From: a virus
Reading direction: 5' to 3' (one strand)
Length of the DNA stretch: 64,000 bases
Virus record (IMG/VR): IMGVR_UViG_3300021364_000015
Coordinates: 4,531 to 68,530 of that record
Part shown: in pieces, positions 1 to 64,000 of the stretch
How the letters are laid out: each line of letters opens with the position of its first letter
How positions within the stretch are numbered: the stretch's first letter is position 1
Translations under genes and position numbers: made by a program
Notes under the pieces: model-generated
The model's database searches: none
The model's input: only the letters and a program-made list of their open reading frames with translations
What the model was told of the DNA's origin: nothing

Positions 1-749
1 TGATCTACCATAAACTTATTAAAATGCTCTATCCCATTTAACTCTACAACTGCACCGGGATAAATGGACTGAGAAGAACTATTCTTTATAAGTTGAGCCT
101 GAAACTTTGCGGCACTACGGCCATCCGTCGTCCGTCGTGCAGATACCGAAACGCCAAAAAAGGGATCAGTGTCACCAGACGGCACGTTTATAACAAGCGA
201 AGCCTGCTCTTCAATGATTTTTGATTCTGAGGCGAAAAACAAAATACCTTTAGCCTCAAAACACATAAACTCCAGTTCCCTGCAAAGCCTCTGCAAGACA
301 TCCATAGTGGATTCGTCTTTATTTTCCGTGGACTCACGAACAATAGCCCCATCCCTAGGAGAATCCTCTCCGAAAAACTGTAATCCAACCCTAGCCGCCG
401 CAGTCTGCGCAAAAACCGTAGGAGAAATGTTGCCAAAGTTTTTCTGCCCCGTTTCTCGTCTCAACTTTTGAGATGCCTCTAACCTAGCAGTAAAAACGCA
501 AGAGTCTTGCTGCCCATGTTTCACTTCTACAGCAGAAATCTCGTAGTTAACTTTATCATACACAACCCTACGGCCAATCATAAAATAATTGTTATTATGC
601 ATTTTAAAGTCGGGATCGTGGACAGTAACTTGTATTTCGCTTACAGCGTTAGCGCTCAAAGCGTACCTCACGTCGATCACCGACTCACGGATTTCAACGT
701 TCTTTTCTCCGACCTCACCGACCGTAATTGATTCAACTAAAAAACTCAT
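1..749 (-). CDS. Baseplate hub protein (P2 gpD / T4 gp27-like), truncated by window edge
   Basis: Read manually (absent from ORF track): ATG at 749, open to the edge, MSFLVESITVGE...ESTMDVLQRLCRELEFMCF. ESxxxxLxRL motif is typical of hub proteins; follows tape measure and tube-initiator genes. Confidence 0.65.
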   Translation of the reverse strand, partial: MSFLVESITVGEVGEKNVEIRESVIDVRYALSANAVSEIQVTVHDPDFKMHNNNYFMIGRRVVYDKVNYEISAVEVKHGQQDSCVFTARLEASQKLRRETGQKNFGNISPTVFAQTAAARVGLQFFGEDSPRDGAIVRESTENKDESTMDVLQRLCRELEFMCFEAKGILFFASESKIIEEQASLVINVPSGDTDPFFGVSVSARRTTDGRSAAKFQAQLIKNSSSQSIYPGAVVELNGIEHFNKFMVD

Positions 750-764
750 TATCTAGCACCATCT

Positions 765-1544
765 TTAGTAAAAGAACATCGGCTGCGTTGAAGCGGCCTG
801 CTGGAAATATTTTCTGTCAGCACTTTGAGCAGCCGCATAGTTACGCTTTCTTTGCTCTTCATACGCACGTTCACTTGGAGGAAATACGGGTCTTTGTCTT
901 AATTGGCTATCAGCGACTGGTCCCTCTGCTTTATCCTGTGTGTTGCCGCCGCCACCGCCGCCGCCGCCACCGCCGCCGCCTTTAGAGTAAGTTTGCGTTG
1001 CAGCAGGAACAGTCTTAACGACAGCCTTCAACTCCAAAACATCCTGATTAAACACAGGAGTCTCAGTCAACTGAATACTCGCTTCAGCCCGCAAAGGCTC
1101 ACCAGCACCATTACGATAAGAAACAGTAATATTTAATCTTGTGATAACCACGTTATACGACAAAGAAGTCAAACCATAAATAAACGAACAAGGTAAAGAC
1201 GTAGCGGCCAGAGTCTCCAAATTATCTATTATATCTGTAATCGGCTTCGTTCCGCCACTAGCCTTATCGGCAAGCACAGCATCAAACGAAACTGTCCGCA
1301 ACTGCTCATTTTCATGGACCAGCAAAGGCTTACGCCCCGGACGAGAAATGCTCGCAGTGACCCCTTCCAAAGTAGCATGATCTACATTCTGTGGGCCAAA
1401 CGGAAATAGCACCTCAATGACAGTACTGTCTTCTTTCGTGGGAATATTCGCCAACTTCGCTCGGGCAGGTCGGCTAGACCTGAAGCCCTGCGGATTAACA
1501 ACACTCCCACTAACTGACTTAAATGATTTAACAATTTTAGGCAT
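765..1544 (-). CDS. Tail tube initiator / CIS tube-like baseplate protein
   Basis: Directly after tape measure; 'VVITRLNITVSYRNGAGEPLRAEASIQLTE' resembles the gpU/CIS tube fold; Gly-rich C-terminus. Confidence 0.55.
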   Translation of the reverse strand: MPKIVKSFKSVSGSVVNPQGFRSSRPARAKLANIPTKEDSTVIEVLFPFGPQNVDHATLEGVTASISRPGRKPLLVHENEQLRTVSFDAVLADKASGGTKPITDIIDNLETLAATSLPCSFIYGLTSLSYNVVITRLNITVSYRNGAGEPLRAEASIQLTETPVFNQDVLELKAVVKTVPAATQTYSKGGGGGGGGGGGGNTQDKAEGPVADSQLRQRPVFPPSERAYEEQRKRNYAAAQSADRKYFQQAASTQPMFFY

Positions 1545-1553
1545 AGTTTATCC

Positions 1554-4500
1554 TTAATTCCTGTTTGCGGCTGCGGAGTGCGGGTGCGGCTTTCGACCAC
1601 TGGAGGTGCTGCTGGTGCTGGTGCTGTCAGTACCAACAGCCTGAATGGTTAACAAAAGTTGTGCCCCATTTGTTGAAGTCTCTGAAACATCACCAGTAAT
1701 ATTAAACGTGGCGGGCTGAGCGGTATTAGTAATAATTTCCGATAATTTGCCAATTATCTCCTGATCACTTCCATCAACTTGTGCCATAAAGTCTTTAGTG
1801 GCCTGCTCTGCGCCGCCCTCGTAGTTTGCATCAATATACTCTTGGATGCTCTCCACATCACCTGCTGTAAACGTGCCCACCGCCGACGCAAATTTCCCCG
1901 GAGCGGTCAAAAAGTCGCCAACGCTGTCCTTAGGTATGTCCTTTATAATCTCTCTCAGCATGAATTGCCTAAAATCAGCCATCATGTCAGGACCCATAGC
2001 CTCAGCAAAATCCGGTATATTACCGCCAAGAATCCCAGACCTCATCATTTCACGAGACTTATCCTTCCCAGCAATAGTATCTTCCAAACCCATAATATCA
2101 AAGCCACTATCCACATAACCTTGATACAGCGATGCTGCATCCAAGCCATGCGCCGCTGCAATCTGGTTAATAACTTGCCGCTCCATATCAGCAATATTGA
2201 ACTTCTCTAAAATATCCGGCGACAAATTCCCAAGAGCAATTTCCTCACGAAGTTCAAACAAACCACTAAGGCCAGCAATATCAGCATTCATCCCACTAGC
2301 AATTTCAGCAGCAGCAAACCTATCCACAAAGTCTGAAACCGTAGAAGCATCAAACACGCCTTCACTGGTCTCACCTATCAAAGTGTTTAACACAGCAGTA
2401 GCACTATCAAACCTATTTTGTACGCCTGCCTCAGAAGTACTAAAATCTGGAAGGAAAAGTTGACTTCTATCCATCTGAGGGCTTTCCAATAAAGCAAGCA
2501 TAGCAGCAACGCCACGTTCACTGTAATCAGTCATGGGATCAATGCCTAAAATTTCTAATCCCGCCATAATCTGCTCTTGAGACATTTGCAACGCTGATGC
2601 CATGTTATCAACCTGCTCTATCATGAAATTGCTAGCCTCTTCAAGCGCATCCATTATGTCTTGCTCAAAGCCACCAGTGGCCAGTTTTTCAATCAGTTCG
2701 TCTCGGTGTACACTTGTGGGATCAATGCCGAGCATCTGTAAGAACGTGTTAAACTCACGAGTGTCACCTTCTGTAACTCTACCTGTCTTCACGTCCATAC
2801 CAGCCGACGCAGCCGCTTGGAATTGAGTCAATATATCTTGTTGCTGAGCAATCGCTTCTGAACCGGCTCCGACAAGGTTTAAAGCCTCTGAGGTTTCCAG
2901 CATTTTCTCAGCCCTCTTCTTGCTTTCCTCTTTCTTTCTCTTGTTACCAAAATAGGCGGCAATTGCTTCTGTGGCATAACCAACCCCAAAACCGATAACT
3001 GCGCCAACGACTGTACCTACACCGGGAGCAATCATGCTGCCAATCGTAGCACCAGTCAAAGCACCACTCACCATACCAGAACCGGTGAACTCACCAGTTT
3101 GATAGGCATTATACCCAGTCATGCCCACATCTAGTACACCCAGACCAGCACCAAGAGGCCCTAAAGCCTTTCCGAATTTAGCAAACTTACTCACACTGCC
3201 CATTGCGCTCATGGCCCCTGAAGTTGCCCCTGCACGCTGAGTAGCCGTAGATATAGCGCCGGTCACAGCACGACCACGGCCCATGACGCTCAACCCTTTG
3301 CTTCCACGGAAAGCGCCATACCCTGCTCGCCCTTGCCGCATAAGTAAACCGCCGTATGATGAAGCCCTTGCGCCCATTGTGACAGAACCTGCTGCCCTTG
3401 CGCCCGCTGCTGCACGCCCTCCACCTGCGACGGCTCTAGCACCTCTACCGAAAACGCCTAACTTGCGCCCACCCATGTACAGTAACCCCAAGCCCAGCAA
3501 ATCGCCAAGACCGCCACCGCCCGGAATCATTCCCCCTATGCCACTCACAACGCCAATCAGAGTATCAACCACTGCAACCAGATTGCCGATAATTGGAGCA
3601 ATCATATTTAGCACAGTAGCCAAGCCCTCCAACGCTCCCGGTAGACGCTCCATAAGAGGAGCGAACTGATTGAAGACATTAAACAACGCAGGGATAACAT
3701 CCGACGCCAGCGTATCAAAAATGTCAGACAACAACGGCAACTTATTGAAGAAGCCCATCTGGCCACCAGACAACTGATCAAACAGTGCGCCGAAAACATT
3801 ACCAATCGAAGTACCAAACTGAACAAACGCCTCAGCATTCTCAACAACCAAAGCGTTGAACTGCTGGAACAGACCACGCCCACCAGCCGCATCACCCATC
3901 GCCTTAAACATTTCAATAACAACATCAGCCGCAGGCTCTAACTTTACAAGGTAACCACCAATAGCATCAAAGAAATCACGAACGCCTTTAAAGAAGTTGA
4001 CGAACGACTCCCCCATCTCCTCAACACGCCCCATATTATTTACGATGTTAGACCGAACAAACTCACTAATTTTGTCAACCACAGTAACCAGCGTGGGAGC
4101 GAACGACTCGGCACCAAACTTCTGAAGAACTGCGGTCATCGAAATAATGTCTTCCCGCAAAATGCGAGAAATTTGTAAGAATGACTCACGGAACGGGGCA
4201 AGCAGCGGCTCACCAATATCCGCAAAGATGCCTCTAAGACCGGCAAACTCTGTTTTCAGCGTACCAATCATGGTGGTCGCCATCGTCTGAGCAACCCCTT
4301 GGAAAGCGTCAGAAGTCGCACCGCCACCAGCAACGGTGCTCATTAAGCCCGCCATTGAAGTCACACCGCCAAGTGAATCTTTTCTGAATCCAGCAGCACC
4401 ACGCACAGCGGAACGGGCCTGAGTAAAGTCACCAGAAGCGAAGGCCGCAGCAAGGCTTTGAGCAGCCTTCGCATCACCACCGGTAATATTAAACAACTGT

Positions 4501-5105
4501 CGGGCTAGCGCATTAGCCTGATTTCCTCGGACACCTGCACGAGCAAACGAACCTGTAATAGCACCAGTTGCCTCACTGCCAAGTAGACCAGTCATTCGTG
4601 CGCTGATACTCCGGTTTAAGGTAGCGCCTCGTGATCGGCCCGCCTGACCACCGCCCAAAAATGGGCTAAGTTGAGCCTCTTGGAACTCACGAATAGCAGC
4701 CGCAGCAACCGCCATAGCAGTGGCCACACCTGCTGCAACCACAGACAAACCACGCAAAGAAGCCTGATATGCGGATACCGCTGCACGGCCTGTTACCAGC
4801 GCTGCCTTCGCAGCAAGCAACCCTGCTGTAAACAAGCCAATCTGACCCGCCAAAGCAATAAAACTAAACTTTGCAAGCGTAGTTAAAAACTTACCAAAAA
4901 CTCCGGTGATGCCCTTAAGCGCACGCTGCATCTTATCAAACCGACGAGTGACCTTATCAACACTCTGATCCATGTCACGGGTCTGGCGATTGAACGCACG
5001 GGAACGACTTTCTAAAGACTTGAGGCGACGTTCAACTCCAAGAAGGTCATTGCTGATATCAGCATCAACCTCTACCTTAATTACAACTTTTTCTTCGACA
5101 GCCAT
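1554..5105 (-). CDS. Tail tape measure protein
   Basis: 1183 aa, Ala/Gly-rich helical sequence with hydrophobic segments; downstream of the tail assembly chaperone. Confidence 0.9.
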   Translation of the reverse strand: MAVEEKVVIKVEVDADISNDLLGVERRLKSLESRSRAFNRQTRDMDQSVDKVTRRFDKMQRALKGITGVFGKFLTTLAKFSFIALAGQIGLFTAGLLAAKAALVTGRAAVSAYQASLRGLSVVAAGVATAMAVAAAAIREFQEAQLSPFLGGGQAGRSRGATLNRSISARMTGLLGSEATGAITGSFARAGVRGNQANALARQLFNITGGDAKAAQSLAAAFASGDFTQARSAVRGAAGFRKDSLGGVTSMAGLMSTVAGGGATSDAFQGVAQTMATTMIGTLKTEFAGLRGIFADIGEPLLAPFRESFLQISRILREDIISMTAVLQKFGAESFAPTLVTVVDKISEFVRSNIVNNMGRVEEMGESFVNFFKGVRDFFDAIGGYLVKLEPAADVVIEMFKAMGDAAGGRGLFQQFNALVVENAEAFVQFGTSIGNVFGALFDQLSGGQMGFFNKLPLLSDIFDTLASDVIPALFNVFNQFAPLMERLPGALEGLATVLNMIAPIIGNLVAVVDTLIGVVSGIGGMIPGGGGLGDLLGLGLLYMGGRKLGVFGRGARAVAGGGRAAAGARAAGSVTMGARASSYGGLLMRQGRAGYGAFRGSKGLSVMGRGRAVTGAISTATQRAGATSGAMSAMGSVSKFAKFGKALGPLGAGLGVLDVGMTGYNAYQTGEFTGSGMVSGALTGATIGSMIAPGVGTVVGAVIGFGVGYATEAIAAYFGNKRKKEESKKRAEKMLETSEALNLVGAGSEAIAQQQDILTQFQAAASAGMDVKTGRVTEGDTREFNTFLQMLGIDPTSVHRDELIEKLATGGFEQDIMDALEEASNFMIEQVDNMASALQMSQEQIMAGLEILGIDPMTDYSERGVAAMLALLESPQMDRSQLFLPDFSTSEAGVQNRFDSATAVLNTLIGETSEGVFDASTVSDFVDRFAAAEIASGMNADIAGLSGLFELREEIALGNLSPDILEKFNIADMERQVINQIAAAHGLDAASLYQGYVDSGFDIMGLEDTIAGKDKSREMMRSGILGGNIPDFAEAMGPDMMADFRQFMLREIIKDIPKDSVGDFLTAPGKFASAVGTFTAGDVESIQEYIDANYEGGAEQATKDFMAQVDGSDQEIIGKLSEIITNTAQPATFNITGDVSETSTNGAQLLLTIQAVGTDSTSTSSTSSGRKPHPHSAAANRN

Positions 5106-5170
5106 AATTGCCCCTAAAACAAAGAAAACCGGGAATCCCTATAGAGATATTCTACAGAAATTCCCGGCTC

Positions 5171-5380
5171 TCAGTAGCCACCTTGCGCACCTCTTCGCTG
5201 CCTATCACGCTCAGCGTGATCGTGAGCAAGGGCCTTAGCGGCGGCTAATCTGATCAACCACTCATCGTAATCAACGTTTAACAACTGAATAGGATCGCAA
5301 TGGAATGCTTCAGCCAAGCGTGCAACCGAACGAATCCGAATATCTTGGGCTAGTTCTTCTACTAGCCCTTCGTAGGGTCC
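5171..5380 (-). CDS. Tail assembly chaperone frameshift extension (gpT-like part of gpGT)
   Basis: ATG-less -1 frame overlapping the chaperone stop: GPYEGLVEELAQDIRIRSVARLAEAFHCDPIQLLNVDYDEW...GGY*. LAxxFHxxPxxL..EW is typical of gpT segments. Confidence 0.7.
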   Translation of the reverse strand, partial: GPYEGLVEELAQDIRIRSVARLAEAFHCDPIQLLNVDYDEWLIRLAAAKALAHDHAERDRQRRGAQGGY

Positions 5381-5877
5381 TCAGCGTCAACGTCGTCACC
5401 ATAACCGGCGTAATCCAGAATCTTTAGAGCGACAGACTCAAGATGAGGATCAACCCCGTAGAACGCCCGAATAGCATCCGGCAACGGGCGATCCGTTCCC
5501 GTCATCTCCATCATAACCGGAGATGCAAACGTAATGATGTTACCAGAGTCATCTAACGCTAGTTCGTCATTGTAGTAGATGCCAGTAACGGTCTGACCCA
5601 CGACATAACAAGAAAACTTGATGGAGTCAAGTTCATCAGTCTTACGGTTCGTGGAGTTACGCCTCCATGACTTCAACTGCTCATTAGTGATATTGGGAGA
5701 AAACCGCACCGTAACACCCCGACGCTCAGGGACGGCCATCTCAATCTCAGGACGAGTAACTTCCTTAGAAATTTCTTCCTTCAACTGATCAAGCACGGTA
5801 AGTTTCGTGCCCTTCTTCTTTGCGGGGGCCGTATTATCAGCGCCAGCAACTTCGATAATTTCTTCTGTAGTATCCAT
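5362..5877 (-). CDS. Tail assembly chaperone (gpG-like)
   Basis: Lies between tail tube/lysin and tape measure; ends ...EDPTKG with an overlapping -1 ORF. Confidence 0.75.
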   Translation of the reverse strand: MDTTEEIIEVAGADNTAPAKKKGTKLTVLDQLKEEISKEVTRPEIEMAVPERRGVTVRFSPNITNEQLKSWRRNSTNRKTDELDSIKFSCYVVGQTVTGIYYNDELALDDSGNIITFASPVMMEMTGTDRPLPDAIRAFYGVDPHLESVALKILDYAGYGDDVDAEDPTKG

Positions 5878-5884
5878 ATTTGAT

Positions 5885-5914
5885 ATGATAGTAATTTCTT
5901 TGAAGACCTGTCAA
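5885..5914 (-). promoter_or_regulatory. SigA-type promoter, leaderless mRNA for the chaperone
   Basis: TTGACA-18-TATCAT-7nt-ATG. Confidence 0.6.
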
Positions 5915-5928
5915 CTAATCCAAAAAAA

Positions 5929-6666
5929 TTAGTCCACTAACGCAGCCCACGTCTTAGGGCCAACAACCCCATCAACGGCTAAACCCTCGTCACGCTGGAA
6001 CTGCTTCACAGCCTTCAACGTCTTCGGACCAAAATCGCCATCAACACCAGAATTCTTGCGAGGGCGAGAAGTCAACTTGTAACCGTTCTTATCAAGCATC
6101 TTCTGAAGGAACTCAACAACCGGCCCCTTGTCGCCCTTACGGACAACCGTCTCCAAGCAAGCAGCAATGAACTCAAGCGCCTGCGCCTGCTCAGACTTAA
6201 CTGAAGCAGCCTTAGGGACCTTGATGTCGCCCTTAACCGGGAACCAGTCCATCTTAGAACCGCTCACACGGCACGGCTGGTGATGCCACCATTCTGAAGC
6301 CACCGTCTTGCGAATACCATACTCTTCAGCAATCTTATTCACCTGCGTGGTAGAAATAGAACCCTTCTTGATGATACGGAAGTCAACCGCATAACCATAT
6401 CCATCAAACTTTGGCTGGCCCATATGGTACGAACCCTGAAAGCCTGCTCTGTTCACACGGTCAGGGTTAGCGGCTAGATTGAAACCGGGCTTACGGCTCT
6501 TATAGCCGTCATACAGGTACTTCTGCTGCTGATAGGTGCGGACGCCGGAAACAACCGACACCTTTCCCTTGATCCGTGGATCGGCAAAAAATGCCTCTAG
6601 CCGAGCCTTAAACTTAGGATGCAAGTCCTTAATGTTCACCCGACTACTAACTGTTGGAATACTCAT
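5929..6666 (-). CDS. Endolysin: M15-family Zn peptidase plus C-terminal peptidoglycan-binding domain
   Basis: SGVRTYQQQ..LY, SYH..G.AVDF, EWWH motifs; C-terminal 'VDGDFGPKT..AVKQFQ...GLAVDGVVGPKTW' PG-binding repeat. Confidence 0.9.
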   Translation of the reverse strand: MSIPTVSSRVNIKDLHPKFKARLEAFFADPRIKGKVSVVSGVRTYQQQKYLYDGYKSRKPGFNLAANPDRVNRAGFQGSYHMGQPKFDGYGYAVDFRIIKKGSISTTQVNKIAEEYGIRKTVASEWWHHQPCRVSGSKMDWFPVKGDIKVPKAASVKSEQAQALEFIAACLETVVRKGDKGPVVEFLQKMLDKNGYKLTSRPRKNSGVDGDFGPKTLKAVKQFQRDEGLAVDGVVGPKTWAALVD

Positions 6667-6734
6667 GATTTGACCTCATGTAGACAATATGTATATTTAC
6701 AATACAACAATATGTCTGAAAATGCAAGAACTGC

Positions 6735-6764
6735 AAAAAGAAAAGGCGCTACCGAAGTAGCGCC
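6735..6764 (-). terminator. Intrinsic terminator after tail tube gene
   Basis: GGCGCTAC-TTCG-GTAGCGCC followed by TTTTCTTTTT on the minus strand. Confidence 0.8.
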
Positions 6765-6797
6765 AATTCTCACTCTCTTTTTGTGTGTTATATTAGA

Positions 6798-7247
6798 TCA
6801 CGCAGCAGGGCTGACCTGACTCACTGCAAAGGTCAGTGAGAAAGAAGCCGGAGCGCCTGAAGAAGCATCACCGTCAGGCTCAGTTAAGCCAACAAGAAGC
6901 ACCTTCGGATAAACTCGCTCTGACCCAACCTCACGCAACTCACAGTTAAGTGTGACAATCGTAAGGTCATAATAAGTCATGCCGACCAGCGGACGAATTT
7001 GTGCAAGTTTGGGGATATCATTATCAGGGTCGAAGAACCGACTGATCGTAATGTCGCCAATCTCAGCAGGAGCGCAAAGCACCTCTGGGAACGTGCTGTT
7101 ACCATCGTATACTTTTTCAACTGCGGCACTAATTTCACCACCGCTGACCGTAGCAAAGTAGTCGTCCCAGTTTGGGCCATTACCATGACCCACGTCGTTA
7201 CGTGCTACGATTTCTGCTACAATCTGTCTCTGAGTTGCCTTAGCCAT
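6798..7247 (-). CDS. Tail tube protein
   Basis: 149 aa directly after the sheath gene; 'FATVSGGEISA...IGDITISRFFD' tube-like. Confidence 0.8.
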   Translation of the reverse strand: MAKATQRQIVAEIVARNDVGHGNGPNWDDYFATVSGGEISAAVEKVYDGNSTFPEVLCAPAEIGDITISRFFDPDNDIPKLAQIRPLVGMTYYDLTIVTLNCELREVGSERVYPKVLLVGLTEPDGDASSGAPASFSLTFAVSQVSPAA

Positions 7248-7258
7248 TTATAATCTCC

Positions 7259-8761
7259 TTAGATAATGGGAGCCGACAAGTTGCTCTTGGTGATAACAAT
7301 ATCAATCAAATCAGCAACGCCTGAAACTCGCACGCCGACCTGAGCCTTGACAACCCCAGTTGCCAATTGAGTTGCAGGGTTAATGTTTGAGTTAACCACA
7401 ACGTTGTAACCGGGGTCGATTAGAACACCGTCATCGTCGTAGGCTTCAAAAAGGCCACCTGCAACACGAATCGGATCAAGGAAGCCCTTAATTGAGCCTC
7501 TGATTCGACCAAACAGTCCACCTCTACCATCAATAGTTGAGAAGACAAAACGCTCCATGCGGGTCTCCACTCCATCAATGATGTAGTTCAAGGTGTCTTG
7601 CTGGGTAATGTAGCGCCAGTTGGCTTCATCGTTTGAGGCTGACCTTGCACCATAGACCCGAATTGAGTTACCAATCTTGCGAAGGGCATTGATTCGGGCA
7701 GCGTCAAGAGCGTCACCAGTAGCAGGCGTCACGTCCTGTGCGAGTGCAACAATTGTACTCGCTGCTGAAATTTGACCAGCACCTGCACGCCACGGGCCAC
7801 CAGCCGCCTGAACCGCACGAGAACGAGCGGCAGCAGCGTAGGCTTCTGGCGTAATAGTAACTGTGCTACCCTGCACACTGCTTACACCTGTTGCCAGTTC
7901 CGAAACATTTGGTGCCGGTACCTTAACGCTAGGCCAGTAGAAAGCCATGCTCTTCGCATTAGCATCTGCGTAATAAGAAGATGCAGCAATCTTGGCATTA
8001 GCAGCACTTGTACCAGAAGCGAAGGAAAGAATTGCAATTCGCTTGTTAGCCGCCGCATGATCACGCAAACCTTCCCACACCGTAGTAGAAGTCTGACCCG
8101 GAGCACAAATAGCGCCCGGACCAAGGTTAACGCTCACGGAATCCAGCGCCGCAACAACATCAGCATCATCAACTGCATCGCCATCGTCGCCTGTTGTTTT
8201 CGTGTTAACCGCCTGCTTGGCATTCTGGGCTTCATCAGGATCGTTGCTGCTTGTCTCATTGTCCGAAGCAACAAGAAGGTGACTAACCTCTGATGCGTTC
8301 AAAACGTTGATCGCATCTGTGGTTGACGTTAAGTCACGAGTGCGGAGAAGAAGTAGATCGTCTAGATAAACTTCAATACGGAAACCAGCGTTATCAGCCG
8401 CAATAACATCAACATCTAAGTTCGCTGACCAAGCGCCAGCATTCTTTGCGGTAATTGTCATTGTCGCTGACCCAGCCGAGTCAACTAGATCAACGGAACC
8501 TGCGGCGCTATTTGAGCCGAGAACACGCATCACCTGACAACGGCTACCACCCTCATCGAAAAAGGTCTTTACGTGCGAGTAAAGGTTGCCTGCCTTGTAG
8601 TTTCCGTAGTAGGTCGTGTAATCGCTGAAAGACCTAAGAAGCGTAGGCTCGTCCAAAGGACCACGCTCAGCCTCACCAACCATAAACACCTGACCTGATG
8701 CAATGTCGCCAGTACCCACAGGACCAGTGCGCACTGCGGTTGTAATATTAACTCCCGGCAT
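7259..8761 (-). CDS. Contractile tail sheath protein
   Basis: MPGVNI start, G..ERGP...P.L..SF.DY...YG, 'RVYGARS....WRYI' sheath motifs. Confidence 0.95.
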   Translation of the reverse strand: MPGVNITTAVRTGPVGTGDIASGQVFMVGEAERGPLDEPTLLRSFSDYTTYYGNYKAGNLYSHVKTFFDEGGSRCQVMRVLGSNSAAGSVDLVDSAGSATMTITAKNAGAWSANLDVDVIAADNAGFRIEVYLDDLLLLRTRDLTSTTDAINVLNASEVSHLLVASDNETSSNDPDEAQNAKQAVNTKTTGDDGDAVDDADVVAALDSVSVNLGPGAICAPGQTSTTVWEGLRDHAAANKRIAILSFASGTSAANAKIAASSYYADANAKSMAFYWPSVKVPAPNVSELATGVSSVQGSTVTITPEAYAAAARSRAVQAAGGPWRAGAGQISAASTIVALAQDVTPATGDALDAARINALRKIGNSIRVYGARSASNDEANWRYITQQDTLNYIIDGVETRMERFVFSTIDGRGGLFGRIRGSIKGFLDPIRVAGGLFEAYDDDGVLIDPGYNVVVNSNINPATQLATGVVKAQVGVRVSGVADLIDIVITKSNLSAPII

Positions 8762-8905
8762 GTTTAGCCTCCATATTCGTAGATTACAATACCAGTATTG
8801 TCTGCCCTGCGGGCAAAACGCTAAAGCGTCTGCTCTATCAACTATTATATTACCACCAAACGTCTAGCAGTCGCAGGAACTATAGTATTACTTGACCACC
8901 TTGTA

Positions 8906-9781
8906 TTAACTAGCCGCTGGTGTTGCGACCACAGATGGAGCAGAATAGTCACTCAAGCCCGCCTGATTTACTGCCGCAACCCGGAATTTATAACCGGTCC
9001 CGTTGTTTAATCCCGTAACGACATATAGCGGATCGGTAGAGTCTGTGTTGGGGGTTATTTGAGTCCACGTAGTGCCACCGTCTGTAGACTGCTGTATGGC
9101 GTAACCAGTAAGCGGATGAATACCCCCATTCCATGTAGACTCATCCCAAGTCAGTGTCACTTGGGCATTACCCGCCACAGCAATCACATCAGTAGGTGCA
9201 TTTGGCGTAATAGGCATCTTCGACACCGTTGCTTCACCGTCTTGCATGACACCCAATGCACTCACATCAATAACTTCGTTCAAAGACAAATCATAAGCAA
9301 TATAAGCGCCAGCGAGTAGCCTCTCGCCTTTAATAAGAGTCAAGTCTGAAAACTCTTCACGGATAGTACCTTCATCAATTTTTGCGTAGCACGGAACTGC
9401 CGAATCGTGGGCAGATAAAGAAGGTCCATCCATTAAAGCCTCACGGACAACCGTGGTTAGGTTGTCTCTCTGCTCCGTAACTGTTTCCGCTCCATTTGCT
9501 CGTGCCCACACATACGTCCGCATCTCATACGTTACCCTGTAGTTTGGGTCAGCATCAGACTCGTAACCATCCCTCGTAACAGACCGAGTATTGATAACCA
9601 AAGTGATAACCGTAGGCCACTTATCCAGCGCAAAAGGCTCATAACTCAAGTAGCGGACAGGCGTGGGTAGTTGAGATGCACTAAGTGACCAGTGGTTTCG
9701 ATAAGTCAGCAACCGGTCTGGTAGATCGTTCGCTAAATAGTTTGAAACATAGTTTTTCGCTAATCTGGGTCCTGACATCAT
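8906..9781 (-). CDS. Tail terminator / head-tail completion protein with C-terminal fibronectin type III domain
   Basis: Position before sheath; C-terminal 'PNAPT...VTLTW...GY.I...YVVTGLNNGTGYKFRVAAVN..G.S' Fn3 signature. Confidence 0.7.
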   Translation of the reverse strand: MMSGPRLAKNYVSNYLANDLPDRLLTYRNHWSLSASQLPTPVRYLSYEPFALDKWPTVITLVINTRSVTRDGYESDADPNYRVTYEMRTYVWARANGAETVTEQRDNLTTVVREALMDGPSLSAHDSAVPCYAKIDEGTIREEFSDLTLIKGERLLAGAYIAYDLSLNEVIDVSALGVMQDGEATVSKMPITPNAPTDVIAVAGNAQVTLTWDESTWNGGIHPLTGYAIQQSTDGGTTWTQITPNTDSTDPLYVVTGLNNGTGYKFRVAAVNQAGLSDYSAPSVVATPAAS

Positions 9782-9782
9782 A

Positions 9783-10289
9783 TTAAATCACAAACCCTTT
9801 CATTGCGTCCGTGTACCGAACACCTACCGAACCATGAACAATATATTCACCAACTGTCGTAGCCGTATTCAAAGCCATCAGCCGAGGAACAAATACGGGC
9901 TTGCGCTGAGCCATATTAGTGGTACCCGTTTGATGAAACTTTGCATAAGGAATTCGTGTACCAAACTCAGCAGTCCGCAAACCTACATCTCTCACAGCCC
10001 CACGACCGCTATTCATTGTCAAACTGTTTTCTAAGTCACCTTCCCGCACAAGAATCCCTTTCGCACCGTAGTTCTCTAACTTCCACGAAGCGTATTGAGG
10101 GTCTAACGGACTCCAAGGGAAACCCGACGAAGCGCCTTGCGACCTAAAGTTCTGTCGGTGGGCTTTTTGCAATTCTTGCATAACCCAGCGGAACACCGGC
10201 CTAAAATCCTGAGAACGACGAGTCATCGCAGCGAAACGCTTACGAACGGCGCTTGTATCTACTTTGGTAATGCGTACTTTTACACCCAT
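9783..10289 (-). CDS. Virion morphogenesis protein (Mu gpG / P2 gpS-like neck protein)
   Basis: 'FRSQG...WSPL', 'L...G.L..SL', 'GTRIPYAKFHQTGT..M.QRK' motifs. Confidence 0.85.
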   Translation of the reverse strand: MGVKVRITKVDTSAVRKRFAAMTRRSQDFRPVFRWVMQELQKAHRQNFRSQGASSGFPWSPLDPQYASWKLENYGAKGILVREGDLENSLTMNSGRGAVRDVGLRTAEFGTRIPYAKFHQTGTTNMAQRKPVFVPRLMALNTATTVGEYIVHGSVGVRYTDAMKGFVI

Positions 10290-10290
10290 A

Positions 10291-10932
10291 TTAGGCCACC
10301 CTTACTCGGCGGTACCTTCTGATACTCTGCAACTCTCTTTCTGAAAACCCAGTTTCTAACGGAGCGACATTACGGGTATCCAATTCTTTCAGACCCACGA
10401 CATCATCATGCATGTTTTGCATTTCCCGAGTCGCTGCACGCAGCATCAACAACTTAAATGCTTTAATGTTCGTCCCGTCCAACCCAGCAGTATACGTAAT
10501 GGCAATCCGATCATTTGCGAAAGCGTTGAATAAGTCAATCCCGTAGTCCCTCGTAATATAGTCTCTCTCAGCAACTTGAGCAGTTGCAGTAGCCCCAGCA
10601 GACGCCGGAGTGATGGTTACTGAAGAAACCGAAACCACAGGGCTGTTTTCTAAATACAAAGTGTGCATGGGGGTGTAAATAACACCCGGAGAGGTTAAAG
10701 TCGAAGACGGCTCTGTTGTGTAGTTATGGTAATACTGCTGATTCACAATACCACGCCCAACATCAGGGACCCGATAAGTCTCCGTGAACGATGTCTGCTC
10801 CACGGGACGCCGAAGATAAGCCTCCAACTCAGCCTGTAAGCCATCAATGATAAACTGAGCGGCGTCTTCCTGAACGTTAGTTAACGTGATGTCCATGTAT
10901 GTTGTTATATCAGAAACTGTGATTAGCGCCAT
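10291..10932 (-). CDS. Head-tail connector / adaptor (gp6/gp15-like)
   Basis: 'LITVSDI..Y', 'LEAYLRR', 'PVVSVSSV', 'ITYTAG' motifs. Confidence 0.8.
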   Translation of the reverse strand: MALITVSDITTYMDITLTNVQEDAAQFIIDGLQAELEAYLRRPVEQTSFTETYRVPDVGRGIVNQQYYHNYTTEPSSTLTSPGVIYTPMHTLYLENSPVVSVSSVTITPASAGATATAQVAERDYITRDYGIDLFNAFANDRIAITYTAGLDGTNIKAFKLLMLRAATREMQNMHDDVVGLKELDTRNVAPLETGFSERELQSIRRYRRVRVA

Positions 10933-10952
10933 AACGCCACCTCAACTAAAAC

Positions 10953-11105
10953 TTAAGACCTGTTGCGGCCACGCCGTAAACGGTTAGCCCCACGACGAAG
11001 CCCACGGGCCAAACCACGGCGAAGACGGGTAAGAAGGCCCGGACGCCGAGCAGACGCATCTTCGTCGTCAAGTTCAACATCATCCACATCAATTGGTTCT
11101 GGCAT
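10953..11105 (-). CDS. 50-aa microprotein, acidic N-terminus and Arg-rich C-terminus
   Basis: AGGAGG RBS; MPEPIDVDDVELDDEDASARRPGLLTRLRRGLARGLRRGANRLRRGRNRS*; below the ORF-track cutoff. Confidence 0.7.
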   Translation of the reverse strand: MPEPIDVDDVELDDEDASARRPGLLTRLRRGLARGLRRGANRLRRGRNRS

Positions 11106-11175
11106 AATAACCTCCTAGGCAACGTCTGCTACTTATATATGATACCGTACCTTGACGGGGTACACAGATTACTCT

Positions 11176-11670
11176 TTAGTCGAAAGAGGTCAGAGGGAAA
11201 AAGAAACTGCCGTCCAGTAGCATCATACCAATCACTGAGTATCCCACAATATCAAGATACGTGTCGTGAAGACTTTCATTTTGGGCTTCCCGCCCCTGCG
11301 AGACTAAGTTCTCTAAACGGGCCACCTTATCATGTAGCCGCAGAAGTAGCCCGGAATGTCCAAATCTGGCAATATTATTTGGCCCGTAGTCTCCCTGCTT
11401 CATGCACAGTGTCGAAACTGTCTCGTTTTCATCAAGTTGACCGCTCGCTAAAATAGCCAAACTACCCAACCCCAACCAGTCTACAGGGGTGGGTGTCAGA
11501 TCGCTGCTGTCAAAATAGGTGTCAATCATATTGTCCAGATGAATCCGAAGGCGCTTATTATAAGCCCCCGCAGACTCGTCAAGACGGTTATGCGCTACCC
11601 TAAAGATTTCCTCAGTATGCTGAGCAGCGTAAGCATCCCACGTGGGGACGCAAGACTCAACTGTTGTCAT
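11176..11670 (-). CDS. DUF1599-like (nucleotide-modification-associated) protein
   Basis: 'KQGDYG...RLHDKVARLENL...ESLHDTYLDIVGYSVIG'. Confidence 0.7.
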   Translation of the reverse strand: MTTVESCVPTWDAYAAQHTEEIFRVAHNRLDESAGAYNKRLRIHLDNMIDTYFDSSDLTPTPVDWLGLGSLAILASGQLDENETVSTLCMKQGDYGPNNIARFGHSGLLLRLHDKVARLENLVSQGREAQNESLHDTYLDIVGYSVIGMMLLDGSFFFPLTSFD

Positions 11671-11968
11671 TACTTGACCCCACCGCTGAACTGATGCCGA
11701 TCTTTAGTAGAAATAGCACCCAAACTAATCCGCTGAATGCGAATGCATCAACATACCCAATACCGGGCTGAAAAGCCTCAATGTTCTCCCATACACGGTT
11801 TACTGTACTGTTAAGTACCATAACCGCAAGCGCTGAAATGGCATTAACAAGAATAAACGCTAAAATTCCCACAGACGCTGCTCCGGTCTGTGACGATGAC
11901 TTTTCATTTTCTGATGTCAATTTACTGAGCACCTTTTCCCAATCCTGATCTTTATCTGACTTAGACAT
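11657..11968 (-). CDS. Hypothetical membrane protein (2 TM)
   Basis: Two hydrophobic segments; overlaps neighbouring genes. Confidence 0.6.
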   Translation of the reverse strand: MSKSDKDQDWEKVLSKLTSENEKSSSQTGAASVGILAFILVNAISALAVMVLNSTVNRVWENIEAFQPGIGYVDAFAFSGLVWVLFLLKIGISSAVGSSNDNS

Positions 11969-12344
11969 AATTCTCCTTAACTATTTGATGTACTCTCTGT
12001 CTGGAAAGGCCATACCGCTTTGCAATCGACGCCAATGACATACCCGACTCGTGGAGTCGCCCAATATCATTGTTTCGTTCAAGCACTTCATCCTTCGACT
12101 TTGGTCCGGGTCGAACCGGTCCCCATTGCCAACTGGTCAAACACTCTAACAGCACAACCCGTTCGTCGGACAGCGCTCCTTGCTTGTAGCGGGTGCGCAT
12201 ATAACTAACCCAGTTACCCAAGTTAATTTCTTCACCATCCGGCAGGAACTCTATGTGTCCGCTGGGCGGCATGGCGTCACCGTACCTTTCGCAGTACTGA
12301 ACCAAAGCAGTGTAATGTTTCTTCCATCGCTCATGGTGATTCAT
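11961..12344 (-). CDS. Helicase-associated (HA) domain plus C-terminal HTH, putative DNA-binding regulator
   Basis: 'W...Y..L..Y....G...P......LGNWV..MR..YK.G.LS.ER...L' HA motif; 'SLASIAKRYGLSRQRVHQI' HTH; promoter TTGACA-17-TATCAT-6nt-ATG. Confidence 0.75.
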   Translation of the reverse strand: MNHHERWKKHYTALVQYCERYGDAMPPSGHIEFLPDGEEINLGNWVSYMRTRYKQGALSDERVVLLECLTSWQWGPVRPGPKSKDEVLERNNDIGRLHESGMSLASIAKRYGLSRQRVHQIVKENYV

Positions 12345-12386
12345 AGAAGTATGATAATACAGATACAGGGCAGTGTCAAGCCGACA

Positions 12387-12740
12387 TCAGGATAACTCAA
12401 TTTCTTTTGCCAAAGACCTCAACCGTTTGACTGTCTTTTCAGTACCTACTCGCTCAGACCATTCTACAATGTCTTCAGCGACATCTAACTCAATAGCCTC
12501 CCAACATCGAATAAACTGCGCACGATACGGAGCGGGAACGGCTTCCAGTAAATAGAAAAAGTCGTCTACCTCTGGATACTTCGTGAATCCACAAATAGAC
12601 GCCAAGGCAAAAGGTAGAGAAACGTTCCCCTCGGGAGTCAGAGGAACAGTGGAGGACAGCCCGTGAAACTGAATCATGTCAGCCAAATACGACAAGTCGA
12701 TAAATATTTTATGGTCTTTGAACTCCCGCATAGAAGGCAT
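12387..12740 (-). CDS. Hypothetical protein
   Basis: ORF with its own promoter TTGCAC-18-TAATAT-6nt-ATG. Confidence 0.6.
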   Translation of the reverse strand: MPSMREFKDHKIFIDLSYLADMIQFHGLSSTVPLTPEGNVSLPFALASICGFTKYPEVDDFFYLLEAVPAPYRAQFIRCWEAIELDVAEDIVEWSERVGTEKTVKRLRSLAKEIELS

Positions 12741-12761
12741 ACACCTATATTAAACGCCAAA

Positions 12762-12790
12762 CGGGGTCTGGTGCAAGTGACCAGACCCCG
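12762..12790 (-). terminator. Hairpin / terminator downstream of ahpC
   Basis: CGGGGTCTGGT-7nt-ACCAGACCCCG inverted repeat, short T run on the minus strand. Confidence 0.55.
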
Positions 12791-12935
12791 CCTAGATAAT
12801 TTGATTGCTAATCGGCTACCGGCTTAACCGATATCCACAATCTCCTCCTTCGGGGTTAGCCTACTTGCCGGTACAAGTATTAATTTACACCCCAAACTTT
12901 CGCCAGATTGCAACTTTAGAAATTATAATACTGGG

Positions 12936-13448
12936 CTATCCAACAAAGTCGTCACCCGGATTCCACGAACAACCGGTCAAACCACCTGCCCGTAGAGCCT
13001 TCAAGGTTCGGATAGTTTCGTCCACGTTTCGCCCAGTGTCCAACTCGTTCACTGTCACCGACCTGATAGTATTGAACTCGTCAACAATGTAAGTAGCACG
13101 TAAAGCAACACCTTCAATAGTGTCCTCAATGCCCAAGAACCTAGTCAAATACAAACCAGTATCAGCGCCTAGCGTATGCTGAATGCTACCGATCAACTCA
13201 TTAGACTGCTTCCAGTTCAACTTACAATGCTCATTATCCCCACTGAACCCGACAACGGCAACGTCTTCGTCTACGAGACGATCCATGTCTCTAATCTCGG
13301 TAGGGCAAATGAAAGTAAAGTCCTTCGGGTAGAAGTAAAATACCTTCCACATTCCGTCAAAGTCGTCAAGAGTGACATCCACAAACTCGTTGTCTGCGTT
13401 GACTCCGACCATACCAAAAGCAGGGAATTGTTCTGTTACACCAATCAT
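12936..13448 (-). CDS. ahpC: Peroxiredoxin (AhpC/TSA family)
   Basis: FYPKDFTFICPTE peroxidatic motif; 'ALRATYIVD', 'GRNVDE'. Confidence 0.95.
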   Translation of the reverse strand: MIGVTEQFPAFGMVGVNADNEFVDVTLDDFDGMWKVFYFYPKDFTFICPTEIRDMDRLVDEDVAVVGFSGDNEHCKLNWKQSNELIGSIQHTLGADTGLYLTRFLGIEDTIEGVALRATYIVDEFNTIRSVTVNELDTGRNVDETIRTLKALRAGGLTGCSWNPGDDFVG

Positions 13449-13498
13449 ACAGATATATTACCTGCGCCGGAATAGATAAGCAAGCAGCACCCTAAACA

Positions 13499-15454
13499 TT
13501 ATCGGATGGGACAGGCCCCAGTTGCACACTCAGCGTCGAACTCATCGTCAGACATGATCGTAGAACCGGTCAACTTCTCACCAAGCGGAGATGTGGTGCT
13601 AAGCACATGCTCGTACTCTTCCTTAGTCAACTCGCCCATCGGAGCCTGATCAAATCCATGCTCGCTGTGTAGCAAGAACGAAACAGACTTCATCTCATGC
13701 CAGTGCTCCGCAAGGTACTCACGGATACCGTCCAACTCTTCACTCTTGTAATAGACCGTCACAGAAATAGCGTTGTCAGCCCAAACCTTCTGCAAGCGAC
13801 GAACAAGGTCCATCTGCTCAATCGCAGTCATGTCCTTAGCCTCAATCGTACCATCAGGGAACGCACACGGGAACTCAACAACAACCGTGCGATGATCCTC
13901 TGAACCATCAAAGTTGCGAAGAGGCTCAACATAGAAGCCCTTTGACCGGCAGTAGTTCACAAGCACGTCACCCGAAGCCATACGCATACGCTTCACGAAG
14001 TACTGGCTGAAGCCGGGGTGAACGCCGGGAGTGACCCCCGGAAGAAGGCTGAGAGTGCCAGAAGGCTTGATGGTTGTCAGACGAATTGACTCCGGCCAAC
14101 CACGATGAGCCGACCATTCCGCATCTAGCGCACGCAATGAAACGTATGCCTGATCCAGCCAATCAATCTTGTCCATAGCCTGAGCCACGCCCGTAATGCC
14201 CAAGCCAAGACGCATGTTCTTAGAAGTGATCTTATCAGACGTGGGATCAAGATAACCTAGAGCAGCGGTAGCCTTCTGCACCTTGTAGAGCAGATGAGCG
14301 ACATCTTCAAGTTCTTCCGGTGAATCAATCATCGGAAGGAAGATTTCGGAAAGGTTACACGACTCACGGTTAGCCAACGGGATTTCAGCACAGGGGTTAA
14401 CGCCAACAATAGACGGATCATGACGCCGTTCGCCCATGCGACCAAACTGGCGAGAAGCCTCAAGGTTGAAGAAACCGTAAGGCTCGCCGTTGCCCTTGTA
14501 ACCTTCCCAAATCATCTCAGGCATATCCTTCATCTGCTCAGGTGAAACAAACACGGTGTTGTTGGACATGGCACGCTCAATAGGAATGTCACCCAAGTCC
14601 CAACGCTTCGCCATCAAGTAGTCTTCGTCATCAAGACGGCCAACTGCAATCTCGGCGCTCCGACGAACGTTACCAGCAACCACGATTGAACCAATGATGT
14701 TCATACAGTCCAGAACTTCAACAGAAGTGAGGGTGCGGCCAACCGCACCATCCAGAACAGCACAAATCTTTTCGATACCCGAGATCAAAATGTCAGGACC
14801 AGAAGCGGTACCACCAAACGTCTTGATGGGTACACCAGCGGGCCGAATGAGATGAGTCGCATACGCCATGTACTGCGGTTCATCGTCGCCACCGAGGTAG
14901 CACTCAAAGACCTTGCGGATAACATTGCCCCAACCCTCACGAGTATCAGGAACAATAAAGTCAGCGTCGTTTGCGTCCTGATGGCTGACCCAAGCATCAC
15001 GAACCACGCCTAGACGCTCCGGCCTATCACACGAGAAGCCCACGCCGCCACCAAGCATCAAACGCTCAACAGCCCAAGAAAAGTCGGTCGGCTTCTGAAC
15101 GTCTACGAACCAACAGTTCACAAGGCTATCGCCACCAAGACGCTGGTTGTTCTCGGTACCCAACTGCCACAACATGCGGCCCGCAACTGAACCCTTCAGG
15201 TTGAACAAATAATCATACAGACGCTTTGCCTCGTCTTGGCTCAACTGAGCACCAATGCTCTGAGCACCATTCACCACTCGCTGAATAGTCTCATGCCACT
15301 CCTCGGTACGTTCAATAATGTCTGTACCGGCTTCAAAAATGGGCCGAGCATAAGTTCTCTTATAAGTCACATAGCCCAAACCATTGAAGCCCCACGGGGG
15401 CATCTGGTCGGCATACTCGCTAGCAAAGTCGTCGGAAATGAAAAAAGGGTCCAC
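13499..15454 (-). CDS. nrdJ: Class II (B12-dependent) ribonucleoside-triphosphate reductase
   Basis: 'YKRTYAR', 'GRMLW', 'GGGVGF', 'VAGNVRRSA', NPCAEI, 'TTIKPSGT', C-terminal CATGACP. Confidence 0.93.
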   Translation of the reverse strand: MDPFFISDDFASEYADQMPPWGFNGLGYVTYKRTYARPIFEAGTDIIERTEEWHETIQRVVNGAQSIGAQLSQDEAKRLYDYLFNLKGSVAGRMLWQLGTENNQRLGGDSLVNCWFVDVQKPTDFSWAVERLMLGGGVGFSCDRPERLGVVRDAWVSHQDANDADFIVPDTREGWGNVIRKVFECYLGGDDEPQYMAYATHLIRPAGVPIKTFGGTASGPDILISGIEKICAVLDGAVGRTLTSVEVLDCMNIIGSIVVAGNVRRSAEIAVGRLDDEDYLMAKRWDLGDIPIERAMSNNTVFVSPEQMKDMPEMIWEGYKGNGEPYGFFNLEASRQFGRMGERRHDPSIVGVNPCAEIPLANRESCNLSEIFLPMIDSPEELEDVAHLLYKVQKATAALGYLDPTSDKITSKNMRLGLGITGVAQAMDKIDWLDQAYVSLRALDAEWSAHRGWPESIRLTTIKPSGTLSLLPGVTPGVHPGFSQYFVKRMRMASGDVLVNYCRSKGFYVEPLRNFDGSEDHRTVVVEFPCAFPDGTIEAKDMTAIEQMDLVRRLQKVWADNAISVTVYYKSEELDGIREYLAEHWHEMKSVSFLLHSEHGFDQAPMGELTKEEYEHVLSTTSPLGEKLTGSTIMSDDEFDAECATGACPIR

Positions 15455-15588
15455 TGTTCTCTCTTTCTGTGTAGGCGTGATTTAGGTGGTTCTAGTATTC
15501 TAACGGCAACCCGACAGACGAGACTGTCAAGTTGTCGTGAGACTTGCAAGATTTAGTGGTTAAATGATACCACTCACCCTGCGGGAAG

Positions 15589-16320
15589 TCAAACTGAAAT
15601 ATCAGCAAGTTTGCGAGCCATGTCAGTTCTACCAGAAAACAACAAAAACAACCCTGCGGCTTTTTCTTCAATCGCAACTACCGCTTTGTCGTTTTTTCCT
15701 ATTGTCACGTTCAGTAAACCAACTGCACACAATTTACGAACAACATCTACAAACTCAACTTCTGAATTAATCCAAAGTCCAGACTTGGATGTTTTCTCCA
15801 TAAGAGAACCTATGCTATCACACAACTTACCCTGAGTCAAGAGTGCGTTCAAAAGAACCGCTGAAATTTCTTCCCAGTCCCCAAACAAAGAAAGTGAAGG
15901 CCGAACGGTTGCATCGCACAGCATAGACCGTTCGTTCCCAGACAGACAAACTGCCGCCTCTAAAGCATAGTCATGCTCGCCGTGAATTGCTAGAAACAGA
16001 ACGGCGTTATCCTGCAACTCCACCATCGACAAAACTTGATTCTCGTATACACAGTCTACTAAACAGAACTCACTCGCTACAGCCATCAGCCTTTCAGCGT
16101 CGTCAAACGAGTAATGATCTTCCGTAGAGTTAATAACAGACTGCACCACTAAAATCAAATCTAACGTGGAGTCGGCAACAATACCTTCACTGCTTATCAA
16201 AAATCCTAAAAAGCGTATGATGCCATCAACGTAATAGTCATCTACGGCATCCAAAACTGCCACGTCGTCTTTAGTCCAAGTTGGAATAGGGAAGTTCGAC
16301 TCGCTCTCATATATAGGCAT
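15589..16320 (-). CDS. Hypothetical protein
   Basis: 243-aa ORF; TATAAT-5nt-ATG leaderless start just after the MCP terminator. Confidence 0.6.
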   Translation of the reverse strand: MPIYESESNFPIPTWTKDDVAVLDAVDDYYVDGIIRFLGFLISSEGIVADSTLDLILVVQSVINSTEDHYSFDDAERLMAVASEFCLVDCVYENQVLSMVELQDNAVLFLAIHGEHDYALEAAVCLSGNERSMLCDATVRPSLSLFGDWEEISAVLLNALLTQGKLCDSIGSLMEKTSKSGLWINSEVEFVDVVRKLCAVGLLNVTIGKNDKAVVAIEEKAAGLFLLFSGRTDMARKLADISV

Positions 16321-16333
16321 ACCCTATTATAGC

Positions 16334-16361
16334 AAAAGCCCCCCAGCCGAAGCCGGGGGGC
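16334..16361 (-). terminator. Intrinsic terminator after major capsid gene
   Basis: GCCCCCC...GGGGGGC hairpin followed by TTTT on the minus strand. Confidence 0.75.
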
Positions 16362-16410
16362 CTTTGAACTAATCGCTAGGTTTCAGCGACCACTCAACTA
16401 ATCTCTAGGA

Positions 16411-17715
16411 TCAGGGAGCGGCAGGTGCTGAGTCGAATGTGACCTTGACGAACGACTCTGGACGCTTCACAGCGAGAGCCAGACGCTCTTCAGCAAGCAC
16501 CACGATGGCGTTGCGGACGAAGAAGTCTGAATGCTGTTCCGAAATACGGATTGAAGCAGCCTCACGGTCGTACAACTGAGCACCAGTACCGAACGCACCA
16601 ACGAGAGCAGTGCCCTCAGCGATGGCCGGAGTGTCGATGACAGGAATACGCCAGACACGTGACTCTGCACCACCAGCAACTGACATGGCAAGAAGGTACG
16701 TGCCCTGTGAGTTCTTGGTGAGTTCAATGTCTTCCCAATCTGATGGGTGGACAATGATGCCAGTCGGCTCGTAGTAGGCGAGGTACGCAAGCGTAGCCGC
16801 ACGACGAAGAGCGTCAGCCTTGGTGTCAACGACAGGTGTGTTTGCACCTGATGACCATGAGTAGGTCTGAATGCCTGAAGTGTTAAGGATACCAGTAAGG
16901 TCCTCACCAGTGCCAGCACCGGAAAGAATCTGGTTGTCCTCGGTCAGACGAAGACCGTACAGGAGTTCGTTGTCGATGATCGAACGCAACTGCGGCTCGT
17001 CAGCGAGAACGTTCCGGTGAGCGGCTTCCCAGTGAGCAATCGTGCGAACAGGAGCCTGCTCGCCAACGAAAGTCATGCTTGACTGAGGCTTTGCGCCAAA
17101 GTTGTCAGGCGAGCCAGAGACGTACTCAGGCACAACTGAAGCGGCGTTTGTGAAGCCGCTCTGACGGAAGTACTCAATGACAGCAGCGTTGGTGGTGCGT
17201 GCCGGGAAAAGGTCACGAACACGGCTACGACGCTGTGCAATCGGAACGATGCCATCACGCTCAACAGCACCGAAGGCTGAAGGGGTGCCTGAAGGCAGTC
17301 CTGAGTAGATGTCCTTGGTGTGAAGTGACTTAGCCTCAAAAGGCGCAGACATGTTCACACCGTTGCGTCCGCCCTGAAGTGACTTGAACTCGGCTGAGTT
17401 GAGGAACTGATCGCCAACCGAACCACGGCTAGCGGCAACCTCGGCCTCAACGCCCGCAGCAACCTCAGCAGCGACTGACTTGAACTCAGCCTCTGATGAC
17501 CATGCTGACACATCACGAAGGGTGGTCATATCTTCAATAAGACCCTTGATCTCACGAATCTGGGTCATGTTGTTCTGGAATGCTGACTTCTTCTCGTCGT
17601 CAGCGATGAGGGTATTATCCTCAAACTGCATCGAATCAGCGATCTGCTGCTGCTCTGACATTTTCTCGTCTAGAGCGCTCTTCAGTTCGTTGAGCCGACC
17701 TTCATCAAAACTCAT
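16411..17715 (-). CDS. Major capsid protein, HK97 fold with N-terminal delta domain
   Basis: 'KPQSSMTF', 'TIAHW...LADEPQLRSIIDNEL.YGL...ED.QIL.G.G', 'DFFVRNAIVVLAEERLALAVKRPESFV'. Confidence 0.97.
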   Translation of the reverse strand: MSFDEGRLNELKSALDEKMSEQQQIADSMQFEDNTLIADDEKKSAFQNNMTQIREIKGLIEDMTTLRDVSAWSSEAEFKSVAAEVAAGVEAEVAASRGSVGDQFLNSAEFKSLQGGRNGVNMSAPFEAKSLHTKDIYSGLPSGTPSAFGAVERDGIVPIAQRRSRVRDLFPARTTNAAVIEYFRQSGFTNAASVVPEYVSGSPDNFGAKPQSSMTFVGEQAPVRTIAHWEAAHRNVLADEPQLRSIIDNELLYGLRLTEDNQILSGAGTGEDLTGILNTSGIQTYSWSSGANTPVVDTKADALRRAATLAYLAYYEPTGIIVHPSDWEDIELTKNSQGTYLLAMSVAGGAESRVWRIPVIDTPAIAEGTALVGAFGTGAQLYDREAASIRISEQHSDFFVRNAIVVLAEERLALAVKRPESFVKVTFDSAPAAP

Positions 17716-17911
17716 GTTAGTCTCCTTAAGGTTTGAGTTTCACATACTGTTTAATGACAGGCGACCCAACATTTAAAAAACAATGGTGGCGACACCAGTC
17801 ACTTATTATGCTAGCACCAACGTAAAGAGAATCACGGGAACTTTTGTAATAATCTGTTTATGCGGCACTAGGTACTAGTGTAATGTATATCACTCAGTTA
17901 GATCAAGGAGT

Positions 17912-19423
17912 CTACTTACGAGTAGACCGTGGATGCTTCTTCGGGAGCAAATCGTTATCAGTCGTATACTTGGAATTAGAAGGCTTACCACTAGACACGA
18001 GTTTTAAGAATGCATTGACACGGCCCATAGCCCACTGCTGGCGACCCATGCCCGGACGGTGCGTAGCAGAAAACGCTCCAGCACCTCGCCGCCAAACTGC
18101 CTTCAACATCCCTAAAGTTACCTTACGCTCAGGCTTATTTCGCTTCATCATCTTCTCGTTGTGCTCTTTCACTTTGTTTTTTAAAGAAGCCTCAACTTGA
18201 GCCGAAAGTTTAATACCACCACGGGTTCCAGAAGCCGTCCCCGGCTTGTTCCGGCGAGAACCCCGAATACGCTCAGAAGGTTTCGCCGGAGTCTTGGGAT
18301 CATTAGGCCCATACTTGCGAGCAGCCTTGGAACGAGTCTTCCAATTATCAGGGATCAGATCAGTCCGCCCTAAAGAACGTGCCCGCTTCATGATATGACG
18401 CTTAGCCGCCTCTCGGTCCTTGCCGAGACCATAAGCCTGAATAGCATTTCGTAAATCACCTACATCACGAATTGGGTACGAACCGTCAGGAAGGGCTAGT
18501 CCCCGCTTAGCATAATCCATGCGGCGAGCACGAGTGTAAAACCGCTTCTCTTCGATAGAATCAAAAGACTTCTTAGTTCCCTCCACCCGCTCAACAATGT
18601 CTTTGGCCCACGTATATCCCGCATCGCCGCCCCAAAGTGCCCAAGCAATACGGCCATTAGACGGGAAACCCTTCTCCCCCGGACGGTAACCCTCAGCCTT
18701 AGAATCGCTCTGATGACGATCAAAATACGCCTTCACTCTCTTAACTGTTCGATAGGGAAGGTTTTTACCGTTTGCAATATCACGAGCACGAGCAATTCCG
18801 ACCATCGTTCCACCACGACCAGTCTCCCGTCGCCACTTCAGACCCTTCTTGGCTTCCTCAACCATGCCCGCCGTGGGCTTAAACGAGTCGCTTACATCGG
18901 CCTTACCCGAAACCAGCCCGCCTCCCGGCAACGTCTCAATTCCACGTGGGCCACGTTCACGCAGATTCTCCCACGTGCGCTGGTTAACAACAACACGGCG
19001 TGCCGGTCGCTGCGCTCTCAAAATACGAGAACGACCAGCGCCAGCATTGCCGTGTGCCGCATTATGTTCTTCGGGCGTAGCACAAGGTGCCCACACGCCC
19101 TGACGGACCTGATGAGCACCACTACACCCTAAACGCACAGCCGCCATTTCTGCTTCGCTGCGGTTCTTGAAAACCCCTTTAGTGCGAGCGGCCTTCATGT
19201 GCATAATATCCATGACTGCCTTCTTCCGAGTTTGGTTCTTTTTCCAATCACGAAATGCAGGATTTCCCAACTCAATTAGTTTCAGTAAATCCCGTGGGGA
19301 TTCGCAGGGACCCCAAGCATCGTCACCAACTCGGTGCGACCCCGAACAGCCGAGAATACGAGATAGTTCCTCCGCCAGTTTCTTTGTTGGTACCGTCTGC
19401 TCAAGCAAGGGGTCCTTCGCCAT
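17912..19423 (-). CDS. Basic multidomain head-associated protein (two LGCxGxH..PC modules, a DUF6582-like module, other DNA-binding-like modules)
   Basis: Lys/Arg-rich; two 'LGCSG.H....W.PC' repeats; 'GSYPIRD..DLRNAI'; 'IAWALWGGDAG'; 'VWRRGAGAF...WAMGRVNAFL'; adjacent to MCP. Confidence 0.6.
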   Translation of the reverse strand: MAKDPLLEQTVPTKKLAEELSRILGCSGSHRVGDDAWGPCESPRDLLKLIELGNPAFRDWKKNQTRKKAVMDIMHMKAARTKGVFKNRSEAEMAAVRLGCSGAHQVRQGVWAPCATPEEHNAAHGNAGAGRSRILRAQRPARRVVVNQRTWENLRERGPRGIETLPGGGLVSGKADVSDSFKPTAGMVEEAKKGLKWRRETGRGGTMVGIARARDIANGKNLPYRTVKRVKAYFDRHQSDSKAEGYRPGEKGFPSNGRIAWALWGGDAGYTWAKDIVERVEGTKKSFDSIEEKRFYTRARRMDYAKRGLALPDGSYPIRDVGDLRNAIQAYGLGKDREAAKRHIMKRARSLGRTDLIPDNWKTRSKAARKYGPNDPKTPAKPSERIRGSRRNKPGTASGTRGGIKLSAQVEASLKNKVKEHNEKMMKRNKPERKVTLGMLKAVWRRGAGAFSATHRPGMGRQQWAMGRVNAFLKLVSSGKPSNSKYTTDNDLLPKKHPRSTRK

Positions 19424-19437
19424 ATTTTTACTCCATG

Positions 19438-19791
19438 TTAGTAAGCATAAATAGAATTAGAATTCTTCACATAACTATTATATGCGCCTGTATAGATTGC
19501 GTAAGTCTCCTTCACGGAATCATCGAAGAATCCCGACCGGTGAAGGTGACTCTTAAAGTCCGGGTATGTGATCGAAGAAAGTAGGTACTTTCCGATAACT
19601 TCCCAATCCGCCTTGTTAACCACAATGCGGAACTCGTAGTCTCGTGTGGGGGTGACAATGATTTCGTGAGAAACCTCTGCCGCCTCCATCAAATTTTCAA
19701 GATACTGGCGATGACGGGTGCGAATCACCATCTCATTTCCAGAATCGTGTTCAACAATCGAATAAGCGCCATGCTTTGTGTACATCCACAT
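19438..19791 (-). CDS. Hypothetical protein (moron-like, own promoter)
   Basis: MWMYTKHGAYSIV...; strong RBS GAAAGGAG. Confidence 0.75.
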   Translation of the reverse strand: MWMYTKHGAYSIVEHDSGNEMVIRTRHRQYLENLMEAAEVSHEIIVTPTRDYEFRIVVNKADWEVIGKYLLSSITYPDFKSHLHRSGFFDDSVKETYAIYTGAYNSYVKNSNSIYAY

Positions 19792-19819
19792 ACTTTTCTC
19801 CTTTCGTGTGAATCTTACA

Positions 19820-19849
19820 ATTATAGCACGACCCTCACTTGCTTGTCAA
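19820..19849 (-). promoter_or_regulatory. Consensus SigA promoter
   Basis: TTGACA-18-TATAAT. Confidence 0.8.
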
Positions 19850-20173
19850 CTTAACCCACTTCAAGTCTTTGAATAGGTCAGCGTCCTCAACATATTGGCG
19901 GATAAATCTAGAGTTCACAGTACCCCGAGCAACAATCTCCCATTGTTCAGCAGGAGACCGATCCCCAAAGTCTGCTTTAAACCGTTTGTGCTCTCGGGAA
20001 GCAAACGACTCAGGCTTTAAAAACACCTTTAATGTCTCAGTCTTCGGGTCCCACGCCCAAACTCGCTCAGCCGCTAACGGACTGAAACCCAACTTGTCTC
20101 TATCGGCAGGGCGTGCCCGCTCCAAAGCCATAGCCCGAACAGGAGTGATTGGGAGATCAAAAGCAAAAATCAT
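19835..20173 (-). CDS. Hypothetical protein
   Basis: Tightly coupled ORF downstream of the giant gene. Confidence 0.6.
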   Translation of the reverse strand: MIFAFDLPITPVRAMALERARPADRDKLGFSPLAAERVWAWDPKTETLKVFLKPESFASREHKRFKADFGDRSPAEQWEIVARGTVNSRFIRQYVEDADLFKDLKWVKLTSK

Positions 20174-20175
20174 AT

Positions 20176-20622
20176 TTAATCGTCCTCCTCGCTAGCCGTA
20201 ACTACTCGTAACTCTTCCGTGGAGAGAGGCGACACGACCATTTTTGTAGCGGGGTCACCAATAGGAGTTGTACCTTCCCCAACCATAGTCAAAGTAATGT
20301 CGTCTCCGTCTACTTCAGATTCCATAACAGCAGCATCAGTTAAATACCTAACATCGTATTCATCGTTTGAGTTGGTCCGCAACCTAAAATGCTTAGGGTT
20401 AGAAAGATCAGTCACCATAAATCCGTTGATGACCATAGCGTCATCTTCAGGGACAATCATTCTATCTTTCATCTCATCAGGAAACTCAATAGACCCATAA
20501 GGGGTCACTTGCTTATCCAGTAAGAAAAACTTTACTTTAGCAAAAGTGTTGAAGCGTAGATAGCCTTCTTCAACCTTTGCGTTTTCCTGAACCCATGTGG
20601 GGAGTGTCTGTAAATCTAGCAT
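20176..20622 (-). CDS. Hypothetical acidic protein
   Basis: Starts 9 nt after the giant gene's stop codon. Confidence 0.65.
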   Translation of the reverse strand: MLDLQTLPTWVQENAKVEEGYLRFNTFAKVKFFLLDKQVTPYGSIEFPDEMKDRMIVPEDDAMVINGFMVTDLSNPKHFRLRTNSNDEYDVRYLTDAAVMESEVDGDDITLTMVGEGTTPIGDPATKMVVSPLSTEELRVVTASEEDD

Positions 20623-20631
20623 TTTTATATC

Positions 20632-23600
20632 CTACCCTGATGTTCCACTAAATCCAAATACGGATGCAGCGTCGGTCTCGGCAATTTTAAAAGTATCTAA
20701 CTTGCCCGTAATTTTAGCAGATGGGATGTCAGCACGCTTAACTTGTGGACCTAACTTCATTACCGGTCCGTTTGGACCGGCCTCCCACACAATAAAACGG
20801 AAAGTGCTACCGCCCGCAGCAGAGGGGTCCAGCACAATTATGTTCCTACTGTTTAGGACGGACAAATCAATTTGACTGGCCTGAATATCGGATTGAAGTG
20901 CTTCAAGGTTCTTGGTACCCATCGGCCCACCTAAGTCCCCAAGGTTAACAACCGATTCGGTCCACGGCACCTGATGAGGTATATAAACTTCATCACCACC
21001 ACCCCCGAGACTACCATTCACAAACGTCTGCCAAGGCCCGCCCGAATTGTCCCACTTACTCACAGAAGTGTTGTGCGGATTACCCCACACATCCGTAGAT
21101 GCCCATTGAGCATCCAACTTGCTAACAATATCGTCAGAAAACATAATTACGCCCGAACTCGTGCTTAACTGGGTCGCATCATCCTTGGTGCGAATATACA
21201 TACCATCCCCGGCCTGATGTGCTGGATCAGTGTCTCCCGAGGCCCCTCTAAGTCTATGTATGAAAGACGTGTTGCTTTGTGCTTTTTCAGCCCTATCTAA
21301 AGACCCCGTATGAGAGCCGTCCGCAAACAACCGACGAATAAACGTACTACGCCCAGACTCATCCGAAACAGATAGACTTTGGCTAGAATAAAATGCTGGA
21401 ACTTTAGGAGCGCCGTTACTGTGAGTATCAGTTACACCTTTCTTCCCTGAGCGTCGCTTACCTAGTTCAATTGCTGCCCGTTGTGCAGCCTCGGGTGTTA
21501 GAACAACGTGGGCTTTGCCTCCAGCCAAAGAGTAAGAAATATCTTCTGGTTTAATTCCGTACTCCGCTAAATGAGTAAGCACTGATTGCATCGTAGCAGG
21601 GCTACTGTAATCTGTACCATAACCACCATGGTAAGATGGATCGACGTTACCTGCTTTCAAAGAGGTGCCTTTTGCCAACAAATCTCTAGCCAACTGATCT
21701 CGGATTTGAGTTTCAGTGGGCGGAGAAGCATCCACACCAACCTTAGCAAACACGCCTTCTAATGTTTCTTGCGCCCTTGTTGGGTCTTTCATGGCTTCCC
21801 TAGTATCGCCACTAACAAACACACGGACCCTTCTATTCAAACCGTGTTCGGCACCACCATTATTTGCAACTTCGGGATAAACCATAACTTTCACATCCCC
21901 GAAATCTACAACCCTAATGGAAGTGCCCCCAGATGGGTCGGACGGGAGAAACTTTGAACTGCTGTCAATTGGGCCGTCACCAGACGACAACGTAGTATGA
22001 CCTTCACTCGCAAAGTCGCTTACGTTTTTGGATGTCCCGTCAAGGGAAGAATCGACCTTCAACGTAGGCATAGTATCGCCAGCAAAGTGGAATACCTTTT
22101 GATTACCGCCTTCAATATAATAGTGCGGATCGGTTCCTGCATCAATCTGCTCAAGAAGTTGAGTATGTGCTTCAGGAGACAAATTGAACGATAACTCTGC
22201 GTTCTTCACAAACTTGGCTTCACCTGAACCAACACCGCCCTCATTCACAAAATGGCCGGGAGTAAACGATACCTTCTGGCCTTCTAACGCAGGTCCGTCT
22301 ATAGAGAGTTCGTTGACAATCGGCAAAGGCGCATCTATGCTATCGTCTTTTGCGTCAATGTCCGAAGGACTGTTCATAGCCTTAACAACTCCCTCCGTCG
22401 ATGACTTTTGAATAGCAGTAACATCGGTGGATGAAAGCGTCAACTGAGGGGCCAGTAGACCAACGCCTTCAGCATAGGTAGCAGGATCACTCGGATCACC
22501 ATTAGGATCAACAATCTTACCGAACTTGCCAGATGACGCAGGTGGGGTAAACATCTTTATAGACGCTGCCGCATCCGTCAACTCTTCATCGGTCAAAACA
22601 TCATCAGCAAAATCTTTCCCAAGCGCATCCTTCCATCCGGCGTGGCGCTGAGCAACGAAATCAGACATCTCTAGCAAACGGCCAGCCTCTTCGTCAGTAA
22701 GATTACCGACTTCGACCTGACCACGAATTCGTTTCTGAGAAGCATCTACATCATAAGCCTGCAACGCTTTTTGCGCTTCTACGATAACAGCCTTACGATC
22801 TTCAGCAGGGAGACTACTGATGTATTGTCCAAATTTTGATCCGAAGAACTCTTCTGCACCGTCAGCCTTTTCCGTGTCATATGGGACGAACGCTTTACCA
22901 GCATCGAAAGCAAAAACTGATCGCTTACCGTTAGCGTCCACCATACTGATTCTGTTCCACTCACCATTATCAGGCTCACCAATTAAGTACTGCTGGGCAA
23001 GCATAGCGCCCAACTGCTGATGATTGAGTGCAGTCCCACTGTGACTCTTCTTCATGTCTAGAACATTGCCGACAGGCTGAATAATCATCGGACGATTAGT
23101 TGTGTCTACACCATCCTTGGTAATAGTATCTGATCCGTTGGGAAGCATCTCTGCGCCACTCTGGAAATACGTATCGCCCGCAAATGTTACATCGGGGACA
23201 GGTAGACCCAAATCCTGTGCAACAATCGCTGCTGACGATTCTGACAAGTGTTCTTTATCGTTACGGGCAGGCTTCTTTAGAACATAAAAGTTACCTGTTA
23301 CTTCATCACGGAACATCCGGGTTGGATAACCAATCGTAGCATTAATGCCTGCGTCGCCTACAGATGTTTCAACATACCGGTCAACAGAGCCACTACTAAT
23401 CGCATCAAAAATTTCATCATTCAGATCAAAGTCAGTTACCATGAACTCTGGATCATTTAGCGCATCAACAACCCCAACATCTGCTAACAACTCTGCCGCA
23501 GCCTCACGCTTTGCAGGTTCGTTGACATCAACCTTAGCCGCAACCTGCTTAAGAGGCAAACCTGTCTGCTTTGACTTCTTTAGCATCTCTTCATTATCGA

Positions 23601-26600
23601 AAAGCGACGGAGTGTGCTTCGTGGGAGGAACAACATCTTTAGGAATTCCCCCGGAGCCTTTAGTCGGACCAGAGTCAGGACTCGTCATATTCTTAAACAT
23701 GGCATTATAGTACGTGTTACCCGTTGTATCGCCGTTGACGCCGCCGTTACTGACCCATAAATCTAAATCGGCGGCGATCTGCAAGTCACGGGCTTTACCA
23801 GTTGCAGTTGTTGTGTCTTTATCAATGAATCCCGGCACCATGTCCGCAGAAACAAAGTCTACAGCGTCTGTTTCGTCATTACCAGCAATGTTAACTTTAT
23901 TGAGACCGCCGCTAACCTGTGCGATGAAGAAGTAGTTCTTGCTGGTGTCACCACCGTAAGACCCCGGTAGGGCACCAACGACCTGAACATCATCTGGTGA
24001 CAATCCTGTCTCTTCAGCCAACTCTCGCATAGCAGCGCCGTAAGCAGTTTCACCGTTGTCGATTCCACCCTTACTGAAAGTCCAGCCGTAGCCACCATAG
24101 TTACCCTTTGTGTGGCGCATCAAAACCTTACCGGTGTCAGTGTCCACAACTAGCACGCCAACACGAGTCGTTGGATCGTCAATGTCAAAATCGGGGTCAT
24201 CAAAAACCTCTGCTGGATCAGCCTTAGCAATTTGTTCTGGCGACCACGGATTAGAATCATACACTTTTTCACGATAATCCTTGCGACTCGCTGGAGGCTT
24301 AGGACCTGAAAGGCCATCTGCGCTATTATTGATCACATCGTCTGGAACATCCGTGGTGTCATTCAGATCAGGGTTGTTTACAACGTCTTCAATCTTGCTG
24401 TTCGGATGGAACCCATCGGGATCGGGGTCGCCCATTTCTAGATCGGCATTATCTACCAAACCATCTTGCTTAGCCTTTACTTCTCGGTTTGTCACCTCAG
24501 CCTTAAGTCTATCCAACGTTGTTTGGTTAACAGGAGAAAGCGGAGGAGTGCTCGTATCGGCTGCTTCCTTATTGAAAGCATCAGTGTAGGCGTTCAGTTC
24601 TTCGTCGGTAAGCGATTTGATAAATTCTGCTTCAGAAGGCGTAAATCCATCGGCGGATTCAGTTTCCGTGTAGAACTTGTTCCGCTCTTTACTAAAGCCC
24701 GTAAAAGTCAAATCCTTAGTAGACGGCGGCTCTTTAGACTCGCCACGCTTTTTAGCACGGGCACCCTGAATCATGTTGATCGCAGTAACACGATCTTGAA
24801 GAACCTTACTAGGAGGACTACCAGCGGCCTCAAGCGCAGCAATCTCAGCAATATGAGCCTGCTTATAGTTCTCTAAGTCGTCATCAGATAAACCCATCAA
24901 GAATTCATTAGTAGGCGTGGAGCCACGTGCTACTGCGAAACCTTCTGGCGAATAATCTACGCCGGGAGAAGATAACTCGTCAGCAGGGGTCTCAATGTCT
25001 ACCGCACCAGCGGCACCGCCAGCATCACCCGGAGGATCAACGGGAGGCTTGATCGAATTTACGATAGACTCACGACGGTTCGGCGCAAGCCGACCCACGA
25101 AATCTTCGTAATCCCCATCAAACGACCCGTCATCTTGGGCACGCTTCAACTCGTTAAGTTCCAGCCAATCGTTATACCGACGACGCTCAACACGGACATC
25201 TTTGCTATTCTTGTTAGCCTTTAGATACTTCTTGATATCCTTTTCAGAGAAATCGTTGATACCCTTACCCAAGCGGTTTGCCCAAAACGCTGACAACTCG
25301 TTAAACTCTACTTGGATAGCGTTATCTACCTTGCTCTTATCTTCGTCAGACAAATCCCGAAGTTCAGGAACGTCTACCTTCTTACGGCGACCGCCAATCG
25401 AAAGTTGACTAAAGTTGTCTAGTTTCTCAGGTTTACGTGGAGAATCAAACTTCTTCGGAGCCTTCGGGGCAGTTGCAGCAGGAGCAGCGGAAGCAGCAGG
25501 ACGGCGCTCACGCCGATCACGGCGAGAAGTGTCAGGATCGACAAAGTTCGCCAGTCGATCCATAATGCCAGCAATAGCATCAAGAATACGCCGACCAATG
25601 CTACGGTCCTTTTCATTCTTAGGAGGATTATCAGTAAGACGGCCAGCCTCCAAACCAGCAGCCTTTTCAACAGCCTTATAAGCCTTTTGAATCTCAGGGA
25701 TATCGGGGTCCTTGAAATCCTGATCATTCAATACGTTACTCAAATTGTCCAAAGCATCCGCCAAAGGCTCGCCGCCAAGCAAATCCTTATCCGCATCAGT
25801 CAACTGAGCAGCATTACGTCGCTCTGCAATGCTCGGACCAATACGACCCGGACGCTTGTCTTCAGTCTTATCCAAAACATTAGCGAGTTTATCCATGACA
25901 TCGGCAAGACCGTTCAAAGCGTTATCATACTTTTCCTTGATTGCTGCACCAAGACGCTCACGGCGAGAACCCCGCTCAAGCCTACGCTGACGGCGCTTCT
26001 CCATAGCGTCTTCAATACGGATACCAAGATCAACAAGACTATTTACAACAGTGCGTGGAAGAGAGTAGCCACAGTTACGCCCGAACTGATCGGTGATGCG
26101 CCCGCCGTAACGAGTGCCGGGAGGGCACCGATATCGGTTCAAACCGGGGTCGAACAGAGCACGAGCACGACCTCCGCCACGGCCACCCCGTTTAACTTGA
26201 ATGTTTTCTCGGCTTTCCGCAAAAATTGCAGCCCGAACTTCAATCAACTCGTGATAGTTAGCGGTTCGGTGTGTGAGAGAGGTAATCGTCTTGGTGGATA
26301 AGAAAAAAGGGTTAACCGCTTTTCCCTCCGAAACAATTTCAAAAACGGGAGCGTCCTTCGCACGGCGAGGAGCAGACCGAGACAAGAACGTCTCATAAAC
26401 CCACTGGGGAACCGTCAAAGTTTTACCACCAGCAGTCTGAACACGAATTAACTCGTTCTTGTTAGCATTCACTTCAAACTTGTTATTCTTTAGTTCCCCA
26501 AATTCAACAGTCAGCCTACCGTCTGTACCATCGGCATAATTGCGAATAGCCGCACTAGGGTCAGGCAGGTCTGCCGCCCGTCGTAAAGAGGTTGGGAAAA

Positions 26601-27936
26601 CACGACGCAAACTTTCAACCTCGGTCGGAGACAACTCTCCACCAACTCTACTCACACGGACAGCACCAGACTCAGGGATGTCAACATAGACATCACGGAG
26701 ACCGGTAGAGAAAGCAGGAACAATATCTTTACCAATCTGTCCGCTTTCATAACGATCAATCAGTGTACCATCAGCCAAGTCGTCAAACTCATCAAGTTTA
26801 CCAAGAGCCTGTAATGAAACCACAGGTTCAAGAATAACACCATCTCTACGAACAGCACGAACTGAAAAGTCTTGCTCATCCGTGCGAGCAAGAACAGTGT
26901 TAATTGAAATCTGACGGCGAGTGGGGCTACCCTTCTTGGGGGCAACAGGAATCTGAGCCGCACGGATAATATCATATGGATTACGGTTGCGGCGCAAGTC
27001 GCCAATCTCCCGAACCAGTGAAGCATCACGAGCCAAAGCAGCCAAAGCCCTCTGCGCTCCAGACGAAGGAGACCCTACGCCTTTACCGGGAATACCCAAA
27101 ATCTGAGCACCACAAGTACTGAACTGCGCATTAGTGAAAGTACCGCCCTTTTGGAATCCGGGCGGACACCTAAACTTATTGCGAGCGCCACGACCCCCAG
27201 CACGCCCACGACGGGCTAACCCGCCAACAAGTCGTCTAGCACTCGGAAGTCCCCGACCGCCACCGGGAGTCAAAGTTTCGTAAATCTGCGAACGGATAGG
27301 GCTACGGATATCTGAAATATCGCCCGGAAGGATAATAGTGCCTACGGCTTGAGCGGCCTGACCAGCACGGCTAGAACTGCCAAAAATGCCAACACGCTTT
27401 TCGCTAACTTCACCGTTAACTCCAACCTTTGCCGCATACGAAGAAAACATTGCCGCCTTCATATCAACAGCAGACTGACGGCCAGCAATAGGCTGAACTA
27501 GCACGCCACCAAAGTCCCTAGATTCACGAACAGCAATCCGCAAAGGCGAAACTTCAATTATTTCGTTCTGAGAAAGCAACTCACCCGACTTCGCTCTGCG
27601 GGCAGCACTTCTAACACGGCGAACACTCCGACTACGGCGTTTACCGCCACGCCCACGCCCACGCTTACCTTTACCCTCGTTGGGCCACTTGCCTGTAAGT
27701 TCGTGGTGAAGCCACGCACAGATGCGCTGAGGTTTGCCACCAAACTGCGGTTTATCCATAAGGATAACAACACAGCGGCGAAATCCACCCGGCTTCTTCA
27801 TGATAGGACGCCAGTACTTTAAAAGTTCCTCAAGATTGCCACGACGAGGACCACGACCACGAGTAAGGCTAGTTAAAGCATCTGCGTTAGGGCCGACTTC
27901 TGGTCTTTTAATTTCAGTCAGCATCGAAATCCCCAC
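20632..27936 (-). CDS. Giant (2434 aa) multidomain head-associated protein with a Nudix hydrolase and a HipA/PI3K-like kinase-like domain (likely start 27924)
   Basis: Nudix box GGIDNGETAYGAAMRELAEETG; kinase-like 'FYVLKK...SE..A..VAQDLGLPVP...LIGEPDN..WN...FDAGKAF'; two RCPPG..GG..T...CG motifs; lies inside the head operon. Confidence 0.7.
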   Translation of the reverse strand: MGISMLTEIKRPEVGPNADALTSLTRGRGPRRGNLEELLKYWRPIMKKPGGFRRCVVILMDKPQFGGKPQRICAWLHHELTGKWPNEGKGKRGRGRGGKRRSRSVRRVRSAARRAKSGELLSQNEIIEVSPLRIAVRESRDFGGVLVQPIAGRQSAVDMKAAMFSSYAAKVGVNGEVSEKRVGIFGSSSRAGQAAQAVGTIILPGDISDIRSPIRSQIYETLTPGGGRGLPSARRLVGGLARRGRAGGRGARNKFRCPPGFQKGGTFTNAQFSTCGAQILGIPGKGVGSPSSGAQRALAALARDASLVREIGDLRRNRNPYDIIRAAQIPVAPKKGSPTRRQISINTVLARTDEQDFSVRAVRRDGVILEPVVSLQALGKLDEFDDLADGTLIDRYESGQIGKDIVPAFSTGLRDVYVDIPESGAVRVSRVGGELSPTEVESLRRVFPTSLRRAADLPDPSAAIRNYADGTDGRLTVEFGELKNNKFEVNANKNELIRVQTAGGKTLTVPQWVYETFLSRSAPRRAKDAPVFEIVSEGKAVNPFFLSTKTITSLTHRTANYHELIEVRAAIFAESRENIQVKRGGRGGGRARALFDPGLNRYRCPPGTRYGGRITDQFGRNCGYSLPRTVVNSLVDLGIRIEDAMEKRRQRRLERGSRRERLGAAIKEKYDNALNGLADVMDKLANVLDKTEDKRPGRIGPSIAERRNAAQLTDADKDLLGGEPLADALDNLSNVLNDQDFKDPDIPEIQKAYKAVEKAAGLEAGRLTDNPPKNEKDRSIGRRILDAIAGIMDRLANFVDPDTSRRDRRERRPAASAAPAATAPKAPKKFDSPRKPEKLDNFSQLSIGGRRKKVDVPELRDLSDEDKSKVDNAIQVEFNELSAFWANRLGKGINDFSEKDIKKYLKANKNSKDVRVERRRYNDWLELNELKRAQDDGSFDGDYEDFVGRLAPNRRESIVNSIKPPVDPPGDAGGAAGAVDIETPADELSSPGVDYSPEGFAVARGSTPTNEFLMGLSDDDLENYKQAHIAEIAALEAAGSPPSKVLQDRVTAINMIQGARAKKRGESKEPPSTKDLTFTGFSKERNKFYTETESADGFTPSEAEFIKSLTDEELNAYTDAFNKEAADTSTPPLSPVNQTTLDRLKAEVTNREVKAKQDGLVDNADLEMGDPDPDGFHPNSKIEDVVNNPDLNDTTDVPDDVINNSADGLSGPKPPASRKDYREKVYDSNPWSPEQIAKADPAEVFDDPDFDIDDPTTRVGVLVVDTDTGKVLMRHTKGNYGGYGWTFSKGGIDNGETAYGAAMRELAEETGLSPDDVQVVGALPGSYGGDTSKNYFFIAQVSGGLNKVNIAGNDETDAVDFVSADMVPGFIDKDTTTATGKARDLQIAADLDLWVSNGGVNGDTTGNTYYNAMFKNMTSPDSGPTKGSGGIPKDVVPPTKHTPSLFDNEEMLKKSKQTGLPLKQVAAKVDVNEPAKREAAAELLADVGVVDALNDPEFMVTDFDLNDEIFDAISSGSVDRYVETSVGDAGINATIGYPTRMFRDEVTGNFYVLKKPARNDKEHLSESSAAIVAQDLGLPVPDVTFAGDTYFQSGAEMLPNGSDTITKDGVDTTNRPMIIQPVGNVLDMKKSHSGTALNHQQLGAMLAQQYLIGEPDNGEWNRISMVDANGKRSVFAFDAGKAFVPYDTEKADGAEEFFGSKFGQYISSLPAEDRKAVIVEAQKALQAYDVDASQKRIRGQVEVGNLTDEEAGRLLEMSDFVAQRHAGWKDALGKDFADDVLTDEELTDAAASIKMFTPPASSGKFGKIVDPNGDPSDPATYAEGVGLLAPQLTLSSTDVTAIQKSSTEGVVKAMNSPSDIDAKDDSIDAPLPIVNELSIDGPALEGQKVSFTPGHFVNEGGVGSGEAKFVKNAELSFNLSPEAHTQLLEQIDAGTDPHYYIEGGNQKVFHFAGDTMPTLKVDSSLDGTSKNVSDFASEGHTTLSSGDGPIDSSSKFLPSDPSGGTSIRVVDFGDVKVMVYPEVANNGGAEHGLNRRVRVFVSGDTREAMKDPTRAQETLEGVFAKVGVDASPPTETQIRDQLARDLLAKGTSLKAGNVDPSYHGGYGTDYSSPATMQSVLTHLAEYGIKPEDISYSLAGGKAHVVLTPEAAQRAAIELGKRRSGKKGVTDTHSNGAPKVPAFYSSQSLSVSDESGRSTFIRRLFADGSHTGSLDRAEKAQSNTSFIHRLRGASGDTDPAHQAGDGMYIRTKDDATQLSTSSGVIMFSDDIVSKLDAQWASTDVWGNPHNTSVSKWDNSGGPWQTFVNGSLGGGGDEVYIPHQVPWTESVVNLGDLGGPMGTKNLEALQSDIQASQIDLSVLNSRNIIVLDPSAAGGSTFRFIVWEAGPNGPVMKLGPQVKRADIPSAKITGKLDTFKIAETDAASVFGFSGTSG

Positions 27937-28093
27937 ACCTCTCTAACGGCCTAAACTCGTAAACTTCGTCGTCAACCTCTAAGTATTCTACCTCGTCCGC
28001 ATTATACGTTGAGCCAAGAAACACTCTGGAACCGACATTGAACAGGGCTTCATTGGCAAGGCTAATCCTTTTCCCTACTTCTGAGGGTTTCAT
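27914..28093 (-). CDS. Hypothetical 59-aa protein
   Basis: MKPSEVGKRISLANEALFNVG...DFDAD*; fills the gap between two head-region genes; below the ORF-track cutoff. Confidence 0.5.
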   Translation of the reverse strand: MKPSEVGKRISLANEALFNVGSRVFLGSTYNADEVEYLEVDDEVYEFRPLERCGDFDAD

Positions 28094-28110
28094 AGCAGCC
28101 TACCCCCCAA

Positions 28111-29976
28111 TCAGGAACCTTCGCCCTCCATGAGAGCACGGAACTCATCTAGCGCAGAAAGGAAATCGGCGTCATCTGACTTTTCGCCGTCAGCCTCAGG
28201 GGCCGCTGCTTCGGCAGCATCCCCAAAGCCTTCAGGAATCATCTCTTCAAGACCAAGTTCTTTAGCCCGCTTCATGATATGTGCCTTTGCGGCATCGACA
28301 TCCTTAGCACGCTGATGAGCCATAATAGCATTCTTCAGATCAGCCTCATCAGCAATCGGGAACGACCCGTCTTCCATCGCCTCGCCCGACTCAGCCATTG
28401 CTTCACGCTGCTCACGTGAATACATGCGCTTAATTTCAAGTTCGGCCTCAAGAGCCTTGATCTCTTCCTCTTCGCTCATTTCGTACTCAACGTCATCAAT
28501 CATGTCGTATTCGTCGTAGCCCAAAACCTTACCCTCTACTGAAACGTAGAAATCAAAACTCTTCTGGTCAGAATCAACTTCAACAACATAGACATCTTCA
28601 TCAGCGAAAATATCAACCATGATGCCCATGACTTCGCCCTTAGCATCAAGTTCCATTTCATCAAATGCCTTAACAGCGACTGCTTCAGCATCTGAAGAAG
28701 AAATGATGTTCAGTTCTTCGGCAGACTTGCCTTCTACTAGACTTTCGTCAACTCGCAGCCAGCCAAGTTCATCGCCCTCACCTGACAGGAATACTTCAAT
28801 ACAAGTACCATCGTCACACTTGACATCTACAACAAACATGTCATCAGTGGAAGAGTAACCTGATCCAATGATTTCCCCCGGATGGACGCTCTTAACTACC
28901 GACTCAATATCCGCAAGACCGGGAAGGCCGTCTTCAGGAGCGCAGCCGCCCTGACAGAAGTCGCACGGCTGTGCGACAGACTTGCGTTGGAAGCCACACA
29001 GGAATTCTTCAGACTTTTCACCATCTTCAGGCTTAGCAGCAGTCAACTTTTCCCATTCATCGTGGGAAGCGCAAGGCATGAACTTGTCACCAGCACCATG
29101 TGTACCTTCGCAACCAAGGGCAGCAGCACGCTCAAGGGCCTCTTCTTCAGTGTCGAACATGTCAGCCATGCCTTCGGCCTTTTCCTGAACCTCTTCGGCA
29201 TCTTCAGACTTCTCATCGTCTTCGTCTTCCATGTGACCGCCCTTACGCATGGAGTTGACTTCAAGAGGACTGCGGCGACGGTAGCGCTTACCATATCCCT
29301 TGCCAGAGCCTTCTTCGTAAACGTCAACAGCCTCGTAGGAGTCCTTGGCGTCTTCATCAAGATCAGCGTACTTCTCTTCTGTGATGAGATCGTCGTCGGC
29401 TTCCATCTCTTTAAACCGGGCGTCGGTCATGAACATTGAAGGGGTTTCATCTTCGTCGTCTTCAATACGAGACATCTGCATCATGATAGAAGCAGCCTTG
29501 GCTTCTATATCACCGGACTCTTCAGGGTCTTCAGCGTCTTCAGGAAGTTCACCGTCTTCAGCCTCAGCCTCAGCCTCTTCAGCGTCAGCCTCTTCAGCGT
29601 CAGCCTCTTCAGCGTCGTCAGCGTCAGCCTCTTCATCGTCGTCAGCGTCAGCCTCTTCATCGTCGTCAGCGTCAGCCTCTTCGGCATCCTCATCGTCGTC
29701 AGCATCCTTAGTCTCAGCCTCTAGCGCTTGAGCAACCTTTTCAACCATGTCTTCGGCCTCAGGTTCGTCAGCCTCTACAGCCTCAGCCTCTTCGGCGTCG
29801 TCGGCCTCTACAGCCTCCACCTCTTCGGCGTCGTCAGTTTCTACAGCCTCAGCCTCTTCGGCTTCATCTACTTCGTCTTCAGTGTCGTCTTCGGCGTCAG
29901 CGCCCTTTTCCTCAACAGAAAGAAGCGCCTCAATATCCTCAAACTTCTGAAGATCGTCATTCATGTTTTCACTCAT
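28111..29976 (-). CDS. Very acidic head-associated protein (scaffold-like; PepSY-like, LGCxGxH..PC and DUF6582-like modules)
   Basis: Asp/Glu-rich repeats; 'LGCEGTHGAGDKFMPC'; 'ISSSDAEAVA...YVVEV....DFYVSVEGKVL' PepSY-like; 'GSFPIADEADLKNAI'. Confidence 0.6.
   Translation of the reverse strand: MSENMNDDLQKFEDIEALLSVEEKGADAEDDTEDEVDEAEEAEAVETDDAEEVEAVEADDAEEAEAVEADEPEAEDMVEKVAQALEAETKDADDDEDAEEADADDDEEADADDDEEADADDAEEADAEEADAEEAEAEAEDGELPEDAEDPEESGDIEAKAASIMMQMSRIEDDEDETPSMFMTDARFKEMEADDDLITEEKYADLDEDAKDSYEAVDVYEEGSGKGYGKRYRRRSPLEVNSMRKGGHMEDEDDEKSEDAEEVQEKAEGMADMFDTEEEALERAAALGCEGTHGAGDKFMPCASHDEWEKLTAAKPEDGEKSEEFLCGFQRKSVAQPCDFCQGGCAPEDGLPGLADIESVVKSVHPGEIIGSGYSSTDDMFVVDVKCDDGTCIEVFLSGEGDELGWLRVDESLVEGKSAEELNIISSSDAEAVAVKAFDEMELDAKGEVMGIMVDIFADEDVYVVEVDSDQKSFDFYVSVEGKVLGYDEYDMIDDVEYEMSEEEEIKALEAELEIKRMYSREQREAMAESGEAMEDGSFPIADEADLKNAIMAHQRAKDVDAAKAHIMKRAKELGLEEMIPEGFGDAAEAAAPEADGEKSDDADFLSALDEFRALMEGEGS
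29555..29900 (-). repeat. In-frame tandem repeats encoding (E/D)EADADDD and EAEAVEADD units
   Basis: Repeated gtcagcgtcagcctcttcatcgtc (24 bp) and cagcgtcagcctctt (15 bp) units. Confidence 0.8.
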
Positions 29977-30003
29977 TTTGAACTCCTATTACTCTTGAGT
30001 ATT

Positions 30004-31602
30004 TTACTTGACGCCGCTGTCGGTGTCAACGGGCTGGGACACGGAAATTTCAGGGTCAAACTCTAAGCCAGCCAGAGCCGTAGCAACCTTCTCTAGTAAC
30101 TCCTCATGCTCAACCTTGGTTGAGAAATGAAGATCAACCCCATCTTCCGACTTGAACGTAAACACGGGAACACCCGAAACGGCAGCGCTGACATCAAAGG
30201 CTTCAGTTTCTTCACACTTAATGTGGACAACAAAGCCTGATGTGACCTTTTCGCCTTGTTCCATTGGGCGAGACATCGGCGCAGAAGTTAAGAACTCTTC
30301 AAGTTCATTAATAAGAGCAAGGGTGGCTTCACGCACCTGTCCAGCACCCCGAACCTTCAGCATCTCGTTGTATGCCATAAGAAGCAAGGCCATAGGGTCC
30401 TTCAAGTAATCGGGCTTCTGACGACGCATCATGTGGCCCTTTTCCTCAGTCTCGCAACCGCAAGACGCATCCTTGGCTTCCTCTACTTCAACACCTTCAA
30501 GGTAGTTATTATGTGAATTGATGTTAGCGTTGTCATCAAACTTTTCAAGCGCTTCCATGTACTCTTCATGAGTATCACAAGGCAGGTACCCACCACCATG
30601 AGAGTGGTAGCCAGAACAACCAAAAGTCTTTGACCATGCTAAAGCAATGTCTGGAGTAGCCCAAGTGCCCTGCTCTGGATTCGCATCACGGACACCTTCT
30701 GGCTCTTCAGCATCTTTCTCATCTGGGTCCTTCACCATCATCGAAGTAGGTGCAGCGTCCCCCATCGGAGTATATGTAGTCATGGGCTTGACACGAGTGG
30801 GCTTGCCGAGAGTAATCTGCTGCCCTTCACGGTTGAATGTTGCCATCCACACCATGTTTTCACCGGTCTGGAACACAACGCTATTATCATTCATCTCTAG
30901 AATCTGCACAGGCTTACGTAGTGCCTGCGACAACATACGCCCCATCATTGCAGACATTGCATCTGCTCTATTAGCAGGAGCGTCCTTATCATCATCCATA
31001 TCGTACATTCCGCCCTTATCAGAGGTGCCCTCGTTGTCGTCTTTAACAGAAATCGTACCAGTCAACTGGTTAGCACCATGAAGTACTGGAGAAATTTCGT
31101 ATAATTCTACTTCCTTCAGCATATTTGCCTGACGGCCTGCGTCAAAATCGGCCATAATGGTCTTGTAGCCAATTGACCATTCTTGATCCATGCCGTAAAA
31201 TGCAACGTTTGCAAACGCCTCACGTCCACGCTCGGTGTTAAGATTGAACTGGACCTTGGCAAAGAGTCCACCAATACCCGCCTGTTTCATCTTCTCTGGT
31301 AGGCGAGGGTCGGACTTAGGAACTTCGTAGATTTCAAGAACTTTACCAATCGGCTGGTTCCAGTCGTGGCCCCACACTACACGAGGCTTACGGCGCTTAA
31401 GTGAACCGTTGAAAGCCCCCGTGACGACTACATCGCCCACGGAATCTTTATTACCAATGCCTGAAACAAAGGCTTCAACAATGCCCTGCGCCTTGTCAAT
31501 ACCGATCTGACCAGAAATTGCTTTAAAATCAAAAGCGGGATCAGTGTCTTCAACGACATCTGCATACTCAACTAAAGTAGTCATAACTCTCCTTAAGAAC
31601 AT
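30004..31602 (-). CDS. HK97-family prohead protease with long C-terminal extension
   Basis: 'KDSVGDVV..GAF', 'WGHDWNQPIG', 'WSIGY', 'EVELYEISPVLHGAN'. Confidence 0.92.
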   Translation of the reverse strand: MFLRRVMTTLVEYADVVEDTDPAFDFKAISGQIGIDKAQGIVEAFVSGIGNKDSVGDVVVTGAFNGSLKRRKPRVVWGHDWNQPIGKVLEIYEVPKSDPRLPEKMKQAGIGGLFAKVQFNLNTERGREAFANVAFYGMDQEWSIGYKTIMADFDAGRQANMLKEVELYEISPVLHGANQLTGTISVKDDNEGTSDKGGMYDMDDDKDAPANRADAMSAMMGRMLSQALRKPVQILEMNDNSVVFQTGENMVWMATFNREGQQITLGKPTRVKPMTTYTPMGDAAPTSMMVKDPDEKDAEEPEGVRDANPEQGTWATPDIALAWSKTFGCSGYHSHGGGYLPCDTHEEYMEALEKFDDNANINSHNNYLEGVEVEEAKDASCGCETEEKGHMMRRQKPDYLKDPMALLLMAYNEMLKVRGAGQVREATLALINELEEFLTSAPMSRPMEQGEKVTSGFVVHIKCEETEAFDVSAAVSGVPVFTFKSEDGVDLHFSTKVEHEELLEKVATALAGLEFDPEISVSQPVDTDSGVK

Positions 31603-31682
31603 TGCAACACTGCTATATTACACTCTACAGCCAGTAGGATGAAGAGGGTTTATATAAAAATCCTGCAAAGGCGTTTATATAT

Positions 31683-32476
31683 TTATCTTGTAAACTTCAA
31701 CACACAACGACAGTTAATTGTCAACCCCGGAGGGGCCAAGGGGTCTTTCGGGAAACGGATAGGTACCCCGTCAACAAAAAATGGGCTTCCAACAGGGACT
31801 TTATCTCCATTTAATTGCCTGTGACTAATACGCACACGCTCATCTTTTAGCGAAACCCACTGCTTGTTCACTCCGGCATCAGCATTTGAAGCGGAGTCGA
31901 AAAGTCCTTGATTGTATGGACCAAGAACTGCGGAATCTACAATCATATCCTTGCGGTTACTACGTAATTTATTGAAAACTGCTTTGACGAGTACCGTAGC
32001 AAGAATAACCTTAAAGGCTATATTTAAATCTACCCCATCTCTATCCCGCCCCAGCGAAGCAGCAGCAAGTGCCTCTGCAACTTGGTTTTGCGTCGTGGTA
32101 TTGAAATTATTGACGGTTGCGAGATGTTCTGAAACGGCAGCGTCTGCTTGCTCAGAAGTCACGGGCTGACCATAGCCTTCTTCGATATTATCAGAAATGG
32201 CCTGCTGATAGATATCTTTCATGCCCGCTGTAAGTGGTGCAGTGCTAACAGACAAAGCAGCAATAGGAACTATAGAAGCAAAATTAGCGTCCTCGCCTAA
32301 AGACAGGAGAGCAGACGTTGCTGGAGTATTAATCGCTTCTAAGACTTCTTGTTCTTGAGCATCAATGATTGCATCTAACTGCTGAGAAACTTGATCCTCT
32401 AACGACTCAACCCGGTATAGTGCTTTATCTTCCCAAGAGGTATATTTAGAAAGATCACCAAACTTTAGATTTGCTG
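31683..32476 (-). CDS. MuF / SPP1 gp7-like minor head protein (frame open to 32492; probably entered by -1 frameshift from the portal)
   Basis: 'KQWVS..DERVRISH..LNG..VP....F......FPKDP......INCRC' MuF signature; no ATG/GTG/TTG in the ~70 codons upstream of TTG 32255. Confidence 0.8.
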
Positions 32477-33928
32477 AAAAGGGGCACTCTTCCTACCCTC
32501 CGCTTCGTCATCCTGCAATTCACTTGCAACTGATGCGGCGGAGGCTTCGATATTCTCGGTACCTGTTACAGTACCGGCCTCAACAAAGCCACCTTCTTCT
32601 GGACTGAACTCTGTAACTACTGACTGCTGAGCATTCTGAGCCTGAACATCTAGAGGTACGCCGCCCTCAACGTTGGTTTCCTCATTCATGGCCTTTTCTG
32701 TATTTGCGATTGGGGTCTGATTAGGGTTGGAAAGGAGTGAGTCCGCAATGTCGGAAACAACCTTTTTCCGGCCAGATGCTTCCCTATACTCATTTGCGCT
32801 TATCAGGCCCGTCTGGAACTCTGTTAGATTATGTCGCTCACGCTCCTGCTTTGCGAGTACTAGGATTGGGACGTTAGAAACATCAAAGTCAATAAAGAAG
32901 GAATCGTCAATCTTGTCAAATGAACGGGCAATAAGGTCAAGGTGCGGAGACATTGTTTCCATCCAAAACACCTTACCCTCTTCCATAGCGTTAGAGAAAG
33001 TACGGTTAGACGAGTTACCAATAATTGACTCAGGGACACCAAAAGCAGCAAGAATTTCTTCCTTGGTGACAGTTCTCATCTGAATATATGCAGCATCACG
33101 TGGGCTAGCAGCCGTATCTACGAAGTCAGCACCGTCATCTGAAGAGATCACCCCGACAGAACCTGCACGTCCAATGTTGCCACGGAAACGAGAACGAAGT
33201 TCTTCTTTGTCCTCATCTGCAATCTCGCTCCGAAGGACTAAGAGACCACCCGGTCGGCCATCGTTAATCAAGAAGTTTCTGTTATAAATCTTCGCTAAGT
33301 TTTCAAGTTCAATGGCAACGCCAGCGGCTTCCATTGGCGTCATAGAAAGGTAAGGGTCTAACGGATGAGGGCGACGAATCCAAATAACATTCTCGGGCTT
33401 GATTGTACGCTTCTCTTGTGCGTTGATCTTTACCTCAAAGCCTTTGACAAACTTAGTGACATCTGGAATTGGAGACGTACTCTGCGGAGGCAACAAGTGC
33501 AGTGCAATTGGCTGACCGCCTCGGCCTCTAACAATTTCCACAAAAGCGCCACGGCTACTCATAAGTAACTGTGATGAAAGACGGTATCTGAAGGCAAAAG
33601 CGTTCTCACCGTCGTTGGCCGTGTTGTTGAAAAGTTTCAACATGCTGTGGTCACTGACAACCTCACCGAAAGGATTGTTGTCTTTGCGGAACATCATGGG
33701 TAGGCGGGCCTGATTAGAAGCAATCACGTCAATGCATCGAAATACCCAAGTGACCTTAGAAACGCCCTCTTTGTACGCTTTAACAATATCCCAGCCGTCG
33801 TGGTAACCCCGACTTTCACCCAGTGATGGGCTATATGAAACTGGAGCACCTACTGAAATAGAGGCTGCTTTCTGCTGACCAGCAATTGCATCTTGAATAG
33901 ATTTGTTTGAACTAGAGTTCCACGCCAT
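32465..33928 (-). CDS. Portal protein (HK97 family)
   Basis: 'WVFRCIDVIASNQARLP', 'NFLINDGRPGGLL', 'EILAAFGVPES', 'SANEYRE..G'. Confidence 0.95.
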   Translation of the reverse strand: MAWNSSSNKSIQDAIAGQQKAASISVGAPVSYSPSLGESRGYHDGWDIVKAYKEGVSKVTWVFRCIDVIASNQARLPMMFRKDNNPFGEVVSDHSMLKLFNNTANDGENAFAFRYRLSSQLLMSSRGAFVEIVRGRGGQPIALHLLPPQSTSPIPDVTKFVKGFEVKINAQEKRTIKPENVIWIRRPHPLDPYLSMTPMEAAGVAIELENLAKIYNRNFLINDGRPGGLLVLRSEIADEDKEELRSRFRGNIGRAGSVGVISSDDGADFVDTAASPRDAAYIQMRTVTKEEILAAFGVPESIIGNSSNRTFSNAMEEGKVFWMETMSPHLDLIARSFDKIDDSFFIDFDVSNVPILVLAKQERERHNLTEFQTGLISANEYREASGRKKVVSDIADSLLSNPNQTPIANTEKAMNEETNVEGGVPLDVQAQNAQQSVVTEFSPEEGGFVEAGTVTGTENIEASAASVASELQDDEAEGRKSAPFQQI

Positions 33929-34086
33929 TATTCAGCCCCTAATAGATAGCCGTAAATTCCACAAGCGAAGCCAGCACTTGCCAGACCCCACCCCAGACTG
34001 AGTATACTAATACCAAAGCCTATTAGTAGTATACCAGCGCCCATGAGAATATGGGCAACGGCAGAACGATTTAGAATATTCTTCAT
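33928..34086 (-). CDS. Small 2-TM membrane protein upstream of portal
   Basis: MKNILNRSAVAHILMGAGILLIGFG...YLLGAE*; TAATG overlap with the portal start. Confidence 0.65.
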   Translation of the reverse strand: MKNILNRSAVAHILMGAGILLIGFGISILSLGWGLASAGFACGIYGYLLGAE

Positions 34087-34106
34087 AGGTATACTGTACC
34101 GTTTAT

Positions 34107-35444
34107 TTGTCTAGGAGACAAGCAAATATGTCCTCACAGAACCCGGACTGGGAAAAAATCAAAGAGTATTTAGAGCCTAAGCGGTCTGACTACTGGGTCG
34201 AAGAACCGTCCCTAACTCAAAAAGTTTTCCTACGGTCGGAAGGTCAAGAAGTCATGTTCGGCGGCGCTGCTGGCGGAGGTAAGTCTTCGGCGCTTATCAT
34301 GGCTGCTTTGCAGTATGTGGATATTCCAAACTACAGTGCTATTCTCTTCCGTCGAACATACGCCGACCTTGCCCTCCCCGGCGCTCTCATGGACCGCTTC
34401 CGAGAATGGATTATGCAGTTTGACGATGTTCATTGGAACGCAAACCAATACACTGCAACATTCCCCTCCGGTGCCAGAATCACATTCGGTTATCTGAATA
34501 ACGTAAATGACTATCTCCGTTACAAAGGTTCGGAATTTCAGTTCATCGGCATGGATGAGGTTACCGAGATTAGAGAGTCTGACTACAGATACATGTTCTC
34601 CCGGCTTCGTCGTCCTGCGTCTGGCCCTCTATCGAAAGTTCCCCTAAGGATGCGGTGCGCTACCAACCCTGCACCTAACTGGGTCCGTCAAAGATTCTTA
34701 GTTGAAGGTGCAGATAATGGGAGAATCTTCATTCCTTCAATGCTTACAGACAACCCCGGAATTGATCCCACATCATACCGTGCCATGCTTTCGGAACTTG
34801 ACCCAATCGAACGTAAACGCTTAGAGTTCGGTGACTGGTGGGCTACCACCCTTGGCTCCATGTTCGATAGAAACAACTTTGAAATTATCGAACCTAGTGA
34901 AGTACCTGAACTCAGTAAAGATACAACCGTAGTGAGGTTCTGGGACTTGGCCGGAACGGAACCCTCAAACTCTAATCCCGATCCTGACTGGACAGTTGGT
35001 TGTTTGGGTGCTTTCGATAACGGTATATTTTATATTCTAGACGTTCGCCGCATAAGAGCAAAGGGAGAAAAGGTCGAACGGTTTGTTAAAGAAACTGCTG
35101 AAGAAGATGGTGCCGAAATAATGATTCAGATGGAACAAGAACCCGGATCGGCAGGTAAAAACCTAATTGACCAATACGCAAGATATGTTCTTCCGGGTTA
35201 CAACTTTTCTGGGCAGAGAGCAACTGGCGATAAAGTGACTAGAGCAAAGCCTTTTGCCGCAGCCGTGGCTAACGGAAATGTTAAACTAATTAGAGCAGCA
35301 TGGAACACAGACTTCATTGACGAAGTATCGTCATTCCCAGAAGCGAGAGTTCACGACGACCAAGTTGATGCTGCTACCCATGCATTCAACCTTTGTGCAG
35401 GACTAGGTATGGGAATCAGACGTAAAATCGAAATCATCATTTGA
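34107..35444 (+). CDS. Terminase large subunit (likely start 34128)
   Basis: Walker A GGAAGGGKS, Walker B FIGMDE, 'ATNP', nuclease 'WDLA...DWTV', 'HDDQVDA'. Confidence 0.95.
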   Translation: MSRRQANMSSQNPDWEKIKEYLEPKRSDYWVEEPSLTQKVFLRSEGQEVMFGGAAGGGKSSALIMAALQYVDIPNYSAILFRRTYADLALPGALMDRFREWIMQFDDVHWNANQYTATFPSGARITFGYLNNVNDYLRYKGSEFQFIGMDEVTEIRESDYRYMFSRLRRPASGPLSKVPLRMRCATNPAPNWVRQRFLVEGADNGRIFIPSMLTDNPGIDPTSYRAMLSELDPIERKRLEFGDWWATTLGSMFDRNNFEIIEPSEVPELSKDTTVVRFWDLAGTEPSNSNPDPDWTVGCLGAFDNGIFYILDVRRIRAKGEKVERFVKETAEEDGAEIMIQMEQEPGSAGKNLIDQYARYVLPGYNFSGQRATGDKVTRAKPFAAAVANGNVKLIRAAWNTDFIDEVSSFPEARVHDDQVDAATHAFNLCAGLGMGIRRKIEIII

Positions 35445-35453
35445 GGAGAAAAT

Positions 35454-35720
35454 ATGAAAGTGTGGATCGACCAAGATTTGTGTACGGGAGATGGGCTGTG
35501 TGCGGAAATTTGCCCTGATATCTTTGAGATGCACGATGACGGCTTAGCATACGTCAAAGAAGTACCGTGGCCGAACATTAAAGGCCCCAACGGTGATGCA
35601 GAGGGACCTGTTTACCAGATGGCAGAAGGTCAGGCAGAAGTTCCTGAGAACTTACTTGCTGACACTATTGATGCCGCTGAAGAGTGCCCCGGCGAGTGCA
35701 TCTTTATTGAAGTCGATTAG
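35454..35720 (+). CDS. Ferredoxin (single cluster, actinobacterial type)
   Basis: CTGDGLCAEICP...ECPGECI; GAGGAG RBS. Confidence 0.92.
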   Translation: MKVWIDQDLCTGDGLCAEICPDIFEMHDDGLAYVKEVPWPNIKGPNGDAEGPVYQMAEGQAEVPENLLADTIDAAEECPGECIFIEVD

Positions 35721-36307
35721 AGAACATCCCAGCGCAAGTGTGGGCGGTACACATCGGGGTGTACAGCAGTAGGGTCTACCCACCAATCTTCATGAATCGT
35801 TCTAACGACAAGCGTATACCCGAGAGCGTCTAGAATCTCTCGTTGAGCATCACGAATAGAATCGTTCCTGAAATACATGTTCGCATCATGTTCAAACGTA
35901 ATGACCGAGAAACGATACGTGGTCAGAGGTAACGAAATAAGCCCCAATAGGGATGTATACGCACTGCCTTCAGGGCGCATAGCCTCATCATAGCCATTGT
36001 CAATATCTACTTGTAGAAAGTCAATCTGCTTAGGCCATTGGCCCTCTTTGAAAAATTCGCTATAGTCAAAGGCTAAGGCATCTCCATAGCAGGGGTTGGA
36101 ACGATTGTCAGTAAACTGCTCTCGCCGCTTATCGTCAATTTCAAATGAAACTCCACGCCACCCAAAGTCTTGCTCCAACACACGAGTGTTGCTACCATCA
36201 TGAGAGTGGAAAGCGCCAAGTTCTACATAGTGTCCAGCCTGCTTCATTTGCGTCATTTCAATAACAAAGTTTTCTTGCTCGCTATGACTAAACTGCTGAA
36301 TCTGCAT
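35717..36307 (-). CDS. FkbM-like SAM methyltransferase
   Basis: 'YVELGA....GSNT..LE..FGW.G', 'IDFLQVDID', 'FSVITFEHD'. Confidence 0.75.
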   Translation of the reverse strand: MQIQQFSHSEQENFVIEMTQMKQAGHYVELGAFHSHDGSNTRVLEQDFGWRGVSFEIDDKRREQFTDNRSNPCYGDALAFDYSEFFKEGQWPKQIDFLQVDIDNGYDEAMRPEGSAYTSLLGLISLPLTTYRFSVITFEHDANMYFRNDSIRDAQREILDALGYTLVVRTIHEDWWVDPTAVHPDVYRPHLRWDVL

Positions 36308-36851
36308 TTTTATCTCTCCAAAATTTAGTAGACGACACCTTTATGCCGTTCGTTGCTGGGTTACCTCTATGCTTGTAGTGGCAAGCAAACAGTAACATCA
36401 TATTTTCTTCAGGGGTGATTGTGAGATCAATATCAGGAAACACTAACTCTCCACCGTCGTAGTCGTCATTCAAGTAATGCACAGAACTAAAAACATGAAC
36501 GTTTTCCCGCTTAGCAGGGTCGTCTGAATTGTGGTAAAGATCGTCGTGTAACCCCATGCCACACCCTTCGGGATACACCACCGCAGGTAAAGCGTTGTTT
36601 ACCACAGCGTCAAAGTCAAACCCTTCTTTGAGCGCATCCGCTATTGACTGGGAGTAGGTCAAGATGATTTGATCTTCCACGTTGTCTGGGCTTCCCCCGT
36701 CAATAACATGCCGAGTAAAAAAGTTGTAGCACCGGTCGTGCATCTCCATAATCTCGCCCTTACGGGGAGTCCTCACCATGTGGAGTAGATCGCTGCAATG
36801 TGGCGAAAAGTTATAGATAACAGCAAAATCGTCGCTTATGAACTCAAGCAT
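36288..36851 (-). CDS. 2OG-Fe(II) oxygenase (prolyl-4-hydroxylase-like)
   Basis: HxD (LHDD), 'YLNDDYDGGELVFP', distal His (YKH). Confidence 0.85.
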   Translation of the reverse strand: MLEFISDDFAVIYNFSPHCSDLLHMVRTPRKGEIMEMHDRCYNFFTRHVIDGGSPDNVEDQIILTYSQSIADALKEGFDFDAVVNNALPAVVYPEGCGMGLHDDLYHNSDDPAKRENVHVFSSVHYLNDDYDGGELVFPDIDLTITPEENMMLLFACHYKHRGNPATNGIKVSSTKFWRDKNADSAV

Positions 36852-37843
36852 TTGTGAACTTCCAATTTTAACCGATGGCTAAAGTTATCAATCTCTAAAG
36901 CGTGCTGTGCTGCTTCATTGCTATCAATGTTTCTGTGAAAGTCAATATATTCACTCATGGCATTTAGCAGCGCCCACTTAGATGAGCCATACATTTCGCT
37001 ATTGCGCTTTGCAGTAAACAACTCCCGAACAGTCTCATGAACAGACTCTAAGTGTTCTCGCTTCTTGGCTGTACTTGCACCTGACAAGGACCAGACTTTA
37101 TCCAATGTCTCAGTTATTTCACTGTCAGTGATCGGTACGCACAAACTAGAAACGGTGTCTATGACATGCTGAGACCAGTTTTTCCGCATATTCATTACTT
37201 CCTTAGCCTCCCCATCAAGGTTTGCCTGACTGGGAGTATGGCGCTTCCTAATACTAAAATCACACGTACTCACTTCATTGAAACGGTACGTAGTGTTGGT
37301 ACTGCGCCGACTGTCCAAACTGTAGTAACAAATAGGTATACTTCCATCGTGGGATGACATAACAACGATGTAGTTGTCGATGGTGTCAGTCTCCCCATTG
37401 ATGGCCTTTATGCTTAAAGAGCCAACATGCAGAACCGCAAAAAACTTTCGCCCTTGGTCTAAAACCCCACAGCCTTTAAGTACTGCTAGTTCACCATACT
37501 TATTCAACAGGTTAGTCGCCCTTTGTAAAATCTTATCGTTCTGCTCTATAGCATAACGCTCTTTAACAACTTCCCAATTTTCAAGCCGCTCGTCCACTTC
37601 TCTGCCCGTGACATACCGATTGGGGACTTGAACAAACGAGTCTATGAATCTGTCATAAACGTAAACTTGGTTTGCAACAACAGAGTAGTCTGCGCTTGCT
37701 GCATTTAACAACTCATCTGTTGAGAGGCCACTATTGTCTATACCCGTAAGCAGGGTGAGCCATGACTTATCGGTCATCTCCCGATCCGCCAATCTTGCCC
37801 CGTTCAAAACGACTAGACAACTTTGTGATATTTGCGTCAGCAA
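36836..37843 (-). CDS. DUF932-family protein (likely start 37777)
   Basis: 'G.L..GRKFF', 'SSHDGS', 'RHT', 'WALLNAMSEYIDF'. Confidence 0.75.
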   Translation of the reverse strand: MLTQISQSCLVVLNGARLADREMTDKSWLTLLTGIDNSGLSTDELLNAASADYSVVANQVYVYDRFIDSFVQVPNRYVTGREVDERLENWEVVKERYAIEQNDKILQRATNLLNKYGELAVLKGCGVLDQGRKFFAVLHVGSLSIKAINGETDTIDNYIVVMSSHDGSIPICYYSLDSRRSTNTTYRFNEVSTCDFSIRKRHTPSQANLDGEAKEVMNMRKNWSQHVIDTVSSLCVPITDSEITETLDKVWSLSGASTAKKREHLESVHETVRELFTAKRNSEMYGSSKWALLNAMSEYIDFHRNIDSNEAAQHALEIDNFSHRLKLEVHKCLSS

Positions 37844-38093
37844 CCTCTGTTAGCGAGAAGCCCAGTTCCCAAGCGAGACCAGACACGTACCATAAAACAT
37901 CGCCTAGTTCCTTCTTGATTGATTCACGAGCCTCATCGGAGAAAACTCCTCCGCTATCCCTAATAATCTTCTTAACCTTGTCCGCTACCTCACCGGCTTC
38001 ACTCGCTAAACCTAATGTTGTGTAAACAACGCCCTGATCTGCCGGAAAAACTGCCGTCTCCTTTGCGGCGGCTTGGTATGCATTCATGTCCAT
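37767..38093 (-). CDS. MazG-like NTP pyrophosphohydrolase
   Basis: 'LGLASEAGEVADKVKK', 'ELGDVLWYV', 'NITKL..R..RG.I.GSGD.R'. Confidence 0.92.
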   Translation of the reverse strand: MDMNAYQAAAKETAVFPADQGVVYTTLGLASEAGEVADKVKKIIRDSGGVFSDEARESIKKELGDVLWYVSGLAWELGFSLTEVADANITKLSSRFERGKIGGSGDDR

Positions 38094-38102
38094 CTTACTC
38101 TC

Positions 38103-38624
38103 CTATGCTTGCTCAGCATGACCCGTAGGTCGTTCAATATAAATATCTTCTCCGGTCTTTGATTCAATCGGAACCCAAGCCGGAGAATAAGTATGTTGCT
38201 TAATCTTTCTCATCTTAAGCAACGTACCATCTAACAAAACGTCAAACTCGTCGTAAGTCATGCCTAGCCGTTTCCGCAACTCTTCCTCTGTGAAGCGTTT
38301 AGACTGCATAATACGCTGCATCAAACGGGAAAGATATTTGGCAATAACAATACCACGGTATCTATTCATGTCGATGTGTAATAGCATGGCTTCAACATCG
38401 TCACACTTCACCACAGTCACAGGAACCTTTTTAATATTCAACTCGTTAGCAATTATCCATCGGTGGTAACCGTCAATGATAGTGCCGTTCTTCTGAATAA
38501 CAATAGGGCTGAGAATGCCGTATGCGCTTATTGAGGAAGACAATCGTTTATAGTCAGGCGCAACTATATAGGACGAAGACGACCACTTTGCTGGAGCCAA
38601 GTCAGACGTTTTACAATAATCCAT
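38103..38624 (-). CDS. ParB/Srx-like nuclease domain protein (IbrB-like)
   Basis: 'SI..YGILSPIV......IIDGYHRW', 'NRYRG'. Confidence 0.8.
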   Translation of the reverse strand: MDYCKTSDLAPAKWSSSSYIVAPDYKRLSSSISAYGILSPIVIQKNGTIIDGYHRWIIANELNIKKVPVTVVKCDDVEAMLLHIDMNRYRGIVIAKYLSRLMQRIMQSKRFTEEELRKRLGMTYDEFDVLLDGTLLKMRKIKQHTYSPAWVPIESKTGEDIYIERPTGHAEQA

Positions 38625-38633
38625 TAACTTACT

Positions 38634-39833
38634 CTACCTAGTGTCGTCTTGAATGTCAAGGCTGTCCGCATCCATCAACTGCTGAGTTTCATCCTCTAAC
38701 AGCGCAACTCGCTTATTATGCGCTTTGGTTTTAGGACCAACTGGGCTGGGAGAACCCATAAAAGAGTTTAATAGCAAAGTTCGGATCAAATGATCTACGG
38801 GATAACCATACGCATCCGTGGCATGTTTTTTCTTAAACGTATTTGCGTAAACTAGTGCTGCTCTGTGAAGGCCCGGTGTTAATACATTATCGTCAATGCA
38901 GTGCTTGACGCCTTTCCAGCCTTCAGCGGCATAATAGTCAATAGCGGCCTCAATGTCATACTCAGCCCACAACTGCCGCTGCGCTTCAATGCTGGGAAAG
39001 CATCTATACAGTTCATCGTAGAAATCTGGCTCTGTACGAAGTACATCAGATAACCGGCGAGCAGCAACAGAATGAAGTGGAATCCCAACCCGCTGATTCG
39101 CACCACTCATTGCGGCAAAGTCGTAGTAGTCACAATACTCACCGTCGTGCTCTTCATGGATAAACTTTAGCACGTCGTCGGAAGTCCAATCGTAAATGAC
39201 TTTAGCAAACCGAAGAGGTATAGCCTTCGATAATTTGAAGGGTCGGTTAATATAGTTCTCATGCAATTTTTGCGTAACGGTGCGGTACCGAATCATTGAC
39301 TCGTTTGCTCTCACCCCCGTAATGAAGGCGGTGCGTCCTTTCTTGCCCTGCATCGTATACTCGTCAATTTTACGAGGAATTGCTTTCTCAGGGTCAAGAC
39401 CAAAGTGCTCTGCACGCAAAGCCTGCTCAGGGAAAGGCCGGAAGAGTCTACCACTGCGTTCCCTCTTCTTAGACCACAGTAACACATACTGTCTACGGCC
39501 TAGAACCCATAACTCTTGACCTTGCGGTAAGCAGTACCACTCCATGTCAACCCAGTCGTACTCGCTGACACGCTTAACATAGTCTTCTACAGCAGGTGAA
39601 AGCATTTCTTCGTCACGGAAAATAGCCTTAACGGGGCCAAGGCCACGCTCTTCGTGAATCTCTTTTGCCAGATAAAGACAAGCCGTAGAGTCTTTACCTC
39701 CACTGAACTGAACACAGACCGTATCAAACGTATCGTATACGTGCCGAATGCGCTCTCTAGCGGCATCGACACAAGTCATATCCAAGAACATCCGACGCCT
39801 TGGCATATCAACCTCGTGGAGAATGCTGAGCAA
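38634..39833 (-). CDS. PAPS-reductase-family (PP-loop) protein, IbrA-like
   Basis: FSGGKDS, 'FRDEE', 'GVRANES..R', 'IYDWT..DV', 'RVGIP'. Confidence 0.85.
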   Translation of the reverse strand: MLSILHEVDMPRRRMFLDMTCVDAARERIRHVYDTFDTVCVQFSGGKDSTACLYLAKEIHEERGLGPVKAIFRDEEMLSPAVEDYVKRVSEYDWVDMEWYCLPQGQELWVLGRRQYVLLWSKKRERSGRLFRPFPEQALRAEHFGLDPEKAIPRKIDEYTMQGKKGRTAFITGVRANESMIRYRTVTQKLHENYINRPFKLSKAIPLRFAKVIYDWTSDDVLKFIHEEHDGEYCDYYDFAAMSGANQRVGIPLHSVAARRLSDVLRTEPDFYDELYRCFPSIEAQRQLWAEYDIEAAIDYYAAEGWKGVKHCIDDNVLTPGLHRAALVYANTFKKKHATDAYGYPVDHLIRTLLLNSFMGSPSPVGPKTKAHNKRVALLEDETQQLMDADSLDIQDDTR

Positions 39834-40656
39834 TAAAGTCTAACAGCCGCTCTGAAGTAGTGTCACCGTCATATGCTGGATTCTCTTTTAGCCATTTAAG
39901 GAAAGAGTACCACTTTGACTGCTGCTCAGCACTATCAAAAACAAGAGTGAACTGAATAGCGGCGTTACGTGTCCCTGAACTTTCTGTAACTGTACTACCC
40001 TGTGTGACAATGCTTTCGACAGAAGGAGGTGTTGCAGAAGTAGTCTGCTGACTTGATTCCGGTGCTGGGCTGGGGGCCGGGTCCGTAGACGTAGATGTTA
40101 TGTCGTTGATAACAATTTCAGGAGCAGACCACCCGCCATTAGGATCAACCGCTTGCCCCATAGAGTCGCTGATAATAGTATTTTCGATAGCCGCAACAGA
40201 GAAGTCATCCCATCCTAAAGCGTCAAAGAATGCTTCATCATTCCCGATTACATCTGTAAGCATCTCATACAACAGATCGCTGTCTGTCATGCCTAGTTCT
40301 GAAATCCTATTATCGGCTAAAGCAAAGGCAAGAGCGTCGGTTGTGGACATGTCAACAACCGAAACAGCAATCTGCTGCCACCCTAGCCGCTTTGCTGCCT
40401 CTAACTGGTGGTTGCCCGCAATTACTGTCAGAGCGTTATTCTCATCCGCCACCGCAACAATCGGCTTGACTTGTCCAAACTTGGCATATGAAGCCATAAT
40501 TGCATCGACATCTCCCCGGCGTGCATTGTTCTCCAACGGACGCAACAACTCAATGTCTACTGCTAGGCTTTGAATGTTATCTGTAATGTTGTGAATCATT
40601 TGTCTACATACCCCATAACGGCACACTGCCACCACCAATAGCCAACAACGGGCCAT
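39808..40656 (-). CDS. ParB N-terminal domain protein (likely start 40599)
   Basis: 'NNARRGDV.AI..S...FGQ.KPIV', 'IAGNH.LEAAK.LGW', 'ALADNR'. Confidence 0.85.
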   Translation of the reverse strand: MARCWLLVVAVCRYGVCRQMIHNITDNIQSLAVDIELLRPLENNARRGDVDAIMASYAKFGQVKPIVAVADENNALTVIAGNHQLEAAKRLGWQQIAVSVVDMSTTDALAFALADNRISELGMTDSDLLYEMLTDVIGNDEAFFDALGWDDFSVAAIENTIISDSMGQAVDPNGGWSAPEIVINDITSTSTDPAPSPAPESSQQTTSATPPSVESIVTQGSTVTESSGTRNAAIQFTLVFDSAEQQSKWYSFLKWLKENPAYDGDTTSERLLDFIAQHSPRG

Positions 40657-41207
40657 CTAATATTTGTTCTATCATCATACCAATTCACTCTGTTACCCGG
40701 CAAGCCTCTCTCAATTAGTGGTGAGTAAATACTCACATTAGAAAAGGATGTTTGCATAACCTTTTCTAAACGATCTTCATGGCAATTCCAGTGATGTGCT
40801 GCACCATCCCACCAGTGTGGGGGTTTCTCTTCCAAGAGTGCGGTAATGTCTTGATGCTCCATCGTGGAAGCAACCATCTCCCACGGCTCTTGGTTTTTCG
40901 CCCAACGCTGAATTGTTTTATACACGTCTGGCCCGACAGCAAGAACTGGAGCACCCGGTTTGGCAATACGATGCATGTCCGTAAGGAATGGGCTGACTTC
41001 AGGCCACGAAATGTGTTCTAGCACGTGCCCTAAGTAGATGGCGTCAAACGTATTATTGGACATGGGGTACGGCTCCCCCACTTCAACTACTACATCTGGC
41101 TTCGTTTTTTCGTTGCGCCAAACATCTGTGTTGACCCAGCCTTCAGCATAATGATCACCGCACCCAACATTAAGGTACGACTTTCCGCTCGGAATCATCT
41201 CTTTCAT
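40596..41207 (-). CDS. Class I SAM-dependent methyltransferase
   Basis: 'LNVGCG....GWVNTD', 'FDAIYLGHVLEH', 'RIAKPG'. Confidence 0.85.
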   Translation of the reverse strand: MKEMIPSGKSYLNVGCGDHYAEGWVNTDVWRNEKTKPDVVVEVGEPYPMSNNTFDAIYLGHVLEHISWPEVSPFLTDMHRIAKPGAPVLAVGPDVYKTIQRWAKNQEPWEMVASTMEHQDITALLEEKPPHWWDGAAHHWNCHEDRLEKVMQTSFSNVSIYSPLIERGLPGNRVNWYDDRTNIRWPVVGYWWWQCAVMGYVDK

Positions 41208-41209
41208 TG

Positions 41210-41560
41210 TTAAAACTTTGCTTGCGATCTAACGTTCGCTGCGATTGTACGAAGCGCATCACAAGCCGTGCGTAATGAATGTAACTTTTCACGCTTTGCC
41301 TTAACGAGTGCTTCTGCAACCATCGAATCATAATACAGTTCGCTGGTCTTATACCCAGCCCAACTCTCTTTCTGCTTGACCGCTCCTTCAGCAGCAAGGT
41401 ACTCTTTGAACCACTGCTTCTTATAGGAGGCTTCTTTTTGCGCATGGTCTTTCGCCAAGACCTCAAACGCTTCTGTTTCTTCTTCAATCTCGCTAGTTAA
41501 GCGAATCAACTCACTCTCAACTTCTACCGGAGTGATAGGCTTATTTCGTACAGCATTCAT
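41210..41560 (-). CDS. Hypothetical coiled-coil protein
   Basis: Helical ORF; leaderless TAGAAT-6nt-ATG. Confidence 0.65.
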   Translation of the reverse strand: MNAVRNKPITPVEVESELIRLTSEIEEETEAFEVLAKDHAQKEASYKKQWFKEYLAAEGAVKQKESWAGYKTSELYYDSMVAEALVKAKREKLHSLRTACDALRTIAANVRSQAKF

Positions 41561-41569
41561 AACGCTATT

Positions 41570-41950
41570 CTATCCCACATCGCTTAAAGCGTCAAGAGCG
41601 GCTTGCAACCGGACAACTTCTGTACCCCAGTCAACCTTGACGCCCGGAACACCACGTTCCAGCAACTCGTCTAAAAAGTCTCTTCCTAATTCGGCTTCAA
41701 GCCATCTCGCCCAAACAAGCGGATTCTTTGACTGCGCCCAATGACATGACGCACAGAGCGCAACCGCATTACGCTCGTCAGTCCTAGTGGCAGAGATGCT
41801 GCGAGAAATAATATGCGCACACTGAATCTGCTTACCGTTGCCCTTAGTCGCCCCACACCAACGACAAGTAAAATTATCTCTAGTGCGCACGTATAAACTG
41901 TGAAGTTTGGTAGCCTTCGCTTTAGCGCTTTTACCATAGTCCGCAGGCAT
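41570..41950 (-). CDS. NinG/Rap-like HNH nuclease
   Basis: 'YVRTRD..CRWCG......QCAHIISR....TR.D.RN...LC..CH'. Confidence 0.8.
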   Translation of the reverse strand: MPADYGKSAKAKATKLHSLYVRTRDNFTCRWCGATKGNGKQIQCAHIISRSISATRTDERNAVALCASCHWAQSKNPLVWARWLEAELGRDFLDELLERGVPGVKVDWGTEVVRLQAALDALSDVG

Positions 41951-42849
41951 TACAACGGAATGTTTTGATTGATAGGGAAGTACCAGCCGCCATCATTGTG
42001 CTGAAGTGCGACAGGCATATCAGGACGATGATTGACGCCAGAATAATGAAGGATCGCTGCCTCACGCCAAAGATCAGGATCGTTCGGAACAGTGCCTCTA
42101 TGCATAAGCCGAGCGTGCCAAATAAGGACATCGCCTTTCTTTGCAATAAACTGCTCCTTCTCAAGTTCACCACGGTTAATAATATCCTCAAACATGGGAG
42201 TTAAGAACTCCTCAGAATACCTAGGCCAGTTAGGATCATTTCGTAAACTGACAGGAATTCTCTGCTTTGTGGCTTCCTGCGTGATCGTAGGAAGGGTGTG
42301 ACTGCCTCGCACGAACTCAAAAGGACCAGCATCTTCGTGGATATCATCTAGGGCTACCCATACTGCCAGATAATGATCTTTGTTTGAGTCTGGGTTTAAG
42401 TAGCCGTCTTGGTGCCAGTTACGAGTGGTAGACTTCCAGCCAGTGAGATTCAAGTGGATGCCCATCTGATCTCCAATGAGAGATTCTAATATTTCATGAA
42501 GTGGCTTATACGTTGCTAGTTCCATTAGACTAGGTACTTGGAAGTAAGCGCACTCGCCCGGATAACCCATTGGCCTATCGTGGTTAATACGGTTGTGTTG
42601 AATCCATGCTTCCTTATACGCCTCAATAATGTCGTCGGGCATGAAAGAGTCCAAAATCAGTACACCGTCGTTGCGCCACTTTTGCTGCAAATCATTTAGG
42701 GGTGTATCGCCCGTCTCTTCTCGGTCAAGCCACGGAAGGTCATGATCAGCAAACCCTCCTGACAGTAAACTAATTTGCTCCAGCAGGTCGGGACATTGCT
42801 CAATCGTTGAACCAAAAAGGTTCTGTAGCAGTTCCGTTTTTCCAGTCAT
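41950..42849 (-). CDS. Phytanoyl-CoA dioxygenase (PhyH)-family 2OG-Fe(II) oxygenase
   Basis: WHQD, 'VWVALDDI....GP...VRGSH', 'GDVLIWH..LMHRG'. Confidence 0.9.
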   Translation of the reverse strand: MTGKTELLQNLFGSTIEQCPDLLEQISLLSGGFADHDLPWLDREETGDTPLNDLQQKWRNDGVLILDSFMPDDIIEAYKEAWIQHNRINHDRPMGYPGECAYFQVPSLMELATYKPLHEILESLIGDQMGIHLNLTGWKSTTRNWHQDGYLNPDSNKDHYLAVWVALDDIHEDAGPFEFVRGSHTLPTITQEATKQRIPVSLRNDPNWPRYSEEFLTPMFEDIINRGELEKEQFIAKKGDVLIWHARLMHRGTVPNDPDLWREAAILHYSGVNHRPDMPVALQHNDGGWYFPINQNIPL

Positions 42850-43258
42850 TTCTCACTCGTTTCGCTTCATCAAGGTGCTCATCCGTCTTGCACCAACTTT
42901 CTAAATGCAGGCCAAGTAACTCAGCCTCTTTGGGATTAATCGTTATCCTAGTGTGGCAAAGTCGGCAAACCGCTAGAAGATTATTAAGGTCTAAAATGCT
43001 TCCGCCTTGAGAACGATTAATTAATTCGTGAATATCTACAGAATAGTTTACCCCAACTACACCCGTTTTGCCATCCTTCACTGAAAAGATCACACACGCT
43101 TCACAGAACGGGCGCTGGCCCAATAAGTCAACTACTAGTGCCCTGCGATCCACGTACTTATCTTGCATCTTCTTTGAACGCTTTTTTAAAGGCGTCCGCT
43201 TTAATTGGCTATCTCCACGCTTTAATGGGGTGCGCCGAAGTGGTTTACCTCTTTTCAT
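42800..43258 (-). CDS. HNH endonuclease-like protein
   Basis: CEAC, 'DIHE...RSQGGS....N...VCR.CH..I'. Confidence 0.75.
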   Translation of the reverse strand: MKRGKPLRRTPLKRGDSQLKRTPLKKRSKKMQDKYVDRRALVVDLLGQRPFCEACVIFSVKDGKTGVVGVNYSVDIHELINRSQGGSILDLNNLLAVCRLCHTRITINPKEAELLGLHLESWCKTDEHLDEAKRVRNDWKNGTATEPFWFND

Positions 43259-44360
43259 CCCAAACCCTTTGATGCATATCTTTAATTGTCCTGTAAAGTT
43301 TATCTGCCCCTACTGACACATCAAAGCGCTTTGCTTTTTTCTTGATGTCAGCAGCCACCTTATTCCTGTAGCGCTCATTTTTAAGGTCCTTCAACAACTC
43401 TACGTACTCCGAAGGCTCAGTTGCCATAAACCCAATACCATACTCCGAGGTTAACTCTTCATACTGTGGCGACCAAGAGCAAACAAACGGCACCCCTGCC
43501 GCAGCATATTCCAAGCCCTTAATATAAGACTTTGCATGATTAAAAGGAATGTCAGTCAGCGGAACGATTCCGGCCTGAAACAAAAATCCATCCTGAAGTT
43601 GGTAGGGAGGTAAAAACGGTGAAGTAGATACAATGCCACCGCTAACCCCGATTTGTCTATTGAAATTGGGAAACGTGTGATGATTAATGTGCCCCGTGTG
43701 ATGAAACACACTAAACTCAGAAATTTTGTTAATGTATGGCCGTAAAATTTCAAGGTCTCCGCTTCGATGCGCTGTAGACCCCATCCAGCCGACGACCAAC
43801 TTGCCTGCGGGGGAGTCAGTAAATGGTGGCACATTCGCATACTGCTTAGTATTCACATAATTCGTATGCAAAGCCACACGGTCATTCCACTCAAGCATAC
43901 GATCTCGTAGGAACGGGGTAGACGCAATAACTCCGTCCGAGGCTTTTATAATCTTCTTATACCATTCCGTATTCTCCACTGGGTTCTTAAGAGGATTGGA
44001 AATATGATATGCAGCATTCTTTTCACTAAGGCCCCAATACCAGTCGTCTACGTCTTGAATGATTATTTGACCACGACTCTGTGCTTTTTCCATGTCGGTA
44101 AGCACGTTCTTATGCATGTATCGCTGCATAACAATAACATCACAATCGAAGTGATCGCCAGAATTATCCCATGAATGAATACCAAAAGTTCCGGTAGAAC
44201 TGTTATGAGCCAGAATACCTAACGCAACCTGAATTCCCTTTTTCCGAATAGGTGCAATATACTGCCCTATACGAATGTGCCCTGACCCACCCATAACGGG
44301 CAGACCCGTGCTAGTCAGCATTGAGCGGGACCAATCGTTAGATGCAAAACCAATCTTCAT
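43245..44360 (-). CDS. Glycosyltransferase (GT-B, GT4-like)
   Basis: 'DVDDWYW', 'VGWMGS..H..DL', 'PL....FN..KS..K.LEYAAAGVP'. Confidence 0.88.
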   Translation of the reverse strand: MKIGFASNDWSRSMLTSTGLPVMGGSGHIRIGQYIAPIRKKGIQVALGILAHNSSTGTFGIHSWDNSGDHFDCDVIVMQRYMHKNVLTDMEKAQSRGQIIIQDVDDWYWGLSEKNAAYHISNPLKNPVENTEWYKKIIKASDGVIASTPFLRDRMLEWNDRVALHTNYVNTKQYANVPPFTDSPAGKLVVGWMGSTAHRSGDLEILRPYINKISEFSVFHHTGHINHHTFPNFNRQIGVSGGIVSTSPFLPPYQLQDGFLFQAGIVPLTDIPFNHAKSYIKGLEYAAAGVPFVCSWSPQYEELTSEYGIGFMATEPSEYVELLKDLKNERYRNKVAADIKKKAKRFDVSVGADKLYRTIKDMHQRVWDEKR

Positions 44361-44818
44361 CAGAACTTCCAGACTCCATCAAGGGCAGCGTACAAGTAGT
44401 CGTCGCCCTCGGAATTAACTAAGCCATTATCCTCATGCCAACGTTTGTGCGCAATAATGGCATCACGAAGAAACGTGGCAAGTGACAAAGAGGGATCGGC
44501 GGGTTGCCCAAGTGTAATTAACCTATCTACTTCAGCAAGACGCTTCTCAGCGTAAAACCTAAAGCGCTCTGACTTGGTTTTCTGATCCTCCATACCCGCA
44601 GCAGGATCAATCACGAAATCAGGGTACGACGATCTCAGGGAATTAATGTCTGTTTCTAATTCACTTATCTTTTCAGAAACCGTACTAATGATTTCTAAAA
44701 GACAGTCTTTCCACAATTGAAGATTTTCAGGTAACCGAAGAAAATCTTTGTCTTGCTGAGAAGCGTTGTTCTTGATGTCCTCCGACACTATGATGGCAAA
44801 ATTGTTTACCTGTGACAT
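44360..44818 (-). CDS. Hypothetical protein
   Basis: ORF coupled to both neighbours. Confidence 0.65.
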   Translation of the reverse strand: MSQVNNFAIIVSEDIKNNASQQDKDFLRLPENLQLWKDCLLEIISTVSEKISELETDINSLRSSYPDFVIDPAAGMEDQKTKSERFRFYAEKRLAEVDRLITLGQPADPSLSLATFLRDAIIAHKRWHEDNGLVNSEGDDYLYAALDGVWKF

Positions 44819-44821
44819 GGG

Positions 44822-45610
44822 TTAACGCCCCCCGAACTCCGGGCAAATAGACTGATAGTCACACCAGTTGCAAAGAGGACCCGTCCTAGTTTCAAACTCT
44901 CCCGAGTCACACATGGTCCTTACTTGGTCCCAAGTCTTTCGGACTTCTACACGAACATCGTTTTCAAGTTTCTCATCTACGTCATAGCGTGCAAACTGTC
45001 CAGACTTCACATACAGTAACTCTGCACGTTCAACTTCCATGCCAGTCAACTCTTTAAGGAGAATGCTGTAGATAGTAATCTGCATCTTCTTCTCCCACTC
45101 ATACTGCTTACGAGGCTTCTTACCGGTCTTATAATCAGATATAACTAACTTGCCGTCTTCCACTGTGTAACGGTCGATAATGCCGAAGATCGGTACGCCA
45201 TCAATATCTCCGTCCATCTTGGCTTCAATACCTTCAGCGTCAAAAGAAGTAGGGTCTTCCATCCCGAAATAGTTTTCAATACACCACCACGCCTTCCAAC
45301 GGAACTCGTTCTCTTCGCACTTCTCTTTAAGAGCGTGGAACTCTGCCGACCACTTACTGCTCCACAGGTCTCGTGCTAACTTGCGGGCGGTCGCTTCTGT
45401 ACGCTCTTCACGGGGGTACGTGAACAACTCTTCCAACACCTCATGTACGAACGAACCTAGGTGCTGCGCTTCAGTTGACTCAGTAGGAAGTTTGTCAAGT
45501 TTTGAGAACTTAAACTTTAGAGGACATTGCTGAAACGTGCTAATAGAACTAGGCGACATGTACCTCGGGTAGTCGTATGACAGCGGACCTAAGTCAAGGC
45601 TATCCTGCAT
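44822..45610 (-). CDS. RecB/Cas4-like PD-(D/E)XK exonuclease
   Basis: 'SPSSISTF..CP', 'GIIDR', 'DYKTGK', 'Q..IY', C-terminal CNWC.....C. Confidence 0.9.
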   Translation of the reverse strand: MQDSLDLGPLSYDYPRYMSPSSISTFQQCPLKFKFSKLDKLPTESTEAQHLGSFVHEVLEELFTYPREERTEATARKLARDLWSSKWSAEFHALKEKCEENEFRWKAWWCIENYFGMEDPTSFDAEGIEAKMDGDIDGVPIFGIIDRYTVEDGKLVISDYKTGKKPRKQYEWEKKMQITIYSILLKELTGMEVERAELLYVKSGQFARYDVDEKLENDVRVEVRKTWDQVRTMCDSGEFETRTGPLCNWCDYQSICPEFGGR

Positions 45611-46274
45611 TGGTATCTGATTCTACTGGCGTTTCACTATCAGCCGGAGTCATCGACTTGACAAACTCTAGCATTGACTTAAGTAGATCACGAGTTACAT
45701 TTTCGTTAGCGAACTCTGCTCCGTTAGAAATTTCCGACCAATGGGCACGACACGCATCAATAGTATCCTGCGCCTGATTGTTTAAAACCTCTCGCAGTTT
45801 CTCAAAGTGATCTGCTGAGATAGGCTGGTCTGCTGTATCTTGAGCATATTCTAAGTTCATCGACTCTTCTGAACGGGCGAGGTACAAACCTACGCCAAAA
45901 TGTTGCGCCGCCTTCTTTAGTGCATCAGACACCGCACCCTTCATCTCGTCGCCAAGATCAACGATGTCACCGTTCTTAGTGCGCTTGATCTTCTGCCCAC
46001 CAATACCATCCTTGGTAACTGTTAGCGCAGGTGCATCATTGGTCGGAACAAACGTTGCAGTAAGCCGAACATGGGCAACGACGTAATCGGGGTCCAAAGT
46101 ATCACGGGTACAAGACAAAATCTCGTAAGACCACATGTCCACGCCGAGTACTCTGTTCAACCGAGTAATAACCTCGCTTACTGGAATGTACGTAAGGCTT
46201 GCGCCACCCTTTTTAAGTTGCTTCTCAACAGAAGGATCAAAAGGCTCTGATAGGGCTGTTAACATATTACTCAC
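45600..46274 (-). CDS. Rad52/Rad22-family single-strand annealing protein
   Basis: 'LTYI....V..RLN.VLG...WS', 'KGAVSDALKKAA..FGVGLYL'. Confidence 0.9.
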   Translation of the reverse strand: MSNMLTALSEPFDPSVEKQLKKGGASLTYIPVSEVITRLNRVLGVDMWSYEILSCTRDTLDPDYVVAHVRLTATFVPTNDAPALTVTKDGIGGQKIKRTKNGDIVDLGDEMKGAVSDALKKAAQHFGVGLYLARSEESMNLEYAQDTADQPISADHFEKLREVLNNQAQDTIDACRAHWSEISNGAEFANENVTRDLLKSMLEFVKSMTPADSETPVESDTNAG

Positions 46275-46783
46275 TTATCTCTCCTAATAACTAGACTCTT
46301 TTTTGCTTCTCCAACTTCACAGTAGTCGTCGGCATCCAAATGAAGTTCCTTCAACTTGGTTACCTTCCAATAGGAAATACCTGCATACTGTAATGCCTCA
46401 CGAATCATATCCGTGGGAGTCTTCACGACTTCACCCGTATTCAAATCGACACTACTATCAACAATGCGCTTACTAACATCATCAATAAGTGTCTTATGGT
46501 CCCACGTCTTCCGTGGTGAACCGGACTTAATTTCAACGGTTGCACCATCCACCACTACCGGAAGCGGAAGGTTGTCTAAATAGCCAGTGATCATAGACTG
46601 AAGTTCATTGAAAATCTCAGTCACATGCGACTTCATTAAATGCATGTCACTAGCAAACTGCAACAACTCTCCCTTATCGGTGGAATCAAAATCGTCACCA
46701 AGTTGCAGCATTTGCTTTTCAAGGGAAGCAATTAGGGCTTGTGCTTCGTGTAATGTCGAAGTGGCCTCAGGTAGTTTAGACAT
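46271..46783 (-). CDS. Hypothetical protein (recombination cluster)
   Basis: ORF with RBS, upstream of the annealase gene. Confidence 0.7.
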   Translation of the reverse strand: MSKLPEATSTLHEAQALIASLEKQMLQLGDDFDSTDKGELLQFASDMHLMKSHVTEIFNELQSMITGYLDNLPLPVVVDGATVEIKSGSPRKTWDHKTLIDDVSKRIVDSSVDLNTGEVVKTPTDMIREALQYAGISYWKVTKLKELHLDADDYCEVGEAKKSLVIRRDK

Positions 46784-46845
46784 TCAGTCTCCTTAATAAA
46801 TAGTAGATACTTCTATTTTACAGACTTTTTACAAGCGAGTCAAGG

Positions 46846-47238
46846 TCATTCTTCCGTCTGGTTCAACAGTTGATATAGAGAGTAGTCAATGTTCAACTCT
46901 AGCGGTTCACGCACAGAAGATATTGCTTCTTCCGAAACCATCGTCAGTTTCTCCGAAAACAAACGAATCGCATGTTGCTTCACAGCATCTGTCATTTCTT
47001 CTTCCGACGCATTGTCACCGAGTATTGTTGTTAGGCCATCAACAATGAAGTTGTCTATCTCCCGGTTCAAGTACCTATCAGATACAGCAATAGTTAAATT
47101 ATTAGCAGTCCACGATATCACAGAATAATCTTTACCATCAATACCCGTGTCTGGAGCATTAACGAAAGTAATTTTGATATCACCTCGTTGTAAAACCGCT
47201 AATACGTCAGGGTCAAAGTCATCATACTCGTTCCGCAA
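46846..47238 (-). CDS. Hypothetical protein
   Basis: Overlaps the whiB stop. Confidence 0.55.
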   Translation of the reverse strand: MRNEYDDFDPDVLAVLQRGDIKITFVNAPDTGIDGKDYSVISWTANNLTIAVSDRYLNREIDNFIVDGLTTILGDNASEEEMTDAVKQHAIRLFSEKLTMVSEEAISSVREPLELNIDYSLYQLLNQTEE

Positions 47239-47470
47239 GATCAGAACCTTCCAATAATCTAACTAAGTCAGGCCCAGTGTTTCCTCCCCAAACCCCAACA
47301 GTCACCCCGTTGCGTAAAGCAAACTGTAGGCAGTCTTCCCGATGAGTGCAAATATTATTGCATATGGAAATAGCCATCTTGCGCCTAGACGGTTTAGAAG
47401 AAAAGAACAACCTATCTTCTCCGACGCACGGGGCGTCCTGAAACCAAACGGGTGCGTCTACATTGAACAT
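47222..47470 (-). CDS. whiB: WhiB-family Fe-S transcription factor
   Basis: 'W...APC......FF', 'A..IC...C..RE.C...AL.......GVWGG'. Confidence 0.9.
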   Translation of the reverse strand: MFNVDAPVWFQDAPCVGEDRLFFSSKPSRRKMAISICNNICTHREDCLQFALRNGVTVGVWGGNTGPDLVRLLEGSDLAERV

Positions 47471-47535
47471 TGTAATTTCTCCATGATAAGCGTATTGTAT
47501 ATAAACGCTGTCAAGCGATCAAGTCAAAAGTGGAC

Positions 47536-47564
47536 TTGACAGCCCCCGCCCATCCGAGTACCCT
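47536..47564 (+). promoter_or_regulatory. SigA-type promoter upstream of candidate ncRNA
   Basis: TTGACA-17-TACCCT. Confidence 0.6.
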
Positions 47565-47570
47565 ATGAGC

Positions 47571-47996
47571 AAACTACAAGAGGAGCAAACTACCACAAGA
47601 CTGAATCCGGGGAATCCCGATGACATAAACGTTCACTGAAGGACCGGTGGGTTACACTCGTTACGCAACTGGTACTTACACGACAAAGAGGGCACGCCTG
47701 CCCAAAGAGGAACGATTTGGATCACACGATACACTGGACACACATCCTTGACGGGATGCCAGTCACTGCACGTAGAGCATCAAGCCTTGAGGAACAGGTT
47801 CGGAACAGGCAACAGCCCATGCGGTTCCGGCACACGGGCAACTAGAGCCATATCTAGGGAGAGTGGGCATCGCTGAAAAAATAGGCGGTGTTTGGGGTCC
47901 ATGAAGTGAACAGCCTTGAATAAACCAATTGGGTTCGTCCCAGCCTCTCGTGCGTTAGCGTCAACTACCACACGAAAGGGTAGGTGTGCTATGTCA
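47571..47996 (+). ncRNA. Candidate large structured non-coding RNA (family not recognised)
   Basis: No credible ORF; long-range pairings TGACATA/TATGTCA, GTTCACT/AGTGAAC, GGACC/GGTCC enclosing several hairpins. Confidence 0.55.
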
Positions 47997-48016
47997 AAAA
48001 CAGGTAAAATAACGGC

Positions 48017-48550
48017 ATGTACGAAAACATTAAACTGGAATGGAACGCCCACAATCTACAGCCCCTAAAAGGAAAGCCCGTCATGGAAGTCCTGCTTCGG
48101 GGGATAGAATTCTTAGATGAGTACTGGCTATCAGCCGGAACACTGCTTGGGCTAGAGCGGGACAACGGATTCATCCCGCACGACACCGACTTAGACCTTG
48201 CTGTACTAGGCTATTGGGACAGAGCACGGTTACCCGACGACGAGTTCTTTGCTGGAAGAGTAGTAAGCGACGGGGATAGGCCCATGCAAGCGGCTTACGT
48301 TCACAAAGAAACCCACATCATATTCGACGTTCTACACTGGTGGCCTCACCCCACGAACGATGAACTTCTAATCAACATAAAAGAAGATGGTCATTTGATC
48401 AGACCAAAACACCTAGTCTCGCCACTATCGACAAAAACTTATCTAGGTCACGACTTTAGCGTTCCCAACAATATTGATGGTTACCTCACCGACTGGTACG
48501 ACACATGGCGTATTCCGCAACCGGGAGGTAAAACAACGTGGCTAAAGTAG
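48017..48550 (+). CDS. LicD-family nucleotidyl/phosphotransferase
   Basis: 'YWLSAGTLLG..R..GFIPHDTDLDL', 'VPNN...YL...Y..W..P'. Confidence 0.88.
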   Translation: MYENIKLEWNAHNLQPLKGKPVMEVLLRGIEFLDEYWLSAGTLLGLERDNGFIPHDTDLDLAVLGYWDRARLPDDEFFAGRVVSDGDRPMQAAYVHKETHIIFDVLHWWPHPTNDELLINIKEDGHLIRPKHLVSPLSTKTYLGHDFSVPNNIDGYLTDWYDTWRIPQPGGKTTWLK

Positions 48551-48957
48551 CGCTGACTGCGGCAATCATGGACTTGTGCCACGAGGGCCACATAAACCTT
48601 TTGCAGAACATGCGAGCAAGCGCCGATGTGGTAGTTGTGGTCTTGCACTCTGATGAGTCCTGCTGGCGCATTAAAGGAAAAATACCTATCCAATCGCTTG
48701 AGCAGAGAATTAACAATCTAAAGATAACAGGATTGGTAGATGAGGTACTAGTTACACACACGGACGACCCCGGAGTAACGTTTAAGAAGGCGCACAGTCA
48801 TTACCCTAATCACGACTTCATATTCATAAGAGGGAATGACAATTACGAATTTCCGGGGAAGGCTACTATTATCGACTTAGATATGCCGATCAAGTACACT
48901 GCGTACACAGAAGGTGTCAGCAGTACCCAAATAAGGAACGACCTACTGTGCGATTAA
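48538..48957 (+). CDS. Cytidylyltransferase (TagD/GCT-like)
   Basis: 'DLCHEGHINLL', 'K..PI..LEQR', 'YTEGVSSTQIR'. Confidence 0.88.
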   Translation: MAKVALTAAIMDLCHEGHINLLQNMRASADVVVVVLHSDESCWRIKGKIPIQSLEQRINNLKITGLVDEVLVTHTDDPGVTFKKAHSHYPNHDFIFIRGNDNYEFPGKATIIDLDMPIKYTAYTEGVSSTQIRNDLLCD

Positions 48958-49280
48958 TATGGCTTCTCGCCGCACACCATTTTGCAGACGTGGCACTCCA
49001 ACCCGACTGGCTGATAAAACTTAAATCAAAAAGACTGTTCGCAATCTTTGAACATGTTATGGTCTACACGGGAGTTATATGTGCGACAATATACTGGCTA
49101 GGGGGAACTGTCACCCCTTGGTTGTTTGCGTATTTTGCTGTGGGGCACTGGCTTACAGATGCATTCTTTTATCAGTATCTGCCTTGGAAAACCGGAAAAC
49201 CCAAACCGTACTGGCACGTGTACCCAGACCAAGCCTTACACTACTTGCAGATAGTTATTTACCTTACACTAATCGCTTAA
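48948..49280 (+). CDS. DUF3307-like membrane protein
   Basis: 'LAAHHFAD..LQ', 'H...D', 'DQALH'. Confidence 0.75.
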   Translation: MRLIWLLAAHHFADVALQPDWLIKLKSKRLFAIFEHVMVYTGVICATIYWLGGTVTPWLFAYFAVGHWLTDAFFYQYLPWKTGKPKPYWHVYPDQALHYLQIVIYLTLIA

Positions 49281-49629
49281 CTTGTTGAGTATCTAAAAAC
49301 ACAGTTGCTGTTCCGTTAACAAGTTCCACTTGATCCATAGGGACTCCGACTCTAGAAGCAATCGCCGCACGTATCCGAATATCTTCCATAGGGTCGTAAG
49401 AGTCTAAGAAGTCACGATCCCCTCTATCTTCAGACAAAACTTCCATAAGAGGAACTGGAGCAGGCGGATCGACACAAGTCTTGCAGCAGAGACGGTCTTC
49501 GTTGATCTTAGGTTTACGGGCACTATCCACAGCGTGCCCACACTCCAACTCAATGTGCCACTTAGTTTGTCCGTACTCACCCAAGCGAACTGCCTGAGTG
49601 ACCAACCGCTTCGGTCCACGTTTACTCAT
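49264..49629 (-). CDS. Hypothetical Zn-ribbon protein
   Basis: LECGH...CCKTC; leaderless TACGAT-6nt-ATG at 49629. Confidence 0.6.
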   Translation of the reverse strand: MSKRGPKRLVTQAVRLGEYGQTKWHIELECGHAVDSARKPKINEDRLCCKTCVDPPAPVPLMEVLSEDRGDRDFLDSYDPMEDIRIRAAIASRVGVPMDQVELVNGTATVFLDTQQVKRLV

Positions 49630-49650
49630 ACAGATATCGTACCAGCACCC

Positions 49651-49679
49651 TTGACTCAAGACCAGCGAAAGCATAGAAT
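49651..49679 (+). promoter_or_regulatory. recA promoter (leaderless)
   Basis: TTGACT-17-TAGAAT-6nt-ATG. Confidence 0.7.
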
Positions 49680-49685
49680 ACACTT

Positions 49686-50660
49686 ATGGATAAATCTAAA
49701 CTTCTAGAAGACGCACTCGGTCAAATCGAAAAGCAATTTGGCGAAGGCGCAATTATGCGGCTTGGTGATAACGCTGCAATGGCAGTAGAAACAATCTCAA
49801 CCGGGTCAATCGCATTAGACCTCGCATTAGGAGTTGGTGGGCTTCCACGAGGACGAGTGACTGAAATCTACGGACCTGAGTCATCAGGTAAGACCACGGT
49901 CGCACTTCACGTGATTGCAGAGGCCCAAAAGAATGGTGGGCAGTGTGCGTTCATCGACGCAGAGCACGCACTAGACCCTGTGTATGCCAAGGCAATTGGA
50001 TGCGATGTTGATTCACTTCTCGTCGCTCAGCCTGATACCGGCGAGCAGGCACTAACCATCACAAACAAGTTGATTGAGTCAGGTGCCCTAGACGTTGTGG
50101 TCGTGGACTCTGTAGCAGCGCTTACCCCCCGTGCTGAAATTGAAGGCGAGATGGGGGATAGTCACGTTGGCCTACATGCACGACTCATGTCTCAGGCTAT
50201 GCGAAAGATTGTCGCAAACCTCAACAACTCAAAGACAACACTGATCATGATCAATCAGTTGCGTGAAAAGATTGGCGTCATGTTCGGGTCACCGGAAGTG
50301 ACAACTGGTGGCAAGGCTCTAAAGTTCTACGCATCTGTTCGACTAGATATTCGACGCATTGAAACGCTAAAAGATGCTTCTGAAGCAGTGGGCAACAAGA
50401 CCCGTGTTAAGGTGGTCAAGAACAAGGTTGCTCCCCCCTTCCGGCAGGCAGAGTTTGAGATTGCTTACGGTGAAGGTATCAGCCGAACCGGAGACATTGT
50501 AGACATCGCTGCACAAATGGGAATTCTTGATAAGAAGGGTGCATGGTACGCCTACAAGGGTGAAAACATTGGGCAGGGTAGAGTCAATACAAAGGCATTC
50601 CTTGACGAAAACGTTGACATCCGAGAAACTATTGCAGACACTATCTACGCCTCTATTTGA
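49686..50660 (+). CDS. recA: Recombinase RecA
   Basis: GPESSGKTT, '[10 protein letters not shown]', 'DSVAAL', '[17 protein letters not shown]'. Confidence 0.99.
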
Positions 50661-50710
50661 CAGGCGCTAGCATATGTAGTATCCTTGGAAGTCCAAGAAA
50701 GGATACAGTA

Positions 50711-51028
50711 ATGGCTAGAACCAAGACCGTTAAATCAACCAAAGCGCCTGTTGGACCGCCTCCCGGCTGGATAGTAACAGACGTGTATCAACTCTCGCCC
50801 CAAATTACACTTTCAAAAGGCGACGAATGCCGAGTCAAAGGCGAGCAAGGCAAGTACAAGTTCATCCGCCACGTGACAAACACCAACCTAAACCCGCAAT
50901 CAGAATGGGTTGACTTATGGGGAGGATCACATGGTCATGAGCAGTGGAGATCGGTCAGGGTAGATCGACTTAAGCACGTTCCTAAGAAACGCTCCCGCAA
51001 AAAGAAAGAACCCCAGTCACCTAAGTGA
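50711..51028 (+). CDS. Hypothetical basic protein (SH3-like)
   Basis: AAGGA RBS before ATG 50711; 'GDECRVKGEQGKYKF'. Confidence 0.65.
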   Translation: MARTKTVKSTKAPVGPPPGWIVTDVYQLSPQITLSKGDECRVKGEQGKYKFIRHVTNTNLNPQSEWVDLWGGSHGHEQWRSVRVDRLKHVPKKRSRKKKEPQSPK

Positions 51029-51040
51029 CCGGGGTTCATT
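50998..51040. terminator. Terminator hairpin between convergent units
   Basis: GAACCCCAGTCAC-CTAA-GTGACCGGGGTTC, with a U-tract on the minus strand. Confidence 0.75.
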
Positions 51041-51141
51041 CCCTGTTAGGGAAGGACACAAAAGGAGCAAAAGCCTATCCGCTAACAACCATATACTACT
51101 ACATCACTTGATGGTTGATCAAGCGATGTGGGGCACTACCC

Positions 51142-51339
51142 TCAGACGAGAGAAGCCGTTGAGTGGTCGCCAACCTTGGTAGCAGCGAATGACTTCACTA
51201 CTGAAAGGGCAGCGGCAACAGCAGCCGTAGCAGCACCCTTGGCTGAAGCCATGTCAGTCACGACAAACATTGCCAGAAATGTCTGGGCGAATGTCATAAG
51301 GGCACGTTCTCCAACCTGCTTGTAGATGCTAATATCCAT
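51142..51339 (-). CDS. Holin (r1t-like)
   Basis: 'ERALMTFAQTFLA', 'AAALSVVKS'; AAGGAG RBS. Confidence 0.8.
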   Translation of the reverse strand: MDISIYKQVGERALMTFAQTFLAMFVVTDMASAKGAATAAVAAALSVVKSFAATKVGDHSTASLV

Positions 51340-51450
51340 ATATATTCTCCTTGTTAGGGGATTAGGGTTGAGACAATCTTGTCATTGTCTCTATAATAGT
51401 GTACCACACCCATTGTGATTGCGTAGGAGCACATTTATGTAAAAGTTATC

Positions 51451-51726
51451 TCAACTTTTATCTTGGGTCAGTCTAAATGCTGCGTCAATCTCATCAGCAG
51501 TCACCACACCATCATCAGCATAGGCAGCGGCCAACTTCTGCAAAACAGTAGCAGTCGCCGTTACACCAGCCAGAAATGCAGCCTTCCACGGCTCAATACC
51601 GCCAATCACGCTAGCGCCACCAATAATAGCCATAGCGTTCATTACGAAGACCGCAAAGATGCGACCAACTGTGTTAACAATAAGTTTGCGAGTCTCATTC
51701 TTCATCAGAATCACTTTCCTTTTCAT
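51451..51726 (-). CDS. Membrane protein, holin-like
   Basis: Two TM segments; 'DDGVVTADEIDAAF' tail. Confidence 0.65.
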   Translation of the reverse strand: MKRKVILMKNETRKLIVNTVGRIFAVFVMNAMAIIGGASVIGGIEPWKAAFLAGVTATATVLQKLAAAYADDGVVTADEIDAAFRLTQDKS

Positions 51727-51919
51727 CGTCTAAATAATCCAAAACGGTTCCCAGCAAATGCAGCCCTAATCCTGCAAAAGCAATGTAAATCCCTCTCTGT
51801 AATGTCGTGGATGAAAGAGTGATAAGTACCATGCCAGTTCCCGCTAAGGTCCAGCCGAGGTAAAGCATCTCTCTCCCCATCCGCTTAATAGCACCAATTG
51901 TAGTTTTAAATAGTTTCAT
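51695..51919 (-). CDS. Small membrane protein
   Basis: Two TM segments; AAGGAGG RBS. Confidence 0.65.
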   Translation of the reverse strand: MKLFKTTIGAIKRMGREMLYLGWTLAGTGMVLITLSSTTLQRGIYIAFAGLGLHLLGTVLDYLDDEKESDSDEE

Positions 51920-51930
51920 TATGCCTCCTT

Positions 51931-54399
51931 TCAGCGAGACTGTCTTCTTCTAGAACTTTTACTTCCGCCACCAGAATCCCCACTTCCGCCACCACTGGGT
52001 CCTCCACCTCCACCAGAAGGGCCACCGCCTCCGCCGCCGCCCGCAGGACCGGCAGAGGTTGCAGCAGTTGCCACCGTAACGGCTGCGGCAGCAGCAACCA
52101 CAGTACGGCGAGTTTCGGTGTCCACGGTTGAGCCATCGGCCACATACTCGTTGTACGCTTCATCTTCAAAGATGTTAACGGAGTCCTCAAACTCTTCTTT
52201 AACTTCACCGTCAGCGTCGTTCAATGCGTCAACGAGAACTTTTTTACCGTCTTCTGGAATTTCATCAAAGTTGTCTTCAGAAACAAGTGCTTCAATTTCT
52301 TCGACGGTGACTTCACCGTCAACTACATCCAAGAAGTCTTCAGCGAGTTCTTCGTCCAAGGCATCAAGTTCTTCAACAACTTTTTCTTCAGCGGCGTCAA
52401 CTTCGGACAACTCCACACCCTCAATATCAAGACCAAGGCTGTTTAGTTCCAGCGCTAATTCTTGTTCTTCTTCCTCAACGTCAAACTCTTCAAAGAACTC
52501 GTCAACGGTTAACGCTTCGCCTGTATCTTCGTCAACAAACTCAAACTCAATTTCCTCACCATCTACGGTAACGATCTCTGGTTCAGGCTCCGGCTCAGGT
52601 TCCGGTTCCGGGGGAAGAGTTGTCGTTGTCGTCGTTGGAGGCAACGTTGATGTGGTGGTTGTCGTGGTAGTGCTTGTAGTTGTAGTGCTTGTCGATGTAG
52701 TCGTAGTCGGGGTTACCGTAGTCGTCGTAGGCGGTACGGTTGTCGTTGTCGTTGATGGCGGTGCCTCCGTCGTTGTAGTTGTAGGCGCTACCGTCGTCGT
52801 AGTTGTAGGCGGCAACGTCGTTGTTGTCGTTACAGGTATTGTACTAGTTGTTGTTGTTGTCGGAGGCAAGGTCGTAGTAGTTGGAGGTAACGTTGTAGTA
52901 GTTGTTGTTGGTGGAACGGTCGTCGTCGTTGTGGTCGGCGGAACGGTCGTCGTGGTCGTTGGTGGAACGGTCGTCGTGGTCGGAGGGGTAGGCTCCTCTA
53001 CAGTCAGCGTCACTTGGGTAGACCATCCAGAATAGACACCTAGAGTGTCATTGTCGGCACGCACATCAAAGACGTATTCTTCTCCGAGTCCTCCGGTGCC
53101 TTCAAACAAGTCGTAAGACAGAGTATATTCGGTAGTGAGAGCATTTTCGTCACCCACATTTCCAGTAGCGACACCCCATCCAGCGTCGGGGGGTATACTA
53201 AAAGAGATGGCGTAGCGTTCGGGATCGACATTTCCGGTATTTGGCTCATCCCAATCCAAGAAAACGCCGTTAGCGGTCAACTCGCCGGTAAGGTTCATCG
53301 GCGGGCCAAGTGTCTGCGGAACGGTAGTCGTTGTGGTAGTGGTCGGTGGAACCGTTGTGGTTGTCGAAGTCGTCGTTGTGGTCGTCGTTGTGGTCGTCGT
53401 TGTGGTTGCAGGTGTAGCCCAAGTCCAAGTGTTTTGAACAAAACCACAAAGTGTAGAAGAAGTCAAACCTTGACATGTGTCCCACGAAGCGTTAGACGAC
53501 CAGCCATTCGGTGCAGAGTTGCTGTTGATGGAGTTGAACTGAGGATTAGTGAGCAGGTTGGTGAGGTCTGTCCATTCGGTGCTCCCATCAAGTTTTGCTT
53601 TGAAAGCGACTTCTTTGATTTCGGTTCCGTAGTTCCCTCCCGAACCTTCGCCATCTTTTGCCCAGATACGAATCTTAACTGTGTCCCACGATGTTGAATC
53701 TTGCACATTCGTAGAGGTAGACGCTGAGAACCAAAAGGAAGGAACCTCAACCCAAGATGTTGGAGCAGATGATGTCAAGTTGCCTTGCAGTAGGTTACCT
53801 GCCGAGTCGTAAGCGGCATACTGGGTCGCCACGTAATCGTTAACATCGTCGGACCGTTTAACAAGAGGGGTCACAACAATTGAATCAATCTCTCCCGCAT
53901 ACGAAGAAACGTCAATTGTTTGCTCAATGTATGCGGGGGTGTAAGAGAATCTGACCCCGTTGTAGGTGCTGAAGTTTGTTGCAAGCGTCAGGTCAGTGAC
54001 GAGTGCGTATTCACCATTTTCGTAACCCGGACCAACCTGACCGGGGTAGTAGCCCGCCCTAAGGCGGTAAACGCCTGCATCCAGCGTGGTGTCAATCTTT
54101 GCTGATACACACTGGTCTTGAGCGTTGTGGTTGCCGTCATCATTTCTGGTAATCATCGTGCCTGACAGGTCGTACAACCACAAGTACGGGTCAACCGTTA
54201 CCTCATTACATGACTGATTGCTGTTGCCGTAGATAACGACATGGGTAGTGTCCTGCGAAACTTCAAAATACCAGTCAGATTCTTCAGTAACTGTGTACGA
54301 AGCGGCGGCTGCTGGGACAGGAGCAAACCACGCTAGTGCAAAAACCCACACAAGCGCTGCTTTAGCCATTCTCTTGTAGGTTCTGCCCTTGCGCAGCAT
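51931..54399 (-). CDS. Secreted/surface protein: signal peptide, PPC-like and sugar-binding-like domains, Fn3, mucin-like Thr/Pro tract, acidic region
   Basis: AxA-type signal peptide; 'DPYLWLYD.SG..I..NDDG'; 'IWAKDGEGSGGNYG'; Fn3 'PPMNL...LDWDEP...YVFDVRA.N'; (PPTTTTT)n. Confidence 0.75.
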   Translation of the reverse strand: MLRKGRTYKRMAKAALVWVFALAWFAPVPAAAASYTVTEESDWYFEVSQDTTHVVIYGNSNQSCNEVTVDPYLWLYDLSGTMITRNDDGNHNAQDQCVSAKIDTTLDAGVYRLRAGYYPGQVGPGYENGEYALVTDLTLATNFSTYNGVRFSYTPAYIEQTIDVSSYAGEIDSIVVTPLVKRSDDVNDYVATQYAAYDSAGNLLQGNLTSSAPTSWVEVPSFWFSASTSTNVQDSTSWDTVKIRIWAKDGEGSGGNYGTEIKEVAFKAKLDGSTEWTDLTNLLTNPQFNSINSNSAPNGWSSNASWDTCQGLTSSTLCGFVQNTWTWATPATTTTTTTTTTTTTSTTTTVPPTTTTTTTVPQTLGPPMNLTGELTANGVFLDWDEPNTGNVDPERYAISFSIPPDAGWGVATGNVGDENALTTEYTLSYDLFEGTGGLGEEYVFDVRADNDTLGVYSGWSTQVTLTVEEPTPPTTTTVPPTTTTTVPPTTTTTTVPPTTTTTTLPPTTTTLPPTTTTTSTIPVTTTTTLPPTTTTTVAPTTTTTEAPPSTTTTTVPPTTTTVTPTTTTSTSTTTTSTTTTTTTSTLPPTTTTTTLPPEPEPEPEPEPEIVTVDGEEIEFEFVDEDTGEALTVDEFFEEFDVEEEEQELALELNSLGLDIEGVELSEVDAAEEKVVEELDALDEELAEDFLDVVDGEVTVEEIEALVSEDNFDEIPEDGKKVLVDALNDADGEVKEEFEDSVNIFEDEAYNEYVADGSTVDTETRRTVVAAAAAVTVATAATSAGPAGGGGGGGPSGGGGGPSGGGSGDSGGGSKSSRRRQSR
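52590..53000 (-). repeat. Low-complexity Thr/Pro-coding repeat
   Basis: Degenerate gtc/gtt/gtg triplet runs encoding PPTTTTTV units and PEPEPE. Confidence 0.85.
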
Positions 54400-54488
54400 A
54401 AAAGTCCCCTACCGTACCACTAACACCTACTGTTATTGTATCGTTGTGGGGACTTGCCAAGTGTCAATCAAGCGGTATAATAAGACAC

Positions 54489-54722
54489 ATGCCGACGTAT
54501 ACATACAAATTTGTTGAAACTGAAGAAACTATAGACGTGTACCAGTCTTTTTCTGATGATACCTTGACAGAACTAGAGCATCCTGAAAATGGTACAAAGA
54601 TGCGAGTTAAAAAGGTGTTCCACTCGCCAGCGGTGACCGGTGTAGAAAACGTACCCAAAACCGTGTCCCCCACCTATCGGGCCGACCGATCTGCGGTCTG
54701 GAACAGCGCACAACAGGAGTGA
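54489..54722 (+). CDS. FmdB-like small protein
   Basis: MPTYTYK...Q.FSDD.L...P.......KVF; TATAAT-7nt-ATG. Confidence 0.65.
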   Translation: MPTYTYKFVETEETIDVYQSFSDDTLTELEHPENGTKMRVKKVFHSPAVTGVENVPKTVSPTYRADRSAVWNSAQQE

Positions 54723-54723
54723 C

Positions 54724-55338
54724 ATGGGACGCCTAACTTTTCTTGTGGGAACAATGTCATCCGGCAAAACTACACATCTTCTACAAACACACTTCAATGT
54801 TGAAGACGCATTCCCCGGTCAAGTTTTGCTTGTAAACAAAAATGACCGCTCTGGTGATTCAGTCTGTTCAAATCGGATGGGCGGCATGTCCATCTCGTGT
54901 GGCGTAGACGACAATACTAATCTAATTGATCTCGTTTCTGACACAGAGAAAAAGAATGAAGAAAAAATTCTATACATGTTTGCTGATGAGGTACAATTTT
55001 TTTCTGAGGAACAGATTGAACAAATGGCGCACCTCTGTGATGTAAATGACATGACCATCAATGCATACGGTCTTCTAACGTCTTACAAAGGAGAATTGTT
55101 TAAAGCCACTAAGAGGCTGATCGAACTAGCCGACAGGATTGTCCAGATCGGTAACGGTATGCGGTGTTGGTGCGGTGCTATGGCCACGCACAATGGTTTG
55201 TATTTAAACGGGATGAGTGCATCAGCAGGCTCAGATACTGTCGTAGATAATGAGTCAACCGTAGATTACCGGGTCATGTGTCGCAAGCATTTTCTAGAAC
55301 ACATCGGCTTCCGCTCAAAGAGCGACCTGCACCTGTAG
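54724..55338 (+). CDS. tdk: Thymidine kinase
   Basis: GTMSSGKTT, DEVQF, 'YGL...GELF', CWCG, 'Y..MCRKH'. Confidence 0.93.
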   Translation: MGRLTFLVGTMSSGKTTHLLQTHFNVEDAFPGQVLLVNKNDRSGDSVCSNRMGGMSISCGVDDNTNLIDLVSDTEKKNEEKILYMFADEVQFFSEEQIEQMAHLCDVNDMTINAYGLLTSYKGELFKATKRLIELADRIVQIGNGMRCWCGAMATHNGLYLNGMSASAGSDTVVDNESTVDYRVMCRKHFLEHIGFRSKSDLHL

Positions 55339-55521
55339 TACGCCACCATCCTCGGAAAGCACAGTAAGGTCAAGTCCTTCAAATAAAATATTGGCAACCT
55401 GCATCATATCGTCCACAGCCAATTCCCGGTCTTCGTCATCAGGATCAGACAGGTCCACTAGCGTGTCCACGAAGTAGTTAAATAATGCCATTCTGGCTTG
55501 TTCAATGTTTTCTTCAGACAT
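55315..55521 (-). CDS. Hypothetical acidic protein
   Basis: Leaderless TAGAAT-6nt-ATG. Confidence 0.6.
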   Translation of the reverse strand: MSEENIEQARMALFNYFVDTLVDLSDPDDEDRELAVDDMMQVANILFEGLDLTVLSEDGGVLQVQVAL

Positions 55522-55647
55522 GCTGTTATTCTAGTGCCAGAAAATTTTCTGAGCAAGCAGTCTTGACAGCATGTGACGGGTCGATTATAATACCATTACT
55601 GCTTGAGAGAGCAGCATCTGTACATAGCGAATATGATAGGAGAAGAA

Positions 55648-56082
55648 ATGAGCAATGCAGATATTACAGTAAGCGGAAACCTCACAGTGGACCCGGAACT
55701 TAAGTACGGTGCCAACGGCAACGCACGGCTATCGTTCTCGGTAGCGTCAAACAAGCGTTTTCAGGTCAACGGTGAGTGGCAGGAAGAAACATCGTTCTTC
55801 AACGTTGTTGCTTGGCGAGGAATCGCAGAGCAGGCTGCTAACGTGCTTGAGAAGGGTATGCCCGTGATCATCAAGGGCCGTCTTGAGCAGCGTTCGTGGG
55901 AAAACGCAGAAGGCGAGAAGCGCTCAACGGTAGAGATCGTTGCAGACGCTGTTGCTGTCAACACGTTTGGTATTGAGAGCCTTGTACGTCGCCGTGGTGG
56001 CGGAGGTGGAGGCGGTGCAAGCCGACCTGCTCCTCAGCAGAAGGCAACGGTTCCCGAACGTGATCCTTTTGAGGACTTCTGA
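55648..56082 (+). CDS. ssb: Single-stranded DNA-binding protein
   Basis: 'GNLT.DPELK', 'FFNVVAWR..AE', 'GRLEQRSWE', acidic C-terminus DPFEDF. Confidence 0.96.
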   Translation: MSNADITVSGNLTVDPELKYGANGNARLSFSVASNKRFQVNGEWQEETSFFNVVAWRGIAEQAANVLEKGMPVIIKGRLEQRSWENAEGEKRSTVEIVADAVAVNTFGIESLVRRRGGGGGGGASRPAPQQKATVPERDPFEDF

Positions 56083-56104
56083 TCAAACACACGAAAGGAG
56101 ATCG

Positions 56105-56133
56105 GCCCCCCGAAAGGGGGGCTTCTTCTTTTC
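56105..56133 (+). terminator. Intrinsic terminator after ssb
   Basis: GCCCCCC-GAAA-GGGGGGC followed by TTCTTCTTTT. Confidence 0.85.
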
Positions 56134-56173
56134 TGGGATTGACAGATGATCGAAAGGAGGCTATGCTTATCTC

Positions 56174-56635
56174 ATGGAAAAGACTGAATGCAAAGCAGTC
56201 GTTGAACTGCTAAGCGTAACTTGGGACAAGTCACTAGACACCGCATCCCTAACTGTGCGAGCAAAGGGATACTGGGAGTTCATCCACGACTTGCCCTACG
56301 AAGAAACGAAAACAACTATCAAGCGTATGGGGATGGCTGGACGCAAGTGGCTTCCCAAGCCCGGAGAACTGCGTATCGCCACGCTATCCCACATGAAAGG
56401 CGAAGAACTTCCGCCCGAGCCTGAAGAGGCGTGGACCATTCTGCAAGCCATCGGGCAGAAGATTTACAGCGGCACTTACGACTATGTAAAGCCGCATCCC
56501 GTCCTTGCGCAAACCATTCGCAGGCTTGGTACAAACGCCACGGCCTTGACAACCAACTCAGATCGTGCTATGTTTACCTCCTTGTACGAGAAGACTAGAG
56601 AGGCATATATTTTGGAGCATTATGGAACCGATTGA
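56174..56635 (+). CDS. Helicase loader/inhibitor-like protein (G39P-like)
   Basis: 'W...L.DLPYE', 'P.PGELR', 'PEEAW'; upstream of primase-helicase; promoter TTGACA-17-TATGCT-6nt-ATG. Confidence 0.55.
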   Translation: MEKTECKAVVELLSVTWDKSLDTASLTVRAKGYWEFIHDLPYEETKTTIKRMGMAGRKWLPKPGELRIATLSHMKGEELPPEPEEAWTILQAIGQKIYSGTYDYVKPHPVLAQTIRRLGTNATALTTNSDRAMFTSLYEKTREAYILEHYGTD

Positions 56636-58427
56636 TAACGTACTAGCACGAGTCAACCACACATCATCAGGCAAGAATCAGTGGGACGCTACATGCCCCT
56701 GCCGCAGCGACGACGACAACCCTTCTTTGCGGGTGTCAGTTGGCAAGCAAGGTCAGGTTCTCATGAAGTGCCTGCGTGGTGGCGGATGTGAACTAGGAGA
56801 GATTTGCGAGTCTATCGGCCTAGATGTTGGCGACCTGTTCCCCAAGGACGCACCTAAGCCCAAGAAGACCAAGTTAGACCTTGTTGACACATACAAATAT
56901 TTCTATGCAGACGGCACTCTGGCAATGGAAGTGTTGCGCTTTGTCGATGACAACGGTAAGAAAACTTTCAGGCAACGTCGCCCCGATGGAGACTCGGGAG
57001 GCTGGAACTGGTCAACTTCAGACATTGAGAAGCCTCTGTACCGCCTCCCTCAAGTTATCCACGCCAAGGAAGAAGGCCGTCCGGTCTACGTCGTAGAAGG
57101 CGAGAAAGACGTACACAGCCTAGAGGCTTTGGGCAAGACTGCCACGACCAATCCGGGCGGTGCAGGTGCAGAGGGCCAGAACAAATGGATGCCTCATCAC
57201 ACTGAAGCGCTTGCTGGGGCGAACATCATTATCATCTGCGATAACGATGAAGCGGGCTATCTGCACGCACGATCAGTTAACAATATGCTCACCGAAGCGG
57301 GATGCAACGTCAAGGTTTTTAAGCCCGGAAAGTACAACGACGTTTCCGATCTTATCGACGCTGGCGAAGAGTTAGCGGATGCGCTTATTCCGTTTGATGA
57401 TACGGCCATTCCTGAAACTGACGAAACGGACGACACTGCGCTGAACAAACTGATCAGTAATCTTTCCGACCTGCAAGGACAGGAGATGAGCGAAAGCCTT
57501 CTCATGGGGCGGGTAGCATCACACTTTGATTCCTTCATTAGCACTAAAGACCGTCAACACGAAGATGGCGGTAATCTTGTTGAGTGGTCACCGTTCCTAG
57601 AGACAGACGTAGACCTCTCGTATGACTGGGTAATCCCCAATGTACTAGAACGTCAAGAACGTGTCATCGTTGTCGCTGCTGAGGGTGCCGGTAAGACTAC
57701 CCTCGCCCGACAGGTTGCGCTCATGTCATCCGCAGGTATTCATCCGTTTCGCCGTGATGTAATGCCTAAGGTGCGTACTCTTATGATTGACCTAGAAAAC
57801 CCTGAGCGAATCATTCGCCGCACATCCTTGCGCATCTATGACAAGATCAAGTGGTTTGGTAAGCATGAAGACATGGACGCACACCTGCTGATGAAGCCTG
57901 ACGGCGTTAACCTGCTGACACCCAAAGACAAGGCGCTCATTGAAGAGCATGTGGCTATGGTTCAGCCCGACATTGTTTTCTTCGGGCCGCTATACAAGGC
58001 ATTCATTGATCCGGGTGGACGCACAGCAGAATCGGTCTCAATCGAAATCGCTAAGTTCCTAGACTACATCAGGCATACATACAACTGTGCGCTCTGGATT
58101 GAGCATCACGCTCCGCTAGGCTCAGGCGGTCAGCGAGACCTGCGCCCGTTCGGTTCCGCCGTATGGTCACGGTGGTCAGAGTTCGGTCTTGCGCTTGCAC
58201 CCGACCCCACTGATCCTGAACTGATTGAGTTCAAGCACTACCGTGGACAACGAGAAGCCCGAGAATGGCCTGCTCTCTGTAAACGTGGTGAGTCATGGCC
58301 GTTTGAAGTGGTTGAGTTCTCACAGTACCAGAACAGTGTCGCACCTCAAGGGTCCGGGCGAACTGATGAAGAATTGAACGAAGCATACCAAAACGAAGAG
58401 TTTGATGATGAAGTGACACCTTGGTGA
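56622..58427 (+). CDS. Primase-helicase (Zn-binding + TOPRIM + RecA-like AAA helicase)
   Basis: CPC..DD.PSL, 'VVEGEKDV', 'DNDEAG', Walker A AEGAGKTT, 'IEHH', 'PFGS..W'. Confidence 0.9.
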   Translation: MEPIDNVLARVNHTSSGKNQWDATCPCRSDDDNPSLRVSVGKQGQVLMKCLRGGGCELGEICESIGLDVGDLFPKDAPKPKKTKLDLVDTYKYFYADGTLAMEVLRFVDDNGKKTFRQRRPDGDSGGWNWSTSDIEKPLYRLPQVIHAKEEGRPVYVVEGEKDVHSLEALGKTATTNPGGAGAEGQNKWMPHHTEALAGANIIIICDNDEAGYLHARSVNNMLTEAGCNVKVFKPGKYNDVSDLIDAGEELADALIPFDDTAIPETDETDDTALNKLISNLSDLQGQEMSESLLMGRVASHFDSFISTKDRQHEDGGNLVEWSPFLETDVDLSYDWVIPNVLERQERVIVVAAEGAGKTTLARQVALMSSAGIHPFRRDVMPKVRTLMIDLENPERIIRRTSLRIYDKIKWFGKHEDMDAHLLMKPDGVNLLTPKDKALIEEHVAMVQPDIVFFGPLYKAFIDPGGRTAESVSIEIAKFLDYIRHTYNCALWIEHHAPLGSGGQRDLRPFGSAVWSRWSEFGLALAPDPTDPELIEFKHYRGQREAREWPALCKRGESWPFEVVEFSQYQNSVAPQGSGRTDEELNEAYQNEEFDDEVTPW

Positions 58428-58453
58428 CATTTATCATCTAAGCGCCATAGGAG

Positions 58454-58570
58454 TTGACTACAGGTGACCAATTTACTAGAGTATTAGCAAGTCGCTTCAC
58501 CGTACCGCTAACACCTAGGTACTCTGAGCGCCGGTTAGCCCCTCACATGAGGGGTTAACTCATTTCTAAG
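58454..58570 (+). promoter_or_regulatory. Promoter plus structured 5' leader of rmlB-like gene
   Basis: TTGACT-17-TAGAGT; hairpins GTACC/GGTAC and GTTAGCCCCTC/GAGGGGTTAAC. Confidence 0.5.
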
Positions 58571-58577
58571 GAGAAAA

Positions 58578-59603
58578 GTGAGTAAACGAGTACTACTAAC
58601 AGGTGGACTAGGATTTATTGGTTCCCACACTGTTGAACATTGGCTAAAGAACACGGATTGGGAAATTGTTGTCTTGGATTCCCTCCGGTTCTCGGGACGG
58701 GTAGAGCGCCTAACTGATATTGATGGTTACGACCCAAGTAGAGCAACCGTGCTGTGGCACGACATGCGTGCTCCCTTCCACGACCAGATCAAGCGTCAAA
58801 TTGGCGATGTAGACTATATCGTAAACATGGCGTCCGACTCACACGTAGATCGGTCAATCACCGAACCAGTAGACTTTGTACAAAACAACGTAAACCTCGT
58901 ACTTAACGCTTTAGAGTACGCACGAGAAGTCAAGCCTGAAAAGTTTATTCAAGTCTCAACAGACGAAGTATACGGTCCAGCGCCCGCAGGTCACGACCAC
59001 GCAGAAGGAGAGGCCCACCGACCCTCCAACCCGTACTCTGCTTCCAAGTCCGCACAAGAATCAATCGCATACTCCTATTGGCGAACCTTTGACGTACCCG
59101 TCATCATCACCAACACGATGAACAACTTTGGCGAGCGCCAGCACCCAGAAAAGTATGTACCGATGGTAATCAAAAAGATTATCGCCGGAGACAAGATTGA
59201 CATTCACAGTAAGCCAAACCAAGACGGCAGTTGGGAGATCGGCTCACGAGTATGGCTACACGCCAGAAACCACGCTGACGCTATCCAACACATCATTGAA
59301 ACCGTGGATGTTGACTACTACATCGACAGTATCGCCACACCCGACCTACAGCGATTCAACGTAGCAGGAGAACAAGAGATCGACAATCTCCAAATTGTAA
59401 AAATGATCTCTGACATCATAGGCCAAGAACCAGTATACGAACTTGTTGACTTCCACTCAAGTCGCCCCGGCCACGATTTGCGATACTCATTAGATGGTGG
59501 TAAACTGAGAGCAGCAGGATGGGTGCCGCCAATGACCGTAGAAGAGTCATTTAGACGGACAGTCGAATGGACGCTTAACCACCCAGAGTGGCTACAAGAC
59601 TAA
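58578..59603 (+). CDS. rmlB: dTDP-glucose 4,6-dehydratase (NDP-sugar dehydratase)
   Basis: TGGLGFIGS, 'ASDSHVDRSI', 'STDEVYG', YSASK, 'RPGHDLRY'. Confidence 0.9.
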   Translation: MSKRVLLTGGLGFIGSHTVEHWLKNTDWEIVVLDSLRFSGRVERLTDIDGYDPSRATVLWHDMRAPFHDQIKRQIGDVDYIVNMASDSHVDRSITEPVDFVQNNVNLVLNALEYAREVKPEKFIQVSTDEVYGPAPAGHDHAEGEAHRPSNPYSASKSAQESIAYSYWRTFDVPVIITNTMNNFGERQHPEKYVPMVIKKIIAGDKIDIHSKPNQDGSWEIGSRVWLHARNHADAIQHIIETVDVDYYIDSIATPDLQRFNVAGEQEIDNLQIVKMISDIIGQEPVYELVDFHSSRPGHDLRYSLDGGKLRAAGWVPPMTVEESFRRTVEWTLNHPEWLQD

Positions 59604-59623
59604 GAACAAACAAAAGGAGCAAC

Positions 59624-60304
59624 ATGACAAAGGAACTAACCGTACTAGATAAAGGCTTTATTCGCCTAGACGCTGCATCCGCAGACGACTTGAGCGTGGT
59701 AAACGCCGCACGAGTTAGTTTTGGGGTACGGAGTGATGAACTGACAGAAAAAGACAAGGGACTGATCGGTTTCCTGATGCGAGAACAGCACGGAACGCCT
59801 TTTGAACACAACTTTTTTAGGTTCCACATTAAAGCACCCATCTTCGTTGTACGAGAATGGTTCCGGCATCGCATCGGATGGTCATACAACGAATATTCGG
59901 GACGCTACTCAGAAATCCCGACCGAAGCCTACATCCCAGCCGCCGAACAAATGCGCACACAGGTAGGTAAGCCCGGAGCATACACATTTGAACCAATGGA
60001 AAACTACCAGTTCTCTAAAGATCGAATTAAACTTTCATACGCACAAAGTTTTGGAGCCTACGAAAAACTTCTACAAGAAGGCGTAGCCAAAGAAGTAGCC
60101 CGGATGGTGCTACCCGTCGCCACATACAGCGAATTCTACGCAACAACAAACGCCCGAGCACTTATGAATTTCATAAACCTCCGAGGCGACGAAACTGCAC
60201 AGTGGGAAATCCGACAGTACGCACACTCACTGGAGTACTTCTTCCAAGAAGCAATGCCCGTCACACACAATCACTTTGTACAAAATCAAAGAGTAGCCCC
60301 GTAA
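59624..60304 (+). CDS. thyX: Flavin-dependent thymidylate synthase
   Basis: 'HGTPFEH', 'REWFRHR...YNEYSGRY', 'EVARMVLP', 'AQWEIR'. Confidence 0.96.
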   Translation: MTKELTVLDKGFIRLDAASADDLSVVNAARVSFGVRSDELTEKDKGLIGFLMREQHGTPFEHNFFRFHIKAPIFVVREWFRHRIGWSYNEYSGRYSEIPTEAYIPAAEQMRTQVGKPGAYTFEPMENYQFSKDRIKLSYAQSFGAYEKLLQEGVAKEVARMVLPVATYSEFYATTNARALMNFINLRGDETAQWEIRQYAHSLEYFFQEAMPVTHNHFVQNQRVAP

Positions 60305-60326
60305 CAAATTGTGCTAAAATAAAAAC

Positions 60327-61292
60327 ATGAGCGAAATAACGATTATCGACAACTACGAATACAACGGTGAACGCACAGACACCGCCGAGTTCTACGAAAA
60401 ACACGGCTTTGCAATCATCCCCAACGCTGTCCCTGACGAGTCACTAAACATGTACGGCGAACGCTGGGACGCCGAATTCGACACACCCGATAATCCCAAC
60501 TTTGTTGGATGGGAAGACGACAAAGCATACATGAACGTCCCCGAACTTAAAGAAGTACTCTGCCATAAAGGTGTAAACAACTTCTTCAAAGAAATCGACA
60601 TCGCCGTAGCACTACACGTCACCAAAACACGGATGACAGTGCAACACACCGGATGGCACCTAGACGCCACACACCCCCACGACGTAGGGCCAAAAAACTA
60701 CGTCGGAGGCATGGTAGCACTAGGAGACTGCAACGAAACAAACGGGGCAATCGAAGCCATCCCCGGATCACATAAATGGGACCTAAACTATCGGGAACGC
60801 TACAGCAACCCCGACAGAACAAGTCACCCAAAATCGGCAGAGTTTGAAACCCACCGGCAAGAAACTAATGCCCCAATCGTGCAACTCCACGCCCGCCGAG
60901 GCGACCTACAAGTATGGCACGGACGCTCAGTCCACCGAGCCGCCCAACCCACACAAAACAACGTAAAGCGCCCAGCAGTCGTAGCACACTGGTGCAACCG
61001 GCTCGTAGCCGAATCAGAAGTAGAAAAAGCGGGAGGACACGTCCCATACGAAATCATGGCAGACGACCTCATCACAAACAAATCAAACTCCAACGAACAC
61101 TTCTTCCAACGCTGGGGAGACGACGGCGGATTCTACTACCCCAACTGCACAATCACCCGCACATGGCTAGGACGAAACTTCCCCGAAGTCCCCTACGACC
61201 GAGTACTATGGGAAGACCTACCATCATACGGTATTCAACACGACATGGGTGACCCCGACCTGCTACTACCAGACGGCGGCGGCAACTACTAA
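60327..61292 (+). CDS. PhyH-family 2OG-Fe(II) dioxygenase
   Basis: WHLD, 'ALGD....NG....IPGSH', 'GD..VWH...VHRA'. Confidence 0.85.
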   Translation: MSEITIIDNYEYNGERTDTAEFYEKHGFAIIPNAVPDESLNMYGERWDAEFDTPDNPNFVGWEDDKAYMNVPELKEVLCHKGVNNFFKEIDIAVALHVTKTRMTVQHTGWHLDATHPHDVGPKNYVGGMVALGDCNETNGAIEAIPGSHKWDLNYRERYSNPDRTSHPKSAEFETHRQETNAPIVQLHARRGDLQVWHGRSVHRAAQPTQNNVKRPAVVAHWCNRLVAESEVEKAGGHVPYEIMADDLITNKSNSNEHFFQRWGDDGGFYYPNCTITRTWLGRNFPEVPYDRVLWEDLPSYGIQHDMGDPDLLLPDGGGNY

Positions 61293-61331
61293 AAGTTGCC
61301 CACCACACCCAACTGTGGTAAACTAGCACGT

Positions 61332-61682
61332 ATGGAACCATACGGATTTTACCCACGATACACACAAACAGTTGACTACCTAGAAGACGCCAACCCTGAA
61401 GCACTCTTCGCAGACGGGCTAGAAGGAGCCTGCATAGGACACACCGAAATCTGGGACAACGACGGCAGACGCCGAGCGCTCGCCGTATACAGCAAACAAA
61501 AAATTATACAACACTTCGTAGAAGACCACTACATGACCCCAGAATCCGCAGCAGAATACGCCGACTTCAACATCTACAGCGCATACATGGGACCAAACAC
61601 GCCCCTATTCGTAGACGAAACCTACAACGCCGTCCCCTACACAATCCAGCCCGTGCTACCCGAAGAAATGTACGAATTTTGA
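61332..61682 (+). CDS. Hypothetical phage protein
   Basis: 'DGLE.A.IG', 'AVYS', 'EY.DFNI..AY.G..TP.F'; promoter TTGCCC-17-TAAACT-7nt-ATG. Confidence 0.7.
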   Translation: MEPYGFYPRYTQTVDYLEDANPEALFADGLEGACIGHTEIWDNDGRRRALAVYSKQKIIQHFVEDHYMTPESAAEYADFNIYSAYMGPNTPLFVDETYNAVPYTIQPVLPEEMYEF

Positions 61683-63565
61683 AAAGACTCTACCTCAAAG
61701 GCACAAACCTCGTCCTAGACACACCATACAACAAAGACGAAGTACAAGCCCTAAAAACATCATTCCCCAACGCACGCTGGGACAAAATCAACAAACACTG
61801 GACAATACCCCTCGCCGCCCGCAAACGAGCCATCGCCTTCGCAAACTCGTGGAACATCGACGTGGACGACGACCTAATCCGCCTACAACTACCAGAACAC
61901 CCCATAGGCGAAACCACCATCAGACTTGAAAAATCAATCCTACAAATCGTCGTACCCTACGACACCCTACAAATCCACGACCTCAAAGCCATCCCCGGCA
62001 TCAAATGGAACCCCCACCACAACCACTGGGAAACCCCCTACACCAACGTACACGAACTCATCCAATGGGCAGACAAATACAACCACCCCATCCCCGAACA
62101 CATCCGCACACAAGCCAACATCGAAACCCAAAAAGCCCAACACGCACAAAACCTCACACAAGCCACAGACGCCAAAATCACCATCCCAACCCTCAAACTA
62201 GAACTCTACCCCTACCAACGAGCAGGCGTAGCCTACGCCGCCGAAAAACAACGCACCTTCATCGCAGACGAAATGGGCCTCGGCAAAAGCATCCAAGCCC
62301 TCGCCACCACAGAACACACAAACCAATACCCAGCCCTCATCATCTGCCCCACCAGCCTCACAGAAGACTGGAAAACCAAAATCCAAGAAGCCCTACCCCA
62401 CCGCACCATCCAAACCATCGAAGGCCGCAAAACCCCCGAACTGACCGAAACCGACTACACCATCATCGGCTACCCAAACATCCACGCCCAAAAACAACAC
62501 CTCAACAACCAACACCACAACACCCTCATCCTAGACGAATCCCACTACTGCAAAAACCCAGACGCACAACGCACCAAAGCCGCCAAACACATCGCCAAAA
62601 ACATCCCAACCACCGGCAACATCCTCCTCCTCACCGGCACACCCATCACCAACATGCCAGCCGAATACGCCCCACAACTCGAAATCCTCGGCCACATCGA
62701 CAACTTCGGAGGCCGCTGGAACTTCTACAAACGATACTGCGGAGCCTACAGAGACAACTGGGGCCACTGGCAAATCCACGGCTCAACCAACAACAAAGAA
62801 CTCCTCAACAAACTACAAACCCACTGCTACATCCGCAGAGAAAAACAACACGTCCTCACCGACCTCCCACCAATCACATACAACACCATCCACACCACAA
62901 TGGACAAAAAACACCGCACAATGTACAACCACGCCCTCAACGACCTCCAAGAATGGTACACCCAACAACAAGAACAAATCGCCATCAACGAAGGCACCAA
63001 CCCCAACCAAGCACGAATCCGAGCACACTACGCAACACAAAACTACGAAACCCTCATCCAACTCACAGAACTCAGAAAAATCGCCGCCAACTCCAAAATC
63101 CCCCACGCCCTAGAATGGATCGAAAACGCCAACAACTCAGGACAAAAAATCGTCATCGCCGCCCACCACCGCCAAATAGTACAAACCCTAGCAAACGAAC
63201 TAAACGCCCCAATGATCATCGGAGGCCAAAACCCCCAAAAGACCGAAACCGCCAAACAAGAATTCCAACATAACACAAACTGCATGAACATCATCATCTC
63301 AATAGACGCAGCAGCACACGGACACACCCTCACAGCATCAAACAACATGCTATTCATCGAAGCCCCCTGGACACCCGCCAAATACCACCAAACCTGCGCC
63401 CGAATCCACCGAATCGGACAAACCAAACCCGCCACCATCCACAACCTCATCAACCCCAACACCATCGACCAACACATCTACAACACACTACAAAACAAAA
63501 CCCAAAAAACACAACCAGCAATCACACCCACAGCCATACAAAACATCCTCAACACAAAACCCTGA
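61679..63565 (+). CDS. SNF2-family helicase (HARP/SMARCAL1-like)
   Basis: 'LYPYQ', 'IADEMGLGKS', DESH, 'LTGTP', 'ARIHRIGQ'. Confidence 0.92.
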   Translation: MKRLYLKGTNLVLDTPYNKDEVQALKTSFPNARWDKINKHWTIPLAARKRAIAFANSWNIDVDDDLIRLQLPEHPIGETTIRLEKSILQIVVPYDTLQIHDLKAIPGIKWNPHHNHWETPYTNVHELIQWADKYNHPIPEHIRTQANIETQKAQHAQNLTQATDAKITIPTLKLELYPYQRAGVAYAAEKQRTFIADEMGLGKSIQALATTEHTNQYPALIICPTSLTEDWKTKIQEALPHRTIQTIEGRKTPELTETDYTIIGYPNIHAQKQHLNNQHHNTLILDESHYCKNPDAQRTKAAKHIAKNIPTTGNILLLTGTPITNMPAEYAPQLEILGHIDNFGGRWNFYKRYCGAYRDNWGHWQIHGSTNNKELLNKLQTHCYIRREKQHVLTDLPPITYNTIHTTMDKKHRTMYNHALNDLQEWYTQQQEQIAINEGTNPNQARIRAHYATQNYETLIQLTELRKIAANSKIPHALEWIENANNSGQKIVIAAHHRQIVQTLANELNAPMIIGGQNPQKTETAKQEFQHNTNCMNIIISIDAAAHGHTLTASNNMLFIEAPWTPAKYHQTCARIHRIGQTKPATIHNLINPNTIDQHIYNTLQNKTQKTQPAITPTAIQNILNTKP

Positions 63566-63714
63566 CATAACACAAACCAACCAACCCATAAAAAATATGT
63601 CACAAGTCCGCCCCCAGATGGAGGAGGCCGTCGGAAAGTCCCGGGCATATCACATGACCCCTTCGATGTCAAGTCGTGTAACGAAACTGTAACATTTGGG
63701 GTCGGGTGGTGATG

Positions 63715-63924
63715 CGAACATGTGTTCGTGTGGGTTGGTGCGTGTGAGGGTGCATGCGAACATGTGTTCGTGCGAACATGTGTTCGGTTGGGGTCGGGTC
63801 GGGGTCGGGGTGCGAACGTGTGTTCGTGTGCCGATGGGTCGGTCGGTGCGAACGTGTGTTCGGTCGGCGTGAGCGAACGTGTGTTCGTGGACGGGCTGAG
63901 GTGAGGGGTGCGAACGTGTGTTCG
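63715..63924. repeat. Array of seven palindromic CGAAC-N4-GTTCG boxes (LexA/SOS-box-like, or iterons)
   Basis: Copies start at 63715, 63757, 63773, 63813, 63849, 63874 and 63911. Confidence 0.85.
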
Positions 63925-64000
63925 TGCGGGTTGGTTCTGAGCGGTTGGGTTGGTTGTCGGGTGCGGGTGCTGAGCGGGTAGCTGAGCGGGTGTCGGGTCG

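What the first reader, a model, noticed from the sequence alone, without database searches (positions are those of the whole stretch)
31683..32500. Programmed -1 frameshift predicted to fuse the portal to the MuF minor head protein
Seen: the portal ends GCC CCT TTT CAG CAA ATC TAA, containing an in-frame canonical slippery heptamer C CCT TTT (32483-32477). The -1 frame opens only three codons earlier (TAG at 32495-32493) and runs without a stop into the MuF domain. Its first ~70 codons look protein-like (...VESLEDQVSQQLDAIIDAQEQEVLEAI...) but contain no ATG/GTG/TTG. Known: permanent portal-MuF fusions exist, and MuF/gp7 binds portal at low copy. Inferred: recoding sets a sub-stoichiometric number of MuF-bearing subunits in the portal ring, a frameshift site I do not know to be described.
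Basis: partly seen in the sequence, partly recalled or inferred. Interest (0 to 1): 0.75.

Follow-up and report, generated by a model that had tools for sequence, protein, structure and literature searches.

The report
Frameshift joins phage portal to MuF
Near the end of this uncultured marine phage's portal gene, a slippery C_CCT_TTT site and a ribosome-binding-like GGAGGG tract 13 bases upstream are kept unchanged in dozens of diverged relatives, so some ribosomes very probably slip back one base and make the start-less MuF head protein as an extension of some portal subunits.

Summary
The portal gene (33928-32465, minus strand) contains an in-frame C_CCT_TTT at 32483-32477. The -1 frame opens three codons earlier and runs 269 codons into a Pfam MuF domain. 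It has no ATG, GTG or TTG for 79 codons.

- 56 of 80 related IMG/VR loci (35 distinct junctions, window included) keep GAGGGT-RR-GAAGAG-NNN-CCCTTT and the -1 overlap, while the flanks are scrambled.
- All 60 exact matches to this motif in IMG/VR lie at a portal 3' end.
- The start-less N-terminus is under purifying selection and forms the first helices of a confident MuF fold.
- Natural in-frame portal-MuF fusions exist in this clade (L019, P0002) and in the closest cultured phages.
- Independent assemblies show no indel.

No conserved downstream RNA structure was found. Frameshifting and its efficiency are untested.

I found no published portal-MuF frameshift. This scan reported the same thing earlier on three other genomes.

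The parts
32465..33928 (-). Portal gene (0 frame), 487 aa, HK97-family Phage_portal. Its stop is TAA at 32467-32465.
   Evidence: PF04860, 187.8 bits, residues 61-384.
32495..32501 (-). Shine-Dalgarno-like GGAGGGT. The GGAGG core ends 13 nt before the heptamer. GAGGGT is invariant in relatives.
   Evidence: GAGGGT in 35 of 35 distinct junctions, preceding G in 30 of 35. Sharma 2014 (PMC4066793, passages) describes SD-like stimulators 6-17 nt upstream of -1 motifs.
32493..32495 (-). Stop codon in the -1 frame (TAG here; TAA or TGA in relatives), three codons before the heptamer. It closes the -1 frame to anything translated further upstream.
   Evidence: the -1 frame opens exactly 3 codons before the heptamer in 60 of 60 motif-bearing contigs.
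32487..32492 (-). Second invariant purine block, GAAGAG (0-frame codons AAG AGY plus the preceding wobble G). Its role is unknown; it is conserved at the nucleotide level.
   Evidence: 34-35 of 35 at each of positions -9 to -4, wobble positions included.
32477..32483 (-). Slippery heptamer C_CCT_TTT, the proposed -1 shift site. P-site CCU re-pairs to CCC and A-site UUU to UUU.
   Evidence: CCCTTT in 35 of 35. The seventh base is T in 29 and A in 6, with one CCCTTTC among the 60 pattern hits.
31683..32492 (-). -1 frame ORF of 269 codons encoding a full-length MuF-like minor head protein. It has no start codon for 79 codons. After the shift, decoding resumes at TCA 32477-32475.
32222..32476 (-). 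Start-less N-terminal part of MuF: a linker, then helices 1-2 and half of helix 3 of the helical bundle. It reaches the invariant internal Met (ATG 32222; TTG 32255 lies inside this stretch).
   Evidence: no conserved start before alignment column ~96; pN 0.08-0.28 against pS 0.41-0.89; helices at 17-51, 54-65 and 74-101. M88 invariant.
31698..31958 (-). Pfam Phage_Mu_F core (C-terminal small beta domain, ...DPLAPPGLTINCRC...).
   Evidence: residues 179-265 of the 269-codon ORF.

Best explanation
A conserved programmed -1 ribosomal frameshift acts near the 3' end of the portal gene.

Most ribosomes read on to the TAA and make the 487-aa portal. A fraction pause with CCU and UUU in the P and A sites. 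While they pause, the GGAGG(G) tract 13 nt upstream pairs with the 16S rRNA tail of the elongating ribosome. These ribosomes slip back one base on C_CCU_UUU and continue in the -1 frame. The product is a 748-aa portal-MuF fusion with the junction ...SAPF|SANLK....

The MuF part therefore has no start codon of its own. It enters the procapsid covalently attached to the interior-facing C-terminus of some subunits of the portal ring. This replaces the non-covalent portal-gp7 binding that loads a few MuF copies in SPP1.

Shown here: the signal, its conservation, the coding status and fold of the start-less region, and natural in-frame fusions in relatives.

Inferred: that slippage happens, the stimulatory role of the SD-like tract, the efficiency, and hence the number of MuF-bearing subunits.
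For: 1. Anatomy. An in-phase X_XXY_YYZ heptamer lies in a 28-nt overlap, the -1 frame opens three codons before it, and that frame has no start for 79 codons.

2. Conservation of the signal. 56 of 80 portal-related IMG/VR loci have the -1 layout. These give 35 distinct 200-nt junctions, window included. GAGGGT, GAAGAG and CCCTTT are present in 34-35 of 35, including every wobble position but one. Columns immediately 5' and 3' carry about 0.1-1 bit.

3. Specificity of the motif. A scan of all IMG/VR with GAGGGTRRGAAGAGNNNCCCTTT found 60 contigs. All 60 have a portal homolog ending there in the 0 frame. 58 of 60 have MuF downstream in the -1 frame; the other two loci end 30-39 codons after the site.

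4. The start-less region is coding. Its product aligns from the heptamer onward (PFS...TWE.K.LYRV.SLE...), and no column before about 96 has a conserved start codon. In 11 pairs pN is 0.08-0.28 against pS 0.41-0.89.

5. The start-less region is structurally needed. The AlphaFold model (pLDDT 82.1, pTM 0.80) places residues 17-101 as helices 1-3 of a five-helix bundle. BFVD gave 116 matches at E<=0.001. Stand-alone MuF proteins of 250-320 aa align over about 265-315 columns. A product started at 32255 or 32222 would lack helices 1-2 and part of helix 3.

6. Natural in-frame fusions. L019 keeps a vestigial GGAGGGTAAGCAG...C_CCT_TTA, but its 0 frame runs on into MuF. P0002 (749 aa) is 68% identical to the window portal over residues 1-410 (portal 1-416), and its residues 484-749 align with residues 2-269 of the -1 ORF at 34% identity. 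The closest cultured portals (about 39-44% identity) are Cantare gp7, Hanem gp23 and Gilgamesh gp46. Each carries Phage_portal and Phage_Mu_F in one ORF.

7. Not an assembly error. Contigs of three runs from three studies bridge 32465-32501 with no inserted or deleted letters.

8. Motif competence. In E. coli, H_HH.U_UU.Y heptamers, which include C_CC.U_UU.U, are among the most efficient. SD-like elements 6-17 nt upstream are known stimulators (PMC4066793, passages). C_CCU_UUU is the West Nile virus shift site (PMC11797035, passages).

9. Rationale. In SPP1 the portal gp6 binds the MuF protein gp7 and targets a few copies to the procapsid interior (PMC6316719, passage).
Against: There is no experimental evidence of any kind: no trans-frame peptide, no reporter assay, and no RNA run among the listed holders.

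No conserved downstream stem-loop or pseudoknot was found. Over 35 junctions the mean z-score of the 60 nt 3' of the site is -0.40, and only 2 of 35 fall below -2. The window itself scores -2.39, from a hairpin that starts 21 nt downstream.

The host is unknown, so use of the SD interaction is unverified. Only 13 of 43 crudely delimited window ORFs have an SD-like word before their first start, although several of those are strong AAGGAG-type sites.

The fusion is not obligatory in this clade. Six of 80 loci give MuF its own ATG in a +1 overlap. Fifteen of 80 have no MuF between portal and protease.

Part of the conservation could be at the peptide level. A look-alike peptide, EGKxxNPFF, lies in the 2,435-aa head protein. 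That copy does vary at synonymous sites, which argues that the portal copy is additionally constrained as RNA.

The invariant GAAGAG block is not explained by the SD model.

Six of the 35 junctions use C_CCU_UUA, which is outside the top E. coli class (PMC4066793).
Confidence: 0.85

Rival explanations
1. MuF is made on its own from the internal TTG 32255 or ATG 32222. The 79 upstream codons are untranslated or only incidentally open.
For: The Met at ATG 32222 is invariant across 33 aligned relatives. The Pfam MuF core lies downstream of it.
Against: The upstream codons are under purifying selection and are conserved as protein from the heptamer onward. They form helices 1-2 and half of helix 3 of a confident bundle that matches full-length MuF proteins. 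No SD-like word precedes the TTG at 32255, and none is visible by eye before the ATG at 32222. The position of the first canonical start wanders from 21 to 77 codons after the heptamer among 58 contigs.
Confidence: 0.04
2. The conserved GGAGG is an ordinary ribosome-binding site that drives initiation at a non-canonical codon inside the overlap. MuF would then be a separate full-length protein.
For: A strong SD-like tract sits just before the point where the -1 frame opens. One sister lineage (L021-L026) makes MuF separately from an ATG about 10 codons before the TWE motif.
Against: The -1 codons that follow the stop are GAA GAG TGC CCC TTT TCA GCA AAT CTA AAG. None is ATG, GTG, TTG, CTG, ATT, ATC or ATA. 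The model also does not explain why CCCTTT is invariant and in the X_XXY_YYZ phase in 35 of 35 junctions.
Confidence: 0.03
3. RNA polymerase slippage on the C3T4 run, not ribosome slippage, adds a base to part of the transcripts and puts MuF in frame.
For: The site is made of two short homopolymer runs. Some relatives have T5 (the L028 group).
Against: The runs are only 3-4 bases long, and 6 of 35 junctions have only T3 (CCCTTTA). From recall, known transcriptional slippage sites need longer runs. This model does not need the strict codon phase of the heptamer or the SD-like tract at a fixed 13-nt distance. No RNA run was available to look for inserted bases.
Confidence: 0.03
4. The 25-nt block is conserved mainly because it encodes a peptide motif, EGxKSxPF, for example a maturation-protease or targeting site. 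On this view the heptamer is a by-product, and how MuF is expressed stays unknown.
For: A similar peptide, EGKxxNPFF, occurs in the 2,435-aa head protein and is conserved there as protein. Earlier scan notes propose Lys-junction cleavage in these head modules.
Against: In the giant-protein copy the codons vary (GAG/GAA, GGG/GAG/GGC, CCT/CCG, TTT/TTC), and the heptamer is lost in L093 and L094. In the portal copy every wobble base but one is fixed in 35 of 35. The motif is absent from portals that lack a -1 MuF (L021-L026 and the L031 group). This model gives no route to translate the conserved start-less MuF N-terminus.
Confidence: 0.04
5. Assembly or sequencing indel: the true gene is a simple in-frame fusion, or it is a pseudogene.
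For: One relative (L019) and one database protein (P0002) are in frame.
Against: The same frame relation holds in 56 of 80 loci and in 60 of 60 pattern hits from many metagenomes. Contigs from three studies bridge the site with no indel. Both frames are under purifying selection.
Confidence: 0.01

Closest known systems
E. coli dnaX (tau/gamma) and IS911/IS3-type -1 frameshift signals
   Same: A heptanucleotide X_XXY_YYZ shift site with a Shine-Dalgarno-like stimulator roughly 10-14 nt upstream that acts on the elongating ribosome. The SD-like class is described in PMC4066793 (passages); the dnaX spacing is recalled. As in IS911 (recalled), the shift produces a fusion of two overlapping ORFs.
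   Different: The heptamer is C_CCU_UUU/A, not A_AAA_AAG. No conserved 3' hairpin or pseudoknot was found. A second invariant block (GAAGAG) and an invariant -1-frame stop lie between the SD-like tract and the heptamer. The genes are a phage portal and a minor head protein, not a polymerase subunit or a transposase.
Phage structural-gene frameshifts: tail assembly chaperone G/G-T (Xu, Hendrix & Duda 2004), T7 10A/10B, Lactobacillus phage A2 major head protein (Garcia 2004, cited in PMC10885494)
   Same: A -1 shift near the end of a virion-module gene yields a C-terminally extended minority form at a fixed ratio. The layout is conserved across diverged phages.
   Different: None of these involves the portal or MuF. 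The word 'portal' does not occur in the PRFect paper, in Sharma 2014, or in the held 300,000 characters of the Atkins 2016 review. Here the extension is a whole 264-residue folded protein that has no other means of expression.
Constitutive portal-MuF fusion genes of actinobacteriophages (Microbacterium clusters EA3/EA5/EA8 and EB, PMC7302621; Streptomyces phage Gilgamesh gp46, Brevibacterium phage Cantare gp7, Gordonia phage Hanem gp23)
   Same: The domain order is the same: Phage_portal then Phage_Mu_F on one polypeptide. These are the closest cultured portal relatives, at 39-44% identity. L019 and P0002 are in-frame versions within the marine clade itself.
   Different: In those phages every portal subunit carries MuF. 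Here the two parts are in different frames, so only shifted ribosomes make the fusion and the ratio is set by translation.
SPP1 gp6 (portal) - gp7 (MuF) interaction
   Same: MuF is brought to the procapsid interior through the portal and in few copies. It is dispensable for assembly but aids infection (PMC6316719, passage). The 15 of 80 relatives without MuF next to the portal fit dispensability.
   Different: In SPP1 the link is non-covalent and gp7 has its own start codon. Here the link would be covalent and made by recoding.

Membership tests
Canonical -1 programmed ribosomal frameshift site (X_XXY_YYZ class) | Heptamer X_XXY_YYZ in phase with the upstream (0) frame | tested here: met
   C_CCT_TTT at 32483-32477 sits in GCC CCT TTT. 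The phase is the same in 35 of 35 distinct junctions and in 60 of 60 pattern hits.
Canonical -1 programmed ribosomal frameshift site (X_XXY_YYZ class) | An overlapping -1 ORF that encodes a functional extension and depends on the shift for expression | tested here: met
   The -1 ORF has 269 codons, with a MuF domain and the full MuF fold. It has no conserved start before column ~96 and is under purifying selection.
Canonical -1 programmed ribosomal frameshift site (X_XXY_YYZ class) | Shift site and overlap conserved in diverged relatives, with suppressed synonymous variation | tested here: met
   Portal identity runs down to 65% and MuF identity down to 44%. CCCTTT and the upstream blocks are invariant, wobble positions included, while pS elsewhere is 0.41-0.89.
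Canonical -1 programmed ribosomal frameshift site (X_XXY_YYZ class) | Trans-frame protein product demonstrated | not testable with these tools
   This needs a reporter assay or mass spectrometry. No RNA or proteome data were at hand.
SD-stimulated bacterial -1 signals (dnaX / IS911 type) | SD-like sequence 6-17 nt upstream of the motif | tested here: met
   GGAGG at 32501-32497 lies 13 nt before the heptamer. GAGGGT is present in 35 of 35 and the extra 5' G in 30 of 35. Only presence was tested, not function.
SD-stimulated bacterial -1 signals (dnaX / IS911 type) | Downstream stimulatory hairpin or pseudoknot | tested here: not met
   The mean z-score is -0.40 and 2 of 35 fall below -2, with no shared structure. 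Rfam gave only one sub-threshold hit, an unrelated human lncRNA family at 15.6 against 60 bits. PMC4066793 states that such structures are not always present in prokaryotic signals.
SD-stimulated bacterial -1 signals (dnaX / IS911 type) | A_AAA_AAG-type lysine heptamer | tested here: not met
   The heptamer is C_CCU_UUU/A. It works like this class but is not a sequence member of it.
MuF / SPP1 gp7 minor head protein (Pfam PF04233) | Match to Phage_Mu_F above the gathering score, and the MuF fold | tested here: met
   38.1 bits against a cut-off of 29.6. BFVD gave 116 matches at E<=0.001 to proteins named head morphogenesis, minor capsid or MuF-like.
HK97-family portal (Pfam PF04860) | Match to Phage_portal above the gathering score | tested here: met
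   187.8 bits against a cut-off of 39.1, covering profile positions 2-319 of 321.
Constitutive portal-MuF fusion gene | Both domains in one uninterrupted reading frame | tested here: not met
   The 0 frame stops at 32467-32465 and MuF is in the -1 frame. The feature is met in L019, P0002, Cantare, Hanem and Gilgamesh.

The most novel reading that the evidence does not exclude
The invariant 25-nt element is dual-coded. As RNA it is the frameshift signal. As peptide (EGxK|SxPF) it is a processing or targeting site. On this reading, MuF enters the prohead on a translationally set number of portal subunits and is then cut loose by the adjacent HK97-type prohead protease, just upstream of the shift junction. 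A look-alike EGKxxNPFF site in the 2,435-aa head protein would be handled the same way. This would be the first recoding event described in a portal gene. It would also be a general 'tether, load, release' route for putting cargo into capsids.
Probability: 0.15. Interest if true: 0.8.

Novelty: new variant of a known kind. Interest (0 to 1): 0.62.

Why it matters
Frameshifting in tailed phages is textbook for the tail chaperone pair and is known for a few capsid proteins. I found no report of it in a portal gene.

If real, this site shows a third way, beside a separate gene and a permanent fusion, to place the MuF/gp7 minor head protein at the portal. All three solutions occur within one clade, which makes a natural experiment in how the copy number of an internal head protein is set. 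MuF proteins also carry toxins and other cargo in many phages (PMC6316719; PMC7302621).

The site also matters for annotation. Gene callers will either truncate MuF to about 190 aa or miss it, in at least 60 IMG/VR contigs.

The signal is short and has no apparent 3' structure. It could therefore be tested directly in an E. coli reporter, even though the host is unknown.

Tried and rejected
Searches and tests that gave nothing:
- DNA search of cultured phages found no match. There is no close cultured relative; tblastn with MuF matched only the C-terminal domain (275 records, none covering >=80%).
- A search for prophage relatives in 185,579 species genomes found none, so there is no host clue.
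- Downstream RNA structure showed no conserved element. Rfam gave only a sub-threshold chance hit.
- PDB fold search of the MuF model gave no match at E<=0.001. The VIA-align libraries were not tried.
- RNA evidence: no RNA holder was listed. Run X7 does not cover 32475-32606.

Second candidate site. GGAGGG-N12-CCCTTTT at 26305-26328 lies inside the 2,435-aa ORF. Its -1 ORF is only 15 codons, and the heptamer is lost in 2 of 19 relatives (L093, L094) while the peptide is kept. I rejected it as a frameshift site and kept it as a peptide look-alike.

Tree. The careful tree did not finish in 288 s, so only the quick tree (SH-aLRT support, midpoint root, long outgroup branches) was read. It shows the -1 layout on all major branches of the marine clade. 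The no-MuF group and the own-ATG group each form one supported clade. I draw no direction of evolution from it.

Fifteen loci without MuF. I read four of them (L031, L033, L049, L055) in three frames. The other eleven are classed by having no tblastn MuF hit and by being about 76-77% identical to the query portal, like L031 and L033. MuF could lie elsewhere on those genomes.

Literature. I saw passages only of PMC7911831, PMC7302621, PMC10885494, PMC3483164, PMC11797035, PMC4066793, PMC5009743 and PMC6316719. None describes a portal-MuF frameshift. Supplementary tables of PMC4066793, which list its five prophage clusters, and of PRFect were closed, and they might list such a case.

Complex prediction was not used, because the claim is a covalent fusion, not binding.
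Full report
**What is there.** The window is 64 kb of a 68.5-kb IMG/VR virus record that CheckV rates 46% complete. On the minus strand lies a head module:
- a 52-aa membrane-like ORF;
- the portal (33928-32465, 487 aa, PF04860);
- a MuF-frame ORF (32492-31683);
- an S78 prohead protease (31602-30004);
- an acidic 621-aa protein;
- a 2,435-aa ORF.

The portal ends GCC CCT TTT CAG CAA ATC TAA. C_CCT_TTT (32483-32477) is in the X_XXY_YYZ phase. The -1 frame has TAG at 32495-32493 and is then open for 269 codons. PF04233 (MuF) lies at its C-terminus. The first TTG is 79 codons in, at 32255, and the first ATG is at 32222.

**Is it more than chance?** For the single sequence, an in-phase heptamer in a 9-codon overlap has a probability of about 0.03, because 54 such heptamers occur in 16,983 window codons. 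Comparison settles the question.

A portal-based search of IMG/VR returned 80 loci with 65-93% portal identity.
- In 56 of 80, MuF lies in the -1 frame and overlaps the portal end by 22-55 nt.
- These loci give 35 distinct 200-nt junctions, window included.
- Anchored on the heptamer, GAGGGT (-17 to -12) is present in 35 of 35.
- GAAGAG (-9 to -4) is present in 34-35 of 35.
- CCCTTT (0 to +5) is present in 35 of 35.
- The seventh base is T in 29 and A in 6.
- Columns just outside this block carry about 0.1-1 bit.
- Every 0-frame wobble position from -15 to +3 except one is fixed, although synonymous sites elsewhere differ at 41-89%.

A pattern scan of all IMG/VR for GAGGGTRRGAAGAGNNNCCCTTT found 60 contigs.
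- In 60 of 60 the motif sits at the 3' end of a portal homolog in the 0 frame.
- In 60 of 60 the -1 frame opens exactly three codons before the heptamer.
- In 58 of 60 a MuF homolog follows in the -1 frame. The other two loci end 30-39 codons later.

**Is the start-less region really translated?**
- The -1 product aligns from the heptamer onward (PFS...TWE.K.LYRV.SLE...LD.IID.QE...). The first canonical start wanders between 21 and 77 codons after the heptamer. No alignment column before about 96 has a conserved ATG, GTG, TTG, or even CTG or ATH that precedes the conserved residues.
- Between the portal stop and the conserved Met, 11 sequence pairs show pN 0.08-0.28 against pS 0.41-0.89.
- An AlphaFold model built on 33 sequences (pLDDT 82.1, pTM 0.80) has a disordered first nine residues. 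It then has a five-helix bundle (17-51, 54-65, 74-101, 110-143, 155-199) and a small beta domain.
- The model matches 116 BFVD structures at E<=0.001. These are named head-morphogenesis, minor-capsid or MuF-like proteins. Stand-alone members of 250-320 aa align over nearly their whole length.
- Initiation at 32255 (residue 77) or 32222 (residue 88, invariant) would remove helices 1-2 and cut helix 3. The complete MuF protein therefore has no initiation codon, and its frame is closed three codons upstream of the heptamer.

**Independent support for the fusion as a functional product.**
- A database search for longer homologs found P0002, 749 aa, carrying both Pfam domains. Its residues 1-410 are 68% identical to the window portal. 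Its residues 484-749 align with residues 2-269 of the -1 ORF at 34% identity (E 2e-39).
- The closest cultured portals are Brevibacterium phage Cantare, Gordonia phage Hanem and its relatives, and Streptomyces phage Gilgamesh, at 39-44% identity. They are ORFs of 793, 886 and 817 aa that contain Phage_portal and Phage_Mu_F. Two of the three MuF matches are above the gathering score. The third, at 24.4 bits, is annotated by its depositors as a portal and MuF-like fusion.
- Portal-MuF fusions are also described for Microbacterium clusters EA and EB (PMC7302621, passages).

**Results that limit the claim.**
- Six of 80 loci (L021-L026) have a different portal C-terminus without the motif. Their MuF has its own ATG (MKNLDDKNIATWEEK...) in a +1 overlap.
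- Fifteen of 80 go from the portal straight to the protease with no MuF in between. Four of these were read directly and eleven were classed.
- Two of 80 end before the portal 3' end.
- So the fusion is not obligatory and MuF may be dispensable, as gp7 is in SPP1 (PMC6316719).
- On a quick tree, the -1 layout occupies all major branches of the marine clade and the other layouts are single clades or tips. The careful search was unfinished and the root is a midpoint, so I draw no polarity.

**Artefact check.** Logan contigs from three runs of three studies bridge the junction with no inserted or deleted letters:
- X1, one mismatch, possibly the source sample;
- X2 record 7, identical over 32345-33000;
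- X3 record 10, 15 substitutions.

**Mechanism.** The heptamer allows cognate re-pairing: P-site CCU to CCC and A-site UUU to UUU.
- In E. coli, H_HH.U_UU.Y heptamers are in the most efficient class. C_CC.U_UU.A and C_CC.U_UU.U are among the motifs with more than 0.1% shifting without stimulators (PMC4066793, passages).
- C_CCU_UUU is the West Nile virus site (PMC11797035).
- The invariant GGAGG(G)T tract ends 13 nt before the heptamer. That is inside the 6-17 nt range in which SD-like sequences stimulate -1 shifting (PMC4066793), and close to the dnaX spacing as I recall it.
- Several window genes have strong AAGGAG-type sites, although only 13 of 43 crude ORFs score by a simple word test.
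- No conserved 3' structure exists.
- Two features are unexplained: the invariant GAAGAG block, and the invariant -1-frame stop (TAG, TAA or TGA, never TGG) inside the SD-like tract.
- Transcriptional slippage is unlikely on runs of 3-4 bases. Non-canonical initiation finds no candidate codon.

**Side observation bearing on the mechanism.** The 2,435-aa ORF contains SEGKAVNPFF, encoded by GGAGGG-N12-CCCTTTT in phase (26305-26328).
- Its -1 ORF is only 15 codons.
- In 19 relatives the peptide is kept, but the codons vary and two lineages lose the heptamer.
- This serves as a control. A similar peptide under protein-level selection alone shows normal synonymous drift, whereas the portal copy does not.
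- It also leaves open that EGxK|S is a processing site. That idea connects to earlier scan notes on Lys-junction cleavage in these head modules, and it is my most novel reading.

**Known or new.** -1 frameshifting on a heptamer with an SD-like stimulator is a known mechanism. Frameshifts in phage tail-chaperone and some capsid genes are known, and permanent portal-MuF fusions are known.
- I found no report of a frameshift joining portal and MuF.
- The word 'portal' is absent from PRFect, from Sharma 2014 and from the held part of the Atkins 2016 review. Supplements were not visible.
- This scan reached the same reading on three other genomes with C_CCU_UUA. I re-derived it here independently on this window, which has the C_CCU_UUU form.

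**Verdict.** I put the probability that this is a real programmed -1 frameshift at 0.85. The number of MuF-bearing portal subunits remains an inference.

Noticed in passing
window 26305-26328 (-), inside the ORF 27936-20631: A second in-phase CCCTTTT lies 12 nt after a GGAGGG and encodes SEGKAVNPFF, a peptide look-alike of the portal's EGRKSAPF. Its -1 ORF is only 15 codons. In 19 relatives the peptide is conserved, but the codons drift and L093 and L094 lose the heptamer. It is probably a peptide motif (possibly a processing site), not a frameshift.
   Followed up: partly
window 32493-32495 (-), and the same place in L001-L159: The -1-frame stop three codons before the heptamer is always TAG, TAA or TGA (0-frame GGT-RRG, never GGT-GGG). 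This holds in 60 of 60 motif-bearing contigs. The reason is unknown. It would stop any ribosome already in the -1 frame.
   Followed up: partly
L019:4750-4900, and protein P0002: These are two natural in-frame portal-MuF fusions inside the marine clade. L019 still carries the GGAGGGT...C_CCT_TTA relic. P0002 has a long Pro/Glu/Gly-rich linker in place of the motif.
   Followed up: partly
L021-L026 (e.g. L023:5380-5580): In this sister lineage the portal C-terminus is replaced, the motif is absent, and MuF starts at its own ATG, which overlaps the portal stop in the +1 frame (ATGAAGAATCTTGATGA).
   Followed up: partly
L031, L033-L044, L049, L055: In this lineage the portal is followed directly by the prohead protease, with no MuF gene between them. 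I did not check whether MuF lies elsewhere in those genomes.
   Followed up: no
window 32420-32455 (-): The window's own sequence can form a 10-bp hairpin that starts 21 nt after the heptamer (MFE -12.4 for the 60-nt stretch, z -2.39). It is not shared by relatives.
   Followed up: partly
window 33928-34086 (-): A 52-aa ORF that looks, by eye, like two membrane spans ends where the portal starts. Annotated 'membrane protein' genes also lie just upstream of the fused portals of Gilgamesh and Hanem.
   Followed up: no
window 20631-27936 (-) and 28111-29976 (-): A 2,435-aa ORF and a very acidic 621-aa ORF lie between the protease and the rest of the head genes. The protease itself carries a sub-threshold DUF3721-like stretch (24.6 bits, cut-off 27). 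Earlier scan notes on relatives call these modular 'cargo' polyproteins.
   Followed up: no
window 35454-35720 (+): An 88-aa ORF with a C-x2-D-x2-C...C-P pattern lies just after the divergently oriented large terminase (34107-35444, +). From recall it looks like a small ferredoxin. It was not run against Pfam.
   Followed up: no

What the first reader, a model, noticed from the sequence alone, without database searches (positions are those of the whole stretch)
47536..47996. Candidate novel ~400-nt structured non-coding RNA divergent from whiB
Seen: the largest internal gene-free gap of this dense window has its own promoter (TTGACA-17-TACCCT) and a 5' direct repeat GAGCAAACTAC x2 (47567, 47583). 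Nested long-range helices are TGACATA 47621/TATGTCA 47990, GTTCACT 47631/AGTGAAC 47905 and GGACC 47641/GGTCC 47896. They enclose hairpins GGGCA/TGCCC, ACTGG-CATCC/GGATG-CCAGT, GCCC/GGGC, CTAGA/TCTAG, GCATCGC/GCGGTGT, TGGG/CCCA and CTACC/GGTAG, joined by A-rich linkers. I see no tmRNA, RNase P, tRNA or group I/II intron hallmark. Inferred: an undescribed large phage RNA (ribozyme-like, scaffold or RNA-polymerase-binding), in the spirit of GOLLD/ROOL/Ms1-type RNAs.
Basis: partly seen in the sequence, partly recalled or inferred. Interest (0 to 1): 0.8.

Follow-up and report, generated by a model that had tools for sequence, protein, structure and literature searches.

The report
New large folded RNA, marine phages
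The gene-free stretch beside whiB is a separately promoted gene for an intricately folded non-coding RNA of about 420 bases, kept in one lineage of uncultured marine phages, matching no catalogued RNA family, and with a job still unknown.

Summary
The gap 47471-48016 holds a real RNA gene on the + strand. A promoter (TTGACA-17-TACCCT) recurs in 49 of 50 distinct relatives. The core is the best-kept DNA at the locus: 78-95% identity against 71-85% for recA. On 27 sequences, 49 of 100 proposed pairs change on both sides and stay paired; slid controls give 8-11.

Two long-range contacts lock the fold. One is CACTC 47655-59 with GAGTG 47861-65. The other is a 6-base loop-loop kiss, TTGACG 47748-53 with CGTCAA 47959-64, seen in at least nine complementary versions.

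No Rfam family matches. No ORF is kept across the family. No copy was found in cellular genomes.

Folding energy alone is at chance.

Genes downstream usually carry their own leaderless promoter. A tRNA-Arg follows the RNA in 7 of 50 loci. Both point to a free-standing stable RNA, not a leader.

Function is unknown and no transcript evidence was obtained. This scan had already found the same family on sister genomes.

The parts
47536..47564 (+). Promoter of the RNA gene: -35 TTGACA 47536-41, 17-nt spacer, -10 TACCCT 47559-64
   Evidence: Sequence. TTGACN-17/18-TAnnnT is present in 49 of 50 distinct 5' regions of relatives: TTGACA in 39, spacer of 17 in 45. The start near 47571 is inferred from the -10 position, not measured.
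47567..47607 (+). C/A-rich 5' leader with direct repeat GAGCAAACTAC (47567-77, 47583-93) and AGGAG (47582-86)
   Evidence: Repeat confirmed. AGGAG is present in 50 of 50 distinct 5' regions, mostly 13-18 nt after the -10. No start codon follows at Shine-Dalgarno distance. A role as a 5' stabiliser that binds the ribosome is inference only.
47608..47619 (+). Hairpin P0 (CGGG/CCCG)
   Evidence: 3 of 4 pairs change on both sides; 100% of cells paired.
47620..47628 (+). Invariant joiner ATGACATAA
   Evidence: Present in 49 of 50 distinct 5' regions and at least 96% conserved in 53 sequences. Its proposed partner TATGTCA is not supported.
47631..47645 (+). 5' strands of closing helices P1 (47631-37) and P2 (47641-45)
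   Evidence: They pair with 47905-11 and 47896-900. 4 of 7 and 5 of 5 pairs change on both sides.
47655..47659 (+). 5' strand (CACTC) of long-range helix PK-A
   Evidence: Pairs with GAGTG 47861-65. 100% of cells paired and 2 of 5 pairs compensatory, for example CACUC/GAGUG against GACAC/GUGUC.
47674..47689 (+). Variable linker 1
   Evidence: Length and sequence vary. L040 carries a 36-nt duplication of the preceding element here.
47696..47799 (+). Long arm: P3 GCCTG/CAGGT, P4 GAGG/CCTT, P5, P6 ACTGG/CCAGT and P6a CATCC/GGATG, with 6-nt loop TTGACG 47748-53
   Evidence: P3 has 3 of 5 pairs compensatory, P6 4 of 5 and P6a 5 of 5.
47748..47753 (+). Kissing loop, 5' partner (TTGACG)
   Evidence: Complementary to CGTCAA 47959-64. 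4 of 4 tested pairs are compensatory. At least nine different complementary versions occur among 50 sequences.
47800..47830 (+). Hairpin P7 (TCGGAAC..GC / GC..GTTCCGG)
   Evidence: 3 of 9 pairs compensatory; 100% of cells paired.
47831..47865 (+). Invariant CACACGGGC, hairpin P8 (CTAGA/TCTAG) and GGGAG-AGTG, which carries the 3' strand of PK-A (47861-65)
   Evidence: Part of this invariance comes from how sequences were retrieved: search patterns used these motifs. It also holds in the members found through a protein.
47866..47892 (+). Hairpin P9 (GGCATCGCT/AGGCGGTGT) with A-rich loop
   Evidence: 4 of 9 pairs compensatory. Many G-U pairs fix the strand as +.
47896..47911 (+). 3' strands of P2 and P1
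47912..47941 (+). Variable linker 2 and small hairpin P10 (GGG/CCC)
   Evidence: 91% of cells paired, 1 of 3 pairs compensatory.
47944..47979 (+). 3' domain P11 (CCT-C-TCGTG ... CACGA-A-AGG), whose 6-nt loop CGTCAA 47959-64 is the 3' kissing partner
   Evidence: 5 of 13 pairs compensatory; loop partner.
47980..48016 (+). 3' tail (..TGTCAAAAAC) overlapping the promoter of the next gene: -10 TAAAAT 48005-10, 6 nt before the ATG at 48017
   Evidence: TAnnnT lies 5-8 nt before the start codon in 23 of 37 co-directional downstream contexts, against 14 of 77 window ORFs. No intrinsic terminator was found. The exact 3' end of the RNA is unknown.

Best explanation
This is a free-standing gene for a structured non-coding RNA of about 420 nt, running from roughly 47571 to 47985-48000 on the + strand. 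It is one member of an RNA family confined to one lineage of large uncultured marine phages that carry actinobacterial-type genes.

Shown: (a) a conserved host-type promoter; (b) a fold of about 14 helices closed by P1/P2 and locked by two long-range contacts, PK-A and a 6-bp loop-loop kiss that docks the 3' domain on the tip of the long arm; (c) about 100 near-invariant bases outside the helices; (d) no conserved ORF; (e) neighbouring genes that change from phage to phage while the RNA stays.

Inferred: host RNA polymerase makes it early. The invariant AGGAG near its 5' end may hold a ribosomal subunit and protect the RNA. It then acts in trans as a compact folded particle, presenting its invariant unpaired bases to a conserved partner. 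Most likely it binds or re-programmes a host macromolecule.

My odds: real independent structured RNA gene about 0.9; trans-acting particle rather than cis leader about 0.75; binder or decoy of a host component, as against RNA-only assembly or ribozyme, about 0.4.
For: Conservation: the gap core is 93-94% identical in five loci where the flanks are 73-81%. In 15 loci the RNA core (78-95%) equals or exceeds recA (71-85%) and every other neighbour.

Independence from neighbours: loci L008-L010 lack the LicD cassette and L002-type loci lack whiB, yet both keep the RNA.

Fold: on A3, 22 of 83 pairs are compensatory against 0-5 in slid controls. On A5, 49 of 100 against 8-11, with 95.8% of cells paired and 0 of 500 shuffles reaching the observed values. 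The kiss has at least nine complementary versions.

Strand: pairs that are G-U in most sequences (for example columns 191:298, 203:286, 365:392 and 373:384) would be C-A mismatches on the other strand.

Promoter and AGGAG: 49 of 50 and 50 of 50.

Not coding: the 90-aa minus-strand ORF stays open in only 9 of 53 sequences. The 42-codon plus-strand ORF is intact in 21 of 53 and cut to 26 codons or fewer in 29.

Free-standing: 14 of 51 distinct downstream contexts are a convergent gene. 23 of 37 co-directional genes have their own -10 box 5-8 nt before the ATG, and four recA contexts have a full TTGACT-N17-TAGAAT. A tRNA-Arg(TCT) lies 40-136 nt downstream on the same strand in 7 of 50 loci.

Not catalogued and not cellular.
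Against: No transcript evidence: no RNA run was listed, which is not evidence either way. The minimum-free-energy z-score is at chance on both strands. No terminator was found and the 3' end is undefined. No partner protein or target is known. The only steadily adjacent small gene (49264-49683) has no family.

Cell counts count sequences, not independent events, and the sequences are related. R-scape was not available. Many family members were retrieved with DNA patterns taken from the RNA itself, which inflates the apparent invariance of those motifs. In 37 of 51 contexts a co-directional gene follows within 10-220 nt, so read-through and a cis role cannot be excluded.
Confidence: 0.8

Rival explanations
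1. RNA-only homo-oligomer. The 6-bp loop-loop complementarity, and perhaps PK-A, join different copies of the RNA into a ring or cage, as in ROOL and GOLLD.
For: In ROOL and GOLLD, kissing loops first found by covariation proved to be bridges between chains. Both RNAs are phage-borne, often lie near tRNAs, and have a variable disordered linker (passages of PMC12286853). Here there are two fully complementary 6-nt loops on different domains, two variable linkers, and a tRNA next door in 7 of 50 loci.
Against: Covariation cannot tell contacts within a chain from contacts between chains. A 20-nt flexible linker would allow the kiss within one molecule. No palindromic loop was seen that switches between palindromes. 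There is no similarity to ROOL or GOLLD models. The RNA is smaller.
Confidence: 0.2
2. Cis-acting leader of the rightward genes: a riboswitch, a processive antiterminator like HK022 put (recalled), or an mRNA stabiliser.
For: It lies directly after a strong promoter. A co-directional gene starts 10-220 nt after it in 37 of 51 contexts. No terminator lies between. The cassettes are mostly sugar or surface-modification genes.
Against: 14 of 51 contexts are convergent. The downstream genes are unrelated to one another: LicD, methyltransferase, GT2, recA. 23 of 37 have their own -10 box placed for leaderless transcription, which leaves no 5' UTR to regulate. 420 nt with two long-range contacts is far beyond known leaders.
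Confidence: 0.1
3. A new ribozyme, for example self-processing or acting on a host RNA.
For: The size, the compact pseudoknotted core and about 100 near-invariant unpaired bases resemble large ribozymes. It is more conserved than any neighbouring protein gene.
Against: There is no match to group I, group II, RNase P or small-ribozyme models. No flanking exons or obvious substrate are present. No conserved cleavage-site signature was identified.
Confidence: 0.12
4. A DNA-level element (replication origin, operator array) or a small protein gene, not an RNA.
For: It lies at a divergent promoter region inside the recombination and replication module. There are direct repeats at the 5' end. A 42-codon ORF with a GAGGA box is intact in the close relatives.
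Against: Compensatory changes that keep Watson-Crick and G-U pairing on one strand only are not expected for DNA sites. The ORFs break across the family.
Confidence: 0.03

Closest known systems
ROOL and GOLLD RNAs (large ornate RNAs of phages and prophages; cryo-EM in Kretsch et al. 2025, PMC12286853, passages read)
   Same: They are large, ORF-free and intricately folded, with pseudoknots and kissing loops supported by covariation. They are carried by phages, have variable linkers, sometimes sit beside tRNA genes, and have no known function.
   Different: There is no sequence or model similarity: no Rfam hit among 4227 families. This RNA is smaller, about 420 nt, whereas many GOLLD members exceed 800 nt according to the paper. 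It comes from a different host range (marine phages with actinobacterial-type genes). Multimer formation is untested. This is an analogy, not membership.
phi29 packaging RNA (pRNA)
   Same: It is a phage-encoded structured RNA whose two loops are mutually complementary and covary.
   Different: pRNA is far smaller and sits in a packaging motor (recalled). It gave no Rfam match here. This RNA lies in the recombination and replication module, not next to packaging genes.
Candidate structured RNAs predicted from IMG/VR (Fremin et al. 2023, PMC10690425; abstract and passages read)
   Same: That study used the same data source (IMG/VR) and the same covariation logic, so pieces of this RNA may be among its 8495 motifs.
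   Different: Those motifs average 67 nt. The text does not mention whiB or Actinobacteria (0 occurrences). The motif lists are in supplements that I could not open.
Cis leaders of phage sugar-modification genes (manA and wcaG motifs of cyanophages; recalled) and HK022 put RNA (recalled)
   Same: They lie just after a promoter and upstream of surface or sugar genes in marine phages.
   Different: They gave no Rfam match. This RNA is several times larger. Downstream genes here have their own promoters, or are convergent.

Membership tests
Any Rfam 15 family (including tmRNA, RNase P, 6S, group I/II introns, GOLLD, ROOL, pRNA, riboswitches) | Score at or above the family's gathering threshold | tested here: not met
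   0 matches in the 64-kb window. In the gap at E up to 10 there were only caiA at 17.4 bits, RAGATH-33 at 15.1 and Chlorobi-RRM at 14.1, far below their thresholds. In 11 relatives' loci the only hits were 2 tRNAs.
tRNA / tmRNA | Cloverleaf or tRNA-like domain with tag ORF, as found by ARAGORN | tested here: not met
   0 genes in the window.
ROOL / GOLLD-type ornate phage RNA | Homology to the family model | tested here: not met
ROOL / GOLLD-type ornate phage RNA | Phage-borne, beside tRNA genes | tested here: inconclusive
   It is phage-borne. A tRNA-Arg lies downstream in 7 of 50 loci scanned, and there is none in this window.
ROOL / GOLLD-type ornate phage RNA | Assembles into RNA-only multimers | not testable with these tools
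   Needs native gel, mass photometry or cryo-EM.
Riboswitch or cis-regulatory leader | Lies in the 5' UTR of the gene it controls, with functionally related downstream genes | tested here: not met
   14 of 51 contexts are convergent. Downstream genes are unrelated to one another. 23 of 37 have their own -10 box 5-8 nt before the ATG.
Protein-coding gene | An ORF kept open across relatives | tested here: not met
   The minus-strand ORF is open in 9 of 53. The plus-strand 42-codon ORF is intact in 21 of 53 and has 26 codons or fewer in 29.
Structured RNA (generic) | Compensatory base changes above controls | tested here: met
   22 of 83 pairs against 0-5. 49 of 100 pairs against 8-11, with 0 of 500 shuffles reaching the observed values.
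Structured RNA (generic) | Folding energy below shuffled sequence | tested here: not met
   z = 0.06 and -0.02.
Structured RNA (generic) | Transcribed as a discrete RNA | not testable with these tools
   No RNA run was listed, so no reads could be laid.

The most novel reading that the evidence does not exclude
A third, unrelated class of phage RNA that builds an RNA-only quaternary structure. The two fully complementary 6-nt loops would join neighbouring copies head to tail into a ring or cage. It would be made early in infection of marine Actinomycetota and would enclose or scaffold a host component such as ribosomal subunits, which the invariant 5' AGGAG could recruit.
Probability: 0.2. Interest if true: 0.9.

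Novelty: categorically new. Interest (0 to 1): 0.78.

Why it matters
Large bacterial and phage RNAs with ribozyme-grade architecture and no known function are rare; OLE, GOLLD, ROOL and raiA are the known examples. Each has opened new biochemistry, most recently RNA-only nanocages. This one comes from abundant marine phages whose hosts are uncultured. It is better conserved than recA at its locus. Its fold is well defined by comparative data, with about 14 helices and two long-range contacts.

That makes it directly testable in vitro by synthesis, probing, oligomer state, cryo-EM and activity screens, without a cultured host. If it targets a host machine, it would reveal a new RNA-based take-over strategy in marine Actinomycetota.

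Tried and rejected
Thermodynamic test: MFE z-scores were at chance on both strands, so folding energy is uninformative here.

Known RNA families: no Rfam hit at gathering scores. The relaxed scan gave only three junk hits. ARAGORN found no tRNA or tmRNA in the window.

Annotated phages (INPHARED): no blastn or megablast match for the gap or for 8 kb around it.

Expression: for window:46500-49000, kind rna, no RNA holder was listed.

Cellular homologues:
- A degenerate 31-nt pattern found 0 matches in genome contigs.
- Covariance model R1 (P7-P9; it scores 127 bits on the window's own record) found nothing in 5 genomes reached through RecA loci.
- In 151 genomes of the same class it gave one match of 24.6 bits, E 0.005 per genome. 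About 0.8 such matches are expected by chance, so I treat it as chance.

More distant phages: 32 loci whose Rad52-like protein is 60% identical or less have a different gene order and no nhmmer hit. For five whole records of such phages (two at least 90% complete), BLAST gave only a 21-nt match at E 0.3, and R1 gave only a 13-bit partial match.

Coding: both candidate ORFs were rejected.

Partner protein: the small Cys-rich gene 49264-49683 has no Pfam family, and the protein atlas gave only hits under 0.9. This was not pursued further.

Terminator: none was found after the RNA in the window or in five cassette-less relatives.

k-turn reading of the P1/P2 internal loop: considered by eye and dropped, because the GA dinucleotides are not kept in L032-type sequences.

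Literature:
- Searches were search listings.
- I read passages of PMC10690425, PMC12286853, PMC3861242 and PMC7771536.
- None describes this RNA.
- The supplements of PMC10690425, which list its motifs, were closed, so I cannot exclude that fragments of this RNA are listed there.

R-scape was not available. My helix scans are home-made and not corrected for phylogeny.

Full report
WHAT IS THERE. The window is bases 4531-68530 of a 68,530-base IMG/VR virus record estimated 46% complete. Between whiB (47222-47470, minus strand; PF02467) and a LicD-family gene (48017-48550, plus strand) lie 546 bases without a credible ORF. This is the largest gap between ORFs of 80 aa or more in the window. TTGACA (47536-41), a 17-nt spacer and TACCCT (47559-64) are present, as is the direct repeat GAGCAAACTAC at 47567 and 47583. 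The simple promoter scan does not list this site. It finds only the divergent minus-strand site that serves whiB.

FIRST TESTS. Rfam 15 (4227 families) gives no match at gathering scores in the whole window. At E up to 10 in the gap it gives three junk matches of 14-17 bits. ARAGORN finds no tRNA or tmRNA. The minimum free energy is no better than that of shuffled sequence on either strand (z = 0.06 and -0.02). Taken alone, the sequence gives no evidence of structure. The annotated phage collection holds nothing similar.

RELATIVES AND CONSERVATION.
- Searching IMG/VR with the flanking proteins gave nine loci.
- The gap core (47573-47980) is 93-94% identical in five of them, 87% in one and 82% in three. 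The flanking genes align at 73-81%.
- Loci L008-L010 lack the LicD/cytidylyltransferase/DUF3307 cassette (48017-49280) but keep the element. L002-type loci lack the whiB stretch and keep it too.
- DNA patterns from the core found 23, 30 and 33 IMG/VR contigs.
- A search with an alignment of the neighbouring Rad52-like protein, which does not depend on the RNA sequence, reported 460 relatives and kept 80 loci.
- nhmmer found the element in 41 of those 80. Seven more are too short on that side. The other 32, with a Rad52-like protein 60% identical or less, have another gene order.
- A degenerate pattern found 50 metagenome contigs, several from ocean surveys, and all 50 are full-length members.
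- Altogether 123 loci give 53 distinct full-length sequences, 65-98% identical to the window.
- In 15 loci the RNA core (78-95% nucleotide identity) equals or exceeds recA (71-85%) and every other neighbour.

THE FOLD.
- On 26 sequences (A3), RNAalifold proposed 83 pairs. 22 show changes on both sides with pairing kept, against 0-5 when the 3' partners are slid by 1-3 columns. 99.0% of cells are paired, and 0 of 500 shuffles reach the covariation score.
- On 27 more diverse sequences (A5), a 100-pair structure with one pseudoknot gives 49 pairs changed on both sides, against 8-11 when slid. 95.8% of cells are paired, and 0 of 500 shuffles reach any measure.
- Helices in window coordinates: P0 47608-11/47616-19; P1 47631-37/47905-11; P2 47641-45/47896-900; P3 47696-700/47795-99; P4 47707-10/47785-88; P6 47733-37/47759-63; P6a 47743-47/47754-58; P7 47800-10/47821-30; P8 47842-46/47853-57; P9 47866-74/47884-92; P10 47931-33/47939-41; P11 47944-58/47965-79.
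The first is CACTC 47655-59 with GAGTG 47861-65: 100% of cells paired, switching for example to GACAC/GUGUC.
- The second is a kiss between the whole 6-nt loop of P6a (TTGACG 47748-53) and the whole 6-nt loop of P11 (CGTCAA 47959-64). I read at least nine different complementary versions of it among 50 sequences, and 4 of 4 tested pairs are compensatory.
- Several pairs are G-U in most sequences. On the other strand, or in DNA, they would be mismatches, so the RNA is read from the + strand.
- About 176 of 473 positions are at least 96% conserved in the 53 sequences. The longest runs lie outside helices: ATGACATAA, CACGATA, CTGCACG, CTTGAG, CACACGGGC, TGAAAAAATAG and CCACACGA. Some of this invariance reflects the patterns used for retrieval, but it also holds in the protein-retrieved members.
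Three are not: TGACATA/TATGTCA, GGGCA/TGCCC and CTACC/GGTAG, with 0 of 17 pairs compensatory and 58-84% of cells paired. GCCC/GGGC is undecided: 100% of cells paired, with only one-sided changes to G-U. It could be a third pseudoknot.

NOT A PROTEIN GENE. The 90-aa minus-strand ORF (47780-48052) keeps its frame open in only 9 of 53 family members. It is intact in 21 of 53, cut to 6-26 codons in 29, and has TTG, ATG or CTG as its first codon.

A FREE-STANDING GENE.
- TTGACN-17/18-TAnnnT is present in 49 of 50 distinct 5' regions, AGGAG in 50 of 50, and ATGACATAA in 49 of 50.
- Downstream there are 51 distinct contexts. In 14 the next gene is convergent and ends within about 15 nt of the RNA. 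In 37 it is co-directional and starts 10-220 nt later.
- Those genes differ. Here they are LicD with a cytidylyltransferase and DUF3307. Elsewhere they are a methyltransferase, polysaccharide deacetylase, PhyH dioxygenase and GT2; or a GT2, methyltransferase and 2OG-Fe oxygenase; or recA itself.
- In 23 of the 37, a TAnnnT box ends 5-8 nt before the start codon; here it is TAAAAT 48005-10 with the ATG at 48017. The recA contexts show a full TTGACT-N17-TAGAAT. The same pattern occurs at 14 of 77 window ORFs. This placement fits leaderless mRNAs, which are common in Actinobacteria (established knowledge). It means the neighbours need not use the RNA as a leader.
- In two sub-lineages a tRNA-Arg(TCT) lies 40-136 nt after the RNA on the same strand, in 7 of 50 loci scanned. 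That is an arrangement typical of stable-RNA operons.
- No intrinsic terminator was found, so the 3' end is not fixed.

WHERE IT OCCURS.
- There is a single copy in its own record.
- It was not found by pattern in one genome each of 185,579 prokaryote species.
- Model R1 found nothing in 5 genomes. In 151 genomes of one class it gave a single match at chance level.
- It was not found in five more distant phage records.
- The phage RecA is closest to RecA of Acidimicrobiales and other Actinomycetota, at 64-72% identity. Together with whiB, this points to an actinobacterial host, but that is inference.
- The surrounding module encodes a Rad52-like protein, RecA, thymidine kinase, SSB, a Toprim/AAA primase-helicase, ThyX and an SNF2 helicase. 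No gene with an RNA-specific domain was seen among those scanned.

HOW IT MOST LIKELY WORKS.
- Shown: the promoter, the fold, the invariant unpaired bases, and independence from neighbouring genes.
- Inferred: an early, abundant, stable RNA that acts in trans as a compact particle.
- The invariant AGGAG lies a few bases from the inferred start and has no start codon behind it. It resembles the Shine-Dalgarno-like 5' stabilisers of Gram-positive mRNAs (recalled, not tested).
- Conservation above that of recA suggests a partner that itself hardly changes, namely a host machine.
- I put about 0.4 on binding or decoy of a host component, 0.2 on RNA-only self-assembly, 0.12 on catalysis and 0.1 on a cis role. 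The self-assembly reading has a precedent: kissing loops in ROOL and GOLLD first detected by covariation turned out to join different chains (PMC12286853, passages read).

COMPARISON AND NOVELTY. The RNA works most like the ornate phage RNAs ROOL and GOLLD, but it is a member of neither, and of no other Rfam family. Four searches and the passages read turned up no paper that describes it. This scan had already met the same family on sister genomes, and earlier follow-ups reached the same basic verdict. New here, as far as those notes show, are:
- the leaderless promoters of the downstream genes;
- the tRNA-Arg neighbour;
- the count of kissing-loop versions;
- the explicit rejection of three first-reader helices and of the 42-codon ORF;
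- the negative searches of cellular genomes.

VERDICT. This is a real new class of large structured phage RNA. Its function is unknown. Interest 0.78.

Noticed in passing
window 48017-49280, and the same place in L017, L018 and others: A replaceable gene cassette sits right after the RNA. Here it is LicD, a cytidylyltransferase and DUF3307. Elsewhere it is a methyltransferase, polysaccharide deacetylase, PhyH and GT2; or a GT2, methyltransferase and 2OG-Fe oxygenase; or nothing. It looks like a hot spot for surface or sugar-modification genes.
   Followed up: partly
window 48005-48017, and 23 of 37 related contexts: A TAnnnT box ends 5-8 nt before the ATG of the gene after the RNA. recA in L070, L080, L144 and L174 has a full TTGACT-N17-TAGAAT. 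This suggests leaderless mRNAs in these phages.
   Followed up: partly
L085:2661-2734, L086, L153:494-567, L128, L166:3661-3734, L138:1148-1221, L143: A tRNA-Arg(TCT) lies 40-136 nt downstream of the RNA on the same strand in two divergent sub-lineages. None is present in this window.
   Followed up: partly
L040:5380-5904: One relative carries a 36-nt tandem duplication of the segment that holds the 5' strand of the long-range helix PK-A.
   Followed up: no
window 47588-47600 and 47963-47975: A 13-nt direct repeat (12 of 13 identical) links the 5' leader and the 3' domain just after the kissing loop. It is kept only in close relatives.
   Followed up: no
window 49264-49683 (-): A small Cys-rich basic protein with no family lies between the RNA or cassette and recA in most relatives. 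Its likely real start is the ATG at 49626. Pfam and the protein atlas gave nothing.
   Followed up: partly
L014, L016, L025, L029, L045: In one sub-lineage no whiB homologue was found. A 78-82-aa ORF on the other strand lies next to the RNA gene.
   Followed up: no
G003 and G004 (records of L112 and L120): Phages of about 137 kb, 100% and 92% complete, share the 170-aa/Rad52-like/exonuclease operon. There it follows a homologue of window 34107-35444, with no whiB homologue among the ORFs upstream of it. Neither BLAST nor model R1 found the RNA in these records.
   Followed up: partly
window 51931-54399 (-): An 822-aa ORF in the replication module has no Pfam family at E 0.001.
   Followed up: no
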